Shown piece after piece: positions 1 to 64,000 of a stretch of DNA of 64,000 nucleotides. The notes beneath the pieces are model-generated. The model had not been told where the DNA came from and searched no databases. It worked only from the letters and a program-made list of their open reading frames with translations. This stretch comes from an uncultured Alphaproteobacteria bacterium (GTDB taxonomy: Bacteria > Pseudomonadota > Alphaproteobacteria > JAJFIK01), in NCBI GenBank assembly GCA_964522525.1, contig CAZFWG010000003.1, positions 22,067 to 86,066 of the forward strand, written 5' to 3'. Numbering within the stretch: the stretch's first letter is position 1; each line of letters opens with the position of its first letter. The position numbers and the translations under genes are program-made.

Positions 1-68
1 TTCCGAGGCGACGGGTTGATCCGTAAAAGCCCTAATCGTCTTGCGCCGTTGAACCGCCTCACTGACAT

Positions 69-1019
69 TCATCGCATCTGCCTCATCAGGTTTTGCTGGT
101 GACGCTCCCGCCGCCAGGAATCAAGGGAGAACACGGCAAGCCCGATCCAGATGAAAACGAACGTCACCAGATGAGCGCTCGTCACTGTCTCCCCGAAGGC
201 CACGACGGCGAGGATGAACTGGATCGTCGGGGCAATATACTGGGTCAGGCCCAAGGTCGAGAGGCGCACACGCCGGGCACCGAGGGAAAAAAGGAGGAGC
301 GGAACGGCGGTCACCGGTCCGGCGAGGACAAGCCAGATATCCGTCCCCCACGGATCACGACCAAACGCCCCAGTCCCTTGCACGGACACCCACAACAGAT
401 AGCCGAGCCCTATGGGCAGCATGACCAGGGTCTCCGCGAACAGACCTTCAAGGGCGCCGACGGGAATGACCTTGCGCACAAGGCCGTAAAGCCCGAAGGA
501 AAAAGCCAGCATCAAGGGCAGCCAGGGCGGCACTCCGGATGCCAGGGTCAAATTCACGACACCGACAAAGGCAAGACCCACGGCAATCATCTGGGCCCGG
601 TTCAACCGCTCCCCCAGAACGACGAGCCCGAGGGCCACACTGACCAATGGGTTCATGAAATAGCCGAGACTGGTGTCGAGCACCCGGTCATTGGCCACGG
701 CCCAGATGAAGGTCAGCCAGTTGAGGCTGATCAGCGCCGTCGTGCCCACCAGGGCCAAAAGCACCTTGGGCGCCTTGAGGGCCTTGAGAAGACCGCGCAG
801 CCGGTCGCCTCGCAGCATGACCATGCCCACAAAGAAGACCGACCACACCACGCGATGGGCGAGGATCTCGAAGGGGGCAACATGGGTGAGCAGCTTCCAA
901 TAGGCCGGGCTCAAGCCCCAAAGGCTGAAACCCGAAAGGGCATAGATGACGCCCGTGCGCGCCCCGCCACCCTCCCCCGCCGTGACCGGCGGAGGGGCCG
1001 CCTGGGCGTCGCTGGTCAT
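69..1019 (-). CDS. rarD: EamA-family transporter RarD
   Basis: About 10 TM segments with RarD-typical motifs (EILAHRxxWS, SLGYFMNPL, YGLVRK, LGLTQYIAPT). Confidence 0.9.
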   Translation of the reverse strand: MTSDAQAAPPPVTAGEGGGARTGVIYALSGFSLWGLSPAYWKLLTHVAPFEILAHRVVWSVFFVGMVMLRGDRLRGLLKALKAPKVLLALVGTTALISLNWLTFIWAVANDRVLDTSLGYFMNPLVSVALGLVVLGERLNRAQMIAVGLAFVGVVNLTLASGVPPWLPLMLAFSFGLYGLVRKVIPVGALEGLFAETLVMLPIGLGYLLWVSVQGTGAFGRDPWGTDIWLVLAGPVTAVPLLLFSLGARRVRLSTLGLTQYIAPTIQFILAVVAFGETVTSAHLVTFVFIWIGLAVFSLDSWRRERHQQNLMRQMR

Positions 1020-2374
1020 GGAAGAACCGACCAGGACGTACCCTCGGCACCGTCTTTGAGCTGAACGCCACGCTTCAGCAGATCGTCGCGGATCTGGTCG
1101 GCGCGGGCAAAATCCTTGTTCGCCCGCGCGGCCTTGCGCTCCGCGATCAAGCGATCGATTTCATTCGGATCAATCCCTTTGGCGACGCGGCCCAGTTCCC
1201 GCCAGGCCTCGGCCGAGAGAGACCGCAACCCGATCAGATCCATGGCCCGGCGCAGGTCCTGCGCCGCTGCTCGATCTCCCTTGCGTGCGGCATCGGCCAG
1301 GGCATGCATATGGCTGACCGCAAGGGGCGTATTCAGATCATCCTCAAGGGCGGCCCGCACATCGGTTGGCAGGTCCACGGCCGGTTCCACCCCGTCGACG
1401 AGGTCATACCAACGGTCGAGAATGGCCTTGGCTTCCTTGCTCTGGGCCGACGTCCAGTTGATGGGTTGATGATAATGGGTCATCAACATCTGCAGGCGGA
1501 GTACCTCTCCGGGCCAGTCTTCGAGAAAATCCCCGATGGTCAGAAAATTGCCGAGGCTCTTTGACATTTTCTGCCCCTCGACCTGGAGGAAGCCGTTATG
1601 CATCCAGACCGAAGCGAAGGGCTGGCCGCCATGGGCGCAGGTGCTCTGGGCGAGTTCATTCTCATGGTGCGGAAAAACCAGATCCTGGCCGCCGCCATGG
1701 ATGTCGAAACTCTCGCCCAGATGGGCCGCACTCATGGCCGAGCATTCGATATGCCAGCCGGGACGGCCCCGCCCCCAGGGACTGTCCCATCCCGGATCCC
1801 CCTCAGCGGAAGGCTTCCACAGGACAAAATCCATGGGATCTTTCTTGTAGGGCGCCACCTCCACCCGGGCACCAGCCACCATTTCCTTGGTCGACCGGCC
1901 GGACAAGGAGCCATAGCTCTCGAGGCTCGGCACATGGAACAGGACATGGCCTTCCGCCTCATAGGCATTGCCCTTGTCGACCAGCACCGAGATCATATCG
2001 ATCATCTCATTGATATGACGGGTGGCGCGGGGTTCGATCGTCGGCGTCAGGGCATTGATCCCGGCCATATCGTCGTGAAAGGCCGAAATGGTCCGCTCCG
2101 TGATCACATCGATGGTCACGCCCTCGTCCCGGGCCCGCTGATTGATCTTGTCATCGACGTCCGTCAGGTTGCGGGCATAGATGACGTGGTCGACCCCGTA
2201 AATCTCCCGGAGCAGACGAAAAAGAACGTCGAAAACGATGAAGGGACGCGCATTGCCGATATGGGCCCGGTCATAGACCGTCGGGCCACAGACATAAAGG
2301 CGCACCCGTTCCGGATCGATCGGCTTGAAGGTTTCCTTGGTGCGGGTCGCGGTATTGGTCAGCGCGAGGGCCAT
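1016..2374 (-). CDS. cysS: Cysteine--tRNA ligase
   Basis: CGPTVYDRAHIGN (HIGH), GRPGWHIECSAM, DIHGGGQDLVFPHHENE and KMSKS motifs. Start trimmed to the ATG at 2374 (MALALTNT); the ORF-track extension overlaps gltX. Confidence 0.97.
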   Translation of the reverse strand: MALALTNTATRTKETFKPIDPERVRLYVCGPTVYDRAHIGNARPFIVFDVLFRLLREIYGVDHVIYARNLTDVDDKINQRARDEGVTIDVITERTISAFHDDMAGINALTPTIEPRATRHINEMIDMISVLVDKGNAYEAEGHVLFHVPSLESYGSLSGRSTKEMVAGARVEVAPYKKDPMDFVLWKPSAEGDPGWDSPWGRGRPGWHIECSAMSAAHLGESFDIHGGGQDLVFPHHENELAQSTCAHGGQPFASVWMHNGFLQVEGQKMSKSLGNFLTIGDFLEDWPGEVLRLQMLMTHYHQPINWTSAQSKEAKAILDRWYDLVDGVEPAVDLPTDVRAALEDDLNTPLAVSHMHALADAARKGDRAAAQDLRRAMDLIGLRSLSAEAWRELGRVAKGIDPNEIDRLIAERKAARANKDFARADQIRDDLLKRGVQLKDGAEGTSWSVLP

Positions 2375-2406
2375 GGTCGAAAATCCGTGAATTGATGGTC
2401 TTGCGT

Positions 2407-3753
2407 CTAAGTCTTCCCACCGGAAAGCCGGGCACGGGCCCGCTCCGGACCGATCAGACACAAGAGCTTCGCCATTTCCGGTCCCCGGGCCTGGCCGGTC
2501 AAGGCAAGACGCAAGGGCATGAAAAGCGCCTTGCCCTTGGCACCGGTGGCCTCGCGCACCTGGCCTGTCCATTGGGACCAGGTATCATCATCATAGGGAC
2601 CCTCCGGCAGCAGACCAACGGCGGCCTCGACGAGTTTCACATCGTCAGCACCTTCCACGGCCGAGGTGATCGGCCCCTCCACAATGCGCCACCAGTCCGC
2701 CGCCTCGTCGAGCCGATGAAGATTGGGGCGAATCGCGGTCCAGAAGGTCTCGCCGCCGGTCACGCCCAGGCCGTTCAACCTGTCGGCGACGGCCTCGAAG
2801 GGCGTTTCGTGGAGCAGCTTGGCATTGAGGCCGCGCAATTCCTCGATATCGAAGCGGGCGGGCGCCCGACCCAGCTTGTCCATGCCGAACTCGTCCGCAA
2901 GCGTCATGAGATCATGGCGCGGCTCCACGGGATCGGACGTCCCCAGCTTGGCCAAAAGGGAGACCACGGCCAGGGGCTCAAGGCCCTCCTCCCGGAGGCT
3001 CTCGATCGTCAGGGACCCAAGCCGTTTGGACAACGCCTCCCCTTGCGCGCCGACGAGAAGGGACGTGTGACCGAAAACCGGCGCCGATCCGCCCACGGCC
3101 TCAAAGACCTGGATCTGGGCGCCGCTATTGGTGACGTGATCCTCGCCCCGAATGATATGGGTGATGCCCTCATCGATGTCATCGACCACGCTCGGCAGGG
3201 TGTAGAGATAGCTGCCGTCCTCGCGCACCAGAATGGGATCGGAAATGCTGGCAGTGTCAATTTCCGTCTTGCCCCGGACCATATCCTCCCAGGCGACACG
3301 CCGCCCGTCGAGCTTGAAGCGCCAGTGGGGTTTGCGCCCTTGGGCCTCAAGCTCGGCCCGCTCCGCCTCGCTCAGGGAAAGCGCAGCCCGGTCATAAACC
3401 GGCGGTTGTCCCCGCGCGCGCTGGAGCTTGCGCTTGCGGTCCAACTCCTCCGGCGTTTCATAGCAGGGATAAAGCAGGCCCTTCGCTTTCAGGTCTTCCA
3501 CGACCTTGGCGTAACGGTCGAACCGGTCCGACTGCCGAAAGGTGCGGTCATGGGCCAGGCCAAGCCAGGCCAGATCCTCGACAATGCCGTCGGCAAAAGC
3601 CTGGGTGGAGCGCTCCACGTCCGTATCATCAAGACGCAGAATGAAATCCCCGCCCTGGCCCTTCGCGAACAGATAGTTGAAGAGCGCAGTACGCACATTG
3701 CCCACATGGAGACGGCCCGTGGGACTGGGGGCAAAACGAACGGTCACGGTCAT
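2407..3753 (-). CDS. gltX: Glutamate--tRNA ligase (second, short alphaproteobacterial paralog type)
   Basis: [34 protein letters not shown] and [11 protein letters not shown] motifs. Confidence 0.95.
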
Positions 3754-3850
3754 GGTGCACTACTCAAAAAGATCAATATAAAGATGAAAAGAACCGGTCA
3801 GCGCAACATTGTCCTGCGCCGGCCGGTCCTGCCTTTCTCACTCAGGCGGT

Positions 3851-4255
3851 TCAGGTGTCCGACTTGTCGCGCCCGCGCAAGGCCACGGCGATGCCATAGC
3901 CCAGGGCGATGAGCAGCAGGGCCGGGATCAAAAGGACAAAAGCCGTGAGCGCCAACGCAATGATGCTCACGGCAATGCCGATGGCCGAGCCGACAATGCC
4001 CATGATGACGCCGAAAAGGGCGCCGAACAGACCCAGGATCAAGGGGCCCAGGAAAACACCGATCATGAGAGCCAGGAGCAGGGCCACCCAGAGCCAGGCG
4101 GAGCCCCGGGGCAGCCGGCGCTCGGGCTGCGGACCATCGGAGGATCCGCCCGCGCCTCGATCGGTCTGGCTCTGCCCATGGGATGAGCCGGTATCGCTGT
4201 TCTCGGCCGTCAGTTCAGGAACGATCGGAAGGTCGTTGTCATCAGGCTGTGGCAT
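3851..4255 (-). CDS. Hypothetical membrane protein with Gly-patterned TM helices
   Basis: Low-complexity N-terminus followed by about 70 continuous hydrophobic residues. Start trimmed to 4255 (MPQPDD), which overlaps the nadE stop by 14 bp. Confidence 0.7.
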   Translation of the reverse strand: MPQPDDNDLPIVPELTAENSDTGSSHGQSQTDRGAGGSSDGPQPERRLPRGSAWLWVALLLALMIGVFLGPLILGLFGALFGVIMGIVGSAIGIAVSIIALALTAFVLLIPALLLIALGYGIAVALRGRDKSDT

Positions 4256-5906
4256 CGCGAAACCTGTTTGTAATCGGATATCGGCGGTCGCGGCCGAAAT
4301 TCCGAGGACTGATCTTGACGCCGGGCGCGGCCTGCCGGCGCTTGTACTCGGCGAGATAGACAAGATGCTCGATCCGTTTCACCGTGGCCGGCTGATGACC
4401 GCGCGCCACGATGTCTTCAAACGCCATGTCCCCCTCGATGAGACATTCAAGAATGTCGTCAAGCTCCGCATAAGGCGGGAGTGAATCCTCGTCCCGCTGA
4501 TCGGCCCGCAGCTCCGCCGTCGGCGGTTTGCTGATGATCCGCTCCGGGATCACGACCCCTGTGGGCCCCTTGCCTTCCCGTGGCACCTGGCTGTTGCGCC
4601 ACCGGGCAAGCGCAAACACCTGCGTCTTATAAAGGTCCTTGAGGGCATTATAGCCGCCGCACATGTCGCCATAAAGGGTGGCGTAACCCACGGAAACTTC
4701 GGACTTATTGCCCGTGGTCAGCAGCATGGGCCCGAATTTGTTGGAAAGCGCCATGAGCATCACGCCCCGGATCCGGGATTGCATGTTCTCTTCCGTGGTG
4801 TCCGGCGCCCGATTGCCGAACAGGGGCCCCAGGGTCTCCGTGAAGGCGGCGACGGCGGCCTCGATCTCCAGCAGATCGTAACGGGTGCCGAGTGCGGTGG
4901 CGCAGGCCTTGGCGTCCTCGAGACTGTCGGCACTGGTGTAGCGGGAGGGCAGCATCAGGCACCACACCCGCTCCGGACCCAGAGCATCGACGGCCAGGGC
5001 CGCCGACAGGGCACTGTCGATGCCGCCGGACAGGCCCAAGACGACACCGGGAAAATGGTTCTTCTCGACATAATCGCGCAGGCCCACCATGGCCGCGAGA
5101 TACTGGCTTTCCGCCTCCTCGACCAGGGACACGCGCGGCCCCGTCTCGCAGGTCCAACGGTCGCCCACGCGAGACCAGGTGGTGGGCACCACGGCTTCGC
5201 GCCATTCGGAGGCCTGAACCACGATCGAGCCATCGGCGTTCATGACAAAACTGCCGCCGTCAAAGGCGAGTTCATCCTGTCCGCCGACCTGATTGACATA
5301 GGCCAAGGGCAGCCGGCTCTCGCCGACCCGCCGGCGCACATGGGTCAGGCGCATGTCATATTTGCGCGCCTGGAAGGGCGAGCAATTCGGGGCCAGGCAG
5401 AAAGCGGCGCCCGCCCGTTTCAGACCGTCCATGGGCTCGGGCACCCAGATGTCTTCACAGATGGGCAACCCGATGGGCACACCCCGGATCGTGACGGGAT
5501 GGGGCATCGGCCCGGCCTGGAACACGCGCTTTTCGTCGAAGACGCCATAGTTGGGCAGCTCGTTCTTGAAGCGCAGCGCCTGGAGCGCGCCGTCATCGAG
5601 TACGGCCACCGCGTTGTAGAGCTGGCCATCCGCCAGCCACGGGGCGCCGAGCACAATGGCGGGGCCGCCATCCGCCGTTTCCTGGGCCAGGGCATGGACC
5701 ATGGCCATGGCCTCTTCCTGAAAGGCCGGTTTGAGCACGAGGTCCTCAGGCGGATAGCCAATCAGAAAAAGCTCGGGAAAAACGATGATATCGGAGCCGT
5801 CTCCCGCCGCCTGGGCGCGCGCCGCGCGCACAAGAGCGGCATTGCCGGTGATGTCACCGACGACGGGATTGAGCTGGGCCAAGTGGATGGTAAGGCGATC
5901 GGTCAT
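4242..5906 (-). CDS. nadE: NAD+ synthase (glutamine-dependent, nitrilase + synthase domains)
   Basis: Nitrilase triad FPEL / KNELPNYGVFDEKR / ICEDIW, plus LGLSGGIDSA, TTGNKSE and AELRADQRDEDSLP. Start trimmed to MTDRLT. Confidence 0.96.
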   Translation of the reverse strand: MTDRLTIHLAQLNPVVGDITGNAALVRAARAQAAGDGSDIIVFPELFLIGYPPEDLVLKPAFQEEAMAMVHALAQETADGGPAIVLGAPWLADGQLYNAVAVLDDGALQALRFKNELPNYGVFDEKRVFQAGPMPHPVTIRGVPIGLPICEDIWVPEPMDGLKRAGAAFCLAPNCSPFQARKYDMRLTHVRRRVGESRLPLAYVNQVGGQDELAFDGGSFVMNADGSIVVQASEWREAVVPTTWSRVGDRWTCETGPRVSLVEEAESQYLAAMVGLRDYVEKNHFPGVVLGLSGGIDSALSAALAVDALGPERVWCLMLPSRYTSADSLEDAKACATALGTRYDLLEIEAAVAAFTETLGPLFGNRAPDTTEENMQSRIRGVMLMALSNKFGPMLLTTGNKSEVSVGYATLYGDMCGGYNALKDLYKTQVFALARWRNSQVPREGKGPTGVVIPERIISKPPTAELRADQRDEDSLPPYAELDDILECLIEGDMAFEDIVARGHQPATVKRIEHLVYLAEYKRRQAAPGVKISPRNFGRDRRYPITNRFRDATA

Positions 5907-5971
5907 GGCTTGAGTCTTAGACCGTCGCCCTGGCCGGGACAATATGGAGCGGCGAGGATCCTGCCCGCGCC

Positions 5972-7099
5972 TTACGCGAGGGCGTCGACCAGCACGTCGC
6001 AGACCCGGTCGACCTGATCGTCACTCAGATAGGGATGCATGGGCAAAGAGAGGATGTGATCCGCCAGCCACTCGGTCTCGGGCAGCCCCTCTTCCGGCCC
6101 GTAGGCCGCGAAAGCCTCCATCTTGTGACAAGGCACCGGGTAATAGATCGCCGTGGGCACGCCATGATCCTTGAGGGTTGCCTGCACCGTGGCGCGATCC
6201 TCAAGCGTGATCGAATAGAGCCCCCAGGACGGCTGAACGTCCTCGGGCCGCGCCGGCAGGCTCAGCGCGTCTTTCAGCCGGGCGTCGTAGCGGCTGGCGA
6301 TGCGGTTGCGCGCGACGAGTTCATCGTCGAAAATCGCGAGCTTTTCCAGAAGTACGGCGGCTTGCATGGAATCAAGGCGGCCATTGACCCCCACCCGCAC
6401 CGACAGGCGCCGGTCCTCGTCCGTCCCGTGCCAGCGCAGGGACCGCCACCGCTCGCCCCGCTCCTTGGTGTCAGCGAAGATCGCGCCCCCATCGCCATAG
6501 GCGCCGAGGGTCTTGGCCGGGAAGAAACTCGTCCCCGTCATGGGGGCCAGGTTGCCGACCGCTCGATTGCCGACCCGACCGCCAAAGCTTTGGGCGGCAT
6601 CGGCGATCACATCCATGCCATGCTCGCCAGCAATGGCATGGATCGCCGCATAGTCCGCCGGCAGACCGAAAAGATCGACGGGTACGACGGCGCGCGGTTT
6701 CAAGGTCCCGGCCTCGACCACCTGGGCGACTTTCGCGCGCAGATCCTCCGGGTCCATATTGAACGTGTCCCGGCGCACATCGACAAAGACGGGTGTGGCG
6801 CCGCAGACCAGAACGGCATTGGCCGTCGCGTTATAGGTGAAGGACGGAATGAACACCGCATCGCCCGGACCGATCTCCTCGCCCATCATGGCGATGACAA
6901 GGGCATCCGTGCCGCTGGAGACCGCCACCACATCGCCCGCGCCACTGCGGGAAGCCAGAACCTCCTCCAACTCGGCGATCTCGGGCCCGTTGATGTAAGC
7001 CCCATGGTCGAGCACGGCCTTGAGCCGGGCTTCGATCCGGTCCCGGATGCCCCGTTGCTGGGCCTTGAGATCGATAAAGGCAATGGGATCGGTGGTCAT
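5972..7099 (-). CDS. DegT/DnrJ/EryC1/StrS aminotransferase (GnnB/WbpE-like)
   Basis: FIDLKAQ, VSSGTDAL, DAAQSFG, SFFPAKTLGAYGDGGA (PLP lysine) and NGRLDSMQAAVL. Confidence 0.92.
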   Translation of the reverse strand: MTTDPIAFIDLKAQQRGIRDRIEARLKAVLDHGAYINGPEIAELEEVLASRSGAGDVVAVSSGTDALVIAMMGEEIGPGDAVFIPSFTYNATANAVLVCGATPVFVDVRRDTFNMDPEDLRAKVAQVVEAGTLKPRAVVPVDLFGLPADYAAIHAIAGEHGMDVIADAAQSFGGRVGNRAVGNLAPMTGTSFFPAKTLGAYGDGGAIFADTKERGERWRSLRWHGTDEDRRLSVRVGVNGRLDSMQAAVLLEKLAIFDDELVARNRIASRYDARLKDALSLPARPEDVQPSWGLYSITLEDRATVQATLKDHGVPTAIYYPVPCHKMEAFAAYGPEEGLPETEWLADHILSLPMHPYLSDDQVDRVCDVLVDALA

Positions 7100-7247
7100 G
7101 GCAGCACTCATTCTTGACGAAAACGGAAAAGGGGGCCGAAAGGACGGCAAGGAGCCAGTGCGGTTCCGCGCTTTCGCGCGAAACCGGAGACGTCTTCAGG
7201 GTCCATCTTGCAGCGGCAAGATCAGGAAAGGGATCCAGGCGATGCCG

Positions 7248-8225
7248 TTACGCCGTGAGCGCGTGGCGCAGCGCCGGATTTTCCCCATGGGCGGCCGTGA
7301 TGCGCAGCGCCGTATCCAGTGCCAAACGGGCATCGGCGCCGCTGACGATCGGCTCCTCACCCCGTTGCACACATTCGAGGAAAGACCCGATGCCATAGCC
7401 AAGGGGATCCTTGGCGATCGCACCGGCCGCATCGTCCTCGCCGCCAAAGGCCGGCTTGAGGTCTGCCGGCGTGGTATTGATCAGCGTACGGCTGACGAAA
7501 TCGAGAACCACCTCGCCATCGGCATAGATCATCCGCATCGACCGTTCCTTGGTCTCGGCATTGCGGCTGGCAAAGAGGCGGGCTTCCGTGCCGCAGGACA
7601 GGGCGATATCGGCCGTGACCTCATCGGCAAGATCGCCGTGGACAAACTGGGCCTGCGCCTTGGCCTGCCGGACGGCGCCGGGCGCCACCTGATGGACGAG
7701 GTCGAGATCGTGGATCATCAGATCCATCACGACACTGACATCCATGGCGCGGCCGGTGAAGGGCCCCGCGCGCCGGCATTCCACATAGACGGGAACCTGA
7801 TCGCGGGCGAGAACGCCGAACTGGGAAAAGACATAGCGCTCCTGGTGGCCGACCTGGAGGACGAGCCCTTTGCGCCGGGCAAGACGCACAAGTTCGTCCG
7901 CATGGGCCGTTTCAAGCGCGATGGGCTTTTCGACAAGGCAATGCACGCCCGCCTCGAGCGCCTGGCGCGCCAAGCGGTAATGGACGCGGGCCGGCGCCGC
8001 CACGGAAACCGCATGGACTTCCGCGAGCACAGCGGCAAGGTCCGTCTCGGCCCGGGCACCGACCTTATCGGCAACGCTGCGGGCCCGTTCCTTGTCCACG
8101 TCAATGACGGCAACCAAATCCGCGTCGGGGTTGGCGGCATATTTGGCGGCATGGAGCCCACCGAAAAAGCCCGCGCCAATGACGGCCACCCGCACCGGAC
8201 GTTCCGCTTTAATTCTGATCACCAC
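7248..8225 (-). CDS. Gfo/Idh/MocA oxidoreductase (GnnA-like)
   Basis: VAVIGAGFFG, HCLVEKPIA, VGHQER and DLMIHDLD motifs. GTG start at 8225 follows a GAGGAG RBS. Confidence 0.9.
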   Translation of the reverse strand: MVIRIKAERPVRVAVIGAGFFGGLHAAKYAANPDADLVAVIDVDKERARSVADKVGARAETDLAAVLAEVHAVSVAAPARVHYRLARQALEAGVHCLVEKPIALETAHADELVRLARRKGLVLQVGHQERYVFSQFGVLARDQVPVYVECRRAGPFTGRAMDVSVVMDLMIHDLDLVHQVAPGAVRQAKAQAQFVHGDLADEVTADIALSCGTEARLFASRNAETKERSMRMIYADGEVVLDFVSRTLINTTPADLKPAFGGEDDAAGAIAKDPLGYGIGSFLECVQRGEEPIVSGADARLALDTALRITAAHGENPALRHALTA

Positions 8226-8460
8226 GTTTTTCTCCTCTGACGCTTTTCCGACCAAAAGCGCAGCTTTGAAAATCTGTCCCTCGCGTCGCCCCGGATGCAT
8301 CACCTCTGGCATCCACCGGGCGACCCGCTTAGCCTTGAGGCCAAGCTTTGGGGTCTGCCGCAGCGCACAACGCCGCAGCGCGCGGACATAACGTCAGGAA
8401 TGCCGCAGTGCCGCAACTCAACTAATGTTTCAGCATTGTTAGAGATGTGGGGCTGAAAAA

Positions 8461-8474
8461 TTGAATGATATCAA
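8461..8474. promoter_or_regulatory. FNR/FixK-like box
   Basis: TTGAATGATATCAA matches TTG(A/C)-N6-(T/G)CAA. It lies in the divergent intergenic region 37 bp before ATG 8511. Confidence 0.5.
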
Positions 8475-8510
8475 AGCGTTATACAGTTAACGGATCCGAG
8501 GAAACAAGAC

Positions 8511-9545
8511 ATGCCCGAATTGAATGCACGCGTGATTCGCCTGAAAGCCCGCCCCGTCGGCATGCCCACCGAGAATGACTTCGAGCTGGCACAAGTATCA
8601 GTTGCCGAACCCGCGGAAGGCCAGATCCAGGTCCGCAATATCTGGATGTCCGTCGACCCGTATATGCGCGGCCGGATGGTCGAGCGCGAGAGCTATGTGC
8701 CCCCCTTCCAGATCGGCGAACCGCTCCAGGGCGGCGCCATCGGCCAGGTCGTGGCATCCCGCCATCCGGACTTCGCGGTCGGCGATTATGTGAACAATTT
8801 CAACGGCTGGCAGGAAGCCTTCGTGGCCCCGGTCGAAGGGATCACCAAGGTCGATCCCAAGATCGCGCCCATCCAGTCCTTCCTCGGTGCCCTCGGCATG
8901 CCGGGCCTCACCGCCTATGCGGGCCTGATGGGAATCGGCAAACCCAAGGAAGGCGAAACCGTGCTGGTTTCCGCCGCCTCCGGCGCCGTCGGCACGGTCG
9001 TGTGCCAGATCGCCCGCAATCTGGGCTGCCGGGTCATCGGCACGGCCGGCTCGGCGGAGAAATGCGATTGGTTGCGTGACACGCTGAAGGTCGACGCGGC
9101 CATCAACTACAAGGAACATCGGGGGGCGGCCGCCCTCGAAGCGGCGATCAGCGCCCATGCCCCCAAGGGCGTCGACATCTATTTCGACAATGTGGGCGGC
9201 GATCACCTGGAAGCGGCCATCAGCGTGCTGAACCCGTTCGGACGGGTCCCCGTTTGCGGCATGATCGCCCAATATAATGACACCGCCCTGCCCCCGGGAC
9301 CGCCCAACATCATCATGACCGTGCCCAAGCGTCTGCACATCCAGGGCTTCATCGTTTCCGACCATTTCGATCAGCTGCCGGCCTTTTTGGGCGACATGGC
9401 CAAATGGGTCAGCGAAGGCCGCATGACCTGGAAAGAGACCGTCTATGAAGGAATCGAGAACGCGCCGAGCGCCTTTATCGGTCTCTTCGAGGGCGCCAAT
9501 TTCGGCAAGATGCTGGTCAGGATCGGCCCTGATCCGGCCGTGTAA
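8511..9545 (+). CDS. NADP-dependent oxidoreductase (MDR, CurA/YncB/prostaglandin reductase-like)
   Basis: SVDPYMRGRM, LGMPGLTAYAGL, VSAASGAVG, GVDIYFDNVGG and GANFGKMLV. RBS GAGGA. Confidence 0.93.
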   Translation: MPELNARVIRLKARPVGMPTENDFELAQVSVAEPAEGQIQVRNIWMSVDPYMRGRMVERESYVPPFQIGEPLQGGAIGQVVASRHPDFAVGDYVNNFNGWQEAFVAPVEGITKVDPKIAPIQSFLGALGMPGLTAYAGLMGIGKPKEGETVLVSAASGAVGTVVCQIARNLGCRVIGTAGSAEKCDWLRDTLKVDAAINYKEHRGAAALEAAISAHAPKGVDIYFDNVGGDHLEAAISVLNPFGRVPVCGMIAQYNDTALPPGPPNIIMTVPKRLHIQGFIVSDHFDQLPAFLGDMAKWVSEGRMTWKETVYEGIENAPSAFIGLFEGANFGKMLVRIGPDPAV

Positions 9546-9637
9546 GGAGCACGGCCCGACGCCGGGCGTCCGTCCTGGGAAGTGGGAGCAGGGTCGATCG
9601 AGTTTTGATCCCGCTCCTGGTTTTCATCCGTGCGCCC

Positions 9638-11398
9638 TCAAGGAACGTGGCGCTGGGCATCGGTCGTGCAGTAGATCGGATGGAAAAAGGGGCGCGCGGC
9701 AATCAATGGCGCGTCGCCCGGAAGCCGGGTCAGCCGGACCTGGGAAGCGATCATGATCGGGCTTTCGGGCACCCGTTGAAAATGGGCGAGACCGTTTTCG
9801 CGGGCCTCCTGAATGATGGCATTGGCCCCCCGGTCGCCCCCGAAGAAAATCACCATCAACGGTTTGCGTTCCGCAAACTTGTCCGGGAAATCGCCCCGGT
9901 ACCAGACCGCAACGTCGCGCGGGGTAAAGAGCGTCGGCGCGAGGCGCCGGATACCCGGAGAGACCATGATATCGCCGTAGCGCTCCTTGATGGCCGGGAG
10001 CGCGCGCTGGAAGGCGTCATAGGTGCTCCGGTTCTGGGCACACGCCCTCGGTCCGGACAGATTGGCCCAGGTCATGCCGTGGTCCCCCGCCTTACCATAG
10101 GCCCACGGAACAATGGTCAAGGCGAGGATCGCGGCCTGGAGCCCGGCCGTTGCGAAAATCGACCGTGAGGTCGGCTGCGCGCCCTCCTGTCCTTGCGCAT
10201 CGACGCCGGCGCGTTGCAGGCGCAGCTGTGCGTCCACCTCGATGATCAGGGGCCAGAGGAGCATGACGATGAAGGGAAAGGCCTTGTACGTGTAGATATA
10301 GGCGGATCCCAAATGGGCGGCGATCAGATGGATCAGGAGCCAGGGCAAGGGCGCCAGGACACCGATCAGATAGGCGGGGCGGCGCTTCAGGACCGCCGCA
10401 AGCCCAATGACAAGGGCCGGCAGATAGAGCTGGGCATTGCGATCCTTGTGAAGGGTCAAGACTTCTGCGATCCGCGCCCAGGACAGATGGCTCCAGGGCG
10501 GGGACCCGGCCCAGATGGATTCAAGGGGCCGGCTGCCGCCCAACAGGACCGACACGCCGGCAAAGCACAGAACCGGATAGACAAAGCAGATCCCGGCGAC
10601 GATGATCTCCCGCCGGAGGGCCCCAAGGGGCTGCTTTTCGACCAGAAATCGATAGGCGATCCACAGGAACAGGAAGCTGAAGGCGTGAAAGCCAGCATCC
10701 TCCCGCTGAATGAGCAGCAGGGCGAGGAAGGCGCCCACCAGAAGAGTCGAGCCCAGGGACAACGCAATCAGCAGGCCAATGATCAATATGGGGATGAAAA
10801 ATTCATAATGGCCGATCCAGAGTGCCTTCAGCACGATCCCGTTCAAGGCAAAGGCGAAGGCGAGCCCCGCCCCGGCCACGATCAGGCCGCCGGTAACCCA
10901 GAACGCGGCCGGCGCCCCCCCAACGACTCGTTGCCGGATGAGAAGCCACCAGAGCCCCATGAAGGCGGGCACGAAGCTCGCGTGGATCAGGGCCATGAAG
11001 CCCGAAAAATAGGTCTCCTGGCTGGCCGGAAACAGATAACTCAGATAGCCGACGCCGAGCAGAAAGGGCGCCACATGGACCTTGAAGAAGGACACGGTGG
11101 GGTCGGAGAAATGGCGAAAGGTCGGATTGTGCCAGATGAGATAGGCAAACAGATTGAAGTCGTAACCGTCACCGCGATTGAAGAAGAAATTATAATAGTA
11201 GTGGAAAATCGCATGAAAGATGGCGGCGGCCAGGACAAGCGCGACGGTCCCATACACCACTTGAACGGACAGCCAGGGGAATGCCGTGGCCAGGGCCCAG
11301 GACGCCCTCCCTTCCCGATCGCCCGCTTCGGATGCCATGCCGGTCGCCCGGTCCGCCGCCGGGGTCGCCGACGGCGTCAGATTGCCAACCCGCGTCAT
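9638..11398 (-). CDS. Multi-pass membrane protein, DUF2079-like (putative GT-C glycosyltransferase)
   Basis: About 11 TM segments with DUF2079-like motifs YDFNLFAYLIW, VHVAPFL, HYEFF and LIQREDA, followed by a C-terminal soluble domain. Confidence 0.6.
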   Translation of the reverse strand: MTRVGNLTPSATPAADRATGMASEAGDREGRASWALATAFPWLSVQVVYGTVALVLAAAIFHAIFHYYYNFFFNRGDGYDFNLFAYLIWHNPTFRHFSDPTVSFFKVHVAPFLLGVGYLSYLFPASQETYFSGFMALIHASFVPAFMGLWWLLIRQRVVGGAPAAFWVTGGLIVAGAGLAFAFALNGIVLKALWIGHYEFFIPILIIGLLIALSLGSTLLVGAFLALLLIQREDAGFHAFSFLFLWIAYRFLVEKQPLGALRREIIVAGICFVYPVLCFAGVSVLLGGSRPLESIWAGSPPWSHLSWARIAEVLTLHKDRNAQLYLPALVIGLAAVLKRRPAYLIGVLAPLPWLLIHLIAAHLGSAYIYTYKAFPFIVMLLWPLIIEVDAQLRLQRAGVDAQGQEGAQPTSRSIFATAGLQAAILALTIVPWAYGKAGDHGMTWANLSGPRACAQNRSTYDAFQRALPAIKERYGDIMVSPGIRRLAPTLFTPRDVAVWYRGDFPDKFAERKPLMVIFFGGDRGANAIIQEARENGLAHFQRVPESPIMIASQVRLTRLPGDAPLIAARPFFHPIYCTTDAQRHVP

Positions 11399-11511
11399 GG
11401 TTCACGCCCCCTAGATCAAACGCGAACGGACCCTACGGGATCGGCAGCGCCGGAACAATCGGCAAAACGCGCCCTTGTCGGCGGCGCCTCCGCAACCGGC
11501 AGCAGAGCCGA

Positions 11512-12906
11512 TCAGCTTGCCTGCCGTACACGGATCTTCGCCCGATCCTCCTTGATCCCCTCGGCCATGAGAAAGGCAAGCTCCAGCGCCTGCGTGGCAT
11601 TGAGGCGCGGATCGCAATAGGTGTGGTAGCGGGAGGAGAGGTCCTCTTCCGCAATGGCCTGGGCCCCGCCCAGACATTCGGTGACGTTCTTGCCGGTCAT
11701 TTCCACATGCACACCGCCCGGATGCGTGCCTTCCGCCCGATGGACCGCGGAGAACTGCTGCACCTCTTTCAGGACACGCTCGAAGGGCCGCGTCTTATAG
11801 CCATTGGCCGCCTTGATCGTGTTGCCATGCATGGGATCACAGGACCACACCACGGCCCTGCCCTCCCGCGTCACCGCTCGGATCAAGGACGGCAGGTGCT
11901 CACCCACCTTGTCGGCGCCGAAGCGGCAGATCAGGGTCAGACGGCCCGGCTCATTGTCCGGGTTAAGACGATCGATCAGGGTCAAAAGGCCCTCCGCGTC
12001 GAGGCTCGGTCCGCATTTGATCCCGATGGGATTCTTGACCCCCCGCAGGAACTCCACATGGGCACCGTCCGGCTGGCGGGTGCGGTCGCCGACCCACAAC
12101 ATATGAGCCGACGTGGCGTACCAGTCGCCGGAGGTGGAATCGACCCGCGTCAGGGCCTCCTCATAGCCCAGCAGCAGCGCCTCGTGGCTCGTGAACACTT
12201 CCGTCTGTCCCAATTGCGGCGCGCTTTCGGAGGTGATGCCGCAAGCGGCCATGAATTCCATGGCCTCGGTAATCTGATCCGACATATGACGATAACGCTC
12301 CGCCTGGGGCGTGTTATCGATGAAGTCCAGAAGCCAGCGATGGGTGTTGTGGAGGTCGGCATAGCCGCCTCGGGCAAAGGCTCGGATCAGGTTCAGGGTC
12401 GAGGCCGCCTGGCCATAGGCGCGGATCATCCGTTCAGGGTCCGGCGTGCGCGCGGCCTCGGTGAACTCGATGCCGTTGATGATGTCGCCGCGATAACTCG
12501 GCAGTTCCACGCCGTCCACGGTTTCCGTTGCCGCGGAGCGGGGTTTTGCGAATTGCCCGGCGATGCGAGCCACTTTGACCACGGGCATCCGTGCCCCGAA
12601 AGTCAGGGCCACGCTCATTTGCAGGATCACCCGGAACGTATCCCGGATCGTATCGGCATTGAATTCGGCGAAACTCTCGGCACAGTCTCCGCCCTGGAGC
12701 AGGATCGCCTCGCCCCGCGACACGGCGGCCAGATGCGCCTTGAGCTGACGGGCCTCTCCGGCGAACACCAGGGGCGGCTGGGAACTGAGGCGCTCGAGAC
12801 TGGCCTTCAACGCGCCCTCATCCGGATAATCCGGCACCTGGAGGATCGGCTTGCCCTTCCAGGAAGCAGGCGTCCAATCGGCGGCGGCGTTTGTCGGATT
12901 TCCCAT
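11512..12906 (-). CDS. aroF: Class II 3-deoxy-7-phosphoheptulonate (DAHP) synthase
   Basis: [40 protein letters not shown] and [10 protein letters not shown]. Confidence 0.95.
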
Positions 12907-12955
12907 GGTTGTCTCTTTCTTATCGTATCGTGAGTATCATTACACGGTGTTCTCG

Positions 12956-14362
12956 TTACCCTCGGGCAAGCGCCTGCATGCGATTGCGCCCGGTATCCTC
13001 GGGTTGGAACGGCTCGCGGATGGTCACCAGCTCTTCCGCCGAGGTCGGATGGACGGCGACGGTGGCATCGAACTGTGCCTTGGTGGCGCCCATGCGCACG
13101 GCGATGCCTACCATCTGGATCATTTCCGGCGCATCCTGCCCGATGATGTGGCAGCCCAGGACCCGATCCGTGGCCCGGTCGACGATCAGTTTCATGAGCA
13201 TATGTTCGTCCCGGTCGATGAAACTGTGCTTCAGGGTACGGAAATGGGTCTTGTAGATGTCGTAGTCGAAGCCCTGCTGGATCACCTCCAACTCGGTCAG
13301 GCCCACCGTGCCGATGGGCGGCTGGCTGAACACCGCCGTCGGAATGCAGCTATAGTCGGGCTCGGTCGGGTTGTCCTTGAACACGGTTTCGGCGAAGGCA
13401 ATCCCCTCACGGATGGCCACGGGCGTCAGGGTCACCCGATCGGTCACATCCCCGATGGCATAGATGCTGTCGCAGCTGCTCTTGGAATATTCATCGACCA
13501 GGATCTCGCCCCGATCCCCCAGTTTGACGCCGGCATTCTCAAGCCCCAGGCCCTTGGTGTAAGGCAAGCGCCCCGTGGCATAGAGCACGAGATCGGCAGG
13601 GATCTCGGTATCCCGCTCCAGGACCACGCTATAGGCGTCGCCCTCTTTTTCGATGCATTTCACATCGGATTCGATCAGGACCTTGATGCCCTTGCGTTCC
13701 ATTTCCCGGCGCAACATGACGCGCAAATCAAGATCGAAACCCCGGAGAATCTCCGTCCCCCGATAGATCAGGGTCACATCGACGCCCAGACCATGCATGA
13801 TGCCCGCGAACTCGACCGCAATATAGCCGCCGCCCACGATCACCATCCGGTTCGGCAGTTCATCGAGCAGGAACATCTCGTTCGAGCTGACCGCATGTTC
13901 GATGCCGATGACCGACTCCGGCAGATAGGGCCAGGAGCCCGTGGCGACCAGAATGTTCCGGGCCGTTACGTCCCTCCCCTCCTTGACCAGATGGATCGTA
14001 TGGGGATCTTTGATGACCGCGCGGTCCAGGATGATCTCCGCACCCGCCGCGTTCAGATTGCGCCGGTAGATGCCGCTCAGCCGGGTGAGCGTCGCCTGGA
14101 CCCGTTCACGCAAGGTGGACCAGTCAAAACCGGGTTCGGGCACGCTCCAGCCGAAACCGGCGGCATCCTCGAAGTCTTCCGTATAGTGACTGGCAAGGAC
14201 GAACAGCTTCTTGGGCACGCATCCCCTGAGGACACAGGTGCCGCCTTCGCGGTCTTCCTCGGCGACGGCGACCTTGGCGCCGGTCTGGGCCGCAAGCCGG
14301 CTGGCCCTTACACCGCCGGACCCCGCCCCAATGGTAAACAAATCATAATCGAATGATGTCAT
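12956..14362 (-). CDS. gor: Glutathione-disulfide reductase
   Basis: IGAGSGGVRASR, GGTCVLRGCVPKK (redox CxxxxC), GGGYIAVEFA and VHPTSAEE. Start trimmed to MTSFDYD. Confidence 0.96.
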   Translation of the reverse strand: MTSFDYDLFTIGAGSGGVRASRLAAQTGAKVAVAEEDREGGTCVLRGCVPKKLFVLASHYTEDFEDAAGFGWSVPEPGFDWSTLRERVQATLTRLSGIYRRNLNAAGAEIILDRAVIKDPHTIHLVKEGRDVTARNILVATGSWPYLPESVIGIEHAVSSNEMFLLDELPNRMVIVGGGYIAVEFAGIMHGLGVDVTLIYRGTEILRGFDLDLRVMLRREMERKGIKVLIESDVKCIEKEGDAYSVVLERDTEIPADLVLYATGRLPYTKGLGLENAGVKLGDRGEILVDEYSKSSCDSIYAIGDVTDRVTLTPVAIREGIAFAETVFKDNPTEPDYSCIPTAVFSQPPIGTVGLTELEVIQQGFDYDIYKTHFRTLKHSFIDRDEHMLMKLIVDRATDRVLGCHIIGQDAPEMIQMVGIAVRMGATKAQFDATVAVHPTSAEELVTIREPFQPEDTGRNRMQALARG

Positions 14363-14502
14363 CGGACCCAATCTCTCATCGCGCTGGAAAGCCTCACCAG
14401 CCTCGTCACTTGGGTTCAAGATCCCACTCTGCAAGGGTCAAGGCAAGCCTCTCCTCAACCCGGTGTCCGAGGGCCGGATCCTCGGGGCTTGCCCGGGGGG
14501 CG

Positions 14503-15423
14503 TCAGGGCGTGGGCTGTCCGTCGCGCGAGACCTCCGGTTCCGCCGCTCCGGCAAGAGGCGCGAGAGCGGTGTCGAGCGCCTCGTGAAAGGCTTCCGGTT
14601 GATCCAACATCACGAAGTGGAAGCTGTCGTCGATCCGCACCAGGGTCGTTTCGGGAAGGGCTTCATATTGTTCCTGGTAAAGACGGTCAAGAGTGGTTGG
14701 TGCAATCGGCATGATCGCATCATGGGCATAGATCACGGTCGTCGGCGCCGTGATCGCCTTGATGCGCTGGCGCAGATCGAGGGTAAACATCTCGTGCAGG
14801 GCATCGATCAGCGTGTCCTTGTCGGACGTCTCCAGCCACCGTCCCAGTTGGGGCAGCTTCTCGCGCCGTTTGGTCAACCCTGCAAGCGCGGCCTTCTGTT
14901 GCTGAAAATAGAATGCGGCGGGCTGCGCCCTTTGGACCGCGCGAAGATTATCCGCAACGAGACGAGCGCTTTCCACGTTCTCCGAGCGGAAAAAAAGCTG
15001 CGCCACGAAAGGCAGGGAATCCACAATGACCAAGGCCTTGAGTTTTTCCGGCGCGCGGGTCGCCATGAGCATGGCCAGAACACCACCGAGGGAATGCCCC
15101 ACAACGGCAAACTCCGTAAGCTGCTCTTTTTCGATATAGTCCAGCAGGGCGCCCGCTCTCGGGTCCAGGACCGGGCCCAAAACGGGCGGCACGCCGGCAA
15201 AGCCCGCAAGCGTGAAGCGGTGCACGCGGTAATCCCCGTTCAGATGGGCGGCCGTTTCCTCCCAGACCTCCATCGAAGAGGCAAGCCCCGGCACGAGAAG
15301 GACATCCGGACCGGCACCCGAAACCGTCACGCGGAACGCGTCTTTCTCCGCCGCGCGCAGGCAGGACGCGGTCAACACCAATGAGACAGTGACGGCAAGG
15401 GTCAAACACCACCGGCTTATCAT
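14503..15423 (-). CDS. Exported alpha/beta hydrolase
   Basis: Signal peptide (MISRWCLTLAVTVSLVLTASCLRA), GHSLGG nucleophile elbow and SFHFVMLDQP catalytic His. Start trimmed to 15423. Confidence 0.88.
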   Translation of the reverse strand: MISRWCLTLAVTVSLVLTASCLRAAEKDAFRVTVSGAGPDVLLVPGLASSMEVWEETAAHLNGDYRVHRFTLAGFAGVPPVLGPVLDPRAGALLDYIEKEQLTEFAVVGHSLGGVLAMLMATRAPEKLKALVIVDSLPFVAQLFFRSENVESARLVADNLRAVQRAQPAAFYFQQQKAALAGLTKRREKLPQLGRWLETSDKDTLIDALHEMFTLDLRQRIKAITAPTTVIYAHDAIMPIAPTTLDRLYQEQYEALPETTLVRIDDSFHFVMLDQPEAFHEALDTALAPLAGAAEPEVSRDGQPTP

Positions 15424-15436
15424 CGGTCTGTTTCTC

Positions 15437-16174
15437 CTATCGCGCGGGCGCCGGTGCCGCGATCCGGCGGATCGTGCCGTCTTCCTGGCCGATAAAGGCG
15501 AGGCTCGCCAGATCCACGAACAACCCGTTTTCCACCACGCCTGGGACCCGGTTGAGCGCCACGGACAAGGCCGCCGGATCGGCAATCCGACCGCAGGCAC
15601 AATCGAAGATCACATTGCCGCTATCGGTCAGGACCGGTTCGCCGTCCTCTTTCATCCGTTGGCGGATGGCAATATCATTCAAGCCGGCGGCATCGAAAAC
15701 CTCCCGCAGGTGCCGTGCCGTGGCGCCCGCGCCGAAGCGGATCACTTCAACGGGCAAGGCGAAAGCGCCGAGCGTGGCGACAGCCTTGCTGGCATCGGCG
15801 ATGATCACGAGCCGCTTGGAGGCCGCCGCGACGATCTTCTCCCGCAGGAGGGCGGCGCCCCCGCCCTTGATCAGGCGCAGATGGGCGTCAAGCTCATCCG
15901 CGCCGTCGACCGTCAGGTCGAGGGGCCCCACATCATCCAGGGACACGACCGGGATATCGCAGTCGCGGGCCAGATCGGCGGTCGCCTCGGAAGTGGGCAC
16001 ACCCCGCACGGACCATCCCTTTTCCTTGAGCAGATGTCCTAATCCGCACACGAAGTGGGCGGCCGTCGAGCCCGTGCCCAGGCCCAGGGTCATGCCGTCG
16101 CGGATTTCGTCCAAGGCGGCCAGCGCCGCGATGCGCTTCTGGTCGTCGGCCGAAAGAAGCTCGGTCACTGTCAT
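15437..16174 (-). CDS. rpiA: Ribose-5-phosphate isomerase A
   Basis: LGLGTGSTA, DGADE, KGGGAALLREKIVA and VPGVVENGLF. Confidence 0.97.
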   Translation of the reverse strand: MTVTELLSADDQKRIAALAALDEIRDGMTLGLGTGSTAAHFVCGLGHLLKEKGWSVRGVPTSEATADLARDCDIPVVSLDDVGPLDLTVDGADELDAHLRLIKGGGAALLREKIVAAASKRLVIIADASKAVATLGAFALPVEVIRFGAGATARHLREVFDAAGLNDIAIRQRMKEDGEPVLTDSGNVIFDCACGRIADPAALSVALNRVPGVVENGLFVDLASLAFIGQEDGTIRRIAAPAPAR

Positions 16175-16192
16175 CCGTCCTTTTGTGGAAGC

Positions 16193-16846
16193 TCAGGCAG
16201 AAAGATCGGGGGCATCGACGTCGCGGCCGCGCCGGCACAGGGTCATCGCCAGCGCGCAGACCCGATCAAAAAGATCGCTGTCGGTGGGCAGCGTCACCTG
16301 CCCTTCCTGCAGGGCCGCAACATGATGGGCGGCCCGTTCGAGCCAGGCGAGATCCTGATGATCGATGCCGCCCTCCGCCGCCAGATGTTTGACGATGACC
16401 AGGGGATCGGTGAACGCCAGACCGGCCTCATCCCCGCCCAGACGCCGCCGGGCCGCGCCCGTAAACAACGCCCAGGCATAGAGCATGGCCGGCACGTGAT
16501 CGCCCTTGCGATGGAGGCGGCGGGCCTCGCTCAACCGTCCCCGGATGATATCGAGGGCCGGAAGGCCCGGTGCCGGGCCTTCGGGTTCCGACAGGACCAG
16601 CCGGAAGCTCCAATCGTCCCGCGCCTTCGCGGCTTCCGCCAAACGCCGGAGCCGATCGGATCCGGCGGCACCGGCGCCCAGCGCCCGGATGCCGACAAGA
16701 ACCGTCCGGTCCGCCTTGCGCGCCAGAAGATCCGGCGACAGATCGGTACCGTCGGGCAGATCCACCCGCGGGCGGATATCCACGTCATATCCTTCGGCCC
16801 GATAGCTCTTGCGCAGCTTGGTAAGAATGTCCGTTTCGCTCGCCAT
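16193..16846 (-). CDS. REase (AHJR-like)-fold domain fused to a HEPN-like helical domain, catalytic motifs degenerate
   Basis: N-terminal YRAEGYDV...PDLLARKADRTVLV...LAE..WSFRLV pattern; C-terminal A.LYAW.L...A.R...DPL..VK.LA.EG.I pattern. AGGA RBS upstream. Confidence 0.7.
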   Translation of the reverse strand: MASETDILTKLRKSYRAEGYDVDIRPRVDLPDGTDLSPDLLARKADRTVLVGIRALGAGAAGSDRLRRLAEAAKARDDWSFRLVLSEPEGPAPGLPALDIIRGRLSEARRLHRKGDHVPAMLYAWALFTGAARRRLGGDEAGLAFTDPLVIVKHLAAEGGIDHQDLAWLERAAHHVAALQEGQVTLPTDSDLFDRVCALAMTLCRRGRDVDAPDLSA

Positions 16847-16884
16847 GGGAATGTTCCTAACCCCTGTCCGCCGCTTCTCGTTCT

Positions 16885-17385
16885 TCAGCCTCCGACACCC
16901 TGGAGCATGAAGCGATGATCCGGCCCGTCCTCAATCCGAACATAGAGGAAATGGGAAGATGTGCCCAGATACTCCGCGACCAGCGGCGGCGGATCCGAAA
17001 GCTCGAAGCCCGCAACCTGGCGCGTCCGGCGCACGACCACTTGGGTCACCCGATTGTCGTCATCGAACACAATCCCGTTCAAGGCATCGAGCACATGCTT
17101 CGGGATGTTATCCGTATCGCAGGCGTAAGGGCCCGTGTGAAACAACACCAAGAGGGCAGAAAGCTCGCCTTCGTCCCGGAATTGCCAGCCGTCCAGGTGC
17201 CCAAGCGCGGCCGTGCCGACCCGTTCCTTCCAGCGCCGCGCCGCCCGGCGATCATTGTTCGCCGAGACCGGAATGCCTTCCACCACGAATTCAAAGGATG
17301 GATGACGGTCCACATTTCGGGCCCGCCGCCCCTTGGTCGCCCCCGGCGCCTGACGTGCCGCGCTGGACCCCCGCGTATCCCTCAT
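16885..17385 (-). CDS. RusA-family crossover-junction endonuclease-like protein
   Basis: FEFVVEGIPVS...W and DTDNIPKHVLDAL.GIVFDDD.RV, matching the RusA DxDNxxK...DD catalytic signature. ATG 17385 overlaps the glmU stop (ATGA); alternative GTG at 17313. Confidence 0.82.
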   Translation of the reverse strand: MRDTRGSSAARQAPGATKGRRARNVDRHPSFEFVVEGIPVSANNDRRAARRWKERVGTAALGHLDGWQFRDEGELSALLVLFHTGPYACDTDNIPKHVLDALNGIVFDDDNRVTQVVVRRTRQVAGFELSDPPPLVAEYLGTSSHFLYVRIEDGPDHRFMLQGVGG

Positions 17386-18806
17386 CGTCCCCCCTCCCCG
17401 GATTTTGACGGATCCGGATCGGCTTTCCGGTTCCGGCGGGCCCGGTTGCGCGCCGCCCAACCGGCCACTTCCCGCTGGTCGGCGCGGGTCACCGCGAGCG
17501 CATCGGCGCTGACGGATTTGGTGACCGTGCTGCCGGCACCGATAAACGCGCCATCCCCGACCGTGATCGGCGCCACCAGCGAAGCATTCGTCCCGACAAA
17601 GACATTCTCACCGATCACCGTGCGGTGCTTGTCATAGCCGTCATAGTTGCAGGTGATGGCGCCCGCGCCGACATTCGTGTGCGCGCCCACCTGGGCATCC
17701 CCGATATAGGACAAGTGATTGACCTTGACCCCCGGTTCCAGCACCGCATTCTTGACCTCGACGAAATTGCCGATCCGGGAGCCCTGCCCAATATCCGCCC
17801 CCGGACGTAAACGGGCGAACGGACCGACAACCGAACCCCGCGCCACCCGTGCGCCTTCGATATGGCAGAAGGGCTTGATCTCCACCGTGTCTTCCACGAC
17901 CACGCCGGGGCCGAACACCACATTCTGGCCGATCGTGACATCCCGCCCGAGTGTCGTGTCCCAGGCGAAATAGACCGTATCGGGATCAGCCAGCGTGACC
18001 CCGTCCTCCATGGCGGCCGTCCGGCGCCGGCGCTGATAGGTCGCTTCCGCCACGGCCAGTTCGGTCCGGGAATTGACGCCCAGCACCTCCGCCGCGTCCG
18101 CTTCGACCACGGCGCAAGGCAGGCCCTTTTCCCGCGCCCTGGCCACGATATCGGTCAGGTAGTATTCGCCCTTGGCATTGTCGTTATCGACGGTCGCCAG
18201 CAACTCGAACAGAAGGGACCCGCCGACGGCCATGACACCGGAATTGCACAAAGGGATGGCCAGCTGTTCCGGGCTTGCATCCTTGGCCTCCACGATGGCC
18301 TCGAGACCACCGTCCCCATTGAGCACCAATCGGCCATAGGCCCCGGGCTCCGGCGGCGTGAACCCCAGAACGACGACCCCCGCGCCCGCCGCCCGCGCGG
18401 CGCGCATGGCCGCCAAGGTTTCGGGCCGGATGAGCGGTGTATCCGCATACAGAATGAGCGCCTCGGCGAAAGCGTCCGGGCAGGCCTCCCGGGCCGCCAG
18501 CACCGCGTGCCCCGTGCCCAAGGGCGGGTCCTGGACGGCGATGGCGCATGGGGGCGAAAACGACCGGGCCGCTTGGGCCACGGCTTCCCCGCCCGCGCCC
18601 ACCACCGTGACGACGCGCTCAGGCGCCATGGCGGCGCAGGCATCCAGGACATGGTTCAGCATGGCGCGCCCGGCAATGTCGTGGAGCACCTTGGGCCGCG
18701 CCGACTTCATCCGTGTGCCCTTGCCGGCGGCGAGGACAATACAGACAAGCCCGCCCGCCGCATCGCCCGATGCAGCTCCGGGCGTGGTTTCAGTGGTGGT
18801 TTCCAT
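17382..18806 (-). CDS. glmU: Bifunctional UDP-GlcNAc pyrophosphorylase / glucosamine-1-P N-acetyltransferase
   Basis: LAAGKGTRMKS, GEYYLTD, GPFARLRPG, GNFVEVK and HLSYIGDA. Start trimmed to METTTE at 18806. Confidence 0.97.
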   Translation of the reverse strand: METTTETTPGAASGDAAGGLVCIVLAAGKGTRMKSARPKVLHDIAGRAMLNHVLDACAAMAPERVVTVVGAGGEAVAQAARSFSPPCAIAVQDPPLGTGHAVLAAREACPDAFAEALILYADTPLIRPETLAAMRAARAAGAGVVVLGFTPPEPGAYGRLVLNGDGGLEAIVEAKDASPEQLAIPLCNSGVMAVGGSLLFELLATVDNDNAKGEYYLTDIVARAREKGLPCAVVEADAAEVLGVNSRTELAVAEATYQRRRRTAAMEDGVTLADPDTVYFAWDTTLGRDVTIGQNVVFGPGVVVEDTVEIKPFCHIEGARVARGSVVGPFARLRPGADIGQGSRIGNFVEVKNAVLEPGVKVNHLSYIGDAQVGAHTNVGAGAITCNYDGYDKHRTVIGENVFVGTNASLVAPITVGDGAFIGAGSTVTKSVSADALAVTRADQREVAGWAARNRARRNRKADPDPSKSGEGGR

Positions 18807-18960
18807 GCGGCACTCCCGCGCTCCGGGCCGAACCCCGCAAGCCTCATCCCTGTTCCCGTCCAAGCCGCACCATGTCACAGCCAAGGGGGAGCGCAAGTGC
18901 CCGCTTCCCTCTCGCCGGTGGTTAGGCCACAAACAGTCTTCAACAAGGAGTACGCCACAA

Positions 18961-19653
18961 ATGCGCCGATTGGACGACACAACGGTTGTTTTCGACCTGG
19001 ATGGCACGTTGGTGGACACGGCCCCGGATCTGGCGGGGGCCGCCAATGGTGTCTTGACCGAGATCGGCCGGCCCAGTCTGCCGGTCGAGGCGTTACGTCC
19101 CTATGTGGGCCAAGGCGCCCGGGCCACCCTGCGCCATGCCCTGGAGGTCACGGGCGGCGGCGTGGACGAGGCCACCCTCAACGGTCTGGTGGATCGTTTT
19201 CTGGTGGTCTATACGGGCCGGATTTCCGCCCACAGCCGCCCCTTTCCGGGCGCCCTGGCCGCCCTTGATGCCCTGGCGGCGGCAGGCGCCGTGCTTGGCA
19301 TCTGCACCAACAAGCGGGAGGCGCCGGCCCGCCAGCTCCTCGACGAACTCGGGCTTTTGCCCCGGTTCGCGGCCGTGGTGGGCGGCGATACCTGCCCCAC
19401 CCGCAAACCGGAACCGGAATCGCTGGCCGAAACCTTGCGCCGCGCCGGCGGCCGGGCCTATGGCGTGATGATCGGCGACACGACGGCGGATACGGGGGCG
19501 GCCAACGCGCTGGGCATCCCGTCGATCGGGGTCAGTTTCGGCTACAGCCCCCTGCCGGCGAGCGAAATCGGCGCCACCCGGGTGATCGACCATTTCGACG
19601 ATCTGATCCCGGCGATCGATGCCGTCCTCGCCGATGTTGGGCGGGTGGCCTAG
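18961..19653 (+). CDS. gph: HAD-family phosphatase (phosphoglycolate phosphatase-like)
   Basis: FDLDGTLVDTAPDL, CTNK, RKPEP and MIGDT. ATG 18961 follows an AAGGAG RBS. Confidence 0.88.
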   Translation: MRRLDDTTVVFDLDGTLVDTAPDLAGAANGVLTEIGRPSLPVEALRPYVGQGARATLRHALEVTGGGVDEATLNGLVDRFLVVYTGRISAHSRPFPGALAALDALAAAGAVLGICTNKREAPARQLLDELGLLPRFAAVVGGDTCPTRKPEPESLAETLRRAGGRAYGVMIGDTTADTGAANALGIPSIGVSFGYSPLPASEIGATRVIDHFDDLIPAIDAVLADVGRVA

Positions 19654-19712
19654 AAGCCATTCGGCGGGCCGTTCGGGCCAGGGCCCTCCCCCCGAAGACG
19701 CCATCAGGGGCC

Positions 19713-19741
19713 TTGACGCGATCAGGCGCGGAGAGTAGCCC
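19713..19741 (+). promoter_or_regulatory. Putative sigma70 promoter of tRNA-Val
   Basis: TTGACG-17 bp-TAGCCC, ending 22 bp before the tRNA 5' end. Confidence 0.5.
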
Positions 19742-19762
19742 TACTCCTCTCGCGAAACAGGC

Positions 19763-19837
19763 GGGCACGTAGCTCAGTGGGAGAGCACTGTCTTCACACG
19801 GCAGGGGTCGCTGGTTCAATCCCAGCCGTGCCCACCA
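19763..19837 (+). tRNA. tRNA-Val (anticodon CAC)
   Basis: Acceptor stem GGGCACG/CGTGCCC, D-arm TAGCTCAGTGGGAGAGC, anticodon loop TTCACAC, T-loop GTTCAATC and encoded 3' CCA. Confidence 0.97.
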
Positions 19838-20004
19838 TCCTTTCACCTACCCACAATTCGCGTTGGGGCATGATCCGCCCACCCCAGGATCGCTCCCTTT
19901 TTCATCGCAACTTGCGGATCGAGTTGCGCGGACGGACGATCGGGATCCGCCGTTCTCCATGCCAGCCCTGTCAGCTCTGATCCTCGCGGACCATGGCCGC
20001 CGCG

Positions 20005-20721
20005 TCATTTGACGGGCGCTGGGTCTGACGGGCGCTGGGTCAGCCACAGAAACGCGGCAACGCTGAAGCCCGTGGCCTCCAGGATCACCGCCATGATGAC
20101 GAGCTGATACCGCACCGCGATCAGGGGATCGACACCGGCGATGATCTGGCCCGTCATCATGCCCGGCAGGGCGACGAGCCCGACGGCCAGAAGCGCGTTC
20201 ACTTGGGGGATCATGGCGGCGATCCAAGCCTCGCGCCGGGCATCGACCCGACTTGCGCCCGTCTCTTCCTCCCGCGCCAGCCTCTCAGCAGCAATTGTGA
20301 TCCCCGTCATCGCATTGGAGAAGACCATGCCGGCAATGGGCACGGTCAGGCGCAGATCCGAGAAGGGTTGGGTCAGCCCGAGCACGACAATCAAGACGAA
20401 CACCAAGGTGCCGCCGCCGCCCAGCAGGAGCGCCAGCAGAGCATGGGGCAGCGCCCGGCTCCAGCGGTCCTTTTCGACAAGCCGCGTGGCGATCACGGCG
20501 GAGACCGTGACCATGACCGCGACCACCAGAATGCCGAGCCAGACGGCTTCTCCCGTGAACAGGACCTTGAGCACGAAGCCAATGGCGACGAGCTGCACGG
20601 ACATGCGAATGGCGGCATAGACAATCTCGCCGCCCCGTCCCGCCCAGCGCCAAGCGATAAGAACAATGCCGAGCACCGGCACAAGGCTCAGGAATAGGGC
20701 TGATACCGTGATTTCGGGCAT
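20005..20721 (-). CDS. ABC transporter permease, FetB/YbbM (UPF0014) family
   Basis: RMSVQLVAIGFVL, PIAGMVFSNAM, GLVALPGMMTGQIIAG and AVRYQLVIM. Start trimmed to MPEITV. Confidence 0.9.
   Translation of the reverse strand: MPEITVSALFLSLVPVLGIVLIAWRWAGRGGEIVYAAIRMSVQLVAIGFVLKVLFTGEAVWLGILVVAVMVTVSAVIATRLVEKDRWSRALPHALLALLLGGGGTLVFVLIVVLGLTQPFSDLRLTVPIAGMVFSNAMTGITIAAERLAREEETGASRVDARREAWIAAMIPQVNALLAVGLVALPGMMTGQIIAGVDPLIAVRYQLVIMAVILEATGFSVAAFLWLTQRPSDPAPVK
20010..20041. repeat. Perfect 16-bp tandem duplication
   Basis: TGACGGGCGCTGGGTC at 20010-20025 and again at 20026-20041. Confidence 0.9.
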
Positions 20722-20853
20722 GTCCCCTCCTCTTTCCCCGCCCGCCGTCGCGCATTCGCGGACAGGTGCGGATGGGAGGGGGATCCTATCAGCGCGGGCG
20801 GCAAAGATCTGCGCGGCCCGCCGCAGCACCGGTTCGGCGCGCGGAAGAATGGA

Positions 20854-21282
20854 TCAGAAACGGGGATCCCGGAGGGACATGCGGGTCGTCGCGCCGTCCC
20901 CATCGGTGATGGTCATCTCGATCTCCTCACCAATCGTCTCGAAGCCTATCAGCATGTCATCGACCCTGAAACTGCCGTGGCCCGCCTCGTCATCACCGAG
21001 AAAGGCTTCGGTGATGTCGCGGGACAGATCCGTGAGAAGACGTCTTTGGAGGGCTCGTGAAAAGCCATCTTCAGCCCCAGGAACGGCCTTTGCCTCTTCA
21101 TTTGCAGACGGAACCGAGGCCTCGCGCGGCGGCGCCGGAGGGTCGGCGGGAAACGCGCGGCCATCGGATGGGGGCGCCAACGATCCCAAAACGAATTCCT
21201 CCGCATGGGCCTTGAAGAATGACAAAGAAAGAACGAGCCCGAACCCGAAGGCAAGGGTCCCAACGATCATCTGCTGGCGCAT
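20854..21282 (-). CDS. Divergent CsgF-like (curli secretion accessory) exported protein
   Basis: Signal peptide (AHA/EE). The C-terminal half F.R.LQRRLL..LS..I.EA.LG.....GSF.......FE.....I.MTITD..G.TT follows the alphaproteobacterial CsgF pattern. Confidence 0.65.
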   Translation of the reverse strand: MRQQMIVGTLAFGFGLVLSLSFFKAHAEEFVLGSLAPPSDGRAFPADPPAPPREASVPSANEEAKAVPGAEDGFSRALQRRLLTDLSRDITEAFLGDDEAGHGSFRVDDMLIGFETIGEEIEMTITDGDGATTRMSLRDPRF

Positions 21283-21310
21283 TCAGGTCTCCCGTGAGGC
21301 GGCGCGGCCT

Positions 21311-21658
21311 TCAGAGGTCTGTTTCGGATGAGAGCACCGGAGCGGAACCGGCATTTTCATGGCGGGAGCAGGTAAACATGCGGCCCCAGGAATCACTCAC
21401 GGTGAGGCGCGCATGAACGGCGAGATCAAGGGACTTGCCGACGCCGATGGTGGCCAGTGTCATGTTTCCATCGGCACCAATCACGACCTCCCCGCTTTGC
21501 CTGCTTTGGACTGTGCCTAATACGGATGATTTACGGATGACAAACTCATAGCTCAAGGGCAGCGCATGGGCGGTTTTCTCAATGGCGCCCCTGGCGATGA
21601 AATTCAGGCATTCACCGCTGTCTTTGACATCAATTCGGCATGCGAAGGGTTTATCCAT
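21311..21658 (-). CDS. CsgH-like protein, no signal peptide in frame (possibly a 5'-eroded gene)
   Basis: About 100-aa beta-rich domain bracketed by two Cys (FAC...FTC) with Y.FVIRKS..G...S.QSG.V...A.LTV, the CsgH pattern. In-frame TAA at 21689-21691. Confidence 0.55.
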   Translation of the reverse strand: MDKPFACRIDVKDSGECLNFIARGAIEKTAHALPLSYEFVIRKSSVLGTVQSRQSGEVVIGADGNMTLATIGVGKSLDLAVHARLTVSDSWGRMFTCSRHENAGSAPVLSSETDL

Positions 21659-22013
21659 AACGGCTCTGGGCGTTTGTTGGATTTGAGCTTATTCAGGAGC
21701 GGCAAGGCAATCGCGCGAACAACGGAAATAACCGGAGGAGCCGCTATCGGAACCGGCCACTATGGTTGGCCAGAACCTTTCCATGTCCGACCATAAGCTT
21801 CTTTGCATACGGAGCGAAGCGCAATTTCCATGCTTATGCGATCGTTTTTCCGGTGTGTTGCCAGCCCGCCACAGAAATGTGGATCTAGACCGTCAATGGA
21901 CGGAGGACCGGCGACGACGAATCGGCCCCCTTATCCCCAGCCTGTGCAAAAGACAAAAGCCTTCCCTCGGGAATCACCGGAGCATTTTCACGTCAACAAC
22001 CAAAAAGAAAGCA

Positions 22014-22994
22014 TCAGGAGATTTCATCCGGTTTGAGCGCAAAAAAGCGATAGACCTGGAGCTGCCCGTTTTTGAGGGCGTTGAGCCGCTCCGACCACAT
22101 CTCGGCCTGCTGGGCGAGTGCCGCCAGAAAGGTCTGACGATCAGTAACTTGTTCGTCGTCGTCTTCAATGAGCTTCATCAGCGCTCCCCATCCATGGGAC
22201 GATGCGCTGATCAGATCCACATAGTTCTGGCTAATATCCTTCCGCACACGAACATCAAAACCGACACTGGTCAACAGGTTTACATGTTCGTCGGCCGCCC
22301 GCAATTGCGGCTTGCCCCAGAAGTCGGAAAAAGCCTGATCGGCGAGCATATCCGGATCACCGGTGTCGGAGACCACATAGTCGGTGAGCAAAATGCTCCC
22401 GCCCGGACGCAAGGATTCGTACACCTGTGCGATGACGCGCTCCTTGTGCTCCATATGGTGGAGTTCATCGCGCACAATGATGATGTGGAACTTGCGCGGC
22501 GGCAGGGCCGTCTCGACCGGATCAAAATGTTGCACATTGATCTTACGGGCGAGACCCGCCATCAGGCACTGTTCGCTCGCCGGTTCAATAAGATCCGCCC
22601 GCGTCTCAAATCCCGAGATCCAGATGCCGCTCTCCCGGCAGATCTCCCGGGCGGGACCGCCAAGGCCAAGACCGACAAAGGCGAGGCTCTTGTCGCGGGA
22701 AATACCGAATTGGCTGACAAGGTCCAGAATGAAGGCGGCATCGCCGGGACCCAGATACCCCTCCCCCCAGAGAGCCTGGGCGATGGTCAGATGGGCGGCG
22801 AGTTGGGGCACCTTTGGTGAATATTGAATGACCGAGGGCGTTTCCGACTGTTCTGTCTGCGGAGCCATGGACGGCGCGGCAAGGTCATCGGGTTCGAGGT
22901 CGGCGAGGTCAACACCTTCCCACCACGCCAGGAACCGTCGCCGCATATGCGTGACATCCACTTTCAGAATTGGAATCGCATTTTTGTTCCGCAT
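22014..22994 (-). CDS. Class I SAM-dependent methyltransferase-domain protein
   Basis: LWGEGYLGPG, GLGLGGPAR and LRPGGSILLTDY motifs, with an N-terminal AWWEG motif. Confidence 0.8.
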   Translation of the reverse strand: MRNKNAIPILKVDVTHMRRRFLAWWEGVDLADLEPDDLAAPSMAPQTEQSETPSVIQYSPKVPQLAAHLTIAQALWGEGYLGPGDAAFILDLVSQFGISRDKSLAFVGLGLGGPAREICRESGIWISGFETRADLIEPASEQCLMAGLARKINVQHFDPVETALPPRKFHIIIVRDELHHMEHKERVIAQVYESLRPGGSILLTDYVVSDTGDPDMLADQAFSDFWGKPQLRAADEHVNLLTSVGFDVRVRKDISQNYVDLISASSHGWGALMKLIEDDDEQVTDRQTFLAALAQQAEMWSERLNALKNGQLQVYRFFALKPDEIS

Positions 22995-23057
22995 GGCCCA
23001 CGCCCCACGGCCACCTCCCATGGCTCCTGCTACCGGAACAGTTAGAGCAAATTTCCA

Positions 23058-23072
23058 TTAAACATTTCCTAA
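23058..23072. promoter_or_regulatory. CtrA-like binding site
   Basis: TTAA-ACATTTC-CTAA, one mismatch to TTAA-N7-TTAA, 64 bp upstream of the methyltransferase ATG. Confidence 0.45.
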
Positions 23073-24064
23073 GTGTCTTGTTGAGTCGTCGGTGTATCCG
23101 CTGGCTCCTCGGCGGGACAGGATGCCGTCGCGCGTGCGTTAGGAAGGGCGGCACTCCACTGCGCGATATCCCGCCATACGGTCTCGGCGGAGAGATCCCG
23201 CAGGATCATGTGGTAGCCATTTGGATACAATCGAACCTGTGCACCATTCCGGCACAACACACCGATCACGTCGCCGATCGGCGCGGCGGGAATGATCTCG
23301 TCCTTCTGCCCGAACACCAGAAGCGTCGGCGCCTTGATTTGGGGCGCAGCCTTGTAGGCCCGATCCATCAGGCCCACGAGACCATAGATCGCGTCGGCGC
23401 GCGTGCCCTTGATCACCAGGGGATCGGTGCTGAAACGGCGCAACATATCGATATTGTCCGAGGGGCGAATATCAAACCGTCCACCCGTGAATGTCTTCCA
23501 TGGGACCGTGTGCGCCGTGAGCCAAAGGGCCGCCCGGTGGGGAAAGGGGAGCGCGGACCACCCCCAAATGGCGGGCGCGGCCAGGATGACGCCGTCAGGC
23601 GCGACAAAGTCTTCGGCCACGGCCGCCATCACCACGGCGGCACCCATGCTGTGCCCCAGAAGATAGACCGGCAGCGTAGGATGACGGGCACGGATCAAAT
23701 CGACGACCATGCCCAGATCGCTCAGGAGCCGGTCCTCCCCCGGCCAAACGCCGCGCTGGTCCGTGTCGCCAAAGCCCCGCTGGTCATAGGCATAAGTCGT
23801 GATCCCGGCCTGGTCCGCCCACCAGGCACCGGACATGGCAAAGGCATTGGAATAGTCATTCATGCCGTGGAGGGCGACGAACACCGCGCGAGGCTCGGCC
23901 GCCGCCCACACCCGCAAGGGCAGAGACGTTCCGTCCGCGGTGAGGATCGTCTCCCCGTTGAAACGTGGCGCAACTGGAGGATCCTCCGAGCCCGGAGCCT
24001 GAACCCGCGGCACGCACGCCGCCAGGACGACGACCCAGAGAATGACAAGCCGGGACAGGCTCAC
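23069..24064 (-). CDS. Lipoprotein alpha/beta hydrolase (lysophospholipase / monoacylglycerol lipase-like)
   Basis: Lipobox LAAC, HGMNDYS, YDQRGFG, GHSMGA and YHMILRD. Confidence 0.88.
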   Translation of the reverse strand: MSLSRLVILWVVVLAACVPRVQAPGSEDPPVAPRFNGETILTADGTSLPLRVWAAAEPRAVFVALHGMNDYSNAFAMSGAWWADQAGITTYAYDQRGFGDTDQRGVWPGEDRLLSDLGMVVDLIRARHPTLPVYLLGHSMGAAVVMAAVAEDFVAPDGVILAAPAIWGWSALPFPHRAALWLTAHTVPWKTFTGGRFDIRPSDNIDMLRRFSTDPLVIKGTRADAIYGLVGLMDRAYKAAPQIKAPTLLVFGQKDEIIPAAPIGDVIGVLCRNGAQVRLYPNGYHMILRDLSAETVWRDIAQWSAALPNARATASCPAEEPADTPTTQQDT

Positions 24065-24687
24065 GCGGACACCTCATCTTGGACGACAAGCGCCGCAACC
24101 CGTTTCTTCAGATGGGGCAGAAGCTCTTCCGTGAACCAAGGGTTCTTCTTGATCCAGGCGTTGTTGCGCCAGGACGGATGGGGCATGGGCAGAAACCGGG
24201 GGCCATAGTCGCGCCAATGGGCCACGGTGTCGGTGAGACGCGCCTTTGCATCCGCCCCCAAATGCCATTTCTGGGCATAGCCGCCCACCAGCAGAACAAG
24301 CTCAAGACGCGGCAGCTGGTCGAAGACCCGCGCACGCCACAGCGGCGCACATTCCTTCCGGGGCGGACGATCGCCGCCCTTGGCGTCGAGACCGGGAAAA
24401 CAAAAGCCCATGGGCACGATGGCAATCCGGCTTTCATCGTAGAAGATGTCGCGCCCCACACCCATCCAATCCCGCAGGCGGTCCCCGGAGGGATCATTGA
24501 AGGGAATGGAGCTCGCATGAACCCGCGTCCCCGGCGCCTGACCCGCAATGCACAGCCGTGCCGTCCCCCGCGCACGGATGATGGGATTGGGATCATGGGG
24601 CAATGGCACCCCCTTGGGCGCCTCGACACAGGCGCGACAGGCCCGGATCTCGCGAAGCAGGGTGTCGAGCGTGGACCGGCCCGTCAT
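24061..24687 (-). CDS. Uracil-DNA glycosylase family protein
   Basis: CRAC, GQAPG, FNDPSGDRLRDW, MGFCFPG and PHPSWRN. Confidence 0.9.
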   Translation of the reverse strand: MTGRSTLDTLLREIRACRACVEAPKGVPLPHDPNPIIRARGTARLCIAGQAPGTRVHASSIPFNDPSGDRLRDWMGVGRDIFYDESRIAIVPMGFCFPGLDAKGGDRPPRKECAPLWRARVFDQLPRLELVLLVGGYAQKWHLGADAKARLTDTVAHWRDYGPRFLPMPHPSWRNNAWIKKNPWFTEELLPHLKKRVAALVVQDEVSA

Positions 24688-24962
24688 ACCGGCCCTTCCC
24701 CGCCCTCGGGCCGACGGGGCAGGCCGAGACGGATCACGCCTTTGACGGCGCGGATATCCACGGGCTTGCCCTTGCGGAAAACCTGAAGGCGGCCTTCATC
24801 CGTGAGCTGAGCGGCGACCTCACGGATCAGGCTCAAATGGGGCCGCCAGTTTTCCGGATCGATCCGGCGGGCCGCCTCCGACGGGCAGATGGTCTTGCCC
24901 GCCCCCCGTGCCGTGACGAGGTCGAGAATGGCCGCGCGGGCCTTGTCCTGGAGGTCTTCCAT
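24684..24962 (-). CDS. DUF3253 domain protein
   Basis: R..GKTICPSEAAR...WR...QK(RK)GKPVD...GVIRL pattern. Confidence 0.85.
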   Translation of the reverse strand: MEDLQDKARAAILDLVTARGAGKTICPSEAARRIDPENWRPHLSLIREVAAQLTDEGRLQVFRKGKPVDIRAVKGVIRLGLPRRPEGGEGPV

Positions 24963-24972
24963 CGGGGTCGAT

Positions 24973-26124
24973 CTAACCGGTGGCCTCTTTCAGCATGGCC
25001 CGGGCGATGACGACTTGTTGGATCTGACTTGTGCCCTCATAGAGCCGGAAGATCCGCACATCCCGGTAGAACCGTTCGATACCGTAGTCGCTCACATAGC
25101 CGGCGCCGCCGAACACCTGGACCGCCCGGTCGGCGACCCGCCCCACCATCTCGGACGCGAAATATTTGCAGCAGGAGGCTTCCTTGGAAACGGGCTCTCC
25201 CCGGTCCCTCTTGAGGGCCGCGTCCGTCACCATGCAGCGGGCGGCATAGGCTTCTGTCTGGCTGTCCGCCAGCAGGGCCTGAACGAGTTGGAAGGTGCCG
25301 ATGGCCTGGCCGAACTGCTTGCGCTCCGCGGCATAGGCCGTCATTTCCCGCACCAAGCGCTCCGCCACCCCGACACAGACGGCGGCAATGTGCAGCCGGC
25401 CGCGATCGAGGACCTGCATCGCGACCTTGAAGCCCTGGCCTTCCTCACCCAGGAGGCAGGACCGGGGAATGCGGCAATTGTCGAACACCACATCGCAGAT
25501 ATGGGCCCCCTGCTGGCCCATCTTCTTTTCCGGCCGCCCGATCGAAATGCCGGGCGTATCGGTGGGCACCAGAAAGGCCGAGATGCCGCCCGCCCCGTCG
25601 ATGGACGGATTGGAGCGCGCCATCAGGGTCAATAGCCCCGCCTTGTTGGCGTTGGTGATGTACCGCTTGGTCCCGTTGATGACATATTCATTACCGTCCG
25701 GGATCGCCGTGGTCCGCACCGCCGCCGCATCGGACCCGGCTTCCGGTTCAGTGAGACAGAAACTGGCAATCACTTCGCCGCTGGCCAGACGGGGCAACCA
25801 TTCTTGCTTCTGGTCTTCCCGCCCGAACATAACGATGCCCTGGCTGCCGATGCCCACATTGGTGCCGATGACGGACCGGAAGGCTGGCGATGTCTGGCCC
25901 AGCTCGAAGGCCACCAGGACCTCCTCCTCCATGTTGAGGCCCAGGCCCCCATAGTCCGTCGGGATCGACAGTCCGAAAAGGCCGAGATCGCGCATCTCCT
26001 GGACGATATGGTCTGGGACGGCGTCGTCCTCGGCCACGGAGGGTTCGATCGGGACCAGACGTTCCGACACAAAACGCTGGACGGTCGCGATCAACTGATT
26101 GCGTGTTTCTTGATCGAGGGCCAT
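24973..26124 (-). CDS. Acyl-CoA dehydrogenase
   Basis: FCLTEPEAGSDA, INGTKRYITN, RKQFGQ, VQVFGGAGY and YEGTSQIQ. Confidence 0.95.
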   Translation of the reverse strand: MALDQETRNQLIATVQRFVSERLVPIEPSVAEDDAVPDHIVQEMRDLGLFGLSIPTDYGGLGLNMEEEVLVAFELGQTSPAFRSVIGTNVGIGSQGIVMFGREDQKQEWLPRLASGEVIASFCLTEPEAGSDAAAVRTTAIPDGNEYVINGTKRYITNANKAGLLTLMARSNPSIDGAGGISAFLVPTDTPGISIGRPEKKMGQQGAHICDVVFDNCRIPRSCLLGEEGQGFKVAMQVLDRGRLHIAAVCVGVAERLVREMTAYAAERKQFGQAIGTFQLVQALLADSQTEAYAARCMVTDAALKRDRGEPVSKEASCCKYFASEMVGRVADRAVQVFGGAGYVSDYGIERFYRDVRIFRLYEGTSQIQQVVIARAMLKEATG

Positions 26125-26238
26125 GGCGGATCTCCGATTTCGGGCAGGAGTCGGTATTGTGTCACGCTAGCTGACCACGGGTTCGACACCTGCGCAACGG
26201 ACGGCCCCGGCCTGGAACAAAGACACGCAGGCCTGAGG

Positions 26239-27384
26239 TCAGTCCTCGTTGTCAGGGTCTTCCGGTTGGGATGCGTCGCCGTCGCGGTCGGATGAGATTT
26301 CCTCGTCGCGGATCGTCACCCGTCCTTCCGGCAGTTTGGGAAGGCGCAATTTGCGGCGGAACACCCGCTCCACGAAGATCCGGCCATGTTCGGGCAAGCC
26401 GCTGAAATCAGGCTCGGTCGTCACGATCGGCGTTCTGGACACTTCCCGCGTGCCCCGGATCAGATCGGCGATGGACCAATCATAGGAGTCGGCCTTCAGC
26501 CGCAAATCCGCATTGAGCAGGGGCTTGACCTCTTCATTCGCATACGCGCGCAAATGCGCATAGAGATCGTCCGGCCAGTTCGGGAAAAAAGCGGCCCGGG
26601 CCTCGGCATAGAGTTCGGACACATGAAGCTTCTTGCCGCGTCGATCGACACCGCGCAGGGAATTGACGAATTCGGTGGCCGCCTCGTTCAGCAAGGCATT
26701 GAGATTGGTGCTGTCAAAAGCGGTATCGCGAATGCTCGGCCCCCCAATGACCCCCAGGAAGAAACCGTACATCACCTTGGGGTCGTTCCAATGGCGATAG
26801 ACAATCCGCAAGCGGATATCATTCAGGCTGAGGGGCACGCCGGCAATCGTCACGACCGGTTCCTCATAGAGGCTTTCCCGGCGCCTCCTGAGTTCGGCGA
26901 CGGGATAGATCTCACTAATCCGTTCAATGATCGCAACGTTATGAAGGTTGAGCCAGAAAGCGAGCTGTTCATCCCGGTTCAGGCGGTGGAACTGAAGGTC
27001 TTCATTTGCGGTCCGTTCAAGATCCGCACGATATTCCGAGACGGTCTCGAGGACATCCTTCGGCAAAAGGCTGAACACCACACGGTTCGCTTCAAACCGA
27101 TACGGACCCCGATGACCCACCCAAAGCCGTGTCCCGCTCTGCACGGGTGTGCCGCTGACCCGGCGGCGATCGGGAAATCCCACATCCAAGACGGCGCTGG
27201 TCAGAAACCGGGTCCACAGACCGTAGTCCAGGCTTGTCCGGCCCTTGGGATCAAAGCGGGCAAAATAGGAAAGGTCCCGCTCCGGCGAAGAGGCGGGCTG
27301 CGCATTCTCCGCATGGGCCTCGTCCGGTCCCAAGACCACGACCGCCATCAACGCCAAACCGATCGTCCACCAGCCCTCACGCAT
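26239..27384 (-). CDS. Exported DUF547 domain protein
   Basis: Signal peptide; AFWLNLHNVAII, LSLNDI and YDWSI motifs. Start trimmed to MREGWW. Confidence 0.8.
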   Translation of the reverse strand: MREGWWTIGLALMAVVVLGPDEAHAENAQPASSPERDLSYFARFDPKGRTSLDYGLWTRFLTSAVLDVGFPDRRRVSGTPVQSGTRLWVGHRGPYRFEANRVVFSLLPKDVLETVSEYRADLERTANEDLQFHRLNRDEQLAFWLNLHNVAIIERISEIYPVAELRRRRESLYEEPVVTIAGVPLSLNDIRLRIVYRHWNDPKVMYGFFLGVIGGPSIRDTAFDSTNLNALLNEAATEFVNSLRGVDRRGKKLHVSELYAEARAAFFPNWPDDLYAHLRAYANEEVKPLLNADLRLKADSYDWSIADLIRGTREVSRTPIVTTEPDFSGLPEHGRIFVERVFRRKLRLPKLPEGRVTIRDEEISSDRDGDASQPEDPDNED

Positions 27385-27606
27385 GGCATACACCCCTATC
27401 CGTTGCCGCGCTCGACACGTTCTGCCGTCGGATACCATGAACTACAATCAAAGGCATAGGCCGTCCATTCACTTTCAACCTTCCTGGTGCCCCGCTCCGG
27501 AAACGCGCTGTTCCGCACGGGCCCGACGGGATGGGTGGTTGCCGCATGCCGTTGATCTTGCCAAGGTCTCCAAGTGGCGACGACGATAATGGGCAGGAAC
27601 ACCGCG

Positions 27607-28041
27607 ATGGATGGAACGACGGCACGCTTGGCGGACTACCAGAAATGGGAGGGCTTTGACCCTTTCGAGGAGCACACCGGTCCGTTTTACTACCGCGAGG
27701 CGTCGCCCGGTCGCTTCTCTTGTGCCTTTCCCGCCGAGCGGCGCCATGTGAATGCCTCGGGCGCGATCCATGGCGGCTGTCTGATGAGCTTCGCCGACTA
27801 CAGCCTGTTTGTGTTCGCCAAACCCGCCCTGACAACCGGTTCCGCCGTCACCATTTCCTTTGCCTCGGAATTTGTGGATGCGGGCTTTGAAGGGGATTTC
27901 GTGGAAGCGGAAGGGGAGATGGTGCGGGAGACCGGCAGCCTGATCTTTTCACGCGGTACGGTCTTCACGCGCCGTGGGGAACAAATGATCACGCTCCTGA
28001 CTTTTTCGGGCGTTCTCAAGAAGATCCGGAATCCCGGCTGA
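27607..28041 (+). CDS. PaaI-family thioesterase
   Basis: N..GAIHGGCLMSFAD hot-dog-fold motif. Confidence 0.88.
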   Translation: MDGTTARLADYQKWEGFDPFEEHTGPFYYREASPGRFSCAFPAERRHVNASGAIHGGCLMSFADYSLFVFAKPALTTGSAVTISFASEFVDAGFEGDFVEAEGEMVRETGSLIFSRGTVFTRRGEQMITLLTFSGVLKKIRNPG

Positions 28042-29069
28042 TGGAACTGGGGGTCCTCGATCAATCCCCGATCGTCGAAGGCGGCAGCGCAGGCGACGCC
28101 ATCGCCCAGACCCTGGATCTGGCGCAAAGCGCCGAGGCCATGGGCTATACCCGCTACTGGGTCGCCGAACACCACAACACCAGCTCCTTTGCCGGAAGCT
28201 GCCCCGAGATCCTCATGGCGCGGATCGCCTCGGTGACCGGGCACATCAAGGTGGGCTCCGCCGGCATTCTGCTTCAACACTATGCGCCTTTGAAGATCGC
28301 GGAACAGTTCCGCATGCTGGAGACCCTGTTCCCCGGACGGATCGAACTGGGGCTGGGCCGCGCCCCGGGAACCGATCCGCGCACGGCGGGTGCGCTCCAA
28401 CCGGGACCCACGGCCTTCGGCCCGGAAGTCTATCCGCAAAAAGTGGATCTTCTGATCCGCCTGCTGGACGATGCGCGGGGCGTCGAATCCTTTGACGACA
28501 GCCATCCCTATCGGGGCATTCATGCCCAACCCTCAGGACCCGGCCGACCGGATATCTGGCTCCTGGGCTCAAGCCCGACCAGCGCCGCCATTGCCGCCGC
28601 CCTCGGCCAGCCCTTTGCCTATGCCCATTTCATCAGTGGTGACGACGGGGAGGCCGGACGATCGGGTCCCGACATCATGGCTGGCTACCGACACAGATTC
28701 ACGCCCCAGGACAGTTTTGGAAAACCCGAAGCAGCCGTCGCCGTCTCCGTGATCTGTGCCCCCACGGATGAAGAGGCCCGCTTCCTTGCCATGACCCGGC
28801 ATGTCTGGGTGGTGCAACTGTTGACCGGCGCGCGCACGACATTCATGGCACCGGAGGCGGCCGCCAAAGCCCCGCTGACGGATCAACAAAAAGCGCTTCT
28901 GCCCCTGATCCAACAACGCTGCCTTGTCGGGGACCCGCCCCGGATCCGCGACGCCTTGGAGGACCTGGCCGAGCGCTATGGCACCCGGACCCTGGTCCTG
29001 CATGGCTTTTTCCATGGGGCGGCCGCGCGCAAGCGATCCTACGAACTGATCGCCGAGGCGCTCCTTTGA
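28041..29069 (+). CDS. LLM-class flavin-dependent oxidoreductase (luciferase-like)
   Basis: RYWVAEHHN, LETLFPGRIELGLGRAPG and WLLGSS. Confidence 0.92.
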   Translation: MELGVLDQSPIVEGGSAGDAIAQTLDLAQSAEAMGYTRYWVAEHHNTSSFAGSCPEILMARIASVTGHIKVGSAGILLQHYAPLKIAEQFRMLETLFPGRIELGLGRAPGTDPRTAGALQPGPTAFGPEVYPQKVDLLIRLLDDARGVESFDDSHPYRGIHAQPSGPGRPDIWLLGSSPTSAAIAAALGQPFAYAHFISGDDGEAGRSGPDIMAGYRHRFTPQDSFGKPEAAVAVSVICAPTDEEARFLAMTRHVWVVQLLTGARTTFMAPEAAAKAPLTDQQKALLPLIQQRCLVGDPPRIRDALEDLAERYGTRTLVLHGFFHGAAARKRSYELIAEALL

Positions 29070-29093
29070 ACATTCTCCGGCCCCATCATCCGC

Positions 29094-30173
29094 TTACGGG
29101 ATGATGGGATCGAGGGTGGGGTTCCGGGCCAGCCACCGGTCCTCGGCCTCATATTGCGCCTCAAGCCCATCGGGGCGCGGTCGATGAAGTTCGTCCTCGA
29201 TGGTCATCCGCAATGCCTCGTCGAACGGGATACCGTCATGATAACCAAACCGGTTTCTTAAAAGATCCGTCCCCATGACCAAATCATAGCGGAAATCCGC
29301 GCGACGGGCGTGGCTGGTGATGTGATCGGGCGGCGCACTCCCCGCCCCCGGCATGACCGCGGATCCATCCCATCCCATGATCCGCGCCAGGCGCAGGGCG
29401 ATCTGGCCCGGCGTCAGAGCCGCGTTCGGGCCCACATTCACGGTCACGCCCGCGCCGGCCGGAGAAAGACTGATGACGGCAATCGCCTCCGCGATGTTGT
29501 CCACATAACCGAAACTGCCGCGCCAATGCGCCCAAGGCGGATCAAGGACAATGTGGGAACGCTGATCCGCCATGCGCCACACCAGCGTGGCGAAGCGGCG
29601 CTGGCGATCGCCGGGGCCGAACACCATGGGCACACGGATGACCGTCCAGTCAAATCCCGTCCGGCTCCGCACGGCGTCCTCGATCGGGATCTTGTCATAG
29701 TCCGGGGGCACATTGGGGAACAGGGCCGTACCATCTTCCTTGCGATAGGGATAGCGCGTCACGCGCAACGGCGAATCCTCGTTCAAAACGTCAATCGGAT
29801 CGGGGCTCGCCTTTCGATGGAGGCCTTCATAGTTGCGATACACATCGCCGCTGCTGATCAGCACATAGCGACCGATCCGTCCCCGAAGCACCTCGAGCAC
29901 GGGCTCGCTTTCGGTCAGGGTCATGGCGATCACATCAATGACCACATCGAACCGTTCCCGGTCGACAAGCGCCCTCAGCCGGTCGGTATCGTTGCGGTCG
30001 CACGTGACAATGGTCCCCAGAACGGGTGCGGGCCCCTGCCCCCGATGAAGGGCATGGACCTCGGCCCCTCGAGCCGACAAATGGCGGAGGAGAGGTGTCC
30101 CAATGAACCCGTTGGCGCCGATCACCAGGACACGAAGCGGCGATGCCGTCTTGTCGATTGTTCCGTCAGCCAA
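29094..30173 (-). CDS. NAD-dependent epimerase/dehydratase family protein
   Basis: VIGANGFIG Rossmann motif, LISSGDVY, YDK..IE and RVPMVFGPGD. Confidence 0.85.
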   Translation of the reverse strand: MADGTIDKTASPLRVLVIGANGFIGTPLLRHLSARGAEVHALHRGQGPAPVLGTIVTCDRNDTDRLRALVDRERFDVVIDVIAMTLTESEPVLEVLRGRIGRYVLISSGDVYRNYEGLHRKASPDPIDVLNEDSPLRVTRYPYRKEDGTALFPNVPPDYDKIPIEDAVRSRTGFDWTVIRVPMVFGPGDRQRRFATLVWRMADQRSHIVLDPPWAHWRGSFGYVDNIAEAIAVISLSPAGAGVTVNVGPNAALTPGQIALRLARIMGWDGSAVMPGAGSAPPDHITSHARRADFRYDLVMGTDLLRNRFGYHDGIPFDEALRMTIEDELHRPRPDGLEAQYEAEDRWLARNPTLDPIIP

Positions 30174-30196
30174 TAGATTTTCCCTCGTTTGCCGGC

Positions 30197-30592
30197 TTAG
30201 TCGTCGTCATCGCCCCGGCCCCGCCGACCCAAAAGACCCGCATTCATCAAGACCAGAGCCGCCACGCTGTAGAGCACCAGATCGAACAGGGTCCAGAAGC
30301 GGCTGTCGGCCGCCACGAGTGTCAAGGTCTCTTGCGAAGAGACCGTCCAGCCGATGGCCAACAGACACAAGGCGACGGCGAGGCTCAAGGTCAGCCAGGA
30401 AATCAGGCGGTCCCGGCCGCGCAGGCAGTGGGTGGCCCCGAGCAGCCCCAGGGGAATGCTCACCAGGGTCACGATCAGGCAGCCATTGACTTGGCCATCG
30501 CCGATGGCGAGATCCAGAGACGCCCCGAGCCCGGCAGCGGCGGCCGCAAGTCCCCCGACAATGAGACTGAGAATGGCAAGTGTTTTGATCAT
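30197..30592 (-). CDS. Hypothetical membrane protein (about 4 TM)
   Basis: Strongly hydrophobic 131-aa ORF, co-oriented with its neighbours. Confidence 0.6.
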   Translation of the reverse strand: MIKTLAILSLIVGGLAAAAAGLGASLDLAIGDGQVNGCLIVTLVSIPLGLLGATHCLRGRDRLISWLTLSLAVALCLLAIGWTVSSQETLTLVAADSRFWTLFDLVLYSVAALVLMNAGLLGRRGRGDDDD

Positions 30593-30668
30593 AACGGCCT
30601 CACGATAGGGGTCCTGGTTCTGTCTGTCTCATGATCATCCGCTCACCCTGTTGTGTCTGAACCCGGAT

Positions 30669-31931
30669 CTACAGGGGCAACAGACCGACGACGGCACCGG
30701 TCATCCCCGTCGCCAGGGTGCCCGCCACAAGGGAACGCATGCCAAGGCCGGCCACTTCCGCGCGACGTTCCGGCACCAGGGTGCTCAGGGTCGAAATCAA
30801 CATGCCGACACTGCCCAGATTGGCGAAGCCGCACATGGCATAGAGCATGATGACCCGGCTGCGCGGGCTCAAGACATCTTCTTCAAGGGCCGCCATATCC
30901 AGATAGGCGAAAAACTCGTTCAGGATCGTCTTTGTGCCCATCAAAGCGCCAGCGTCCATGGCCTCCGACCAGGGTATCCCATAGAACCAGACCAGGGGCG
31001 CAAAAAACCAGCCAAAAATCCGCCGTACCGTGAGAGGCTCTCCGGCGACCAGGGGCAGATTGGCCAAGGCGAGGTCGGCCAGGGTGACGAGCGCCACCAT
31101 CACCAGCAACATCGCCGTAATGGTCAAAAGAAGGGTCAAGCCCTCCCGCGTGCCTTGAACCACGGCATCCATCGAGCCTTCATAGTGCAGGCCCTTGGTC
31201 CCCAAATCGGCATCCGTGATCCCCTCATCGGGGACCATGATCCGCGCGATCATGATCACGGCCGGCAGGGAGATCAGGGAGGCCGTCAGGATATGGGCGA
31301 CGGCGCCGGGGACCACGGGCTCAAGTACATTGGCATAGAGAACAAGAACCGTGCCCGAAACCGTGGCGAGGCCCACGGACATCAAAAGGAACATCTCCCC
31401 CCGGCTGAGCCGGGAGAGATAGGCTCGAATGAAAAGGGGCGCCTCGACCATCCCCATGAACAGATTGGCCGCCGCCGCGAGGCCCGACGCCCCGCCGATG
31501 CCGAGACTGCGTTGCAGGGCAAAGGCGAAGACCCGGGTGATCACGGGCAGGATGCCCCAGTGCCACAAAAGCGCGGCCAGGGCCGACACGACAATCACGA
31601 GGGGCAGGACGCGGAAGGCGAGCGGCACCAGATTGGCGTTCGGATTGGTGACCTCGAAGGGCAGCGGGTCGATGGCCAGATAGCCGAAGACAAAGCCCGC
31701 GCCTTCATTGGTGGCCGCCTGGAGCGCGCCAATCACCGGCGTCACCGCCAACAACACCTCCCGGAATAAGGGAACCTTGAGCAGCAAGAGCGCCAGGCCG
31801 AGCTGAAGACCGACGGCGACCACCACCATGCGCCAGTCGATCGCCTTTCGATCCGTGCTGAGCGCCCAGGCCAAGCCGATCATGACGCCGATCCCGGCAG
31901 CGCTTTGCAACATCAACGGCCAATTCGCCAT
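30669..31931 (-). CDS. nupC: Concentrative nucleoside transporter (NupC/CNT family)
   Basis: GASFVFG-like segment, AFRVLP, MGMVEAPLFIRAYL, ATVSGTVL and YAMCGFANLGS. Confidence 0.9.
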   Translation of the reverse strand: MANWPLMLQSAAGIGVMIGLAWALSTDRKAIDWRMVVVAVGLQLGLALLLLKVPLFREVLLAVTPVIGALQAATNEGAGFVFGYLAIDPLPFEVTNPNANLVPLAFRVLPLVIVVSALAALLWHWGILPVITRVFAFALQRSLGIGGASGLAAAANLFMGMVEAPLFIRAYLSRLSRGEMFLLMSVGLATVSGTVLVLYANVLEPVVPGAVAHILTASLISLPAVIMIARIMVPDEGITDADLGTKGLHYEGSMDAVVQGTREGLTLLLTITAMLLVMVALVTLADLALANLPLVAGEPLTVRRIFGWFFAPLVWFYGIPWSEAMDAGALMGTKTILNEFFAYLDMAALEEDVLSPRSRVIMLYAMCGFANLGSVGMLISTLSTLVPERRAEVAGLGMRSLVAGTLATGMTGAVVGLLPL

Positions 31932-32164
31932 GGGTTGCCTTCCCCATTCCGCTATAGTGGTTGTACGTCCCAATGAAATGCGGCTCCCGGCTGTTGGTGT
32001 CCGGGAACACGCGGCAGGGACTTTAGGGCCCCTGGGCCGCGGACACTACCGGGCGGCTCCTCGACCCCGACGGGACACGGCATATTATGGACCCATGGCC
32101 GGAGACGGCTCATGAACTGATGGCCGGAGACGGCCGTCGCTTCGCAGGGCGGGAGGGAAAAGAG

Positions 32165-32611
32165 ATGGGGTTTCGCGGCTGGGTGGCCCTTTTGTGGTTG
32201 GTCACAGGGACTTTTGCCGGTGAGCGGGCGTTGGCCCAGAATCGGCCCGGGGTTGATTTCTGCAATCTGAGCGCGGAGCGGGTCACGTTCGCGGTGATCT
32301 ATCCCCAAACCGATGAGCGCGGCCGGACCTTCCTTGAAGGCCTTGGCTGGCTTCCGCTTGAACCCGGCGCCTGTATCGGCCGGGGCCTGTCGGGCGATTA
32401 TTCCGGTCGCACCATCCATATGCGGGTGCGGCATTTCCTGGCCGACGGCAAAATCCGCATCGAAAAGGGAAATGTCCGGTTTTGCGCGACCGAGGACGCC
32501 AATTTCATTGTCCGAGGCCCGGAGCTGCAAAACTGCCGGCCGGGCTATATGGCCCTGGGTTTCTTTCCGGTCGAAATCACGAAGCGCAACTCGATCATCG
32601 ATATTCGCTGA
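32165..32611 (+). CDS. Exported DUF1036-like protein
   Basis: Signal peptide; FCN...GW..LEPGAC...FC...F...C pattern. Confidence 0.7.
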   Translation: MGFRGWVALLWLVTGTFAGERALAQNRPGVDFCNLSAERVTFAVIYPQTDERGRTFLEGLGWLPLEPGACIGRGLSGDYSGRTIHMRVRHFLADGKIRIEKGNVRFCATEDANFIVRGPELQNCRPGYMALGFFPVEITKRNSIIDIR

Positions 32612-32612
32612 C

Positions 32613-32650
32613 GAAAAAGGGCGCCCGGCGCGATTGTCGCGGGGCACCCT
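32613..32650 (-). terminator. Rho-independent terminator after the small ORF
   Basis: Imperfect GC-rich hairpin (AGGGTGCCCCGCGA...TCGCGCCGGGCGCCCT) followed by TTTTT on the minus strand. Confidence 0.55.
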
Positions 32651-32677
32651 CGTTCAAGCTCAAGGCCTGGCGCGCCG

Positions 32678-32779
32678 TTACATCAGCCCGCTACCGACCT
32701 GGTTGTAGACCAGGACGATAAAGCCGGCCACGGCGGCGAGCAGGGCCAGGGTTTCGAAGACACGAACGGTTACGCGCAT
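32678..32779 (-). CDS. Small single-TM protein (33 aa), not in the ORF track
   Basis: MRVTVRVFETLALLAAVAGFIVLVYNQVGSGLM*, with an AAAGGAAAAGACC RBS context and a downstream terminator. Confidence 0.65.
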   Translation of the reverse strand: MRVTVRVFETLALLAAVAGFIVLVYNQVGSGLM

Positions 32780-33108
32780 GGTCTTTTCCTTTGTTTCATC
32801 AGATCCTTAGCCGGATCCCGATGGGCAGCACGTGGTGAATCGCCGCCAAAAGAGAACTGCCAAGCTTGCATGCCTGATCTGCGCTGCGGGCACCCATGCC
32901 CGACCCGCCCGAATGACGGGCAAACGCGATGGAAGGTCCTTGGGAGGCGACCAGCCTTGACCCCCCTTCTCCCCTGGTCCAATGAATCGGGGAACGGGCG
33001 CCCGGGCTTAGCGGTCGGCAATGTCCCCCAGACGGGGCGCCCGGACCGGCGCGCGAGATGGACCCGGGGCGCAAACAGGGCCAGGGCATAAGACACAAGG
33101 AGTGACAG

Positions 33109-34017
33109 ATGACCATTCGTTTCGATGATCAGGTGGCCGTGGTGACCGGCGCCGGCGGCGGCCTCGGTCGGTCCCATGCCTTGGAACTGGCGCGGCGCGG
33201 CGCGAAAGTCGTCGTCAACGACCTGGGCGGCGCGGTCGACGGCAGCGGCGGATCCTCGGAAGCGGCGGAAGCCGTTGTCGCAGAGATCAAGGCCGCCGGC
33301 GGCGATGCGATCGCGAATGGCGCCAGCGTCACCAACAAGGAAGGCGTGGCCGGTCTCGTCAAGCAGACCCTCGATGCCTTCGGCCGCTGCGACATCCTGA
33401 TCAACAATGCCGGCGTCTTGCGGGACAAGTCCTTCAGCAAGGTGACCCTTGAGGACTTTGAATTCGTCGTCGACGTCCATCTGATGGGTGCCGTCTATGT
33501 CACCAAGGCCTTCTGGCCGGTGATGCGGGAACAGCAATACGGCCGGATCGTCATGACCACCTCCTCGACCGGGCTGTACGGCAATTTCGGCCAGACCAAT
33601 TACGGCGCCGCGAAGCTGGCCCAGGTCGGCTTCATGAACACCCTCAAGCTTGAGGGGCAGAAGGACAACATCAACGTCAACACGATCTGCCCCGTCGCGG
33701 CGACGCGGATGACGGAAGACCTGATGCCCCCAGAAGCCCTGGAGATGTTGAAGCCGGAATTCGTTACCCCGGCCGTCATGGTGCTGTGTTCCAAGGACGC
33801 GCCCACGGGTGTGATTTTGACGGCGGGCGCCGGCGTGTTCGCCCAGGCCAAGATCGTTGAGACCCGGGGCCTCTCGCTCGGCCGAGGCCCTGATCTGTCG
33901 GCGGACAAAGTGTGGGACAACTGGGACAAGATCACCGACGACAGTCAGGCCAAAGCCTATTTCCAAGGCGGCGAACAGACCATGAAGTTCTTCGAACTCG
34001 GCCAGAAGGTCGAATGA
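33109..34017 (+). CDS. SDR-family oxidoreductase (3-hydroxyacyl-CoA dehydrogenase, MFE-2-like)
   Basis: TGAGGGLG, VNDLGG, NNAGVLRD and GNFGQTNYGAAK. AAGGAG RBS. Confidence 0.93.
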   Translation: MTIRFDDQVAVVTGAGGGLGRSHALELARRGAKVVVNDLGGAVDGSGGSSEAAEAVVAEIKAAGGDAIANGASVTNKEGVAGLVKQTLDAFGRCDILINNAGVLRDKSFSKVTLEDFEFVVDVHLMGAVYVTKAFWPVMREQQYGRIVMTTSSTGLYGNFGQTNYGAAKLAQVGFMNTLKLEGQKDNINVNTICPVAATRMTEDLMPPEALEMLKPEFVTPAVMVLCSKDAPTGVILTAGAGVFAQAKIVETRGLSLGRGPDLSADKVWDNWDKITDDSQAKAYFQGGEQTMKFFELGQKVE

Positions 34018-34077
34018 TCCGCCCCCGGACCCGGCCGGTCACCCCCTTCAACGGAACCTGGCCGCGGAGCGAAATCC

Positions 34078-34968
34078 ATGTTTCCCGAATGGCTTGAAAT
34101 CGATGGGTTCGAGGACGGAGTTAACGGCTTCGTCCGGTGGCTCGTCCAGGCCTACGGCCCCTTTTTCGACACCATTGCCGGTGGCCTCCTCTGGCTCCTG
34201 GTGCGTTTTGAGAACCTGCTCCAGGCCACACCCTGGTGGCTGATGCTGGTGCTGGCGATGGGGCTTGCCTTCCATGCGAGCCGCAAGATCTCCCTGGCGG
34301 CGGGTCTTGGAGTGGGCCTCTTCCTGATCGGCGTTCTGGGCTACTGGGACCTGGCCATGCAGACCCTGGCCCTCATGCTGGTCTGCATTACGCTGAGCAT
34401 CACCATCGGCATCCCCTTAGGCATCGGCGTCTCCCGCAGCTCCCTGGCCCGCCGGCTTGCGACACCGGTCCTCGACGCCATGCAGACCTTGCCGCCCTTT
34501 GTCTATCTGATCCCGGCGGTTCTGTTGTTCGGCCTCGGCAAGGTCCCGGCGATCATTGCCACACTGATCTATGCCACGCCGCCCGTTGTCCGGCTGACGG
34601 ATCTGGGGCTGCGCTATGTGGACCAGGAAGTCGTGGAGGCGGCCGATGCCTTCGGCGCCAGTCCTTTGCAGAAACTCTGGCGCGTGGAACTGCCGTTGGC
34701 CCTGCCCAGCATCATGGCCGGCATCAATCAGACCACCATGATGGCCTTGAGCATGGTGGTGCTGGCCTCGGTCGTGGGCGCCAAGGGTCTGGGCCAGGAA
34801 GTGCTGAGAGGCGTTCAAACCGTCGATGTCGGTCGCGGCCTGACGGCAGGGATCGCGGTCGTGGCGCTCGCCATCGTCCTGGACCGGATCACCCAGGCCT
34901 ATGGGCGCCGGCTCGAGTTCCTGCAGGCCAAGGGGGATGAAGCGATGGCGGAAGGATTGGACGGTTGA
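34078..34968 (+). CDS. proW: Glycine betaine/proline ABC transporter permease
   Basis: DAMQTLPPFVYLIP, EAADAFGA and MAGINQTTMMALSMVV. Confidence 0.9.
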   Translation: MFPEWLEIDGFEDGVNGFVRWLVQAYGPFFDTIAGGLLWLLVRFENLLQATPWWLMLVLAMGLAFHASRKISLAAGLGVGLFLIGVLGYWDLAMQTLALMLVCITLSITIGIPLGIGVSRSSLARRLATPVLDAMQTLPPFVYLIPAVLLFGLGKVPAIIATLIYATPPVVRLTDLGLRYVDQEVVEAADAFGASPLQKLWRVELPLALPSIMAGINQTTMMALSMVVLASVVGAKGLGQEVLRGVQTVDVGRGLTAGIAVVALAIVLDRITQAYGRRLEFLQAKGDEAMAEGLDG

Positions 34969-36152
34969 GCGTCGTTCTCGATACGGTCACCAAGATCTAT
35001 GGCCCGAAGCCGGAGCAGGCGCTCGCCCTTCTCGAGCAAGGAGAAAGCCGCGATGCCATCCACACCCAGACCGGCAATATCGTCGCCCTCAGGTCGGTGT
35101 CGCTGGAGATCCCCCAAGGCCAGACCACGGTCATCATGGGCCTGTCCGGCTCCGGCAAATCGACCCTGATACGGATCATCAACCGGCTGATCGATCCGAC
35201 GGCGGGGCGCGTCCTGGTGGATGATGTGGACATCATGGGGCTTGATGCGGGCGCCATTCGCACCCTGCGCCGTGACCGGATGGCCATGGTCTTCCAGCAT
35301 TTCGCGCTCCTGCCCCACCGCACGGTCCTTGACAATGCCGCCTACGGATTGGAGATCCAGGGCATTTCCGCCCCCGCCCGGGCAGAAAGCGCGCGCGGTT
35401 GGATCGAGACGGTCGGGCTCTCGGGCTATGAAAACGCGCGGCCCCATGAGCTCTCCGGCGGGATGCGTCAGCGCGTCGGTCTCGCCCGCGCCCTTGCGGC
35501 CAACACCGACATTCTGCTGATGGATGAGCCCTTCAGCGCCCTCGACCCCCTCATCCGCAAGGACATGCAGGATCTCTTGATCCGCCTTCAGAGGGATCTG
35601 AAGAAGACCATCATCTTCATTTCCCATGATCTCGACGAGGCGCTGCGCCTGGGCGATCACATTGCCCTTCTCCAGGGCGGCGAACTCGTGCAGTCGGGGA
35701 CACCCGCGGATCTGGTCCTGAAACCCAAACCCGGCTATGCGGAAACCTTTGTGCGGGACGCCAATCGCGCCCGCGTGCTGACCGCCTCCCAGATTGTCGA
35801 AAAATGTCCCCTCGTCATTCGGGACACGGACCGCCCGTTCTCGGCCTTGAGGGATATGACGGATGCGGATGTCAGCCTTGCCTGCGTCGTCGATGGCCGG
35901 GGCGTGCCCCTGGGCATGCTCACCGCGGATGACGCACGCGCGGCGGCGGGCAACACGGATACCGTGGTCGGACAGATCATGTCGGCGGTGCCGATCCTGG
36001 CCGGCACCATGACGCTTGAGCAGGTCTATCGCCCGCTCATGCGCTCACCCCATCCCCTCCCCGTGGCGGCGGGCGAGCGGCAGGGACCCCTTCTGGGGAT
36101 CGTCACGCGGGACGCGGTCCTCCAGGCATTGGCCGACTCGACGCCCGTTTGA
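34965..36152 (+). CDS. proV: Glycine betaine/proline ABC transporter ATP-binding protein with CBS domains
   Basis: GLSGSGKST, LSGGMRQRVGLARAL, DEPFSALD and a C-terminal CBS pair. Confidence 0.92.
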   Translation: MSVVLDTVTKIYGPKPEQALALLEQGESRDAIHTQTGNIVALRSVSLEIPQGQTTVIMGLSGSGKSTLIRIINRLIDPTAGRVLVDDVDIMGLDAGAIRTLRRDRMAMVFQHFALLPHRTVLDNAAYGLEIQGISAPARAESARGWIETVGLSGYENARPHELSGGMRQRVGLARALAANTDILLMDEPFSALDPLIRKDMQDLLIRLQRDLKKTIIFISHDLDEALRLGDHIALLQGGELVQSGTPADLVLKPKPGYAETFVRDANRARVLTASQIVEKCPLVIRDTDRPFSALRDMTDADVSLACVVDGRGVPLGMLTADDARAAAGNTDTVVGQIMSAVPILAGTMTLEQVYRPLMRSPHPLPVAAGERQGPLLGIVTRDAVLQALADSTPV

Positions 36153-36159
36153 ATGTCCT

Positions 36160-39100
36160 TCAAGCCGCGGCCTGTCGACGGATCGACAGGGGACGCGACC
36201 GCGTGATCAGCAGGAACATCTGCGGCACGAAGAAGAAGGAAATGATCGTCGACAACAACACGCCCCCGGCGATCGCCGTTGCGAAGGGGGGCCAGAAGCC
36301 GCCTACGGACAGGATCAATGGCAGGAACCCGCCGAAGGTGGTCAGGGTGGTCGAGAGGATGTGGCGGCTTGCCTCCACGACCGTGTCCTCGATCGTCTGG
36401 AGATCCCCATCGATCGCCTTCTGATCAAGTCTGAGCGCGGAGAGAATGATGATCGTGGCGTTGATCGCCACACCGATCAAGCCGATGATCCCGATCAGAG
36501 GCTGAAAGCCGAAGGGGAAATTACCAAGGGCCAACGCCAGGACGCCGAGACCCATGGACAGGCCGGCCACGGAAAACACGACGGCGCTCAAGCGGAACGA
36601 ATTGAAGGTCAACACCACCGTCGTGACCATCAGCATGATGATGAGACCGAGGGAGGCCACCAGCGCCCCGACCGCGTCGGAACGCGCCTCGTCGTCCCCG
36701 CCAAAGGACAGTCTGGTTCCGGGCGGCAGTTCAACGCCTTCCGCTTCCCACAATGCCCGGAACTGCGTCAAGGCCGTGGACGGCAGGGTTCCGGCCTTGA
36801 TGTAGCCCAGGACCGTGTTGACCCGTTCCCCCTGGAACCGCGTGATCGTGCTCGGCTCCGGCTCCAGCACGATATCGCCGAGGGCACTGATCGGCGCGCC
36901 CTGGAAATCGAGCAGCCGGTCATCACCGCTTCCCGGCGCGAGAACATAAAGGGACGCCAACTCGTCGAAGCGGGACCGGGTCTCGTCATCGAGGCGCACG
37001 CGGATCCTCAACTCCTCGGTCCCCTCGACGATCGTACCGCCGAAAGTCCCTTCGAGTTGGGAGTCAAGCGCCCGTGCCACATCGACCAGGGAAAGCCCAG
37101 CCTGACGGGCATCATCTTGATCCGCATCGAGCCATAATTTGGGTTCCCCGCCGGCAAGGCTCGCCGTCGTGTGGGTCACCTGGGGAATGCGGCTCAAGAG
37201 GCGGCGCGCCTTTTCGCCCAGGTCCTGAAGCTCCTTCAGATCACGGCCGAAAAAGCGCAATTCGATCGGCGCATCGACGGGCGGCCCCTGCAGAAGCTGG
37301 CGGGCAACGAACTGGACGTCGGGAAAGGTCGCGTCGAGCTGGGCCTGGACATCATTGATCAAACGATACATGCCGCGCAGGGACTTGGTGGTCACCATGG
37401 CTTCGGCAAAATTGCCGACCCCATCCTGGTTCGAGGACAAATTATAATAGAACTTGGCCGCGCTGGTGCCGATATACCATTGGATGCTCTCGATATCGTC
37501 CCGGGCACTGAGCAACTCTTGCGCTTCCTCGACGACCCGCACCGTCTCTTCGATGGAGCGTTGGGACGACAGGCGCAATTGAATCTGGAACTGATTGCGG
37601 TCCGCCTCCGGAAAAAAGGCATCGGGCAAGGTCGGCAGCGCGGCAAAGCCGATCGCCGGAATGACGATGGCGGCCAGAATGGACAGGCGCGGCGCCCGGA
37701 GGCTCAAGCCCAAGACGCTCCTGAAAAGACGCCCCATCCAAGGGAGGCTGATCCCGCCCACCCAGAACGGCACCTTGTCCTTGTCCACCTTCTGCAGCCC
37801 GCCCGGCAGGAAAACCCCGCTCAACGCCGCCCCGACCGTCAAGGCCAGGAGGAATGACAGGATCAGCATGGCAATCACGCTGGCGGAAATCGGGCCGACA
37901 AACTCACCGACCGCCCCCGGAAGAAGGCTGATGGGCGCGAAGGCAAGAACGGTCGTCAGCGTGGAGCTCAAAAGAGGCAGCCAGAGCCGTTGTATCGAGA
38001 GGGAAACGGCATCATGGGCACTCAGACCGTCGAGAAGACGGCGCCGGATGGCATCGGTCATCACGATCGCCGCATCCACCAGCAGACCCAGGGCAACGAT
38101 CAGCCCCGTGACCGACATCTGGTTGATGGGAAAACCCAAAATATTGAGAACGACAAGGGAAGACAGGCCGGTCAGCGGAATGGCCGCCGTCACGATCAGG
38201 GCCGATCGCCACCCCAGCGTGATGAAGAGCACGACAACCACGAGGCCCGCACCAATCAACAGGTTCCGGATCAGGCCCGAAAACCGTTCCTCCGCGTAGG
38301 CACTCTGGTCAAAGATGATCTGAACCTTGATGCCGTCGGAGACACGCTCGTTGAAAGTGGCAATGGCCGTACGCACCGTCGCCGTCCAATCACTCACGCG
38401 CAGGTCATCATCCATCCGTGTCGCAACGACGACGGCCGGCTTGCCGTCGATCAGGGCCAGTTCATCCGGAGGCGAGACGAGACGGCGCTCGAGACGGCCC
38501 ACATCCCCGACCCGCACGATCGCGCCGCTTTCGTCCTGGCGGATAGGGACTTCCCGCAGTCGGGAGAGGGAGTCGAGTTCGCCACGCACTTCGAAGACAT
38601 ATTCGTTGCGGGTACCGCGAAACTGACCGGCCGCGACCTTGGCGTCGGCATTGGCAATGGCCTGGGCCACGTCGTCCTCGGACAGGCCCAAGGATTCAAC
38701 AACCGCCGCGTTGATGGACACGACGACTTCCTCTTCCGGCGCTCCGATAATATCGACAAATTCCGTCCCGGGAACATTGCGCAGACGATCCTGGAGGCCC
38801 TCGGCGACCCGTTTCAGGATCAAGAGGTTGGGCGCGCTTTCCGAGTCCCAGACCAGGGCCACCTTGACCGTGAAGGCATAGGTCCGGTCATCATCGAATT
38901 CCGGTGTCGGTACATTGGCGGGAAAGTCCCGTTCCGCATCAGCCACGGCATCCCGAATGATCGCAAACGGACCATCCGTTTCATAGATCGTGTCTTCAAG
39001 CTCGACCGTGACGAGGGAGATGCCGGTCCGCGAAGACGAGGTGATCTCGGCGATCTCCGAAACCTCCCGCAACTCGTTCTCAAGCTTCTCCGTCACTAGG

Positions 39101-39273
39101 GCTTCGACCCGATTGGCGCTGGCGCCGGGAAAATTCGTCACGATCGCCGCGAAACGATTGGTGATCTTCGGGTCTTCTTCCTGGGGCATGGTAAAAAGGG
39201 CCGAGAGCCCGCCGACCAGGACGACGAGGATCGTGAGGACCAGGAGCCGGGGATTGTCGAAAAACGCGGTCAT
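36160..39273 (-). CDS. RND efflux permease (AcrB/AcrD/AcrF family)
   Basis: 1037 aa; ALGLLVDAAIV, LSSTLTTVLAFAP and R..LSTTLTT..GFLP motifs. Confidence 0.95.
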   Translation of the reverse strand: MTAFFDNPRLLVLTILVVLVGGLSALFTMPQEEDPKITNRFAAIVTNFPGASANRVEALVTEKLENELREVSEIAEITSSSRTGISLVTVELEDTIYETDGPFAIIRDAVADAERDFPANVPTPEFDDDRTYAFTVKVALVWDSESAPNLLILKRVAEGLQDRLRNVPGTEFVDIIGAPEEEVVVSINAAVVESLGLSEDDVAQAIANADAKVAAGQFRGTRNEYVFEVRGELDSLSRLREVPIRQDESGAIVRVGDVGRLERRLVSPPDELALIDGKPAVVVATRMDDDLRVSDWTATVRTAIATFNERVSDGIKVQIIFDQSAYAEERFSGLIRNLLIGAGLVVVVLFITLGWRSALIVTAAIPLTGLSSLVVLNILGFPINQMSVTGLIVALGLLVDAAIVMTDAIRRRLLDGLSAHDAVSLSIQRLWLPLLSSTLTTVLAFAPISLLPGAVGEFVGPISASVIAMLILSFLLALTVGAALSGVFLPGGLQKVDKDKVPFWVGGISLPWMGRLFRSVLGLSLRAPRLSILAAIVIPAIGFAALPTLPDAFFPEADRNQFQIQLRLSSQRSIEETVRVVEEAQELLSARDDIESIQWYIGTSAAKFYYNLSSNQDGVGNFAEAMVTTKSLRGMYRLINDVQAQLDATFPDVQFVARQLLQGPPVDAPIELRFFGRDLKELQDLGEKARRLLSRIPQVTHTTASLAGGEPKLWLDADQDDARQAGLSLVDVARALDSQLEGTFGGTIVEGTEELRIRVRLDDETRSRFDELASLYVLAPGSGDDRLLDFQGAPISALGDIVLEPEPSTITRFQGERVNTVLGYIKAGTLPSTALTQFRALWEAEGVELPPGTRLSFGGDDEARSDAVGALVASLGLIIMLMVTTVVLTFNSFRLSAVVFSVAGLSMGLGVLALALGNFPFGFQPLIGIIGLIGVAINATIIILSALRLDQKAIDGDLQTIEDTVVEASRHILSTTLTTFGGFLPLILSVGGFWPPFATAIAGGVLLSTIISFFFVPQMFLLITRSRPLSIRRQAAA

Positions 39274-40406
39274 GTCCGCCCAGGCTCCCCGTTCACGATC
39301 CGGACCACCTGTTCAGGCACGAGACGGAAGGGACTGTCCGCGACGACAAGCTCTCCGTCCTCGAGAGTGCCGCGCACGAAGACCCGGTCCTCCTCGATAT
39401 GGACGACTTCCACATCCTTGCGCCGAATGACCCCCAGATCCGCGGCCGGGTCGGCCTCGAGATCCACGACGAACACGGCCCACAGGCCCCGCAGACTCTC
39501 ATTGAGGGCCGTGGCCGGCACCCAGATGCCGGTTTCGCGAATTTCCTCCGTCAGGGAGAGGCGCACGAGATCCCGGGCGACGAAACCCGGATCATCGCGG
39601 ATCTCCAGGATGACGGTCAAAGTCCGTGTCTGGACATTAACGTCGGAGATGATCCGCGTAACGATCCCCTCCGTCGACAGGCGTCCGACGGAGATCCTGT
39701 AGGATCCGCCCACCTCGATCTTGCGCCGGAAGGTCGGCGGAATACCGATGCGGGCCTCAAGCACGCCGGTTTCATTGAGCCGGAAGACGGGCGTGCCGGG
39801 TTGTACGACCGTGCCCTCGTCGACGAAGCGCCGCACGATCTGCCCCGTGAAAGGCGCGAGCAGGATGGTGTTTTCAAGATCGGTTTCGACGCTGCGCAAG
39901 GAAGCCTCGATCCGGCGCAGGCGGGCCACGGCCCCGTCCCGCTCCGCCTGGATGTCGTCAAGTTCCTGCCGGGTGGCAAACCCCTGGGGCACGAGTTCGC
40001 GCGTGCGCGCCAAAGTGGCTTCTGCCCGGCGCAGCTGGGCTTGCACTTCATTCTTCTCGCCGGTCAGTTCGGCGCGCCGGTTTTCCAATTGTTCACGGTC
40101 GAGTTCCGCAAGACGCTGATCCTTTTCGACCGCATCCCCATCATCGACATGGAGCGCGATGATCCGGCCGTCGAGTTCAAAGGAGAGGTCCGAAATCTGT
40201 TGAGGAACGATCCGCCCGGCGAAGCGGCGTTCGGCGGCAAAGGTGTCGAGTTCCTGGGCCTTGACCACGGCGACGAGACGGGGCTCAGGCGCGATGTCCC
40301 CCTGGGCTGTCCGTATGGCGACCAACGCGCCACCCAGCGTCACGCCGATGCCGATAATGACGACCCCGATGCCGAAGCGTCCCAGTCCGCTGAAAAAAGA
40401 ACCCAT
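39270..40406 (-). CDS. RND periplasmic adaptor (MFP) subunit
   Basis: N-terminal TM, lipoyl halves (VDDGDAVEKDQ; APFTGQIV...VDEG) and a coiled-coil. Start trimmed to MGSFFS. Confidence 0.92.
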   Translation of the reverse strand: MGSFFSGLGRFGIGVVIIGIGVTLGGALVAIRTAQGDIAPEPRLVAVVKAQELDTFAAERRFAGRIVPQQISDLSFELDGRIIALHVDDGDAVEKDQRLAELDREQLENRRAELTGEKNEVQAQLRRAEATLARTRELVPQGFATRQELDDIQAERDGAVARLRRIEASLRSVETDLENTILLAPFTGQIVRRFVDEGTVVQPGTPVFRLNETGVLEARIGIPPTFRRKIEVGGSYRISVGRLSTEGIVTRIISDVNVQTRTLTVILEIRDDPGFVARDLVRLSLTEEIRETGIWVPATALNESLRGLWAVFVVDLEADPAADLGVIRRKDVEVVHIEEDRVFVRGTLEDGELVVADSPFRLVPEQVVRIVNGEPGRT

Positions 40407-40433
40407 CCCGCGTCTCCAGCCAAAAACAACGTT

Positions 40434-40449
40434 AAGTGTATTTGCACTT
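40434..40449. promoter_or_regulatory. Palindromic operator-like site upstream of the RND operon
   Basis: AAGTG-TATTTG-CACTT in an AT-rich patch 28-43 bp upstream of ATG 40406. Confidence 0.4.
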
Positions 40450-40519
40450 TTTCCTGATCGCGGCAAGGCGCCCGGTTGGTTTGTATCACCAGCCGGGCAC
40501 ACTTTCGAGAGGTAAGGCG

Positions 40520-41734
40520 CTAAAGGCCTAAGACCAGCTTTGCCATGATGTTGCGCTGGACCTCGTTGGATCCGGCATAGATCGAGGTCTTGCGGTAGTT
40601 GAAATAGCTGGGGGCAACCGGCGCCGCGTAGTCGGGTCCCGGTCGGGGTTCATTGCTGCGCGCCCAGGTGTCGGCGACGAACGGCGCGGCGTAATTGGCG
40701 ACCGCTTCGAGGGCCAATTCACTGACGGCCTGCTGGAGTTCGGAGCCCCGGGTCTTGAGAAGGGAGCTCTCGGCACCGGGCGCCTCTCCGGCGCTGAGCG
40801 CCGCAAAAATCCGCAGTTCCGTATACTCCATGGCCGTGATGGCGATATCGAGCTCTTCAAGGCGCAGGCGGAAATCCGGATCCTCGGCAAGGCTTGCCCC
40901 AGCCCCGTCCGCCTCGCTGGCGGCGATGGTGCGCACCTTTTGAAGGGCGCGGCGCAGACCGGGCGCGTAGATATTCGCCCGCTCGAACTCCAACAGATAT
41001 TTGGCGCAGGTCCAGCCCTTGTTCTCTTCGCCGACCAGGTTTTCCTTCGGCACCCGGACGTTATCGAAAAAGACCTGATTGACCTCCTGCTGATCCGTCA
41101 CCGGACCATCAAGCGTCACGATCGGCTTCACGGTGATGCCCGGCGTGGTCATGTCGATCAGGACGAAGGAAATGCCTTCTTGGGGCTTGGCGGCCCGGGT
41201 ATTGGTCCGCACCAGACAGAAAATCCAGTCCGCCCATTGGGCATGGGTGGTCCAGATCTTGGTGCCATTGCACAGATAATGGTCGCCCTTGTCCTCCGCC
41301 CGCATCTGGAGAGAGGCAAGATCCGACCCCGACCCGGGCTCGGAATAGCCCTGACACCACCAGATATCGCTCGACAGGATCGGGGGCAGATGTCGGGCCT
41401 TTTGTTCGGGCGTCCCGAACTCCATGATCACCGGCGCCACCATTTTGAGCCCCATGGGACTTACGGTCGGCGTCCCCGCCGCCGCCATCTCCAATTCGAA
41501 AATATAGCGCTGGGTCGAGGTGAAACCCGTCCCGCCATATTCCGGCGGCCAACCCGGCGCCACCCAGCCCTTTCCATGGAGGGCCTTCTGCCATTTCACC
41601 TGGCCTTCCTTGTCGAGATAGCCATTCTTGCTCTGCGCCATTTTGGCGCGCAGATCTTCGTCGAATTTGTCGGCGATGAAAGCGCGTACCTCGGCCTGGA
41701 AGGCCCGATCCGCATCACTGAAGGCCAGATCCAT
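40520..41734 (-). CDS. Acyl-CoA dehydrogenase, PimC-like large subunit
   Basis: WCQGYSEPGSGSDLASL, KIWTTHAQWADWIFCLVRT and SIYAGSNEVQRNI. Confidence 0.93.
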   Translation of the reverse strand: MDLAFSDADRAFQAEVRAFIADKFDEDLRAKMAQSKNGYLDKEGQVKWQKALHGKGWVAPGWPPEYGGTGFTSTQRYIFELEMAAAGTPTVSPMGLKMVAPVIMEFGTPEQKARHLPPILSSDIWWCQGYSEPGSGSDLASLQMRAEDKGDHYLCNGTKIWTTHAQWADWIFCLVRTNTRAAKPQEGISFVLIDMTTPGITVKPIVTLDGPVTDQQEVNQVFFDNVRVPKENLVGEENKGWTCAKYLLEFERANIYAPGLRRALQKVRTIAASEADGAGASLAEDPDFRLRLEELDIAITAMEYTELRIFAALSAGEAPGAESSLLKTRGSELQQAVSELALEAVANYAAPFVADTWARSNEPRPGPDYAAPVAPSYFNYRKTSIYAGSNEVQRNIMAKLVLGL

Positions 41735-41767
41735 AAGTCCTCTCCCCGCTTTTTTGCTTGAGAACGA

Positions 41768-42061
41768 TCAGCTGACCTTGCCGAGGAAGTTCAGATCGGG
41801 CGCCCCGTCCAGCAAGGGACCCAGGCGCGGGGAAATTTCCTGGAAATGGGCCGAGGCCATATGGGCGTCGAGCGCGGCCTGGGACGCATATTGTTCCATC
41901 ACGACAAACACTTGACCATCCGCGCCGGAACGGAAAAGGTCATATTGCAGACAATCCGGCTCCGAGGCCCGCACCCGCGCCTGCAACTCGCCGAAAGTCT
42001 TCTGAAAATCATCCTCACTGCCGGCCTTCACCCGCAATGTCGCCACAACGCCCAGAACCAT
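41768..42061 (-). CDS. Antibiotic biosynthesis monooxygenase (ABM) domain protein
   Basis: 97 aa; EPDCLQY.L...F...E.Y...AL.AH....HF pattern. Confidence 0.88.
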   Translation of the reverse strand: MVLGVVATLRVKAGSEDDFQKTFGELQARVRASEPDCLQYDLFRSGADGQVFVVMEQYASQAALDAHMASAHFQEISPRLGPLLDGAPDLNFLGKVS

Positions 42062-42171
42062 CTTCGCCTCCCAGTGCTGTTGTTCCGTTATCGATCATCG
42101 CAACCTTATGCGAGGGTTGTCGATGGCCCAAAGCCCCGCAAGGCTCAACGGGCGGCATCTCTGCCCCGCCT

Positions 42172-42987
42172 CTATTCTCCGGTGAATGTTGGCGGGCGCT
42201 TCTCGAAAAACGCGTTAACCGCCTCCTCGTGGTCGTGTGTGTGATGGGCCAGCGCCTGCATGCTGGCGGACAATTCCATCACGGTCTCGAAGCGCGCCTG
42301 GGTCCCCTCCCTCAAGAGACGCTTGGTCATGCGCAGCACGTCCGGCGGTTGAGCGGCCATGCGCGTGGCCAGCGCGCGCGCCTCCTCCATCAGGGTCTCG
42401 GGCGCGACCACTTTGCTGATCAACCCCCAGGACAGTGCCGTCTCCGCGTCGACCACATCGCCTGTAAAGAGCAGTTCGGCGGCCCGCGCCATGCCGATCA
42501 CCCGGGGCAGCAGCCACGCCCCGCCGTCCCCCGGCACGAGGCCGATCTTGAGGAAGGTGGCGCCGAATTTGGCGCCGGAAGACGCGATACGGGTGTCGGC
42601 GAGGCAGGCGACATCATTGCCAAGGCCAATGGCCGGACCGTTGACGGCGGCGACCATGGGCAACTCAATGCCCCAAAGGCTGCGGACGACCTTGTGAATA
42701 TTGTTGCGGTAGCCTTCGCGAATGGTCGTCCCCGCACCGGCAAAAGCGCCGCTGCGCTCGCGCATGGCGTGGAGATTGCCGCCGGCGGAGAAGGCCGTGC
42801 CAGCGCCCGTCAGGATGACGGCGCGCAAGCTCCGGTCCGCGTTGATCGTCTCCGCGATGCCGGCGAAGGCGTCCCCGTCTCCCGGTTCGCCCAGAGCATT
42901 GCGCGTTTCGGGACGATTGATCGTGATCGTGGCCAAAGGGCCCTCAATATCCAACAAGAGCCAGTCGTTCACAGGCGCGCTCCTCAT
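42172..42987 (-). CDS. Enoyl-CoA hydratase/crotonase family protein
   Basis: TINRPETRNAL, AFSAGGN, AAVNGPAIGLG and GLVPGDGG. Confidence 0.93.
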   Translation of the reverse strand: MRSAPVNDWLLLDIEGPLATITINRPETRNALGEPGDGDAFAGIAETINADRSLRAVILTGAGTAFSAGGNLHAMRERSGAFAGAGTTIREGYRNNIHKVVRSLWGIELPMVAAVNGPAIGLGNDVACLADTRIASSGAKFGATFLKIGLVPGDGGAWLLPRVIGMARAAELLFTGDVVDAETALSWGLISKVVAPETLMEEARALATRMAAQPPDVLRMTKRLLREGTQARFETVMELSASMQALAHHTHDHEEAVNAFFEKRPPTFTGE

Positions 42988-43061
42988 TTCGGACAGCAGG
43001 TCATTTCAGAAAATCCTATCGATAAATGCCGCCCCGGCCAATTGACCCTGCGCCGTCAGCG

Positions 43062-43076
43062 TTAATTGCGATTTAG
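43062..43076. promoter_or_regulatory. CtrA-like binding site upstream of the MCP gene
   Basis: TTAA-TTGCGAT-TTAG, one mismatch to TTAA-N7-TTAA, 57 bp before ATG 43133. Confidence 0.5.
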
Positions 43077-43132
43077 CCTGCATCCGCTACCACTGGTCTT
43101 CGAGTGAAACGGAACATCTCATCGGGGGATCC

Positions 43133-45250
43133 ATGCGGGACGGCGTGTGGAGACGCATGGGGCCGCTATTTCAGCGGCTGCGGAGGGCTTTGTCGCCCCG
43201 CTCCTGGCGACCGCAGCGGACCTTGGGCCGCTTTAGGGGGCTCGCCAGGGTCCGGGATTGGCGCATCAGGACAAAGATCCTCGCGGCCTTTGCCCTGATG
43301 CTCACCCTGATGATCGGTGTCGGCATTGCGGGGCTCGGCGGACTGCGTGCCACGGGCCGGGCCTTCGCCGAGTTTCAAGCCTTGAACACGACATCCGCGC
43401 GATTGAGCGATCTGCGCGACCGCTTTCAGTCCATGCGCACCCAGGCCAACGAGTTCCTGCTCTATGGCCAGGCGGAAAGCGCCGAGGCCCTCAAAACGGC
43501 GACGGCAGATGCAAGGGCGGTCCTGGAGAAGGTAAAAGGCGCAGGCGGCGTCGCGGAAGCGGCAAGCCTCCTCGAGACGGTCGCCACCTCCATGGACGAC
43601 TACGCGCTCATGTTCGAGGACCTCGTGGCCATTCAGATGGACCGTAACCGGATCTTCGATGAGGACCTGCTCGCGGGGTCGGAGAAAATCCTCGACAATG
43701 TCCAGACACTGGTCGAATCGACGGACCAGAAGGCTTCGGCCTATCCCCCGATCCTGAAACTGAATGTCGCCGTGCACGCGGCCATCGGCTTTGTCGATCG
43801 CTATTTTGTCTCCAGCGACTATCGTTGGGTCCATGACGCCAAACGCGCGATCGACGACAGCAGGGCATCCCTCGACCTTCTTGAAAGTTTGCTTACGGAC
43901 GAAAAGCTTCTGACGCTGATCGATGAGGTGAGAGGCCAGATCGATGACTATGACCATGCCTTCTCCGAAGCCTGGAATCTGGTGTCTGCACGGGACAGTC
44001 TTTCCTCTGACGAACTGGCGCCGCTGAGCGCTGAAATCGACGGGCTTCTCGATCAGGCCCATGGGACGATCAAGGCACGCATGGATAGCCTTGACCGGAG
44101 TGCACGGGACGTCTCCGCCCTCGCCTTCGAAACGAGTGTGGGCCTCTCCATCGCGACATCCCTGTTTGGTCTGTTGGCGGCCTTTCTCGTCGGCCGCGCC
44201 ATCACCCGGCCCATCCGCGCCATCGGCGATGCCATGGACCGGATCGTGAAAGGGGAGCGGGAAACGGTCGTTCCGGGTCGCGAACGTGGGGATGAAGTGG
44301 GCGAAATGGCCCAGGCCGTCGAAGTGTTCCGGGTCAACGCCGTCGACATGGAACGTCTGCAAAAGGAACAACTCGACTCCGAGGCCGCCCGTGCCGCCGA
44401 GGATCGCCGCAATCGCGAGGCCCTTGCTGCCCGTTTCGAGGGGGATGTATCCGCGATCGTCGACGACGTGGCCAAGGCGGCCCAGACCGTGGAGGACGCC
44501 TTTAACAGCCTGGTTTCCATCTCCAAAGAAGCGACGGCCAAAAGCGGCGAAGCCGCCACGGCCGCCGATGCCACGGCGGGCAATGTGGTGGCCGTCGCGG
44601 GCGCCACGGAAGAATTGGACGCCTCGATCCGGCACATCAGCGCCCAGATGCGCGATGCCCGCAGCGTCGCCGATGATGCGGCGGGACAAGCGCAGAAGAC
44701 GAATGCCATCGTCACGGATCTCTCCGATGGCGCGAACCGCATCGGCGAAGTGGTCAAGATGATCACGGATATCGCATCCCAGACCAATCTCCTTGCCCTC
44801 AATGCGACCATCGAAGCGGCCCGGGCCGGAGATGCGGGCCGTGGATTTGCCGTCGTGGCGTCGGAGGTCAAATCCCTTGCCCAGGAAACCGCGCGCGCGA
44901 CCGATGAAATCAGCACACAAATTACAGGGATCCAGGCCGCGACCGGCGAGGCCGTGGCCGCGATTGGGGCCATTACGGAAACGGTTTCCAATCTCAGCCG
45001 CATCTCGGGGGTCGTATCCGACGCGGTCGACCACCAATCCGGCGCGGTGAGCGAGATATCCCAGAACGCCGTCGAGGCGTCCTCGGGCACCCAAGCCACG
45101 TCGGAGGGCATCCGCGCGGCAAGGTCCTCGGTCGAGAATGCCGAAGCAACGACGGCCGCATCGCTTCAGGCCTCAACGGCCCTGGTCAGACGGGCCGAGG
45201 AAATGCGGGCGAAGGTCGAGGCTTTCGTCACGTCCCTTCGCGCCGCATGA
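43133..45250 (+). CDS. Methyl-accepting chemotaxis protein (2 TM, large periplasmic sensor, HAMP)
   Basis: [37 protein letters not shown] signalling hairpin and HAMP segment [13 protein letters not shown]. The true start may be slightly downstream. Confidence 0.95.
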
Positions 45251-45262
45251 GTGAAAGCGTAA

Positions 45263-46423
45263 TCAGGCGGCCACAGGGGCTGCCTGATTGTTGCCGGAAA
45301 GCTCCGTGTACCGGCGCATATGATGATCCACGCTGCCGAATTGAGTGTCGATCATGGTCAGCCGCTTGAAATAGTGGCCGACATTGAGTTCGGTGGTGAC
45401 CCCCATGCCGCCGTGGATTTGCACCGCCTGCTGACCGACGAACCGGCCCGCCTTGCCGATATGGACCTTGGCGGCGGAGGCCGCCCGTTTGCGTTCCATC
45501 TCCTCTGCACCCAGTTTCATGGTCACCATATACATCATGGACACGGACTGTTCGTAGTTCATGTACATGTCGACCATCCGGTGCTGGAGCACCTGGAACT
45601 TGCCGATCGGCACACCGAACTGTTTCCGGTTCTTGGAATAGTCAACCGTCGTGTCGGTCAGCATTTTCATGCAGCCCACGGCTTCCGCGGTGATCGCGGC
45701 GATGCCCTCATCGACCACCTGTTCGATGAGGGACAGGCCCCGGTCCACGGTGCCGACCACAGCCTCGGCCGGAACCTCCACATTCTCGAAGGTGACTTCG
45801 CTCGCCCGGAAACCATCCACGGTCGGATAATCCCGGGTAGAAACACCTTTGGCGTTCTTGTCGACGAGGAACAGGGTCACGCCGATGGCTTCACGCTGGC
45901 CGCCGGCAGTGCGGGCGGAGACCAGAAGCTTGTCGGCCATGGGCGCGCCGATTACCACGGCCTTGTGGCCGTTCAGCACGAAACCGTTGCCGTCCTTGCG
46001 CGCCGTCGTCTTGAGATCGGCCAGATTGTAACGCCCCTGGGGCTCGGCGAAGGCGAAAGCCATGACCAGATTGCCCGCAATGATTTCCGGGATCAGAGCT
46101 TCGCGCTGGGCATCGGTGCCGCCGAGGCGCAGGGCCCCGCCGCCCAGGACCACCGTGGGGACATAGGGTTCGACCACAAGACCCCGGCCGAACTCTTCCA
46201 TGATGATCATGGTTTCGACGGCCGACCCGCCGAGGCCCCCCATCTCTTCAGGAAAGGGCGCTGCCAGCAGACCGAGATCGGCGAATTGCTGCCAGAAATC
46301 CCGACGCCAGCCGGTATCGCTCGCGACGATGTTCTGGCGGGTGTCGAAATCATACCGGTCCTGAATGAAACGCTGGACGCTGTTGCGCAGGAGCGTCTGT
46401 TCTTCCGTGAACGAAAAATCCAT
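45263..46423 (-). CDS. pimD: Acyl-CoA dehydrogenase, PimD-like small subunit
   Basis: MDFSFTEEQTLL, EEFGRGLVVEP, RKQFGVPIGKFQVLQHR and QIHGGMG. Follows a pimC-like gene. Confidence 0.85.
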   Translation of the reverse strand: MDFSFTEEQTLLRNSVQRFIQDRYDFDTRQNIVASDTGWRRDFWQQFADLGLLAAPFPEEMGGLGGSAVETMIIMEEFGRGLVVEPYVPTVVLGGGALRLGGTDAQREALIPEIIAGNLVMAFAFAEPQGRYNLADLKTTARKDGNGFVLNGHKAVVIGAPMADKLLVSARTAGGQREAIGVTLFLVDKNAKGVSTRDYPTVDGFRASEVTFENVEVPAEAVVGTVDRGLSLIEQVVDEGIAAITAEAVGCMKMLTDTTVDYSKNRKQFGVPIGKFQVLQHRMVDMYMNYEQSVSMMYMVTMKLGAEEMERKRAASAAKVHIGKAGRFVGQQAVQIHGGMGVTTELNVGHYFKRLTMIDTQFGSVDHHMRRYTELSGNNQAAPVAA

Positions 46424-46453
46424 GTCTTCAGTCCTCCCTCGGTCGCTGCGGCC

Positions 46454-47644
46454 TCAAAGGCCCAGGACCATCTTGGCGATGATATTGCGCTGGATTTCGT
46501 TCGATCCGCCATAGATCGAGGTCTTGCGCATGTTGAAATAGATGGGCGCGACGCTGGTGGCGTAGTCCGGCCCCACGGGGAACAAGTTCGAGCCTTCCGC
46601 CGGGTCTTGATCAAAGGGCATGCCGTAATAGCCGACCGCCTCGACCACGAGTTCCGTGAGCCGCTGCTGAATCTCCGTGCCCCGGATCTTCAGGATGGAG
46701 CTTTCCGGCCCCGGTCCCTTGCCCGCCTGCTCCGAGGCGAGCGTGCGCAGCTCGGTGAATTCGAGGGCCGTGAGGTCGATCTCGAGTTCGGAGATCTTGC
46801 GGGCAAACTCCGCATCCGTGATCAGGGGCTGGCCGTCCATCTGCTCCGTACGCGCAATGTTGCGCAGACGCTCAAGACCCCGCTTCGACCGGGCCACGCC
46901 GGCAATGCCGGAACGTTCGTGGCTCAGCAGGAACTTGGCGTAGGTCCAGCCTTCATGTTCGGTCCCGACCAGGTTTTCGACCGGCACTTCCACATTGTCG
47001 AAATAGACCTCATTCACCTCATGGCCGCCATCAATGGTGATGATCGGGCGCACGGTGACACCGGGGGTCCGCATGTCGATCAGAAGGAAGGAGATGCCTT
47101 CCTGGGGTTTCGGCGCGTTCGGATTGGTCCGCACCAGGCAGAAAATCCAATCCGCATGCTGGGCGAGCGTCGTCCAGGTCTTCATCCCGTTGACGATGTA
47201 TTTCGTGCCGTCGGCGGATTTTTCCGCCTTGGTGCGCAGGGAGGCGAGGTCGGAACCGGAGCCCGGCTCCGAATAGCCCTGACACCACCAGTCATCGCCG
47301 GCAAGGATGCGGGGCAAAAAATGCGCCTTCTGGGCCGGATTGCCGAAGGTGTAGATCACCGGCCCGACCATGGTCACGCCGAAGGGCAGGATGGCCGGCG
47401 TCTCATATTTCGCCGTCTCTTCCTGCCAAATATAGCGCTGGGTCACGGTCCAGCCGGTGCCGCCATATTCGACCGGCCAGCCCGGGGCCACCCAGCCCCG
47501 TTCATGCACAATGCGCTGCCATTCGAGAATCTCGTCCCGGGAGAGATCCCGGCGGCCGCGCAGGCGCTCCGGGCATTTGGTCTCCAGGAACTGACGGACT
47601 TCCGCGCGGAAAGCCTCGTCTTCGGGCGTAAAATTCAGATCCAT
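46454..47644 (-). CDS. pimC: Acyl-CoA dehydrogenase, PimC-like large subunit
   Basis: WCQGYSEPGSGSDLASL, KTWTTLAQHADW and SIYGGSNEIQRNII. Confidence 0.87.
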   Translation of the reverse strand: MDLNFTPEDEAFRAEVRQFLETKCPERLRGRRDLSRDEILEWQRIVHERGWVAPGWPVEYGGTGWTVTQRYIWQEETAKYETPAILPFGVTMVGPVIYTFGNPAQKAHFLPRILAGDDWWCQGYSEPGSGSDLASLRTKAEKSADGTKYIVNGMKTWTTLAQHADWIFCLVRTNPNAPKPQEGISFLLIDMRTPGVTVRPIITIDGGHEVNEVYFDNVEVPVENLVGTEHEGWTYAKFLLSHERSGIAGVARSKRGLERLRNIARTEQMDGQPLITDAEFARKISELEIDLTALEFTELRTLASEQAGKGPGPESSILKIRGTEIQQRLTELVVEAVGYYGMPFDQDPAEGSNLFPVGPDYATSVAPIYFNMRKTSIYGGSNEIQRNIIAKMVLGL

Positions 47645-47929
47645 GAGTCAGCCCTTCATGTTCACGCGAGCGTCGCCGCTCTCACCTCCCTGATGCCGGC
47701 TCTCCGGCTCATCGAAATGATAACCCGCCGCGAGGACGGTGCAAATCGGACATATGGCAAGGCGCGCCCCCGCCGATCGCCGCATGGGTCCGGCGGGCGC
47801 AGGGTCAAAGACACATGGCTTGAACCAAGGGTCGTGCATAGGTTGCTCTTAAACCGGCCTGTCCTTATAACGGGTTACAGGGGGACCGGCGCGCAAAGCG
47901 CATAAATTCAATCGATTGGGGGCAGACTC

Positions 47930-49474
47930 ATGAGCCGGACTGGAATGATCGCGATGGCGGGCGTCGTCGCGCTTGCGGGCGCTGGCCTCGTTGGCGGGCC
48001 GTTTGTCATCGGCACGATGGCCGAGCAAAAAGTGGCCGACATGGCCAAGGCCTCGGATTCCTATATGGAAAGCATGGGCTTTCCCGGCGGCATAATCGAA
48101 GTCACCGGCTACCAGAAGGGCTGGTTCTCATCCTCGGCAAACTGGAAAACCGCCCTCACCCTTGCGACACCTGAAGGCGAAAAGAGCTTCACCATCGAAC
48201 AGCCCATGACCATTCGTCATGGCCCGGTGTTCTTTGGCCGCGACGGCATGGGCCTCGGCCTCGCGAAAATTGAAATGGAAGCGGAACTGGTGAACCAGAT
48301 GGGCGACCTGTTCGCTCAGATGGGAGAACAACCGGCCGACGTGTCGATGGAGGGAGAATATGTCCTCCAGCAGGGCGTGACCGTGGGCTTTGACGGCAAC
48401 GCCGCCCTGTCCTGTGCGGGCGAACCGGGGACGCTTCAGGTCCTGGGCACCGACGGGCAACGTTTCGACGTGACGATTGGCAATTCGTCTTGCTCCGGAA
48501 CAATGAACCTCGGCGACCTTGCCACCGAAAGTCGCGTCACCATCGACAACGTCACGGTCACGTCCTCAACGGGTGAGACGCCGGTTTCCATGGACGGATT
48601 GCTCTTTGATGGTGACGTTTTCAGGTTTGAAGACGAGATCCCCGTGATCTCCTATCAGTTCAAGATCGATCGCATTACCGGCGACAAGATGAACGTCGCG
48701 GATGTTGCATTGCTGTCGGACATGGCGGTCGACGCGGACCGCAAGATGCGGATCACCAGCAACCTGGATCTGGCCATGGTTGAATTTGATCTGCCCGATG
48801 AGCAGCGCGTGACCGCCGGCCCCATCACCTTTCATTCCGCAGCCAGCGATGTTTCCGTGGATACGTATCGGGAATATCTGGGCCTTGTCCAAAAGATCCT
48901 CGCTCAAGGCGACTATGACGAAAATGGTGAGCTCACGGAGGAAGCGGCGGCGGCCCTGTTGACCAACATGATGGCCGTCGGCGAAGCGATCCTCAAAGAC
49001 GGGCTCGGCATCGAAATCTCGAACCTCTCGATGGCCATGCCCGGTCACGGCCAGGCGGACGGGACCATGACCATCAGCCTGCCCGCGGGCACGCGTTTCG
49101 ATCCGGAACAGCCGAACGCACTTCTCAATCAGTTCACTGGCAACGCGAAGATCGGGGTGGACCGGGACCTGGCGATCCATGTGACCGCCCTGTCCATGAA
49201 AGGCCAACCCATGGTCCAAGGCGCGACCGCCGAAGAACTGCGCGAATTCGCCACCGCGACGGTCGATCAGACAGTGGCGCAATTGCCCTATCTGGAACTG
49301 GACGGCGGGCGGATCGTCGCCACGGCGGCCCTGCAGGACGGCGCGCTCACCATCAACGAGCTCCCGCCCCTGCGCATCGATGACCTGATCGCCGCTGCCA
49401 ATGCGGCGAACGGGGCGGCTCCGGAGCCGGAAACGCCCGGCGTCGAAGAAACGGTCCCGGAAGACCAGCCATAA
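47930..49474 (+). CDS. YdgA/DUF945-family exported protein
   Basis: N-terminal anchor, Y.KGWFSS motif, I.HGP, and a C-terminal G.LTING-like end. Confidence 0.75.
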   Translation: MSRTGMIAMAGVVALAGAGLVGGPFVIGTMAEQKVADMAKASDSYMESMGFPGGIIEVTGYQKGWFSSSANWKTALTLATPEGEKSFTIEQPMTIRHGPVFFGRDGMGLGLAKIEMEAELVNQMGDLFAQMGEQPADVSMEGEYVLQQGVTVGFDGNAALSCAGEPGTLQVLGTDGQRFDVTIGNSSCSGTMNLGDLATESRVTIDNVTVTSSTGETPVSMDGLLFDGDVFRFEDEIPVISYQFKIDRITGDKMNVADVALLSDMAVDADRKMRITSNLDLAMVEFDLPDEQRVTAGPITFHSAASDVSVDTYREYLGLVQKILAQGDYDENGELTEEAAAALLTNMMAVGEAILKDGLGIEISNLSMAMPGHGQADGTMTISLPAGTRFDPEQPNALLNQFTGNAKIGVDRDLAIHVTALSMKGQPMVQGATAEELREFATATVDQTVAQLPYLELDGGRIVATAALQDGALTINELPPLRIDDLIAAANAANGAAPEPETPGVEETVPEDQP

Positions 49475-49481
49475 CGCCCCT

Positions 49482-50000
49482 TCAGGTCAGCAGGCCCAGC
49501 CCCGCGATGTGGTCCAGATAGATCGCCGCGTCGCGGATATCGAACACGAACGAAAACAGGATCACGAGGGTGATCCACCCGGACCATAGGGCGTAGGCGG
49601 AACGTTCCTTCAGGAAGGGCCGGCGCGTCAGAAGCATGTAAAGCGCGGGCGACCAGAAGATCAGGTGGAGCAGCGCCACGAGGCCCGACAGGATCACGAT
49701 ATCCGTCTGACTGCCGAGAATGCGTCCCACGGCGATCGAGGTGATGATACCGCCCACGGCCCAGCGCGCCTCGACCCGCCACCAGACGAAGATGAGCCCC
49801 AGCGCAAAACTGGCGAGCATGATCAGGATCCAGATCTGCACCCATCGGGGCGTATTGGCCTGACCCTCGGCATCCCACACCTGAAGGGCGCCGTGACCTG
49901 GCTCGTAAGTCTGCGCCCCGGCGCCGCCGGCGAAGAACACGCCGATCACGCCGGCAACAACGACCAGAGCGGCGAGACGGCCCCTATTTCCGACAGTCAT
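49482..50000 (-). CDS. Hypothetical membrane protein
   Basis: Signal/TM-rich 172-aa ORF containing GLVALLHLIFWSPAL. Confidence 0.65.
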   Translation of the reverse strand: MTVGNRGRLAALVVVAGVIGVFFAGGAGAQTYEPGHGALQVWDAEGQANTPRWVQIWILIMLASFALGLIFVWWRVEARWAVGGIITSIAVGRILGSQTDIVILSGLVALLHLIFWSPALYMLLTRRPFLKERSAYALWSGWITLVILFSFVFDIRDAAIYLDHIAGLGLLT

Positions 50001-50091
50001 TTCATCCCTCCCAAGGCTGTTTGGGTCAGCCTATCGCCCGATCCACGGGAAGAGAATGCCCGTCCTGCCGCCAGGGGATGTATCGCAGCCC

Positions 50092-51111
50092 TCAAGCGTC
50101 CGCCGGGCCGGACACTTTGGCCTCGTCAAAAGTCGCCATGCCCCTATGGACGCTGACCGCGGCCTGGACCACATGGAGCGCGAGCGCGGCACCCGAGGCC
50201 TCGCCAAGGCGCATGTCAAAATCCAGAAGCGGCCTTTTGCCAATCTTGTCGAGCAATCGGCGGTGGCCGGGCTCCGCCGACACATGGGCCGCCAGGCAAT
50301 GATCCAAGGCGCCCGCATCGATCCGGTACAGAACGGCGGCGGCGGCGGTCACCGCATAGCCGTCGAGCAGGACCGGCACCCGCGCCATGCGCGCGGCGAT
50401 GATGGCCCCGGCAATGGCGGCGAATTCCCGCCCTCCGACCCGGCGCAAAACCTCCAATGGATCATTGAGGGCCTGCCCGTGAAAGGCGATGGCATCGCGG
50501 ACCACGGCGGTCTTGCGCGCAAGACCCTCTTCGCTCACGCCGGTCCCGCGTCCGACCCAGTCCTCGGGCGCGCCCCCAAACAGGGCACAGGCAAGCGCGG
50601 CCGCGATGGTCGTGTTGCCGATCCCCATATCGCCCAGACATAGAACATCCGGTGTCTGAGCAACCGCCTCCATGCCGAAGGCCATGGTGGCCGCGCAATC
50701 CCGCTCCGACAGGGCGGCCGCACCCGTAATGTCCGGGGTCGGCACATCGAGGGCCAGATCGAACACCTTGAGCCCCGCGCCACAGCTCAAGGCGAGCTGA
50801 TTGACCGCCCCGCCCCCGGCCGCGAAGGTCTCGACCATCTGACGCGTGACACTCGAGGGATAGGCCGACACCCCCTTTTCCGCCACGCCGTGATTCGCGG
50901 CATAGATGGCGATCTGAAGTTTGGCCGCATGGGGCGGCGCCTTGCCCTGCCAGGCGGCAAGCCATTCGACGATTTCTTCCAGCCGGCCGAGGGAACCCTC
51001 GGGTTTAACGAGCGTGCGTTCGCGATTGCGAACCTTGAACAGAACCTCTTCATGGGCCGGAGGCAGCGCTTTGAACAGATTGCGGATATCGTCGAAAGGC
51101 GAAGACGCCAC
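50092..51111 (-). CDS. cobT: Nicotinate-nucleotide--dimethylbenzimidazole phosphoribosyltransferase
   Basis: KPEGSLGRLE, ANHGV, MGIGNTT, GGREFAA and MRLGEASGAAL. Confidence 0.95.
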   Translation of the reverse strand: MASSPFDDIRNLFKALPPAHEEVLFKVRNRERTLVKPEGSLGRLEEIVEWLAAWQGKAPPHAAKLQIAIYAANHGVAEKGVSAYPSSVTRQMVETFAAGGGAVNQLALSCGAGLKVFDLALDVPTPDITGAAALSERDCAATMAFGMEAVAQTPDVLCLGDMGIGNTTIAAALACALFGGAPEDWVGRGTGVSEEGLARKTAVVRDAIAFHGQALNDPLEVLRRVGGREFAAIAGAIIAARMARVPVLLDGYAVTAAAAVLYRIDAGALDHCLAAHVSAEPGHRRLLDKIGKRPLLDFDMRLGEASGAALALHVVQAAVSVHRGMATFDEAKVSGPADA

Positions 51112-51137
51112 GGTAGTCTCCCGATGTCAGGTGCACC

Positions 51138-51974
51138 ATGTCAGTGAGTGACGACGACCCTAACCGTCAGGACGCCCAAGGCCAATCGGTGGGAATGTCC
51201 TATCGCATGGTTGATATCGGCCGTGATCTGTTGCTCGCGCTCGTCTTCCTGACCCGCCTGCCCGCGCCCCGTTTCACACCGGGTCCGCTCCGCCGGGCAG
51301 TCTGGGCGTTTCCGCTCATCGGTGTCCTTGTCGGCGCGATATCGGGCCTGGCCTATGGGCTTGGCGCGGCAATTGGCCTGGGGCCCTTGCCGGCCGCAAC
51401 CCTCGGTGTGGCGGCCGGTCTCTGGGTCACGGGCGCTCTCCATGAGGACGGCCTTGCGGATACGGCCGACGGGCTCGGCGGGGGCCGGGATCGTGAGGCC
51501 AAGCTCATGATCATGCGGGACAGCCGGATCGGCGTTTACGGCATGGCGGCGCTTGTGTTGGCTCTTGTGTTGAAGATCGCATTGATCGCGCAGCTTGCCG
51601 CGCCCGGCCAAGTTTTCGTGGCCCTGATCGGCGCCAGCGCCCTGTCCCGGGCGAAACTTGTTGTTCTGATGTATGTCCTGAAGCCTGCGCGGGCAGACGG
51701 CCGGGCGGCGGAGGCCGGTCGTCCCTCCGGCCTTGTGACGTTCATTGCCTTCGCCATCGGCGGCACCATCCAGGTCATCGGCGCCGGTTTCGACATCACG
51801 GCCCAGAGTCTCGTCCTCGGCAGCGGTCTTGTCGTTTTGGCCATGGTGGGCCTCGTGGCCCGGCGTCAGATCGGCGGTCAGACGGGGGACATTCTGGGCG
51901 CGGCTCAAGTCACGACAGAGCTGGCCTTGCTGGCCGCGTTCGTCAGCCTCACGGCGCCTTACATCGCGCCTTGA
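51138..51974 (+). CDS. cobS: Adenosylcobinamide-GDP ribazoletransferase (cobalamin synthase)
   Basis: FLTRLP, TGALHEDGLADTADG, IMRDSRIG and GGQTGDILGA. The start could be 51195 or 51207. Confidence 0.95.
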   Translation: MSVSDDDPNRQDAQGQSVGMSYRMVDIGRDLLLALVFLTRLPAPRFTPGPLRRAVWAFPLIGVLVGAISGLAYGLGAAIGLGPLPAATLGVAAGLWVTGALHEDGLADTADGLGGGRDREAKLMIMRDSRIGVYGMAALVLALVLKIALIAQLAAPGQVFVALIGASALSRAKLVVLMYVLKPARADGRAAEAGRPSGLVTFIAFAIGGTIQVIGAGFDITAQSLVLGSGLVVLAMVGLVARRQIGGQTGDILGAAQVTTELALLAAFVSLTAPYIAP

Positions 51975-53326
51975 AGCGGTCCGGAGACGCGAATGCGCGC
52001 GCCGCCATCGGGCGGATTGTCAAACGCGATGTCGAAGCCAAGCCGCGCGCAAAGCTGGCGCACGATGGGCAGGCCGAGGCCGTTTGAGCCTGCGCGACCC
52101 GCCAGAAAATCCGAATCAGGATCGTCCCCCAGACTGCGCAGGACAGAGGGCGGGAAGCCGGGCCCGTCATCCTGGATGGTCAGATCGAAACGGGTGGGCG
52201 AACATCCCAGGAGCAGCGCCACATTGCCCCCCAACCGCCCATGGCGAATGGCATTGTGGACAAGATTGGTCAGGATGCGTTCCACCAGGATCGGGTCGCC
52301 CTCGATGGTCACCGGATCATCGGGCCAGCCCGCTTCGACGCCGATGCCCCGATGGGCACCCAGTACCTTGAAGCGGGTTGCTGTGCGTTCCACCATGGCC
52401 CGAAGATCGACGGGCATGGAGGCCGTTTCCATCAGCCCACCCCGGATGCGCGCCGCCGTCTCCATGTTCTCCATCAGGGCGGCAACATACTGGATTTCGC
52501 CCAAGGTCCGCGCGAAGGCGTCGTCCCGGTCCGGTCCGGGCGCGGCCGAGGCGGCCCGCTGGAGGTTGAGTTGCATGGTCGCGAGCGGCGTTTTCAGGTC
52601 ATGGGCAACGGCCCCCATCAGGCCTTCAAGTTCGCTTGCCCGCTGTTCCAGCAAATGCGCGTCCGCCTTGATGCGCTGATCGGCCCGCACAAGGGATCGG
52701 GCGATGACGGATAAATCTTCCCAGTCATCAAAACGGGTAAGGGCAAAATCCGCCTTTCCCACATCGCCGGCGGCCTGACTGGCCGCCGCCACCCGCCTCA
52801 ATAGGGGCCGGGCGGCAAACAGATAGGCCCCCAAACTCGCCCCCACGACCGCCATCCCCATCAGGACAAGGATGGCCCCGCGAAAATCGCCGCGAAACAG
52901 GGGCACCGCCGTCATGGTGACCTGCACGAGGCCGCAGGGGCTCTCCTTGGATCGGCGGAGGAGGGCCTGGGTTCCCTTGCCCAGGGGCCAGCCCAACATG
53001 ACGGCCTGCCGGCGACCGCTTTCCGTGATCCGGCGGACCAGTTTGGGATTGAGTTCCGCGCCCCGGGTCCGCGGCTCGAGCGTGTTCGCGTCGAAAAGGG
53101 CCGCCTGCAGGGGCCCGACACGGATCGGACGGCGCGGCGGGCGTCCGGCCTCGCAGGCCCGCAGCGCCCGGCGGACGGCCGGTGTCTCGATCCGCTGCGC
53201 ATTGCTGACCACATAACGGGCCATGATCAGGGAGGTTGCCGCGCCGGCGAGCAGCACACCGCACAGGGCGAAAAGAGCCGTAGTCAGAATAATGCGCGTG
53301 ACGAGCCACGGACGCCGTTTCATCAC
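51959..53326 (-). CDS. Sensor histidine kinase
   Basis: Two TM segments, AHDLKTPL H-box, NLVHNAIRH N-box, DDGPG and GLGLPIV. Confidence 0.93.
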   Translation of the reverse strand: MMKRRPWLVTRIILTTALFALCGVLLAGAATSLIMARYVVSNAQRIETPAVRRALRACEAGRPPRRPIRVGPLQAALFDANTLEPRTRGAELNPKLVRRITESGRRQAVMLGWPLGKGTQALLRRSKESPCGLVQVTMTAVPLFRGDFRGAILVLMGMAVVGASLGAYLFAARPLLRRVAAASQAAGDVGKADFALTRFDDWEDLSVIARSLVRADQRIKADAHLLEQRASELEGLMGAVAHDLKTPLATMQLNLQRAASAAPGPDRDDAFARTLGEIQYVAALMENMETAARIRGGLMETASMPVDLRAMVERTATRFKVLGAHRGIGVEAGWPDDPVTIEGDPILVERILTNLVHNAIRHGRLGGNVALLLGCSPTRFDLTIQDDGPGFPPSVLRSLGDDPDSDFLAGRAGSNGLGLPIVRQLCARLGFDIAFDNPPDGGARIRVSGPLQGAM

Positions 53327-54009
53327 TCGGTTGCTCCCGGCTCGAAGCGCCAGCCGATGCCCCAGACGGTCTGGATGGCGCTGCCGGCCGGACCGAGTTT
53401 GGAGCGGATCCTGGAGACGTGGCTGTCCACGGTGCGGTCGAAACGCTCCCCCGATTCCGGCATGGCGTGATCGGCCAACATGGCGCGGGTCACGGCCCGG
53501 CCCGGACGCAAGGCCATATAGGTAAGGATATCAAACTCCGTGGGCGTGAGAGCGATTTCCTTGTCCCCACACTGGAGCAGCCTTGCATCGAGATCAATGC
53601 GGCAGTCCCCGAACCTGATTTCCGTGCGGTGGGACTGGTGCGCTTCGGCACGCAGCCTTGTCCGGATGCGGGCGACAAGCTCTTCGATGAAGAAGGGTTT
53701 GGACAGATAATCCACCGCCCCTTCCGTGAAAGACCGCAGGCGCGTGGAGAGGTCCGCATTGGCCGTCAGGATAATGACGGGGACGGACCATTCACGAACC
53801 AGCTGGGGCAGCACCGACCAGCCGTCCCGCTCGGGCATGTTGATGTCGAGGAGCACCAGGTCGAACTGGTTCTGCTCAAGGGCCTCCTCGGCCGCCGTGG
53901 CGCCGTCGGCCGCCGTCACCTCATAGCCGTACCGGGCCAGACCACGGACCACTTCCTCACTCAAGCCCGCCTCGTCATCGACCAGCAGGATCCGGGCGCG
54001 TTCGCTCAT
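53323..54009 (-). CDS. OmpR-family response regulator
   Basis: LLVDDE, LLDINMP, DYLSKPF and wHTH segment RTVDSHVSRIRSKL...TVWGIGW. Start trimmed to MSERAR. Confidence 0.95.
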   Translation of the reverse strand: MSERARILLVDDEAGLSEEVVRGLARYGYEVTAADGATAAEEALEQNQFDLVLLDINMPERDGWSVLPQLVREWSVPVIILTANADLSTRLRSFTEGAVDYLSKPFFIEELVARIRTRLRAEAHQSHRTEIRFGDCRIDLDARLLQCGDKEIALTPTEFDILTYMALRPGRAVTRAMLADHAMPESGERFDRTVDSHVSRIRSKLGPAGSAIQTVWGIGWRFEPGATE

Positions 54010-54126
54010 GCCCCATCCTTCCCAGCAATCCATCTCGCCCGCAGGCATAGAGCGTTTTCAGCACAAGATCCAATGGGTCGGGACCAGGCGCAACCTTCCA
54101 TGAAAGCCGCGCCTGGACACCTCGCG

Positions 54127-54693
54127 TCAGTTCCGGCGACGTCCCCGGGCCGCGCCGCGTCCGCCGGCCTTGCCGCGTCCCTTGACCGCGCCCCGGCCGA
54201 CGGCAACGCCCCGACCACTGACGGTCCCGGTGCCGGTCTTGGTGCGCACGCGTCCGTTGGAATCCCGATAAATCGCCGTGCCCGTGCCGGTCGCCGTGCC
54301 GCGACCCCGGGCAATCCCGTTACCGGCCGCCGCGCCGCGGCCTTTGACCCGACCGGTACCGACCCGGGCTTCCTGGACCGTGCCTTGACCGGCGACGGTG
54401 CCGGTTCCGGCAACCGCGCCCTCACCGACCGCAATGCCCCGGCCATTGACCGTGCCGGTGCCCGTCTTGGTGCGCAACTGGCCATTGGCATCCCGGTAAA
54501 GAACGGTGCCGGTCCCCGTGGCCGTGCCGGATCCCTTGGCACCGCCGGTGCCCTCGGCGACGCCCGTTCCGGATCTGGGCCCCGTGGTGGACCCGGCTTC
54601 TTCTTCCGCATGGGCCGCGCCGACCGTCATCAAACCCATAACCAGGCTGCCGCAAAGGAGGGCAGCCGATATCCCAGATGTCCGCTTCATCAT
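54127..54693 (-). CDS. Secreted Gly/Thr/Arg-rich hexad-repeat protein
   Basis: GGAG RBS, signal peptide (AHA/EE), 19 GxGxxx hexads and an internal 76-aa duplication. Confidence 0.8.
   Translation of the reverse strand: MMKRTSGISAALLCGSLVMGLMTVGAAHAEEEAGSTTGPRSGTGVAEGTGGAKGSGTATGTGTVLYRDANGQLRTKTGTGTVNGRGIAVGEGAVAGTGTVAGQGTVQEARVGTGRVKGRGAAAGNGIARGRGTATGTGTAIYRDSNGRVRTKTGTGTVSGRGVAVGRGAVKGRGKAGGRGAARGRRRN
54187..54528. repeat. Intragenic imperfect duplication (228-bp offset)
   Basis: GTCTTGGTGCGCA starts at 54236 and 54464. The flanking sequence encodes GTATGTGTxxYRDxNGxxRTKTGTGTVxGRGxAVG twice. Confidence 0.8.
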
Positions 54694-54872
54694 CTTTTCT
54701 ACTCCAGGGTTTCGGTACATCGACGGTCATGTTCCGAAGGCGAACATGATCGCGACACCGTCACGCTGGCAGGGGAATTTTGAGAAGCTTTGGAGGCGTG
54801 GATGAAGAAAACGAAAAACGGCGGATCCGTAGGGGACCCGCCGTTCCTTCAGCAACGGAAAACGTCGCAGGC

Positions 54873-55274
54873 TCAACTGGTTGGCGTGGCCGCGCCGCCG
54901 CCCCGGCGACGTCCCCTCAGGAGCAATTGCAAGACCACTTCCTTGGCCGACATGCCCATCACGATGACCTGGACCAGCAGGGCCCCCAACATGCCGAGGT
55001 CACCGCACAAGGCGTCCTGGATGGCCTGGTGGGCCGCGGCGGTTTCGGGAATGACCGCGATGGCGATGCCGATCACGCTGACGCCGAAGAGCTGAAAGCC
55101 CGTGATTCGATCTTCCTTGGGCAGGAAGCTCTCCGCCAGAATGATGGTCATGAGATAGATCACATAGATCGCCAGGAACGACCCGAAAATCAGCGTGGGC
55201 TTGGCCCAGGGATTGTATTCCAATGCCTCGACCAGCCAGCAGACCTCTTCAGTGGCGAGCGCGGGTATTGTCAT
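54873..55274 (-). CDS. Hypothetical membrane protein (about 3 TM)
   Basis: Hydrophobic ORF co-oriented within the module; start trimmed to MTIPAL. Confidence 0.55.
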   Translation of the reverse strand: MTIPALATEEVCWLVEALEYNPWAKPTLIFGSFLAIYVIYLMTIILAESFLPKEDRITGFQLFGVSVIGIAIAVIPETAAAHQAIQDALCGDLGMLGALLVQVIVMGMSAKEVVLQLLLRGRRRGGGAATPTS

Positions 55275-55294
55275 GACTTGGTCCTCCGTTCCGG

Positions 55295-55726
55295 TTACCG
55301 CGCCTTGCGGAACAATGAGCTGGCACGCGGATCGGAACCCCAAAGGGCCCAACAGCCGCCCCCTTTCTGGCAGGCCTCATGGTTCTGCCAGGAGATCCGC
55401 CCTCCACTGCTGATGGGGACGAGTTTCAACCAGATCTGGGCGCCACCAGGGATGCGCACTTGGGTGATATCGACGATGCGGAAGCGTTGCCCGGGCTGGG
55501 CGACACTTACGACGCTGCCCGGCCATTTGAAGATGCCGCGCGGCGGAGCGTTTCTCAGGTCCACGCTTTTGGAAGCGGTGATCACGACATCGCGGGCCAG
55601 GGTGGTCGGCGCCTGCTGGGCGTCGCTGCGATCGGCGGAGAAAAACGCCGTCGCGAACATGGCCAGAAGGACCGTACAGCTCAGCCAGAACCTTGCCGGG
55701 CGGCCAGTGAAAAAAGAACGCGCCAT
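55295..55726 (-). CDS. Exported hypothetical protein with an SH3b-like domain
   Basis: AGGAA RBS, signal peptide (SDA/QQ), VDLRNAP...VV.VA.PGQRF.I...W.K pattern and a C-terminal C-x5-C pair. Confidence 0.6.
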   Translation of the reverse strand: MARSFFTGRPARFWLSCTVLLAMFATAFFSADRSDAQQAPTTLARDVVITASKSVDLRNAPPRGIFKWPGSVVSVAQPGQRFRIVDITQVRIPGGAQIWLKLVPISSGGRISWQNHEACQKGGGCWALWGSDPRASSLFRKAR

Positions 55727-55929
55727 GGTGGTTCCTTTCCTCTGCGCATTGGAACGGACGCCGAAACTACACCACAGACGGGAGATGGCCACAATGCGAT
55801 GTAGACCTTCGCGCACCGCCTTCAGCCCAATGCGTCCCCTTTCGTGTTCCCGGGCCGAGCTGTTGTGTAAGGTCTCAGTCCAGGGCCACCGCGCGCCCTC
55901 ATAGCCCAAGCCAGGGAGCCCAAGACCCT

Positions 55930-56559
55930 ATGGAGTCCTTTGATACGACCCTCCGCCGGACGCTGAGGGATCATTTGTCCAGTCTCGAGGTCCACCACCA
56001 TGACGGGGACAGGGGTCTGAAACACGCCGCCGTCGCGGTTTGCGTCGTGCGCGCGGGGGAGCGTGAAACGGAGGCCGCCCTCCTCATCACCCGGCGCTCG
56101 TCCCGCCTGAACGCCCATCCCGGCCAATGGGCCTTTCCGGGCGGGCGCCTCGACCCCGGTGAAACACCGCTTGAGGCCGCCCACCGCGAATTGATGGAGG
56201 AACTCGCCCTCACCCTGCCGGATGATGCGCTGCTGGGCCGTCTCGATGACTACGAGACCCGGTCGGGCTATGTGATCAGCCCGTTCGTCTTCTGGGCCGA
56301 AGACATCAGCACCATCGTCCCCAATCCGGATGAAGTGGCCTGGGTCGAACATGTCTCCCTCGGCGCCTTCAAACGGCCGGATCTGGTGGATCCGATTCCG
56401 GGCCCGGACCCGGCGCGGCCCATCCTGCGCCTCAATCTGGGGCCCCATCAAATCAATGCTCCCACGGCGGCGATCCTGTATCAGTTCTGGGAAGTCGCGG
56501 TCTGTGGACGCGTCACCCGCGTCGCCCATTACGACCAGCCGGAATGGGCCTGGCGGTGA
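55930..56559 (+). CDS. Nudix hydrolase, CoA pyrophosphatase-like
   Basis: LNAHPGQWAFPGG and the Nudix box GETPLEAAHRELMEEL. Confidence 0.9.
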   Translation: MESFDTTLRRTLRDHLSSLEVHHHDGDRGLKHAAVAVCVVRAGERETEAALLITRRSSRLNAHPGQWAFPGGRLDPGETPLEAAHRELMEELALTLPDDALLGRLDDYETRSGYVISPFVFWAEDISTIVPNPDEVAWVEHVSLGAFKRPDLVDPIPGPDPARPILRLNLGPHQINAPTAAILYQFWEVAVCGRVTRVAHYDQPEWAWR

Positions 56560-56651
56560 GGCTACCCCACCCGGTTGGCACCTCGACCCGGATCAGCTAG
56601 ACCCACGGTGATCTGACACGTCGTCCAACCTCAATCGTCAGGAGATCTCGG

Positions 56652-57563
56652 ATGGATCTCGCATCCCTCACCCGCAGCGCCGGCCTGGTCATGCTTTTGG
56701 CCCTCGGCACGGTCGCACAGGCTCAGGAACCGGAAGCCATCTACCGGCATGTGTCGGACGGTCCCCGTGCCGTGAATTCCTTCCTGATTGAAACGCCGAG
56801 CGGCATCATTCTGGTCGACGCCCAGGGCCGGCTGTCCGAGGCCCGACGCATCGTCCGCACCATTGAAAGCCTCGAAAAGCCGCTCCATGCGGTCCTGATC
56901 ACCCAGGCGCATCCGGACCGCTATGCCGGGCTGCCCGCGCTGCTTGAGAGCTTTCCCGAAGCGGTGGTCTATGCCGATGAGGAAGCCGTGCGGGAAATGG
57001 CGTTCGATTCCTCCGGTCTGATGGCGGCGGCCCGCGAAGCCGCGCCGCTCGACACGCCCGAATTCGTGCCGCAGCCTAATCGGCGCTTTGCGGATGGCGA
57101 TGTCCTCAACTTCGAGGAAATCCAATTCGTCATTGATCAGATTGCCGACACCGGCGCGTCTACGGTGAGTCTGGTGCATCTGCCCCAAAGCAATCGGCTC
57201 TTCACAGGCGCGCTTCTGACGCCCGGCGTTGTCCCAGATCTGGCAGCGTATCGGACGGGCGCTTGGCTCAACCATCTGCAAAGACTGTCCGATGCCTATG
57301 GCGAAAACAGGCCTCAACTGTTTCCCGGCCACGGACAACCGGGCCCCTTTGAGGACCTGCTCCGTGAACAGATAACCGAGCTTCTGCTGGTCCGGTATCT
57401 GGTCGGCAGCCGGCTTCGCGCGGGCCCGGTGACACCGGAGCTGATCACCGAGATCGCGGCCAGCTACCGCCGCCTGTCCCCCAATCGCCGCGCGGCAAGC
57501 GCGACGCCGGGCCTGCTCACCACCAATATTCGTGCGGTGGCGGAAGAATTGGGAGGGAGCTGA
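56652..57563 (+). CDS. Exported MBL-fold protein with degenerate metal-binding motif
   Basis: VNSFLI...ILVDAQ, TQAHPDRY (canonical THxHxDH), FTGAL (canonical FTGDL) and PGHG. Confidence 0.8.
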   Translation: MDLASLTRSAGLVMLLALGTVAQAQEPEAIYRHVSDGPRAVNSFLIETPSGIILVDAQGRLSEARRIVRTIESLEKPLHAVLITQAHPDRYAGLPALLESFPEAVVYADEEAVREMAFDSSGLMAAAREAAPLDTPEFVPQPNRRFADGDVLNFEEIQFVIDQIADTGASTVSLVHLPQSNRLFTGALLTPGVVPDLAAYRTGAWLNHLQRLSDAYGENRPQLFPGHGQPGPFEDLLREQITELLLVRYLVGSRLRAGPVTPELITEIAASYRRLSPNRRAASATPGLLTTNIRAVAEELGGS

Positions 57564-57565
57564 CA

Positions 57566-57587
57566 GAAGGGCCGTTCACGGCCCTTC
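57566..57587. terminator. Hairpin between convergent genes
   Basis: Perfect inverted repeat GAAGGGCCGT-TC-ACGGCCCTTC. Confidence 0.55.
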
Positions 57588-57589
57588 CT

Positions 57590-58363
57590 TCAGGCGGGTT
57601 CGACGACCTTGCGGTAGAGGTGCCAGGTCGCATGGCCGAGGATCGGCAGGACCACCGCAAGTCCCATCATCACCAGGGCGAAACCGACGGCGAGCCCCGT
57701 CACCAGAATCAGTCCCCAGACCATCATGGTCACCGGATTGCCGAGCACGGCGCGTGCCGAGGTTCCCATGGCCGTGAAAGCACTCACGGGCCGGTCCAGA
57801 ACCATGGGGAAGGACACGGCCGACATCATCAGGACGGCAAGCGCAAAGAAAAAGCCGACCACATTGCCGACGATGAGAAGCTGCATGCCTTCGGGCGTAC
57901 TGAACACCTGGGCGATCAGATCACGAATGGACGGCGGCAAGTCGGGGCCCAGGGTCTGGTCATAAATGACCTGAGCGGCCGCCAGCCAGAGGGCGAAGAT
58001 CACGAGCAGAACGCCCGTCAGGAACAGGATCGTCAAGATCGCGTCCTTGCGGATGCCCGTCAGCACCGCCGACCAGGAAAAATCGAGGCCCATTTCCCGG
58101 CGCCGGCTCAGCTCATAGAAGGCGAGTGCGGCGCTCGGACCCACCAGCGAAAACCCCGCCCCAAGCGGAAAGATGAGCGGCCATCGCTCCTCCTGGATCA
58201 GGAGGAACCACAAGACCACGCCAAAGAGCGGATACATGATGGCCAGAAACACAATGTGACTGGGTTTGGCATTGAAGTCGCTCAGACCCTTCGACAGGGC
58301 GTCAAACAGGTCATTTATCCCAATGCGCCGGACAACCGGCTGGGCCGTCTGTTCAACCATCAT
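57590..58363 (-). CDS. DUF2189 domain membrane protein
   Basis: GF.LVGP..A...YELSRRRE, VSFPMVLDR, TS.RAV..NP and PILGHATWHLYRK. Confidence 0.9.
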   Translation of the reverse strand: MMVEQTAQPVVRRIGINDLFDALSKGLSDFNAKPSHIVFLAIMYPLFGVVLWFLLIQEERWPLIFPLGAGFSLVGPSAALAFYELSRRREMGLDFSWSAVLTGIRKDAILTILFLTGVLLVIFALWLAAAQVIYDQTLGPDLPPSIRDLIAQVFSTPEGMQLLIVGNVVGFFFALAVLMMSAVSFPMVLDRPVSAFTAMGTSARAVLGNPVTMMVWGLILVTGLAVGFALVMMGLAVVLPILGHATWHLYRKVVEPA

Positions 58364-58439
58364 TCTCTCCCGACTCAGAGTTTGGCGACCATGGTTCTTG
58401 TGACTATGGGCCGCACCGTCGCACAGGGTCTGGGCTGAT

Positions 58440-58453
58440 TTGCCCTAGATCAA
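58440..58453. promoter_or_regulatory. FNR/FixK-like box
   Basis: TTGCCCTAGATCAA matches TTG(A/C)-N6-(T/G)CAA, 77 bp upstream of the DUF2189 ATG. Confidence 0.55.
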
Positions 58454-58936
58454 TGCCGACTGCGAAAGTGTGTCGCGATCGGCGGGGACTGTCCAGACAC
58501 TCTCCTTGGCGCGGGGAAGCCCCCATTCCGGAGGACTTCGCTCGCGTCATTTTGGCACATCCGGGCCCATACGGACCATGAAATAACGGGAGGATACAGG
58601 GATGGCGCGAGCTGTCTTAAGGCAACGCCCGCCTCGATGGCGCCGTTAACACCGCAAGAGCTAAACGCCTTGCCAAAGACGCGACAAAACTTCACTGTAC
58701 GAAAAAAGGCGAGGAGAGGTTCACCCGCGACGCGACAATAAGCGGCGTGAGCGTTCTGGGGAGAATGATTCGGATGATCCGCGTTTCTCGATGATCCGAG
58801 GTTGATGCCCAACCGGGCCGAAACCGAATGATGCGCGTTCCCGGTCTCCGCATCGCTCGCGGAGACACCTCCCCGGTTCCGGATCCCTGATCCGGACCGT
58901 CGTCGACAGATTGTCTTGCGGGGAGGTCACGCAAAA

Positions 58937-59773
58937 ATGCTGATCGCGATCGTCATCATTCTCCTGGTCGTCGGGTCCATCATCTTCCACTTTCTCAGCC
59001 CCTGGTGGATGACACCGCTTGCTTCGAACTGGGTGGAACTGGACAACGCCCTCATCCTGACCTTCTGGATCACCGGGGTCGTTTTCATCGCGGTCAATCT
59101 GTTTCTGGCCTATGCCGTGTTGCGCTTCCGGCACCGGGAAGGTCAGGTTGCGGATTATGAACCGGAGAACTCCTCCCTCGAAAAATGGCTGACCGTGCTG
59201 ACAAGCATCGGCATTGCCGGTCTGCTCGCGCCCGGTCTCGCGGCCTGGCAGAGCTACATCTCCGTGCCGAAAGACGCGGCGGTCGTTGAAGTCATCGGGC
59301 AGCGCTGGCAATGGACCTACCGCTTTCCCGGCGCTGACGGTGTTCTGGGCACGGCGGACGGCCGGCTGATCGACAGCGCCCGTAATCCCTTCGGCCTCAA
59401 TCCAGGGGATCCTTTCGGCAAGGACGATATCCTGGTCAGCAGCAGCGAGCTTCATCTGCCCATCAACCAACCCTATAAATTCGTGCTGCGCTCGAAAGAC
59501 GTGTTGCACGATTTCTACATTCCCCATTTCAGGGCCAAGATGGACATGGTGCCCGGCACGGTGACCTATTTCTGGGCCGAGCCGACGCGTCTTGGCACCT
59601 TTGATGTTCTTTGTGCGGAATTGTGCGGCGTCGGCCACCACAGCATGAAGGGCACGGTGGTGGTCCAGGAACAGGCCGATTTCGAGGCGTGGCTGAGCGA
59701 ATGGCCCACCTTCGCCGATGAGTTCATTCCAGAAGATACCGATGAGACGACCGGAGACTCCGGCACCAGCTAA
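58937..59773 (+). CDS. coxM: Cytochrome c oxidase subunit II (CoxM-type)
   Basis: QRWQWTY, DVLHDF and the CuA motif CAELCGVGHHSM. GGGAGG RBS. Confidence 0.9.
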   Translation: MLIAIVIILLVVGSIIFHFLSPWWMTPLASNWVELDNALILTFWITGVVFIAVNLFLAYAVLRFRHREGQVADYEPENSSLEKWLTVLTSIGIAGLLAPGLAAWQSYISVPKDAAVVEVIGQRWQWTYRFPGADGVLGTADGRLIDSARNPFGLNPGDPFGKDDILVSSSELHLPINQPYKFVLRSKDVLHDFYIPHFRAKMDMVPGTVTYFWAEPTRLGTFDVLCAELCGVGHHSMKGTVVVQEQADFEAWLSEWPTFADEFIPEDTDETTGDSGTS

Positions 59774-59821
59774 GACTGAGTGCCCGAGCCCATCCGATAG
59801 GCAGCGACCTGGAGGCCGTGA

Positions 59822-61567
59822 ATGGCATATGCAACAATCGCCGATGACGTAAAGCCGCTCCATCACCCCCACAGCTTCGTGGCGAAATACATCTGGAGCC
59901 AGGATCACAAAGTGATTGCCATCCAGTATTCGCTGACCGCCATCAGCATCGGGCTCGTGGCGCTGGTCCTGTCCGGCATCATGCGTCTTCAACTGGGCTT
60001 TCCCGGAACCTTCTCCTTCATCGATCCGGAGCTTTATTTCCAGTCCGTGACCATGCACGGCATGATCATGGTGGTGTATATGCTCACCGCCCTGCTGCTC
60101 GGCGGCTTCGGCAATTACTTCATTCCGCTGATGATCGGCGCACGGGACATGGTGTTCCCTTACGTCAACATGCTGAGCTTCTGGTTCTATCTCGTGTCCG
60201 TGCTCATCCTGGTGGCGAGCTTTTTCGTCCCCGGCGGCCCCACGGGCGCCGGCTGGACGCTCTATCCGCCCCAGGCCATCACGGAAGGCACGCCCGGGCA
60301 TGGCGGCGGCATCATCCTGATGCTGGCCTCCCTCGCCGTCTTCATCGTCGCCTTCACCATGGGCGGTCTCAACTATGTCACCACCGTCCTTCAGGCGCGC
60401 ACCAAGGGCATGACCCTGATGCGTATGCCCTGCACGGTCTGGGGCATTTTCGTCGCCAGCATCCTGGGCCTGTTCGCCTTCCCCGCCCTGTTCGTGGCGG
60501 CCATCATGATGGCCCTCGACAGCATTCTGGGCACGAGCTTCTTCATGCCCTCCTCGGTCGCGCTCGGCGAACAGCTTGACCATTCCGGCGGCAGTCCGAT
60601 CCTGTTCCAGCACCTGTTCTGGTTCTTCGGTCACCCGGAAGTCTATATCGTCGCCCTGCCCGCCTTCGGCATCGTGTCCGACCTGATCAGCACCCACGCC
60701 CGCAAGAACATTTTCGGCTATCGCATGATGGTCTGGGCGATCGTGATCATCGGTGTCTTGAGCTTTTTCGTCTGGGCCCACCACATGTATGTCAGCGGGA
60801 TGACGCCGTTTTTCGGCTATTTCTTCGCGGCCTCGACCCTGATCATCGCGGTGCCCACGGCCATCAAGGTTTATAACTGGGTGCTGACCTTGTGGCGCGG
60901 CGACATCCATCTGCGCGTGCCCATGCTGTTCGCCATCGGTTTCATCTTCACCTTCGTCCATGGCGGCCTGACGGGACTCTTCCTCGGCAATGTGAGCGTC
61001 GACGTGCCCCTTTCCGACACCTATTTCGTGGTCGGCCATTTCCACATGGTGATGGGCGTCTCGCCGGTGCTCGTCATTTTCGGCGCGATCTACCACTGGT
61101 ATCCGAAAATCACGGGGCGGATGTGGAACACGACCCTTGGCCAGCTCCATTTCTGGATCACGTTCCTCGGCACCTATGTGATTTATCTGCCGATGCACTA
61201 TCTGGGCATTCTGGGCGTGCCACGGCGCTACTACGCCATGCCGGAAACGACTTTCGTGCCGCCCTCGGCCGAGATCGCCAATCAGGTGATCACCGTCGCC
61301 GCCCTCGTGGTGGCCGCGGCCCAGCTCCTGTTCTTCTACAACATGTTCATGAGCCTCGTCCGTGGGCCGAAGGCCGACCCCAACCCGTGGAACGCCACCT
61401 CCCTTGAGTGGCAGACGCCGCAGACGCCGCCCGAACATGGCAATTGGGGCGACAAGCTGCCCACGGTCTATCGCTGGGCCTATGACTACAGCGTACCGGG
61501 CGCGGCTCAGGATTTCATTCCGCAGAATGTGCCGCCCGATGGCCAGGCAAAACCCCACCCCACCTGA
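59822..61567 (+). CDS. coxN: Cytochrome c oxidase subunit I (A1-type, CoxN-like)
   Basis: DHKVIAIQY, TMHGMIMV, WFFGHPEVY, WAHHMY and VGHFHMV. Confidence 0.93.
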   Translation: MAYATIADDVKPLHHPHSFVAKYIWSQDHKVIAIQYSLTAISIGLVALVLSGIMRLQLGFPGTFSFIDPELYFQSVTMHGMIMVVYMLTALLLGGFGNYFIPLMIGARDMVFPYVNMLSFWFYLVSVLILVASFFVPGGPTGAGWTLYPPQAITEGTPGHGGGIILMLASLAVFIVAFTMGGLNYVTTVLQARTKGMTLMRMPCTVWGIFVASILGLFAFPALFVAAIMMALDSILGTSFFMPSSVALGEQLDHSGGSPILFQHLFWFFGHPEVYIVALPAFGIVSDLISTHARKNIFGYRMMVWAIVIIGVLSFFVWAHHMYVSGMTPFFGYFFAASTLIIAVPTAIKVYNWVLTLWRGDIHLRVPMLFAIGFIFTFVHGGLTGLFLGNVSVDVPLSDTYFVVGHFHMVMGVSPVLVIFGAIYHWYPKITGRMWNTTLGQLHFWITFLGTYVIYLPMHYLGILGVPRRYYAMPETTFVPPSAEIANQVITVAALVVAAAQLLFFYNMFMSLVRGPKADPNPWNATSLEWQTPQTPPEHGNWGDKLPTVYRWAYDYSVPGAAQDFIPQNVPPDGQAKPHPT

Positions 61568-61601
61568 GCAGGGCCCCGATAAGGGAAACGCCGATGGCGG
61601 C

Positions 61602-61627
61602 GGGCCTGGCCCAAGGAAGCCAGGCCC
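61602..61627 (+). other. Intercistronic stem-loop between subunit I and subunit III genes
   Basis: GGGCCTGGC-N8-GCCAGGCCC, a perfect 9-bp stem with no U-tract. Confidence 0.5.
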
Positions 61628-61670
61628 TCGACAACCGGACGAACAAGACCGGGCAGAGAAGGAAACGGGT

Positions 61671-62363
61671 GTGAACGTGTTCGCGACATTGCTGGAAAAG
61701 CCCTGGGAGAATCCCGGTCTCGATCCGTCAGCGGAAGAGACGGGCTTGCGGACCCGTGCCCCGGCCTCGATTGGGCTCAACATCTATATGGCGGTGATGA
61801 CGGTGATCTTCTCCATCCTCATCGTCACCTATGTCCTGCGCATGGGGAACTATGCCGCCGACGCCGAACCGGTCAGCAATGCCCTGCCCTCCTGGAGCCT
61901 TCTTGCGCTTTGCGGCATTCCGCCGGCCAGGGACTGGCTGCCCATGCCGGAGCCTCTCCTTTTGTGGCTGAACACGGCGGTCCTCATCGCCAGCAGCGTT
62001 GCCTGGCAGGGTGCCCGCCGCTTGAGCCGCGAGGGCGAGACGAACCGTCTGCGGACTTATCTCTTTGTCGGCGGCGCCCTCGGGCTCCTGTTCCTTGGGG
62101 GACAGATCGCGGCCTGGTTGGAGCTGAACGCCGCCGGATATTTCCTGGGCAGCAATCCCGCGAACGCCTTTTTCTATGTGCTCACCGCCGTCCACGGCGC
62201 CCATATGCTGGGCGGCGTCTTTGTCTGGGGCCGCACTGTCACGAGGCTGATCGGCGGGGCCGATGCCGAACAGGTTCATCAGAGTGTCGATCTCAATGCC
62301 GTCTATTGGCACTATCTGCTTGTGGTTTGGATCGTGATGTTCGCCCTTCTTGTAATGACGTGA
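61671..62363 (+). CDS. coxO: Cytochrome c oxidase subunit III family (CoxO-type)
   Basis: GTG start after an AGAAGGA RBS; NT.VLI.SS, FFYVLTAVHGAH and YWHYL..VW. Confidence 0.85.
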   Translation: MNVFATLLEKPWENPGLDPSAEETGLRTRAPASIGLNIYMAVMTVIFSILIVTYVLRMGNYAADAEPVSNALPSWSLLALCGIPPARDWLPMPEPLLLWLNTAVLIASSVAWQGARRLSREGETNRLRTYLFVGGALGLLFLGGQIAAWLELNAAGYFLGSNPANAFFYVLTAVHGAHMLGGVFVWGRTVTRLIGGADAEQVHQSVDLNAVYWHYLLVVWIVMFALLVMT

Positions 62364-62416
62364 GATGAGACGGCCGGTCCGGGACCGGTGCCTTCGCCCC
62401 TTATTCATGACGTGGT

Positions 62417-63109
62417 ATGACGATGTCGCAGACGCATAATACGACCGCCGCCGAAAGCATTCATGACCTGAAAGCTTTCACCTCGGACTGGGCCACCGAT
62501 GAGGAAGTCTTCAAGAAGACTCATTGGGGGAAGGTCATGATGTGGATCTTCCTGGTCAGCGACACCTTCATCTTCGGCTCCTTCCTCACGGGCTATATGA
62601 CGGTGCGGGCGTCGACGACGACGAACTGGCCCAACACCAGCGAAGTCTTCGCCCTGACCCTGTTCGGCCAGCACATCCCCCTGGTCCTGATCGCGATCAT
62701 GACCTTCATCCTGATCAGCAGCAGCGGCACCATGGCGATGGCGGTCAATTTCGGCTACCGCAAGAACCGGCGCGTCACCGCTTTCCTCATTCTGCTGACG
62801 GCCCTGTTCGGCGCCTCCTTTGTCGGCATGCAGGCCTTTGAATGGTCAAAGCTGATCGAGGAAGGCGTGCGCCCGTGGGGCAACCCGTTCGGGGCGCCGC
62901 AGTTCGGGGCGATCTTCTTCATGATCACCGGCTTTCACGGTCTGCATGTTTCCATCGGTGTGCTCTATCTGGCCATCATCGGCTGGAAGGTCTGGCGGGG
63001 GGACTATGACAAGACCGGGGATTACGCGCCCGTCGAGATCGCGGGCCTCGATTGGCACTTCGTCGAGCTCGTCTGGGTCTTCATCTTTGCCTTGTTCTAT
63101 TTGTGGTGA
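62417..63109 (+). CDS. coxP: Cytochrome c oxidase subunit III family (CoxP-type)
   Basis: MMWIFLVSDTFIF, FFMITGFHGLHV and WHFVELVWVFIF. Confidence 0.88.
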   Translation: MTMSQTHNTTAAESIHDLKAFTSDWATDEEVFKKTHWGKVMMWIFLVSDTFIFGSFLTGYMTVRASTTTNWPNTSEVFALTLFGQHIPLVLIAIMTFILISSSGTMAMAVNFGYRKNRRVTAFLILLTALFGASFVGMQAFEWSKLIEEGVRPWGNPFGAPQFGAIFFMITGFHGLHVSIGVLYLAIIGWKVWRGDYDKTGDYAPVEIAGLDWHFVELVWVFIFALFYLW

Positions 63110-63115
63110 GGGGGT

Positions 63116-63514
63116 GTGATGGTAGATGCCGAAGACCAACAACATCCCCTCGGGGTCTATTTCAAGGTTTGGGGCTACCTCTTTATCCTCAGCCTGCTGT
63201 CCTACATGGTCGACTACTACCAGTTCCAGGGCGTATTGAGGTGGACGCTGATCCTGATCTTCATGTTCCTGAAGGCCGGACTGATCATCGCCGTCTTCAT
63301 GCATATGGTCTGGGAACGGGTCTCGCTCATCTATGCGATCCTGGTGCCGCCCCTGGCGCTCGGCGCGCTCGTCTTCTTCATGGCCGTCGAGTCCGACTAT
63401 ACGTTCTGGACCAGGATCATCTTTGCCGGTGAAGACGAGCAGATCGAGGCGGATCATGGCGCCCATGGCGGGGCCCATGGTTCCGAGAAACACGGCACCA
63501 CGGACGAACACTAG
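63116..63514 (+). CDS. Cytochrome c oxidase subunit IV family (CoxQ-type)
   Basis: HPLGVYFKVWG.LF.LS and LKAGLIIAVFMHM.WER. Confidence 0.85.
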   Translation: MMVDAEDQQHPLGVYFKVWGYLFILSLLSYMVDYYQFQGVLRWTLILIFMFLKAGLIIAVFMHMVWERVSLIYAILVPPLALGALVFFMAVESDYTFWTRIIFAGEDEQIEADHGAHGGAHGSEKHGTTDEH

Positions 63515-63574
63515 AGAAGATAACGGGGCATGCCGGGCAACCGGTGCCTGAGGATTGGAAGCGGGTAAACTCCC

Positions 63575-64000
63575 ATGGACATTTTCGAATGGACCAAGAT
63601 CATCGTCGCCCTGGCCATTGCCGTGACGGCGGCATTGACCATCAAGGTCATTGGTGACCTGGCCTTCTTCAAGGCACCGGCCGTCGAGGCATCCTATGAC
63701 GTGGTCGAGGATGAGACGATGCCGCTCGACCTGGAGGGCGTGCAGCGGGATTGGCCCAACACGGCCAGCGGCCGGCGCAACCGTTCGACCCTGCTCAATG
63801 TCATGCGCGACATCGAGAACGCTCCGGTCGAGGCCGATGCGGGCGGCGCGGGGCCGAGCCGCCCGGCGGCGCCGGAGGTCGATTTCGCGAGCCTGCTGGT
63901 CGATGCCGATGCGGAGAGCGGACGGCGCGCGGCGGGCCAGTGCACGGCCTGTCACACCTTCGAGGAAGGGGGCCGCCACAATGTCGGACCCAATCTCTGG
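63575..64000 (+). CDS. Membrane-anchored class I cytochrome c (CycM-like), truncated by the window end
   Basis: Translated by hand: MDIFEWTKIIVALAIAV...GRRAAGQCTACHTFEEGGRHNVGPNLW, containing CxxCH. Absent from the ORF track because it has no stop in the window. Confidence 0.9.
   Translation, partial: MDIFEWTKIIVALAIAVTAALTIKVIGDLAFFKAPAVEASYDVVEDETMPLDLEGVQRDWPNTASGRRNRSTLLNVMRDIENAPVEADAGGAGPSRPAAPEVDFASLLVDADAESGRRAAGQCTACHTFEEGGRHNVGPNLW

What the first reader, a model, noticed from the sequence alone, without database searches (positions are those of the whole stretch)
16193..17385. RusA-type nuclease plus REase-HEPN partner inserted between glmU and rpiA: candidate two-gene conflict/defence module on a housekeeping transcript
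Seen in sequence: two co-oriented genes sit between glmU and rpiA. The first starts in an ATGA overlap with the glmU stop (17382-17385); the second has its own AGGA RBS 38 bp later. Gene 1 keeps DTDNIPK...DALxGIVFDDD. Established: this is the RusA Holliday-junction resolvase catalytic set (D-x-D-N-x-x-K...D), and RusA genes normally occur in prophages. Gene 2 resembles REase/AHJR-like-HEPN fusions. No phage or integrase gene is nearby. Inference: an active nuclease paired with a disarmed nuclease-fold partner fits a toxin-antitoxin or anti-phage/anti-plasmid module, here captured so that it is co-expressed with essential glmU.
Basis: partly seen in the sequence, partly recalled or inferred. 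Interest (0 to 1): 0.75.

Follow-up and report, generated by a model that had tools for sequence, protein, structure and literature searches.

The report
Domesticated RusA nuclease with dead-nuclease partner
Two genes wedged between the housekeeping genes glmU and rpiA are an old, now fixed copy of a widespread but apparently undescribed two-gene nuclease cassette, in which the RusA DNA-junction nuclease is still intact and its partner has lost both of its nuclease active sites.

Summary
Gene 1 (16885-17385, minus strand) is a RusA-family nuclease with an intact catalytic motif. Gene 2 (16193-16846) is an AHJR-like restriction-endonuclease domain fused to a HEPN domain, and both of its active-site motifs are lost.

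The pair belongs to a conserved cassette: RusA followed by REase-HEPN, usually with overlapping stop and start codons. At least 200 species-representative genomes carry the partner gene. They include Chloroflexota, Binatia, Spirochaetia and Proteobacteria, plus Rhizobium, Agrobacterium and Azospirillum plasmids. Contexts vary and sometimes include AbiE, R-M, Fic or IS genes. In those copies all three nuclease motifs are intact.

At this locus the pair is not a mobile module. It is an ancient insertion into an ancestral glmU-rpiA junction. It has been inherited vertically in at least 10 diverged alphaproteobacterial lineages. RusA is conserved as well as or better than rpiA. The partner lost its REase motif first and its HEPN motif later, yet remains under purifying selection.

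My best reading, which is an inference, is a domesticated junction nuclease with a pseudo-nuclease subunit, expressed with the operon. No defence database or paper I searched describes the pair.

The parts
17382..18806 (-). glmU, full length (474 aa); first gene of the operon. Its stop codon overlaps the gene 1 start.
   Evidence: Pfam NTP_transferase and Hexapep hits. It aligns over residues 21-453 with the GlmU of another alphaproteobacterium. The start codon was checked.
16885..17385 (-). Gene 1: RusA-family junction endonuclease (166 aa). It has a roughly 28-aa basic, low-confidence N-terminal extension.
   Evidence: Pfam RusA 36.1 bits against a cut-off of 22.8, plus PHROG RusA-like hits. 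AF2 model and Foldseek matches to 1q8r and 2h8c. ATGA overlap with the glmU stop.
17098..17118 (-). RusA catalytic motif D90-T-D92-N93-I-P-K96.
   Evidence: These residues are invariant in the clade alignment. The combined catalytic pattern D-x-D-N-x2-K...DD is kept in 62 of the 66 sequences aligned: 65 active-family RusA ORFs plus the window sequence.
17056..17064 (-). RusA second acidic motif D108-D109-D110.
   Evidence: D110 is invariant and D109 is conserved in at least 90% of sequences. DD is kept in nearly all sequences of the alignment.
16847..16884 (-). 38-nt spacer between gene 1 and gene 2, with AGGA 8 nt before the gene 2 ATG.
   Evidence: Sequence. In active-family loci the two genes instead overlap by about 4 nt.
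16193..16846 (-). Gene 2: REase(AHJR-like)-HEPN fusion protein (217 aa) with both nuclease motifs degenerate.
   Evidence: Pfam AHJR-like 40.9 bits against 26.1. Full-length homology to a family that carries D..ExK and RNxxxH. AF2 model.
16577..16846 (-). N-terminal restriction-endonuclease-fold domain (about residues 1-90).
   Evidence: Pfam match to residues 3-89. Foldseek matches to Hjc (4tkd, 1ob8, 2wcz) and Bax1.
16685..16693 (-). Degenerate REase motif G52-I53-R54, where the active family has E-x-K.
   Evidence: Alignments and motif table.
16214..16555 (-). C-terminal all-helical HEPN-like domain (about residues 98-211).
   Evidence: It aligns with the HEPN half of the family. Plasmid relatives pass the Pfam HepT-like threshold. 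Foldseek matches to 2hsb and 2q00.
16304..16321 (-). Degenerate HEPN motif V176-A-A-L-Q-E181, where the active family has R-N-A-I-A-H (Rx4H).
15437..16174 (-). rpiA (245 aa), the next gene in the operon, 18 nt after gene 2.
   Evidence: Pfam Rib_5-P_isom_A, 200.8 bits.

Best explanation
Shown: the two genes are a chromosomally fixed, partly degenerate copy of a widespread two-gene cassette. The cassette is a RusA-family nuclease followed by an AHJR-like REase-HEPN fusion protein. In an ancestor of an uncultured alphaproteobacterial lineage it inserted exactly at the junction of an older glmU-rpiA operon. It has been inherited vertically since. The partner lost its REase E-x-K motif first and its HEPN Rx4H motif later, while RusA kept all its catalytic residues.

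Inferred: RusA now works as a host enzyme. I propose it is a junction- or branched-DNA-specific endonuclease acting in recombination and repair. It is made constitutively from the glmU-rpiA transcript. The catalytically dead partner survives as a non-catalytic subunit, a pseudo-nuclease that binds RusA and/or DNA to target or restrain it. On this reading the locus is no longer a toxin-antitoxin pair or a mobile defence module.
For: Identity and folds.

The cassette is a unit. Of 79 partner-gene loci from species-representative genomes, 65 have a RusA-like ORF upstream on the same strand. In 61 of them it ends at the partner's start, usually with a 4-nt overlap. No third gene is conserved. The same pair occurs on Agrobacterium, Rhizobium and Azospirillum plasmids.

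Active copies keep the RusA motif (62 of 66 aligned sequences), REase D..ExK and HEPN RNxxxH.

Insertion: 80 other alphaproteobacterial rpiA loci lack the pair, and in 11 of them glmU abuts rpiA directly.

Vertical inheritance: the same HAD / glmU / RusA / partner / rpiA / gor arrangement is found in 8 diverged lineages, counting the window. Two further short contigs show RusA-partner-rpiA. The trees are congruent, with distance correlations of 0.62-0.87.

Stepwise loss: P0111 and P0112 sit in the same locus with a dead REase motif (A-F-R) but an intact HEPN motif (R-D-x3-H). The window sub-clade has lost both.

Selection: RusA amino-acid identity is 57-85% against 50-75% for rpiA over the same genome pairs. 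RusA dN is 0.10-0.36, rpiA 0.19-0.50 and the partner 0.21-0.68. All ORFs are intact. The dead partner has its own clade-specific conserved motifs.

Operon embedding: ATGA overlap with glmU, partner-rpiA overlaps in relatives, no promoter-like site and no more terminator-like sites than in shuffled sequence. GC3 is close to that of the flanking genes.
Against: No biochemical or genetic data exist for any member. A physical RusA-partner interaction is only inferred from gene linkage. I could not check whether these genomes lack RuvC or RecG, so a need for an extra resolvase is unproven.

dS is saturated, so the dN/dS values are rough. Conservation of a gene inside an essential operon could be inflated by constraints on translational coupling.

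A disarmed sensor subunit paired with an active nuclease effector is also a common layout in defence systems. In three relatives the upstream glmU is truncated, so the operon is not uniformly housekeeping.
Confidence: 0.5

Rival explanations
1. The pair is still an active conflict module (anti-phage, anti-plasmid or toxin-antitoxin). RusA is the effector or toxin that cuts branched replication or recombination intermediates. The catalytically dead REase-HEPN protein acts as a sensor, regulator or antitoxin. The module is simply parked in a housekeeping operon.
For: The ancestral cassette has the hallmarks of a conflict module. It occurs in variable contexts, with several copies per genome and cross-phylum identities of 61-78%. 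It occurs on plasmids and next to AbiEi/AbiEii, IS5, a restriction endonuclease, HsdM, Fic and a recombinase fragment. A small upstream gene overlapping a HEPN gene mirrors the MNT-HEPN TA layout. Dead nuclease domains often serve as sensors.
Against: The pair is fixed at one locus across lineages whose rpiA is only 50-64% identical, whereas defence and TA genes normally turn over quickly. RusA is conserved as well as or better than rpiA. The presumed toxin domains (HEPN, REase) are the ones that are inactivated. There are no PADLOC hits. No relatives were found in viral or phage collections. From my own knowledge of the literature, RusA expression is tolerated in E. coli and yeast, so it is a poor toxin.
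Confidence: 0.25
2. The strong domestication version: the RusA-partner complex has become the main cellular Holliday-junction resolvase of this lineage, replacing RuvC.
For: RusA is very strongly conserved and constitutively embedded in the operon. From established knowledge, E. coli RusA can replace RuvABC when expressed, and some bacteria use non-RuvC resolvases such as RecU.
Against: This could not be tested. I could not scan the genomes for ruvC, ruvAB or recG, and the 64-kb window contains no obvious ruv gene either way.
Confidence: 0.15
3. The pair is a functionless relic: a decaying remnant of an inserted cassette, retained only because deleting it would disturb glmU-rpiA expression.
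For: The partner has lost both catalytic motifs. Translational coupling between the two genes has relaxed, with spacers of 12-238 nt.
Against: Both ORFs are intact in at least 10 lineages despite saturated synonymous divergence. dN/dS is 0.06-0.28 for RusA and 0.19-0.58 for the partner. The RusA catalytic residues are invariant. The partner has clade-specific conserved motifs.
Confidence: 0.07

Closest known systems
E. coli RusA Holliday-junction resolvase (DLP12 cryptic prophage; Pfam PF05866; PDB 1q8r, 2h8c)
   Same: The fold is the same (Foldseek TM 0.71-0.75). The Pfam model is passed. The acidic and lysine motifs D-x-D-N-x2-K...D-D are retained.
   Different: Sequence identity is only about 14%. 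Sequence searches against PDB chains find nothing. The gene is not in a prophage. It is always paired with a REase-HEPN gene. The window form carries a roughly 28-aa basic N-terminal extension. Activity is untested.
AHJR-like REase fused to HEPN (HepT/DUF86-type), noted by Anantharaman et al. 2013 (PMC3710099) and captured by Pfam PF18743
   Same: The two-domain architecture is the same. Plasmid relatives score 164 bits on AHJR-like and pass the HepT-like threshold. The window protein passes AHJR-like.
   Different: The window protein has lost both E-x-K and Rx4H. The main text of the paper says the HEPN-M family is occasionally fused to this REase, and I found no mention of a RusA neighbour there; the one supplementary file held as text also had none.
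HEPN-MNT (HepT-MntA) toxin-antitoxin pairs
   Same: A HEPN-domain protein is encoded just downstream of, and overlapping, a smaller gene that itself encodes an enzyme.
   Different: The upstream gene is a RusA nuclease, not a nucleotidyltransferase. The HEPN protein carries an extra REase domain. At this locus the HEPN site is dead and the pair is vertically fixed.
Archaeal Hjc resolvase and the Bax1 nuclease
   Same: The N-terminal domain of gene 2 has this fold.
   Different: The catalytic Glu and Lys are replaced (G-I-R). The domain is fused to HEPN. The organism is bacterial.
Cellular resolvases RuvC and RecU
   Same: The proposed role is similar: a constitutive, chromosomally encoded junction nuclease.
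   Different: The folds are unrelated. The role is inferred, not shown. RuvC status in these genomes is unknown.

Membership tests
RusA family (PF05866) | Matches the family profile above the curated threshold | tested here: met
   36.1 bits against a cut-off of 22.8, residues 87-121. PHROG RusA-like families at E = 7e-9 and 2e-7.
RusA family (PF05866) | Catalytic acidic residues and lysine (E. coli D70, D72, K76, D91; residue numbers from my knowledge of the literature) | tested here: met
   D90, D92, N93, K96 and D110 are invariant in the clade. The combined pattern is kept in 62 of 66 aligned sequences: 65 active-family RusA ORFs plus the window sequence. The mapping to E. coli residues is inferred from the Pfam match region.
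RusA family (PF05866) | RusA fold | tested here: met
   AF2 model with pLDDT 85. The top seven PDB hits are all E. coli RusA chains, with TM 0.66-0.75 normalised to the target and E = 2e-4 to 9e-4.
RusA family (PF05866) | Holliday-junction binding and cleavage | not testable with these tools
   This needs purified protein and synthetic junctions.
AHJR-like REase (PF18743) | Matches the family profile above the curated threshold | tested here: met
   40.9 bits against a cut-off of 26.1, residues 3-89.
AHJR-like REase (PF18743) | PD-(D/E)xK catalytic residues (E...D...E-x-K) | tested here: not met
   D39 is kept, but E-x-K is replaced by G52-I-R54. The active family has E-[VI]-K. The protein is a member by descent and is predicted to be catalytically inactive.
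HEPN superfamily | Rx4-6H motif | tested here: not met
   The window has V176-A-A-L-Q-E181 where homologues have R-N-A-I-A-H. Relatives P0111 and P0112 in the same locus still have R-D-x3-H.
HEPN superfamily | Helical HEPN fold and homology to HEPN families | tested here: met
   The C-terminal half aligns along its full length with family members that pass the Pfam HepT-like threshold (25.8 and 24.0 bits against 23.5). Other members give sub-threshold hits to six or seven different HEPN-clan models. The model matches 2hsb (TM 0.59 normalised to the target) and 2q00. The window protein itself has no direct Pfam HEPN hit.
Type II / type VII toxin-antitoxin module | One product is toxic and is neutralised by the other | not testable with these tools
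   This needs expression assays.
Type II / type VII toxin-antitoxin module | Patchy distribution, variable loci and mobility | tested here: not met
   This is met for the active cassette. It is not met for the window form, which is fixed upstream of rpiA in all 10 lineages found.
Known anti-phage defence systems (PADLOC-DB v2) | Match to a model of a known or candidate defence protein | tested here: not met
   There were no significant hits for the window pair or for active relatives from MAGs and plasmids. The only matches listed were two for P0111 at E about 0.02.
Prophage-borne RusA | Located in a prophage or phage genome | tested here: not met
   The window has no phage genes. The partner family has no relatives in IMG/VR or INPHARED phages.

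The most novel reading that the evidence does not exclude
The RusA + REase-HEPN cassette may be a previously undescribed three-nuclease conflict system, either defence/abortive infection or an enzyme-antitoxin TA. It is spread by horizontal transfer among co-habiting bacteria, with many hosts looking like sponge-symbiont lineages, and on rhizobial plasmids. The window would then capture its full domestication: a lineage in which the cassette became a housekeeping Holliday-junction resolvase complex with a pseudo-nuclease regulatory subunit, possibly taking over from RuvC.
Probability: 0.25. Interest if true: 0.8.

Novelty: new variant of a known kind. Interest (0 to 1): 0.6.

Why it matters
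All three domains are known. Their obligate pairing as a two-gene cassette is absent from PADLOC, NCBIfam and every paper I could search. The cassette is common, with 1351 representative clusters for the partner family, and it occurs in culturable Rhizobium, Agrobacterium and Azospirillum plasmids. Its function can therefore be tested directly.

The window adds a rare, well-resolved domestication series. There is a dated insertion into an identifiable empty site. The two active sites were then lost one after the other, while the third nuclease became as conserved as a core metabolic enzyme. That makes two questions testable: how conflict nucleases are recruited to host DNA metabolism, and what pseudo-nuclease subunits do.

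Tried and rejected
- NCBIfam and PADLOC gave no hits for the window pair. PADLOC also gave no significant hits for active relatives.
- Sequence searches of PDB chains, with single proteins and with profiles, found nothing meaningful. Only fold comparison links the proteins to RusA, Hjc and HEPN.
- The first pattern search with the mixed alignment A2 failed because no stretch was conserved enough. I repeated it with the active family only.
- The partner family was not found in IMG/VR viral contigs or GenBank phages, so I dropped the prophage-origin idea for this cassette.
- I looked for a third conserved gene and for a larger shared mobile element around paralogous copies. There is none; similarity stops at the ORF borders.
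- Literature searches (AHJR-like; RusA with HEPN; RusA with TA or defence; PF18743) found no description of the pair.
- The promoter and terminator scan of the operon was uninformative: no promoter-like sites, and terminator-like sites at the level of shuffled sequence.
- I could not obtain taxonomy below 'Alphaproteobacteria bacterium' for the pair-bearing MAGs.
Full report
**1. What is in the sequence.**

The minus strand carries four genes in a row:
- glmU, 17382-18806
- gene 1, 16885-17385, 166 aa
- gene 2, 16193-16846, 217 aa
- rpiA, 15437-16174

The gene 1 ATG overlaps the glmU TGA as ATGA. Gene 2 follows after 38 nt, with AGGA 8 nt before its ATG. rpiA follows gene 2 after 18 nt. A divergent HAD phosphatase gene and tRNA-Val(CAC) lie upstream of glmU. 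An alpha/beta hydrolase, glutathione reductase and DAHP synthase lie downstream. The window otherwise looks like ordinary chromosome, with 63% GC and no phage or integrase genes.

**2. Identity of the two proteins.**

Gene 1 passes the Pfam RusA threshold (36.1 bits against 22.8). The match covers only the catalytic core, residues 87-121. It also hits PHROG RusA-like families. D90, D92, N93, K96 and D110 are invariant among its relatives. Its AlphaFold model (pLDDT 85) has E. coli RusA chains as its seven best PDB matches, with TM 0.66-0.75 normalised to the target. Sequence-only searches of the PDB find nothing, so this is a divergent RusA.

Gene 2 passes the Pfam AHJR-like threshold (40.9 bits against 26.1, residues 3-89). 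Its model (pLDDT 87) is a restriction-endonuclease-fold domain followed by a helical domain. The first half matches archaeal Hjc and Bax1. The second half matches the HEPN proteins 2hsb and 2q00.

The first homology search found only three proteins. A profile that included a distant pair from a Dehalococcoidia genome recovered a family of about 220-aa proteins. This family has a conserved REase motif (A-D-L-L-V ... E-T-K-V-I-E-V-K) and the HEPN signature Y-R-N-A-I-A-H-G-F. Plasmid-borne members score 164 bits on AHJR-like and pass the HepT-like (HEPN) threshold. Other members give sub-threshold hits to six or seven different HEPN-clan models. This architecture was noted by Anantharaman et al. 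[quoted passage not shown]

In the window protein both motifs are gone. E-x-K has become G52-I-R54, and R-N-A-I-A-H has become V176-A-A-L-Q-E181.

**3. The pair is a conserved cassette.**

A scan of species-representative genomes found 200 relatives of the partner, of which the best 79 loci were kept.
- In 65 of the 79 loci a RusA-like ORF lies upstream on the same strand.
- In 61 of them it ends at the partner's start, typically with a 4-nt overlap.
- The remaining 14 loci, 11 of them in Caldilineaceae, lack an intact RusA ORF. Some show possible remnants and others have different upstream neighbours.

The RusA catalytic pattern is kept in 62 of the 66 sequences aligned, which are 65 active-family RusA ORFs plus the window sequence. 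No third gene is conserved. The 313 neighbouring ORFs fall into 199 clusters.

The hosts are 34 Dehalococcoidia, 27 Caldilineaceae, 10 other Chloroflexota, 4 Binatia, 2 Spirochaetia, 1 Arenicellales and 1 Paracoccaceae. Cross-phylum identities are 61-78%. Some genomes have two copies, and similarity between paralogous loci stops at the ORF borders.

The contexts are mixed. Some neighbours are metabolic genes. Others are HsdM, Fic/DOC, a recombinase fragment, an MNT-like nucleotidyltransferase and a PAPS-reductase-like gene.

The same pair, with all motifs intact, occurs in cultured bacteria:
- On Agrobacterium tumefaciens pTi_CFBP2177 it sits beside ligD, imuA, a Y-family polymerase and a GHKL ATPase.
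- On the conjugative Rhizobium sp. T136 plasmid pT136b it sits beside AbiEi/AbiEii, IS5, a GHKL ATPase and a restriction endonuclease.
- On Azospirillum lipoferum 4B plasmid p4 it sits in a non-defence context.

There are no relatives in IMG/VR or GenBank phages. There are no significant PADLOC hits for any member tested. No paper in the searchable library describes the pairing. An exhaustive profile search gives 1351 representative clusters for the partner family, 430 of them at E below 1e-10.

**4. At this locus the pair is ancient, vertical and embedded.**

Every relative of the disarmed form that I could place lies in the same arrangement: HAD (opposite strand), glmU, RusA, partner, rpiA, then hydrolase or Exo_endo_phos, gor and DAHP synthase. 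This holds for 7 MAG lineages besides the window. Two short contigs also show RusA-partner-rpiA. These genomes are far apart, with rpiA only 50-64% identical to the window and dS saturated.

RusA, partner and rpiA trees recover the same groups, and their pairwise distances correlate at r = 0.62-0.87.

I then scanned metagenomes for the 80 rpiA genes most similar to the window's (49-59% identity). None has the pair. The common order there is HAD / [glmU] / rpiA / gor, and in 11 loci glmU directly abuts rpiA. So an empty site exists, and the pair is an insertion exactly at the glmU-rpiA junction. The GC3 of the pair (0.73-0.75) is close to that of its flanks (about 0.80), as expected for an old insertion.

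**5. Order of decay, and selection.**

The profile search revealed intermediates. P0111 and P0112 are in the same locus. Their REase motif is dead (A-F-R) but their HEPN motif is intact (R-D-x3-H). P0113 is further degraded. The sub-clade containing the window has lost both motifs. The L094 lineage (P0112) branches at the base of the RusA and partner trees. The sequence of events was therefore insertion, then REase loss, then HEPN loss. The REase motif may alternatively have been lost before the insertion.

Throughout this series the RusA catalytic residues stay invariant. RusA is conserved as well as or better than rpiA: identity 57-85% against 50-75%, and dN 0.10-0.36 against 0.19-0.50. The partner evolves faster (identity 39-71%, dN 0.21-0.68) but is intact everywhere, with dN/dS of about 0.2-0.6. 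It also has clade-specific conserved motifs that the active family lacks: RLR, RL..LA, ARRL.R.GD and FDR.C. Coupling between the two genes has relaxed from a 4-nt overlap to spacers of 12-238 nt in most lineages.

**6. Mechanism.**

The following points are shown: identity, cassette status, insertion, vertical fixation, ordered loss of two of the three active sites, and purifying selection on both genes.

The following is inferred. In this lineage RusA has been recruited as a host enzyme, most plausibly a junction- or branched-DNA nuclease in recombination and repair. It is expressed constitutively with glmU and rpiA. The dead REase-HEPN protein persists as a non-catalytic subunit that binds RusA and/or DNA.

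The main argument against a TA reading is as follows. HEPN and REase would be the expected toxin domains, and they are the ones that died. Once they were dead, an 'antitoxin' RusA should have decayed. Instead it is among the best-conserved genes in the locus.

The main argument against an active defence system is fixation at one housekeeping locus over very deep divergence. I cannot exclude that RusA is a defence effector guided by a pseudo-nuclease sensor (0.25). I also could not test whether the complex replaces RuvC.

For the ancestral, fully active cassette, a conflict function (defence, abortive infection or an enzyme-antitoxin TA) is the most likely reading. This rests on its distribution and on its neighbours in some loci. 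It is untested.

**7. Comparison with known systems, and novelty.**

The parts are members of known families: RusA by profile, motif and fold; AHJR-like REase by profile and fold; HEPN by descent. In the window protein the defining catalytic motifs of the last two were tested and are not met, so it is a pseudo-enzyme member of both.

The layout resembles MNT-HEPN TA pairs, but with a RusA nuclease in the upstream position. The pairing itself is not in PADLOC, NCBIfam or the searchable literature. I rate it a new variant of a known kind: a two-gene nuclease cassette, here in a domesticated state. I do not rate it categorically new.

**8. Verdict.**

Interest is 0.6. The locus is not the active mobile defence module that was proposed. 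It does expose a common, undescribed, experimentally tractable cassette and an unusually clear domestication series.

Noticed in passing
L001:4949-6004, L004:555-1598, L007:4402-5493 (relatives); compare window 17382-18806: In three pair-bearing relatives the glmU ORF is only 347-363 aa. It ends at about residue 320-337 of the window protein, so most of the C-terminal acetyltransferase half is missing, and RusA starts in an overlap with that early stop. The window glmU is full length. Those genomes may have another glmU, or this copy may be uridyltransferase-only.
   Followed up: partly
L011-L089 (record titles): Hosts of the active cassette are overwhelmingly uncultured Dehalococcoidia/SAR202, Caldilineaceae, Binatia and Spirochaetia MAGs. 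Their bin names (SB066x, RHO2, MPML/MPND bins, UUID isolates) look like sponge or marine-symbiosis projects. SB066x bins are listed among sponge-type Entoporibacteria in PMC7883664. Cross-phylum identities of 61-78% suggest exchange within a shared habitat. The habitat link is my inference and was not verified.
   Followed up: partly
L041:6850-7528, L046:6850-7737; 11 of 27 Caldilineaceae loci: In Caldilineaceae the REase-HEPN gene is expanded. There are two loci per genome, tandem second copies, and many copies without an intact RusA upstream. Some show possible remnants and others have different neighbours, such as an HsdM C-terminus in L041, L049 and L067.
   Followed up: partly
L066 (contig labelled Paracoccaceae) against L041 (Caldilineaceae): The partner gene is 94% identical and flanking DNA segments are 83-91% identical between a contig binned as Paracoccaceae and a Caldilineaceae contig. 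This is either very recent transfer or a mis-binned contig.
   Followed up: no
L177:4613-6547 and L178:6238-8217: On both rhizobial plasmids a roughly 650-aa GHKL-type ATPase (Pfam HATPase_c_3, with a weak PADLOC REase_II hit) lies convergently downstream of the pair. In pT136b an IS5 element separates them. It is not conserved with the cassette in other phyla.
   Followed up: partly
window 17302-17385 (gene 1 residues 1-28): The glmU-linked RusA proteins carry a basic, poorly conserved N-terminal extension that the model predicts with low confidence. It begins M-R/H-x-T at the ATGA overlap and is absent from the active-family RusA proteins. An in-frame GTG at codon 24 could be an alternative start.
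   Followed up: no
window 19763-19837 (+): tRNA-Val(CAC) lies just beyond the divergent HAD gene. No integrase or repeat is associated with it, so it is not an integration site for the pair.
   Followed up: yes

Follow-up and report, generated by a model that had tools for sequence, protein, structure and literature searches.

What becomes of a CsgF protein that has parted with the segment by which it docks into its secretion pore? CsgF is treated as one functional unit, in which the N-terminal peptide plugs CsgG and the C-terminal domain anchors the nucleator at the pore mouth; a canonical CsgF pairs 1:1 with the pore and is presented at the cell surface. The question is raised by a CsgF paralogue gene, here called csgF' (20854..21282, minus strand), in the window, a 64,000-nucleotide stretch of DNA that belongs to a 4.38-Mb metagenome-assembled genome (MAG; 159 contigs, 62% GC) of an uncultured alphaproteobacterium from stromatolite metagenomes. 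In E. coli, the 27 N-terminal mature residues of CsgF occupy the CsgG lumen, surface export requires CsgG, and the free C-domain recruits CsgB (PMC7304575). The F31S substitution alone stops complementation of an E. coli csgF mutant, and binding to CsgG is reportedly disrupted by single F-to-S changes at positions 24, 26 and 31 (PMC10133297); loss of the N-terminus (CsgF-deltaN) abolishes function and leaves the protein unable to reach the surface (Swasthi et al., 2023; PMC10133297). A CsgF altered in nature therefore offers a natural test of whether its C-domain has any action away from the pore.

The csgF' reading frame is intact; it encodes 142 residues and closes with the TGA codon at 20854-20856 (minus strand). 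The initial annotation took the product for a CsgF-like protein and proposed a profile search, which bears it out: the protein reaches 36.6 bits with PF10614 (CsgF; E = 5.8e-9), above the gathering cut-off of 25.8. Similarity is confined to profile positions 63-127 of 132, equivalent to CsgF' residues 70-133, and thus to the C-terminal half; the C-terminal sequence quoted in the annotation is present and lies in the matched part, Pfam finds nothing within the N-half, and no NCBIfam model matches the protein. Residues 1-27, MRQQMIVGTLAFGFGLVLSLSFFKAHA (codons 1-27, 21202..21282, minus strand), read as the Sec signal peptide that had been annotated, with an A-H-A cleavage motif and, by eye, an n-h-c layout of MRQQ, a 19-residue hydrophobic core and K-A-H-A; AlphaFold2 places a helix at residues 4-23. 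They are followed by the eroded mature N-half (codons 28-72, 21067..21201, minus strand), corresponding to the linker and to the docking peptide and neck that in CsgF enter the CsgG barrel, and by the C-terminal CsgF domain (codons 73-142, 20857..21066, minus strand). A Shine-Dalgarno-like GGGAGA (21288..21293, minus strand) stands 5 nt ahead of the ATG, and GAGGAG occupies the matching position in the csgF gene of contig C136 of the same genome, described below. A sigma-70 consensus scan of the csgF' locus returned no promoter, terminator-like sites there are not above chance, and none of the RNA runs searched contains the locus. The gene 3' of csgF' (20005-20721) encodes a UPF0014/FetB-like permease, as the annotation had it, with 165.7 bits to PF03649; its TIGR00245 score, 93 bits, is well under the 410-bit cut-off.

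The genome also holds a complete csgH-curlin-csgF-csgG operon on C136 (5184 bp), where csgH, with a signal peptide, lies at 42-557, the curlin gene at 663-1238, csgF (hereafter csgF1) at 1260-1688 (116 bits, profile positions 6-132) and csgG at 1784-2773 (178.6 bits). CsgF1 is intact, 142 aa long, and carries the docking motif L-S-P-S-F-G-G-N. Gene order is identical in the same-genus genome G002, and both operons conform to the alphaproteobacterial csgH-type layout, in which csgC, csgD and csgE are missing and csgH always adjoins csgA/B (Dueholm et al., 2012; PMC3521004); CsgH is a chaperone (Taylor et al., 2016; PMC4838910). Across the whole genome, PF03783 and PF07012 find matches on contigs C136 and C16 only, in agreement with the annotation's statement that the window has neither csgG nor a curlin gene. 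The CsgG-family gene on C16 was considered as an alternative pore partner for CsgF' and rejected: its product is HfaB (356 bits; cut-off 300) and HfaA lies next to it, which makes C16 a holdfast-anchor locus, not a curli locus.

Ownership of C136 matters because the genome is a bin, the contig has 54% GC, and same-genus species share the samples. Its GC content compares with 62% for the genome and falls about 4 SD under the contig mean; the csg' genes of the window are also low in GC, at 55.5% for the csgH-like neighbour of csgF' (csgH', below) and 53.5% for the spacer upstream of it. Word depth in samples X1, X2, X3 and X4 is 10.7, 10.5, ~6 and ~6 at the window locus and 8.95, 8.82, ~4.2 and ~4.9 on C136, so that in each sample C136 has about 0.8x the depth of the window, and its X1 and X2 values are nearly the same. 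The same-genus genomes G001 (13, ~5.4, ~4.4 and 6.3) and G003 (~7.5, ~4, ~2.8 and ~7.2) have X1:X2 ratios of about 2.4 and 1.9, respectively. C136 thus follows the window in depth and not the siblings, which over four samples is moderate evidence, short of proof, that it belongs to this genome; derivation of C136 from G001 or G003 was rejected, since the four-sample depth profiles differ. In one sample the contig corresponding to C136 reaches 1.6 kb further on the upstream side.

CsgF' and CsgF1 have the same length, share the opening MRQQ, and can be aligned from end to end with no gap, 47% of the residues being identical (E = 2e-43). A maximum-likelihood tree of 27 CsgFs pairs the two as sisters (support 100/98) inside the genus/family clade, with end branches of 1.09 substitutions per site for CsgF' and 0.027 for CsgF1, a difference of about 40-fold. 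Relative-rate counts with G002 as the outgroup assign 40 unique changes to CsgF' and 7 to CsgF1 over the whole protein (p = 1e-6), 19 and 1 in residues 28-72 (p = 4e-5), and 19 and 4 in the C-domain (p = 0.0026). Taken with the branch lengths, these counts show that CsgF' descends from a protein hardly different from present-day CsgF1 and did nearly all of the changing; it originated later than the split of its lineage from the sampled same-genus relatives. There is firm support for CsgF' as a paralogue of the CsgF that this organism already has. The initial annotation had suggested a search of the whole genome for csgG, csgA and csgB, and had allowed that a complete operon with its own intact csgF would reduce csgF' to a degenerate paralogue. 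The operon on C136 is of this kind, and, together with the sister position of CsgF' and CsgF1, it marks csgF' as a degenerate paralogue rather than the remnant of an only curli locus.

The changes in CsgF' are concentrated where CsgF meets CsgG. The docking segment reads EEFVLGSLAPPSDGRAF; the N-terminal sequence quoted in the annotation is present, and its reading of this region as eroded holds. In place of P-x-F-G-G, the core of the N/S-P-x-F-G-G-N docking motif, CsgF' has P-P-S-D-G (context L-A-P-P-S-D-G-R), which retains P37 and G41 and puts S39 and D40 into the near-invariant columns of the F and the first G. In an alignment with 19 homologues, the F column is conserved in 18 and the first-G column in all 19 of the other sequences; CsgF' alone has S and D there and breaks both. 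A profile alignment equates S39, D40 and R42 with E. coli F31, G32 and N34 (precursor numbering), and L32 of CsgF' replaces the Y/F that other sequences have at the place of E. coli F24. Beyond the motif, the neck helix, with the consensus ..HLL..A.AQ, is replaced by F-P-A-D-P-P-A-P-P-R-E-A-S, in which A53R and Q56S fall in family-conserved columns. CsgF' violates eight of 21 such columns (F39S, G40D, A53R, Q56S, S84T, I94F, I135M and P138R), and each of the 19 other aligned sequences violates between 0 and 5. The annotation had proposed a survey of homologues devoid of the docking motif; all 17 homologues fetched, like CsgF1 and the CsgFs of the relatives, retain P-x-F-G-G, in a few cases with a single conservative substitution.

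Residues 28-72 are rich in Pro and Ala (nine of each among the 45), and the N-half of csgF' has a GC content of 63-68%, against a comparison range of 49-54%; a sequence drifting under the GC pressure of this genome would be expected to acquire such a composition. A compensated frameshift was rejected as the source of this odd N-half, the other two frames being unlike canonical residues 28-75 (local scores of 21 and 18, versus 33 in frame). AlphaFold2, run with a 20-sequence alignment, models residues 24-69 as disordered (pLDDT 50-57), with neither secondary structure nor a neck helix. By analogy with E. coli, we infer that CsgF' would be unable to dock in CsgG, because S39 is the natural equivalent of F31S, which alone abolishes function, and also because CsgF' carries the equivalents of G32D and N34R, has lost the aromatic residue at the F24 position, and has prolines throughout the neck helix.

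Divergence from CsgF1 differs sharply by region. The signal peptide shares 15 of 27 residues, with identities of 0.70/0.85/0.59 at codon positions 1/2/3; the docking segment (28-45) shares 6 of 18 and the linker (46-72) 4 of 27, which amounts to 10 of 45 over residues 28-72, where the three codon positions have diverged about equally (0.42/0.51/0.42). In the C-domain (73-142), 42 of 70 residues (60%) are identical, and the codon positions stand at 0.79/0.83/0.40. NG86 estimates for the csgF'/csgF1 pair are dN 0.92 and dS 1.23 in residues 28-72 and dN 0.25, dS 1.85 and dN/dS 0.14 in the C-domain, ratios that are only rough because dS is saturated (> 1.2) and that are pairwise averages. The contrast between the two halves is independent of dS and shows an N-half that changed almost neutrally while the C-domain and the signal peptide were constrained. 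Release of the N-half from selection, with near-neutral drift, is firmly supported; the signal peptide and the C-terminal alpha/beta domain evolved under relaxed purifying selection. None of the strain variants in the four samples interrupts csgF'. Of the synonymous ones, four in number, three fall within the C-domain core, and the four non-synonymous ones (A55V, D72G, G73D and S75A) all lie in the linker or at the linker/C-domain boundary. The core thus has three synonymous and no non-synonymous variants, a very small sample; the neighbouring fetB has 15 synonymous to 1 non-synonymous in the same samples. The csgF' counts are too small to decide on current constraint.

The C-domain is predicted by AlphaFold2 to consist of a helix (70-95) and four strands (102-138), with pLDDT of 77-94. 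Foldseek comparison of the model with the PDB gave nothing at E <= 0.001 and did not retrieve 5M1U (CsgF), and phmmer with CsgF' alone found nothing relevant in the PDB; a profile built from the family alignment leads to the E. coli CsgF chains 6L7A, 6LQH, 5M1U and 6SI7. The family assignment of CsgF' rests on sequence.

Contrary to its description as an orphan in the initial annotation, csgF' has a partner: a CsgH-like gene, csgH' (21311..21658, minus strand; 115 aa), lies 28 nt upstream on the same strand and scores 44.9 bits with NF041112 (cut-off 35) and 16.8 bits, under the cut-off, with PF21112. The csgH' product has a complete CsgH-like domain without a signal peptide, which CsgH, being periplasmic, requires, and is 56% identical to residues 57-162 of C136 CsgH, with a dN/dS of 0.24. 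Ten codons ahead of its ATG the frame meets a stop codon, and the 173 nt that precede it (21659..21831, minus strand) are a dead leader, recognised by three-frame translation and by DNA homology to the 168-nt signal-peptide-coding leader of C136 csgH (z = 8.1; none of 500 shuffles as high). This score-based shuffle test replaced identity in a gapped global alignment, which was dropped as a test of leader homology as shuffled sequences equalled it. The ancestral ATG, at 21829-21831 in another frame, begins MEIALRSVCKEAY..., compared with the canonical MDSILRSMCKAAY...; a TAG at 21760-21762 is in frame with it, and indels with a net gain of 5 nt put the ancestral leader out of frame with the domain ORF. 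The leader is identical in four independent sample assemblies, so the break is not an assembly error: csgH' lost its start codon and signal peptide through a nonsense codon plus a frameshift. Relative-rate counts assign 8 unique changes to CsgH' and 14 to C136 CsgH. The lack of acceleration in the CsgH' domain would fit either a recent inactivation or a start codon that has escaped recognition.

Alignment of the two csgH upstream regions brings out a further likeness. A TGTGGC-N6-GCCACA palindrome stands upstream of C136 csgH, and TGTGGCGGGCTGGCAACACA (21854..21873, minus strand), a degenerate and weakly similar copy (z = 2.3), upstream of csgH'; the two are a possible shared operator. The window pair keeps the csgH-to-csgF order of the alphaproteobacterial layout; unlike in that layout, csgH' is not beside a curlin gene, and, unlike C136 CsgH, its product has no signal peptide. 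That csgH'-csgF' is a two-gene partial copy of the curli operon, with neither curlin nor csgG, is firmly supported.

This copy is rare. A word-index search for relatives of CsgF' returned only CsgF' itself, and a HMMER search of 1.84 billion representatives of ~15 billion proteins gave 21 hits, the best non-self one with 40-46% identity in the C-half only. A search of 40 related genomes yielded canonical CsgFs and no csgF' orthologue; contigs from the four samples, searched at 80% likeness, contain the locus itself, a 47-nt cross-match to csgF1 and nothing else. Among 401 genomes sampled across the class, CsgF occurs in nine, this genome alone has two copies, and the window copy is the only CsgF without an N-half match. 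A gene string (ACAD-DUF-UDG-hydrolase-methyltransferase) is conserved in the same-genus genomes; the csgH'-csgF'-fetB patch, which sits between the methyltransferase gene and a tRNA-Val at 19763-19837, is absent from them, and fetB is missing there too. Searches found no curlin or csgG remnants in 19838-22013 and no homology downstream of csgF'. The evidence base is a single case, in one MAG with a complete canonical system alongside.

The initial annotation had offered a choice between a decaying curli locus and a CsgF domain repurposed independently of CsgG. The broken csgH' leader lends weight to decay, though not to decay of a sole curli locus, and repurposing is retained as a rival. On balance we favour, with some reserve, the view that csgF' is a redundant duplicate in stepwise decay, with no remaining part in curli secretion; this reading is the most likely one because csgF' adjoins a broken spare csgH. 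The pair is a partial second copy of the organism's own csgH-curlin-csgF-csgG operon; curlin and csgG would have been lost or never copied, the docking half of CsgF' would then have been freed from constraint, and the csgH' leader would have been broken more recently. CsgF' would still be exported by Sec to the periplasm and would go no further, having no role as pore cap or nucleator anchor; it should not reach the surface because display of E. coli CsgF needs the N-terminus and CsgG. Conservation of the C-domain would then record a past, weakening constraint and not a new function. Decay is argued by the singleton status of csgF', the acceleration of the C-domain, the breaks at near-invariant positions, P138R included, the damage to csgH', and three new arginines in the C-terminal tail, a part implicated in CsgB contact in E. 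coli. Against it stands an ORF that is intact, of exactly the ancestral length and free of indels despite saturated synonymous sites; conservation of the signal peptide, the Shine-Dalgarno-like site and the C-domain indicates that the protein was long kept by selection after its docking half was freed.

These same features speak for a functional, CsgG-independent derivative, in which a soluble periplasmic C-domain on a disordered Pro/Ala-rich tail is still selected and would bind curlin or the nucleator, holding or titrating subunits before export or tuning the main system. We consider such a protein doubtful, though it is the main rival to decay. The open frame of unchanged length with its Shine-Dalgarno-like site suits it, as do a dN of 0.25 in the C-domain versus 0.92 in the N-half, the C-domain dN/dS of 0.14, a confidently predicted C-domain fold (AlphaFold2), strain variants that leave the gene undisrupted in four samples with only synonymous changes (three) in the C-domain core, and the possible operator common to both csgH upstream regions. 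However, the sign of selection comes from averaging over the pair, with dS saturated, and is hence silent on present-day constraint; the C-domain has evolved about five times faster than that of CsgF1, with S84T, I94F, I135M and P138R at near-invariant positions and three arginines gained in the tail implicated in CsgB contact in E. coli; the partner csgH' has no leader; and no orthologue turned up in the same-genus genomes, in the community at >= 80% likeness or among the ~15 billion proteins, while the locus is in none of the RNA runs searched. A shade less probable again is the specific claim that CsgF' is a natural separation-of-function CsgF whose C-domain is kept for a pore-independent periplasmic job; if true, this would give the CsgF C-domain an activity independent of the pore. 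If csgF' is simply decaying, it provides a clean, datable case of the piecewise dismantling of a redundant curli accessory module.

Two further readings concern what csgF' is, rather than what it does. If C136 had been mis-binned from a same-genus species, csgH'-csgF' would be the only curli locus of this organism, decayed in place and orthologous to the operon of the sibling. Mis-binning would fit a MAG from stromatolite metagenomes that contain three or more same-genus species, the C136 length of only 5.2 kb and its 54% GC some 4 SD below the contig mean, and the G001 and G003 bins, which are without any CsgF; we nevertheless hold it improbable in view of the C136 depth, ~0.8x that of the window in all four samples when G001 and G003 have different X1:X2 ratios, and of the low GC that the window csg' genes share with C136. 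The sister pairing with a near-zero CsgF1 branch suits a within-genome duplicate as well as an orthologue, and either way CsgF' would be docking-dead and accelerated, with only the word paralogue giving way to decayed orthologue. A chance likeness to CsgF, with the ORF encoding some other small secreted protein, has next to no credence left: only half of the Pfam profile is matched, NCBIfam is silent, and CsgF' alone finds no CsgF in the PDB by sequence or fold, but the gapless alignment (47% identity, E = 2e-43) with a canonical, full-length CsgF that is equally long and comes from the same genome, the 100/98 support for their pairing in the tree, and an adjacent CsgH-like gene, as in the canonical operon, effectively refute it.

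Returning to the presumed decaying duplicate, CsgF' is homologous to the type VIII (curli) CsgF of E. coli (CsgG:CsgF complexes 6L7A, 6LQH and 6SI7; NMR structure 5M1U), with which it has in common a Sec signal peptide and perhaps, judging by its model, a C-domain of one helix and four strands. Unlike E. coli CsgF, it is without the CsgG-binding N-terminus and has a proline-rich stretch where the neck helix should be, and its gene is adjacent to neither csgG nor a curlin gene. Because CsgF' falls short in the features that define the family functionally (docking peptide, neck helix, association with csgG), it is filed as a variant rather than a working CsgF. If the copy is simply decaying, it also cautions annotation pipelines against taking a Pfam hit to CsgF, or a hit to CsgH that passes the cut-off, as sufficient sign of a working curli component. 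The closest parallels are the E. coli F31S and CsgF-deltaN alleles: CsgF' likewise has Ser at the F31 position and no recognisable N-terminal region. In contrast to these laboratory alleles, its changes are natural and arose in a duplicate, alongside an intact CsgF1; with the positions of E. coli F31, G32 and N34 among those changed, they provide independent evolutionary confirmation of the docking residues.

The partial second curli copy, csgH'-csgF', forms, together with a FetB/UPF0014-like permease gene on the minus strand (20005-20721), one lineage-specific patch adjoining a tRNA-Val gene (19763-19837). The permease was not found in any of seven related genomes, all four same-genus genomes among them, and an ABC ATPase gene was not found adjoining it; its population variants (15 synonymous and 1 non-synonymous) reveal strong purifying selection within the population. 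At the boundary between the linker and the C-domain of csgF' (codons 72-75, window 21060-21068), a strain variant in stromatolite sample X4 encodes G-D-F-A, whereas the window encodes D-G-F-S. The X4 variant is nearer to the D-D-F-A of CsgF1, the product of the canonical csgF, so that, judged by sequence comparison, the allele in the window has departed further from the ancestral state at this boundary.

The canonical csgH-curlin-csgF-csgG operon lies on a separate contig of the same genome, C136 (locus L010). A palindrome, TGTGGC-N6-GCCACA, occupies L010 1-20, with csgH starting about 20 nt further downstream; a degenerate copy, TGTGGCGGGCTGGCAACACA, is present at the corresponding site upstream of the dead csgH' start (window 21854-21873). 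The likeness of the two regions is weak (z = 2.3), and the first base of C136 is also the first base of the palindrome, its 5' context falling beyond the contig end. The pair may represent a shared operator for a curli regulator other than CsgD, proposed because, to our knowledge, CsgD is absent from Alphaproteobacteria.

Directly 3' of csgG on C136 are two genes, L010 2779-3501 and 3626-4594, which may be either curli accessory genes not described before or mere neighbours. The first encodes a 240-aa secreted protein with no match in NCBIfam; the second, a secreted protein matching formylglycine-generating-enzyme/PvdO-type models, best NF051459 (PvdO) at 231 bits, under the model cut-off. C136 and three other short contigs of this genome (C125, C142 and C128), all four in the range 3.8-7.5 kb, have a GC content of 53-54% vs the genome mean of 62%. 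They may derive from a single low-GC island or mobile element, or reflect noise in the binning; a contig from one sample reaches 1656 nt past the start of C136. At least three species of one alphaproteobacterial genus (the window organism, G001 and G003) occur together in all four stromatolite samples, with differing abundance profiles, and short contigs in their bins should be handled with caution.

In addition to curli, the organism probably makes a Caulobacter-type holdfast, as suggested by HfaB and HfaA matches in a holdfast-anchor locus on the minus strand of contig C16 (L002 1264-2798): HfaB scores 356 bits on NF037935 (cut-off 300) and HfaA 58.9 bits on NF037934 (cut-off 50). Nearby, in divergent orientation, is a gene for a repeat protein that may be HfaD-like.

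Follow-up and report, generated by a model that had tools for sequence, protein, structure and literature searches.

The protein of 188 residues encoded at 54127..54693 of the window (i.e. the whole 64,000-nt stretch of DNA analysed here) consists of two copies of a ~75-residue glycine-rich module which, judging from sequence comparison, defines a rare and previously unannotated family. The explanation that we favour, and consider probable, is that it is a strongly cationic two-module protein, exported by the Sec route according to prediction, which acts as an effector or modulator of envelope stress; its periplasmic export, self-pairing, binding partner and physiological role are all putative. 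The features of the locus are collected in Table 1.

Table 1. Features of the hexad gene, its product and the adjoining genes in the window.
Feature	Coordinates	Strand	Evidence
CDS, hexad protein P0001, 188 aa	54127..54693	minus	ORF translation, homologs, purifying selection in homologs
Predicted Sec-type signal peptide, residues 1-29	54607..54693	minus	By inspection: MMKRTSG, hydrophobic core, AHA followed by EEE
Module 1, residues 30-107	54373..54606	minus	Alignment; AlphaFold strands E12-38/E44-72 (mature numbering)
Hairpin-tip insert 1, YRDANGQLRTKT, residues 66-77	54463..54498	minus	Block of highest pLDDT in the models
Module 2, residues 108-188	54130..54372	minus	Alignment; AlphaFold strands E5-36/E42-77
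Hairpin-tip insert 2, YRDSNGRVRTKT, residues 142-153	54235..54270	minus	Sequence, alignment, AlphaFold
Shine-Dalgarno-like GGAG	54702..54705	minus	8 nt 5' of the ATG at 54693, direct reading
Terminator-like hairpin, 15-bp stem and T run	54814..54848	minus	Ends the upstream membrane-protein gene
Conserved upstream block CGCCTCCAAAGCTTCTCAAAATTC	54775..54798	minus	Alignment with the orthologous locus of G184
15-bp stem-loop lacking a U tract, between hexad and regulator genes	54084..54116	minus	Region -37.2 kcal/mol, z = -1.85
OmpR/PhoB-family response regulator	53323..54048	minus	Pfam Response_reg and Trans_reg_C
Sensor histidine kinase	51959..53326	minus	Pfam HisKA and HATPase_c

The GGAG, the protein register kept in homologs and the dN/dS of the latter all indicate that the frame, whose stop codon occupies 54127-54129, is a real gene; the other long ORFs that overlap it, whether on the plus strand or in further frames, are artefacts of the high GC content. 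By eye, the window protein shows the n-, h- and c-regions of a signal peptide, and so do all the homologs, each with a hydrophobic N-terminal segment and an AxA-like end, and this is in line with the secretion proposed in an earlier note on this DNA. The N-terminus lacks a lipobox (Leu is at position -1 before Cys).

The predicted mature protein (159 residues) parses into 19 GxGxxx hexads (4 + 5 + 5 + 5), exactly as in the earlier note, and the two 12-residue YRDxNGxxRTKT inserts described there were found as YRDANGQLRTKT and YRDSNGRVRTKT; the acidic EEE start and the basic GRRRN end can also be read in it. The hexad periodicity is well beyond chance, as none of 20000 shuffles reached 19 non-overlapping GxGxxx units (mean 7.8, maximum 14), and the glycine autocorrelation peaks at lags 6 and 12. 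Gly makes up 28% of the mature protein, Thr 15%, and Ala and Arg 13% each; His, Cys and Met do not occur in it, and it has a pI of 11.9 and a net charge of +18. The sequence of the gene could be located only in DNA runs from a stromatolite metagenome.

Rather than a single run, the 19 hexads represent a tandem duplication of the ~75-residue module, the two copies (residues 30-107 and 108-188) sharing 64% identity at the protein and 70% at the DNA level. Module 1 comprises the acidic lead EEEAGSTTGPRS, four hexads, the hairpin turn and five hexads, and is far less basic than module 2, in which an EARV linker, five hexads, the turn and five further hexads are followed by the GRRRN tail. A tree of the modules (66 columns), meant to show whether the duplications are internal, was unresolved; the two window modules were mutual, although not exclusive, near neighbours. 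Independent two-module versions exist in a metagenome-assembled genome of the Gloeobacterales (L039) and in the genome G184, and their separate origin favours a pair of hairpins as the functional unit.

The window protein had no match in Pfam at E<=10 or in NCBIfam at E<=1, and a literature search on the features of the family, DUF3106, DUF3619 and glycine-rich Endoriftia proteins returned nothing relevant. The family was nevertheless detected in searches of protein collections, with 13 and then 32 clusters among 5.8 billion proteins. Among 1.84 billion proteins it amounts to about 50 clusters, the search giving 63 representatives at E<=1e-3, of which 43 passed E<=1e-10; the profile E-values of homologs ranged from 1e-36 to 1e-15. 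In addition, 30 family loci were found among the GTDB species genomes. The main hosts are sulfur-oxidising gammaproteobacteria, and the list includes Chromatiales, Sedimenticolaceae, symbionts of tubeworms and lucinids, Desulfobacterales, Campylobacterota and Gloeobacterales, i.e. at least four phyla. We defined the family by a signal peptide, about five GxGx[AV]x hexads, a [YW][RK][DGN]xNGx[IV]xxK turn, a C-terminal arm in the same register (of the type GTGTVSGRGIAIG) and a basic tail, and the window protein, with its two modules, fits this description.

Both window modules align gap-free to 32 homologs, and the hexad register is free of indels across ~72 columns and at least four phyla, so that the register which the earlier note had made its own test is indeed kept. 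Besides ten invariant glycine columns, there are 11 with a conservation of 90% or more, among them the Tyr and Arg of the turn and a Val. The pairwise dN/dS of 0.05-0.35 between homologs reflects purifying selection on them. All 30 family cores that were scored carry a net charge of +8 to +17.

AlphaFold2 modelled one module as two long strands (E5-36/E42-77) with a mean pLDDT of 61, rising to 79 at the tip, and the whole mature protein as two such hairpins, with a pLDDT of 48 and a pTM of 0.27, the latter making the mutual packing of the hairpins unreadable from the model. It should be noted that, because MAFFT placed all the single-module homologs onto module 2 in the full-protein alignment, module 1 was left nearly without alignment depth. 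A second line of evidence is covariation, evaluated as the mean APC-corrected mutual information over 16 variable cross-strand pairs. With a small sample of 60 phylogenetically related sequences (<90% identity), the hairpin register i+j=70 scored 0.100, a value reached by none of 20000 permuted pairings (-0.001 +/- 0.023), and all the other registers scored <=0.023. Covariation and the low-confidence models thus agree in predicting each module as one long antiparallel hairpin, whose register would set Gly opposite Gly and Ala/Val opposite Ala/Val across the strands. The YRDxNG segments are predicted to be the beta-hairpin turns, as expected in the earlier note, and they have the highest pLDDT in the models.

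In structural terms, the module would be composed of five GxGx[A/V]x hexads, a 3:5 beta-turn (YRDxNGx[I/V]RxK) and five to six further hexads, and its two arms would zip into an antiparallel beta-ribbon with about 30 residues per strand. One face of this ribbon would be almost without side chains, because Gly faces Gly and Ala/Val faces Ala/Val, and the opposite face would bear many Arg and Lys residues, besides Thr/Ser close to the tip and a patch of Ile/Val. The segregation of small residues from Thr, Arg and Lys, which had been noticed from the sequence, is real, and the hairpin model refines it by pairing Gly with Gly across the strands. A profile search of the PDB returned no relative (the best match was a tick allergen, E=0.21), and a Foldseek search of the PDB with the one-module model gave nothing below E=0.6; the low pLDDT of the model makes such matches meaningless.

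The arms, modelled at low confidence, could be disordered in isolation. Taken to its limit, this would make the product a low-complexity, intrinsically disordered exported polypeptide with neither a defined structure nor a specific function, as its strong composition bias might also suggest. We regard this as highly improbable, since it leaves unexplained a register that is free of indels across phyla, dN/dS well under 1, covariation confined to one register, and a conserved regulatory wiring.

The earlier note had instead proposed a silk-like fibre or a beta-solenoid, possibly binding ice or minerals. A self-assembling fibre, functional amyloid or solenoid of this kind, possibly with curli-type CsgG/CsgF export, would be suited to a long ribbon whose glycine-only face allows tight sheet-on-sheet packing, and would find some support in the tandem duplications, which arose at least twice, in the Thr/Ser cluster near the tip, and in the CsgF-like and CsgG-like genes of the window genome. 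Nevertheless, it appears quite improbable. The solenoid is not borne out by the models, which give hairpins, nor by covariation, where solenoid-type offsets scored <=0.048 (0.042 for offset 12, -0.001 for offset 18) against 0.100 for the hairpin. As for a silk-like fibre, the arms have only five hexads, polar or charged residues or Ile occupy the even positions, and the net charge of family members would oppose unassisted stacking. Secretion or nucleator genes adjoin the family gene in none of about 35 loci, and Curlin and Hexapep (PF00132) gave no Pfam match for the window protein even at E=10.

Silk fibroin (GAGAGS) shares with the hexad protein a hexapeptide period, alternate Gly and one glycine face of the beta-sheet. 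However, fibroin has hundreds of (GA)n residues, Ala/Ser on the other face and intermolecular crystallites, whereas the hexad protein has runs of four to five hexads, Thr/Arg/Lys/Ile on the other face, Ala/Val at every third 'small' position, and a strictly conserved turn that is predicted to pair both arms within the chain. The curli subunits CsgA and CsgB are exported, as is predicted for the hexad protein, and are likewise built of strand-turn-strand repeats with GxG motifs, but their strands have about 7-9 residues, compared with about 30 in the hexad protein, which lacks both the Ser/Gln/Asn ladder and a Curlin_rpt match. The link to curli that had been speculated on for CsgF/CsgH-like genes did not hold: CsgF is absent from 13 of the 16 family genomes and distant in the other three, curli genes never adjoin the family gene, and the CsgF-like gene of the window lies 33 kb away. 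Finally, the Thr-ladder solenoids of ice-binding and antifreeze proteins are Gly/Thr-rich and present a flat Thr/Ser patch, which in the hexad protein would be at the hairpin tip. Unlike them, the hexad protein has neither a coil repeat of 12-19 residues nor a signal for parallel stacking, and its Thr positions are only partly conserved (consensus T/S/T/V/I). Binding of ice or minerals is likewise not supported by context: the genes around are for envelope-stress regulation and metal resistance, and the hosts come from hydrothermal, sediment and stromatolite settings, with no sign of cold adaptation.

In the window, the terminator-like hairpin closes the upstream gene, and the hexad gene therefore opens a new transcription unit. 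The SH3b-like and membrane-protein genes upstream were considered as conserved parts of the locus and rejected, because this hairpin separates them from the hexad gene; homologs of either were found in no other family locus. Directly downstream, and in the same orientation, are the response regulator, whose true start is likely the Met at 54009, and the sensor kinase, whose start overlaps the regulator stop by 4 nt; no terminator was predicted between the hexad and regulator genes. The order hexad gene, regulator, kinase is common to the window and G184, which belong to different families of the same class. The regulators of the two loci are 61% identical, and the kinases 46% identical over their full length, including the ~120-residue periplasmic domain; the window kinase has two TM segments, and its periplasmic domain is basic, not acidic. 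This synteny suggests that the window gene may be under two-component control.

The conserved upstream block contains TTCxCx-like direct repeats ~10 nt apart, and may be where the OmpR-type regulator binds or may serve as a promoter element. Its exact core, CCTCCAAnnnTTCTCA, is unique to the spot upstream of the hexad gene in the window genome and in G184, and a regulon search of both genomes with the block found the hexad gene alone. The operon that the hexad gene heads in the window is probably autoregulated through this block. The stem-loop that follows the hexad gene could be a processing or attenuation element allowing the first gene to be expressed above the regulators.

A different type of control is apparent in most of the other lineages. 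In 23 of 32 loci the start is preceded, at a distance of 33-72 nt, by the motif GT[CA][AG]AC[CA]-N15-17-CGT[TC], which is of the type recognized by ECF sigma factors (AAC in the -35 and CGT in the -10 element, ~16-nt spacer); elsewhere it occurred only six times in 574 kb. Of the 17 genomes used for co-occurrence (the 16 family genomes and G000), DUF3106 was present in 11 of the 12 with a motif-bearing hexad gene and in none of the five lacking the motif. In the tubeworm symbionts, the same motif also precedes a sigma-DUF3619-DUF3106 operon ~200 kb away from the hexad gene. The motif is not present upstream of the window gene, where there is only a weak GGAAC-N16-CGAA, and DUF3106 is absent from the window genome.

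Three types of operon were recognized. In five loci the hexad gene is followed by a sigma factor, DUF3619, a small acidic ORF and DUF3106; in four distinct loci (L010/L011/L038, L024, L033 and L041) a sigma factor, a zf-HC2 anti-sigma factor and an LTXXQ gene precede the hexad gene; and in the third type, of which there are three kinds, the hexad gene is associated with a two-component system. Overall, regulators directly adjoin the hexad gene in 12-13 of ~25 distinct contexts, and about half of the contexts have no adjacent regulator, e.g. those around glcD in tubeworm symbionts and around PBP in Cyanaurora. The best explanation, probable as a whole, is that an ECF sigma factor transcribes the hexad gene in most lineages and that the family is an output of envelope (extracytoplasmic) stress signalling.

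Transcription of one homolog could be confirmed in tubeworm symbionts, where RNA contigs from four metatranscriptomes (depth 44-418) have their 5' start at L027:319, i.e. 10 nt past CGTT, and delineate a discrete ~450-nt transcript of this gene. The contigs could not be placed on the Sedimenticolaceae locus, even with identity lowered to 85%.

The proximity to regulators also fits a feedback modulator similar to CpxP or ZraP, in which the cationic hairpin would bind the periplasmic part of its own sensor and tune the pathway, with no bulk protection. The targets would be the acidic tail of a DUF3619-type anti-sigma factor, the small acidic partner, or the periplasmic domain of a kinase. In agreement with this, the gene often comes first in an autoregulated unit, the order hexad gene, regulator, kinase is kept between two families, and the co-encoded periplasmic segments are extremely acidic (the o2 protein and the C-terminus of DUF3619 strongly so) while the hexad protein is extremely basic. 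Against it, the partner sensors fall into four or more unrelated types (two ECF modules, OmpR/EnvZ-like and LytS/LytTR) and the window and L006 regulators are only 35% identical, which disfavours a single co-evolving receptor; moreover, the periplasmic domain of the window kinase is basic, and the apparently high transcript level in the symbionts is more to be expected of an abundant effector than of a regulator acting in stoichiometric amounts. On balance, we consider a pure feedback role unlikely.

Neighbouring genes could also indicate metal handling, i.e. a periplasmic Cu/Zn buffer or chaperone belonging to metal-stress regulons. A Cu P-type ATPase (L003), a CopA multicopper oxidase with CopB (L018), a Cus/Czc-type RND pump (L021), an ABC-3 metal permease (L039) and LTXXQ/Metal_resist proteins are encoded near family genes, and the members at L003, L018 and L021 have 5-8 His residues, often as GHG. 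However, most members have 0-2 His, the mature window protein has none of His, Cys and Met, and the conserved residues (Gly, Thr, Val, Tyr, Arg and Lys) are not metal ligands. Metal binding is therefore at most a trait of a subfamily, and very improbable as the function of the family.

A small, cationic, Gly-rich product that is predicted to be exported might equally recall a secreted bacteriocin-like antimicrobial controlled by the adjacent regulators, all the more so at the one locus where the gene is followed by a LytS-type kinase and a LytTR regulator, an arrangement reminiscent of bacteriocin and pheromone loci. There is hardly any likelihood that this is the case, because the leader is a predicted Sec signal peptide and not a double-glycine one, the surroundings lack conserved genes for immunity, ABC export or modification, the gene is carried and transcribed by intracellular tubeworm symbionts, and an ECF envelope-stress promoter drives it.

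According to the favoured explanation, that of an envelope-stress effector or modulator, cells under envelope stress would produce large amounts of the hexad protein and export it to the periplasm. There, hairpins would pair through their glycine faces, within the molecule in two-module proteins and as dimers in one-module proteins, and the Arg/Lys face would bind polyanionic partners of the envelope. Such partners might be the head groups of LPS or phospholipids, or else the small acidic protein and the acidic periplasmic tails of the co-encoded DUF3619 protein. In this way the envelope could be protected, the sensor could receive feedback, or both. Polyanion binding, already suggested in the earlier note, is still a reasonable inference because every scored member is strongly cationic.

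The closest functional parallels are CpxP, Spy and ZraP (LTXXQ, PF07813/PF13801), from which much has been learned about envelope surveillance and repair in bacteria. They are Sec-exported, as is predicted for the hexad family, and like it they are small and encoded beside the inducing signalling system; all are regulon outputs, and CpxP and ZraP are also feedback modulators. An LTXXQ gene even lies directly 5' of the hexad gene in one operon type. There is, however, no relationship of sequence or fold, as the LTXXQ proteins are alpha-helical hairpin dimers while the hexad protein is Gly-rich and predicted to be all-beta; the LTXXQ motif is absent from the window protein, which did not match PF07813 or PF13801 at E<=10. 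The hexad family would thus be an unrelated, all-beta, glycine-striped occupant of the same regulatory niche.

Two further groups deserve mention. The C-terminal peptides of MucE and of OMPs trigger sigma-E-type proteolytic cascades. We presume a resemblance of MucE-type peptides to the family, whose members are small, predicted to be exported and linked to ECF sigma pathways, and in many cases end with an aromatic residue amid basic ones (GRF, RFK, WK, RYRR). However, not all members have such an aromatic end (GRRRN closes the window protein), and the conserved operons contain no PDZ protease. The sulfur-globule envelope proteins of Chromatiales (SgpA-D) are also small, Gly-rich and repetitive, a likeness by description; they are Sec-exported, as is predicted for the hexad family, and are found in sulfur-oxidising gammaproteobacteria, the main hosts of the latter. 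In contrast to them, the hexad family extends beyond sulfur-storing taxa, to Desulfobacterales, Campylobacterota, Gloeobacterales and the lineage of the window, and is driven by ECF or two-component systems.

A more specific proposal, which we put forward tentatively and consider rather doubtful, is that the modules form two-stranded beta-ribbons of ~100 Angstrom with one side-chain-free face of Gly-Gly pairs interspersed with Ala/Val knobs, associating face to face into dimers or polymers. They would build a periplasmic cationic lattice or strut under ECF or two-component stress control, and reinforce the envelope or shield its charge. Such ribbons would be prominent in chemosynthetic symbionts, and may cooperate with DUF3619/DUF3106 and DUF1800/DUF1501 modules. 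If this proposal were true, the protein would be an envelope device unlike any known stress effector and a new structural class; if it were a charge buffer only, its gene would still be a marker for envelope stress in uncultured sulfur-cycle bacteria. The predicted very long Gly-Gly-paired hairpin, with no counterpart in the PDB, may be of interest to protein designers and to researchers working on amyloid and silk. The family also offers a handle on the uncharacterised sigma-DUF3619-DUF3106 ECF module, for which it would provide a defined promoter motif and a first regulon member, and a homolog is transcribed, apparently strongly, by tubeworm endosymbionts.

Translation of the minus-strand hexad ORF gives a protein of 188 aa, whose residues 1-29 resemble a Sec signal peptide (MMKRTSG, a hydrophobic core and AHA-EEE). 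The earlier note had parsed the remainder into 19 GxGxxx hexads and two 12-residue YRDxNGxxRTKT inserts, and this parse matches the mature 159 aa exactly. In 20000 shuffles of the mature sequence the mean number of hexads was 7.8 and the maximum 14; the autocorrelation of Gly has peaks at lags 6 and 12. The mature protein contains 28% Gly, has a pI of 11.9 and a net charge of +18, and is devoid of His, Cys and Met. It consists of one module present twice (residues 30-107 and 108-188; identity 64% for protein, 70% for DNA). Long overlapping ORFs in other frames are chance products of a region with 65-70% GC, while the hexad frame is the one kept in homologs.

A search of 5.8 billion clustered proteins retrieved single-module homologs of 95-150 aa. 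According to a 34-row alignment, these comprise a signal peptide, about five hexads, [VI]YRDxNGx[IV]RxK, GTGTVSGRGIAIGRGTV, and three further hexads with a basic tail, with about 72 columns free of any indel and invariant Gly columns. When 1.84 billion representatives were searched exhaustively with an HMM, 63 proteins reached E<=1e-3 (and 43 of these E<=1e-10), none of which bears an informative name from any source, only 'hypothetical protein'; neither the window protein nor the one homolog submitted matched Pfam or NCBIfam. Pairwise dN/dS among homologs is 0.05-0.35. The ungapped register, the few HMM matches and these ratios show that the family is real, rare and under purifying selection. 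It is conserved and without annotation in any library searched, and no literature on it was found.

Screening one genome for each GTDB species yielded 30 loci, in Chromatiales, Sedimenticola, Thiodiazotropha, the endosymbionts of Riftia, Escarpia and Lamellibrachia, Desulfobacterales, Desulfobulbaceae, Hydrogenimonas and other Campylobacterales, and Gloeobacterales cyanobacteria. The window comes from a stromatolite metagenome, and in its class 2 of 301 genomes carry the family, its own and G184, which belongs to a different family of that class. Two modules are also present in the G184 protein and in that of a Gloeobacterales MAG. Tandem duplication apparently happened more than once, the number of events not being resolved by the module tree; this makes it plausible, though not proven, that the hairpins act in pairs.

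Modelled by AlphaFold2 from the family alignment, one module is a single very long hairpin with strands 5-36 and 42-77 (mean pLDDT 61, 79 at the tip), and the whole mature protein is two such hairpins, whose mutual packing cannot be read from the model because its pLDDT is 48. The fold model is backed by covariation in 60 non-redundant module sequences (ungapped 72-column register). For the 16 variable column pairs opposed in the model (i+j=70), mean APC-corrected mutual information was 0.100, as against -0.05 to 0.023 for the 18 other registers tested and -0.001 +/- 0.023 for random re-pairings of the same columns, of which none in 20000 reached 0.100. Beside this pairing, the view that the protein is functionless disorder appears barely credible. 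In the i+j=70 register, Gly faces Gly and Ala/Val positions face Ala/Val positions across the strands, as in column pairs 5/65 (V-A, V-G, A-V) and 10/60 (V-A, T-T), so that one face of the modelled ribbon would be nearly bare; on the opposite face lie most of the Arg/Lys residues, a patch of Ile/Val and, close to the tip, Thr/Ser. The turn of the module, D-x-N-G, is by general hairpin statistics that of a common 3:5 hairpin. Structure and sequence searches of the PDB revealed no resemblance to the hairpin model or to the sequence. Tentatively, the family might be a new structural device.

Many members have a Trp in the first hexad (GKGW[VA]KG), and many an aromatic residue 1-4 from the C-terminus (GRF, RFK, WK, RYRR); columns 4 and 66 of the 72-column core are concerned, and the two ends are predicted to lie side by side in the hairpin. 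Both features are absent from the window protein.

The silk-like fibre, solenoid or ice-binding protein first proposed is quite unlikely. In composition the protein does recall silk GAGAGS, through the hexad period and the glycine face, but it lacks what defines fibroin repeats, curli subunits, hexapeptide-repeat helices and Thr-ladder solenoids; solenoid-type offsets (6, 12, 18 and so on) gave <=0.048 in the covariation analysis. The curli link, raised as speculation, found no support, CsgF being absent from 13 of the 16 other family-carrying genomes. The CsgF-like ORF of the window matches Pfam at E=5.8e-9 (36.6 bits, cut-off 25.8), its 'CsgH-like' neighbour gave a weak match below the cut-off (E=0.0068), and the CsgG-like genes of this genome lie on other contigs (C136, C16).

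The neighbours of the hexad genes are signalling systems of several unrelated kinds. At five gammaproteobacterial loci, the hexad gene is followed by an ECF sigma factor (NCBIfam PRK09047 type), DUF3619, a small acidic exported ORF and DUF3106; the DUF3619 C-terminus and the small ORF are both extremely acidic. DUF3619 has one TM and an acidic periplasmic tail, and DUF3106 basic helical repeats; no paper was found on either in this ECF setting. In the Desulfobulbaceae MAGs L024, L033 and L041, and at one locus found both in a metagenome contig (L010/L011) and in a Campylobacterales MAG (L038), the order is ECF sigma, zf-HC2 anti-sigma, LTXXQ/Metal_resist protein, hexad gene. Such an operon is probably the source of P0011 (274 aa), an annotation artefact in which the public gene call joins an upstream LTXXQ-type protein to the hexad protein. 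Two-component systems are the third kind: an OmpR-type regulator and kinase downstream of the hexad gene in the window and G184, a divergent OmpR-type pair at locus L006, and a LytS-type kinase followed by a LytTR regulator at L008.

The motif GT[CA][AG]AC[CA]-N15-17-CGT[TC] is found 33-72 nt upstream of the start codon at 23 of 32 loci, and six further times when both strands of the 574 kb of flanking DNA are taken together. ECF promoters characteristically have AAC at -35 and CGT at -10, and the autoregulatory promoter of the ECF module is GTCAACC-N15/16-CGTT. In tubeworm symbionts, a sigma-DUF3619-DUF3106 operon preceded by the same motif lies about 200 kb from the hexad gene. Among 17 genomes (16 of the family and the additional G000), DUF3106 occurs in 11 of the 12 with a motif-bearing hexad gene and in none of the 5 without the motif, one of which is the window's genome. 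In four metatranscriptomes a discrete contig of about 450 nt covers the Endoriftia-type gene, its 5' end 10 nt past the CGTT (assembler depth 44-418; the assemblies are only 1.4-2.8 Mb in size), and the Lamellibrachia-symbiont copy is likewise covered by RNA contigs. The homologs are therefore transcribed, from the site expected for an ECF promoter; transcription is apparently strong, to the extent that contig depth, only a rough guide, reflects expression. The tubeworm-symbiont gene is flanked by a conserved ~520-aa protein, whose L017 copy matched nothing in Pfam or NCBIfam, and by glcD/glcE-like FAD oxidase genes, and is transcribed from its own ECF-type promoter. The regulatory placement of the family is clear.

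The ECF motif is absent upstream of the window gene. A terminator-like hairpin closes the preceding membrane-protein gene, so that the hexad gene begins its own transcription unit, and no terminator is predicted between it and the regulator gene. The order two-module hexad gene, regulator, kinase is common to G184 (regulator 61% identical, kinase 46%, periplasmic domain included), where the operon runs on into DUF1800 and DUF1501. From this conserved synteny, we infer that the adjacent two-component system controls the window gene. The two upstream regions have a single block in common, CGCCTCCAAnnnTTCTCAnAAaTTC, whose exact core has no second occurrence in either genome and which is a candidate regulator-binding site or promoter element. 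By eye, GGAAC-N16-CGAA, ~24 nt upstream of the start codon, resembles alphaproteobacterial ECF promoters (EcfG-type GGAAC...CGTT) but without the TT.

The family is probably one of small exported envelope-stress proteins; net charge is +8 to +17 in all 30 family cores scored. We consider it fairly probable that, when extracytoplasmic stress pathways fire, a polycationic beta-ribbon protein would be made abundantly and exported, would pair through its glycine face, and would bind acidic sensor partners or anionic constituents of the envelope. A bacteriocin is a most improbable alternative for these charged, exported proteins. In function, the family comes closest to CpxP, Spy and ZraP of the LTXXQ group, which fill the same niche but fold differently and are not homologous to it. 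Among the rival readings, dedicated feedback of the CpxP kind ranks first, and is yet unlikely: the variety of unrelated sensors speaks against a single co-evolving receptor, and the regulators of the window and L006 are only 35% identical. P0062 (265 aa, metagenome) combines a degenerate hexad-hairpin module with a linker rich in His and Arg and, at the C-terminus, a 17-kDa outer-membrane surface-antigen domain (PF16998, E=1.1e-5, falling slightly short of the cut-off), a hint of possible tethering of the module to the outer membrane.

Copper/zinc systems (Cu-ATPase, CopA/CopB, Cus-type RND pump, ABC-3 permease) adjoin several members, those at three such loci (L003, L018, L021) being His-rich; together with that of L033 they may form a metal-binding subfamily. 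For the family at large, metal binding is highly unlikely.

Several unrelated lineages have a pair of DUF1800 and Tat-exported DUF1501 genes next to the hexad gene, namely Sedimenticola, Hydrogenimonas, the L010 locus (found in a Campylobacterales MAG as well) and the window's class. In the window's genome, DUF1800 genes are confined to other contigs; at L013, a second copy of the ECF-type motif drives the pair divergently.

Positions of the features discussed, in the window and at homolog loci
Feature	Locus	Position (strand)	Remarks
Hexad gene	window	54127..54693 (-)	
Stable stem-loop	window	54084-54116	no U tract; between hexad and regulator genes
GGAAC-N16-CGAA	window	54716-54741 (-)	
Upstream block	window	54775-54798	
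Terminator-like hairpin	window	54848..54814	15-bp stem, T run
CsgF-like ORF	window	20854-21282 (-)	
'CsgH-like' ORF	window	21311-21658 (-)	
Two-module gene	L054 (G184)	7958-8506 (-)	
Two-module gene	L039 (Gloeobacterales MAG)	5932-6528	
CGTT	L027	306-309	
RNA contig 5' end	L027	319	
ECF module (PRK09047-type sigma-DUF3619-small acidic ORF-DUF3106)	L005	5834-6924	
ECF module	L015	7139-8241	
ECF module	L046, L048, L049		
glcD/glcE context	L017, L019, L020, L023, L025, L026, L032	about 4200-8000 in each	
DUF1800/DUF1501	L013	1388-3603 (-)	full pair, the sole one Pfam-confirmed
DUF1800/DUF1501	L010	6504-9542 (-)	DUF1501 only
DUF1800/DUF1501	L035	125-2074 (+)	DUF1800 only
DUF1800/DUF1501	L054 (G184)	3077-5640 (-)	pair recognised by eye; downstream of kinase, same operon
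His-rich member (5-8 His, GHG motifs)	L003	8001-8336	Cu P-type ATPase adjacent
His-rich member (5-8 His, GHG motifs)	L018	849-1181	CopA multicopper oxidase and CopB adjacent
His-rich member (5-8 His, GHG motifs)	L021	17-352	Cus/Czc-type RND pump adjacent
His-rich member (5-8 His, GHG motifs)	L033	3322-3699	closes sigma/anti-sigma/LTXXQ (Metal_resist-like) operon
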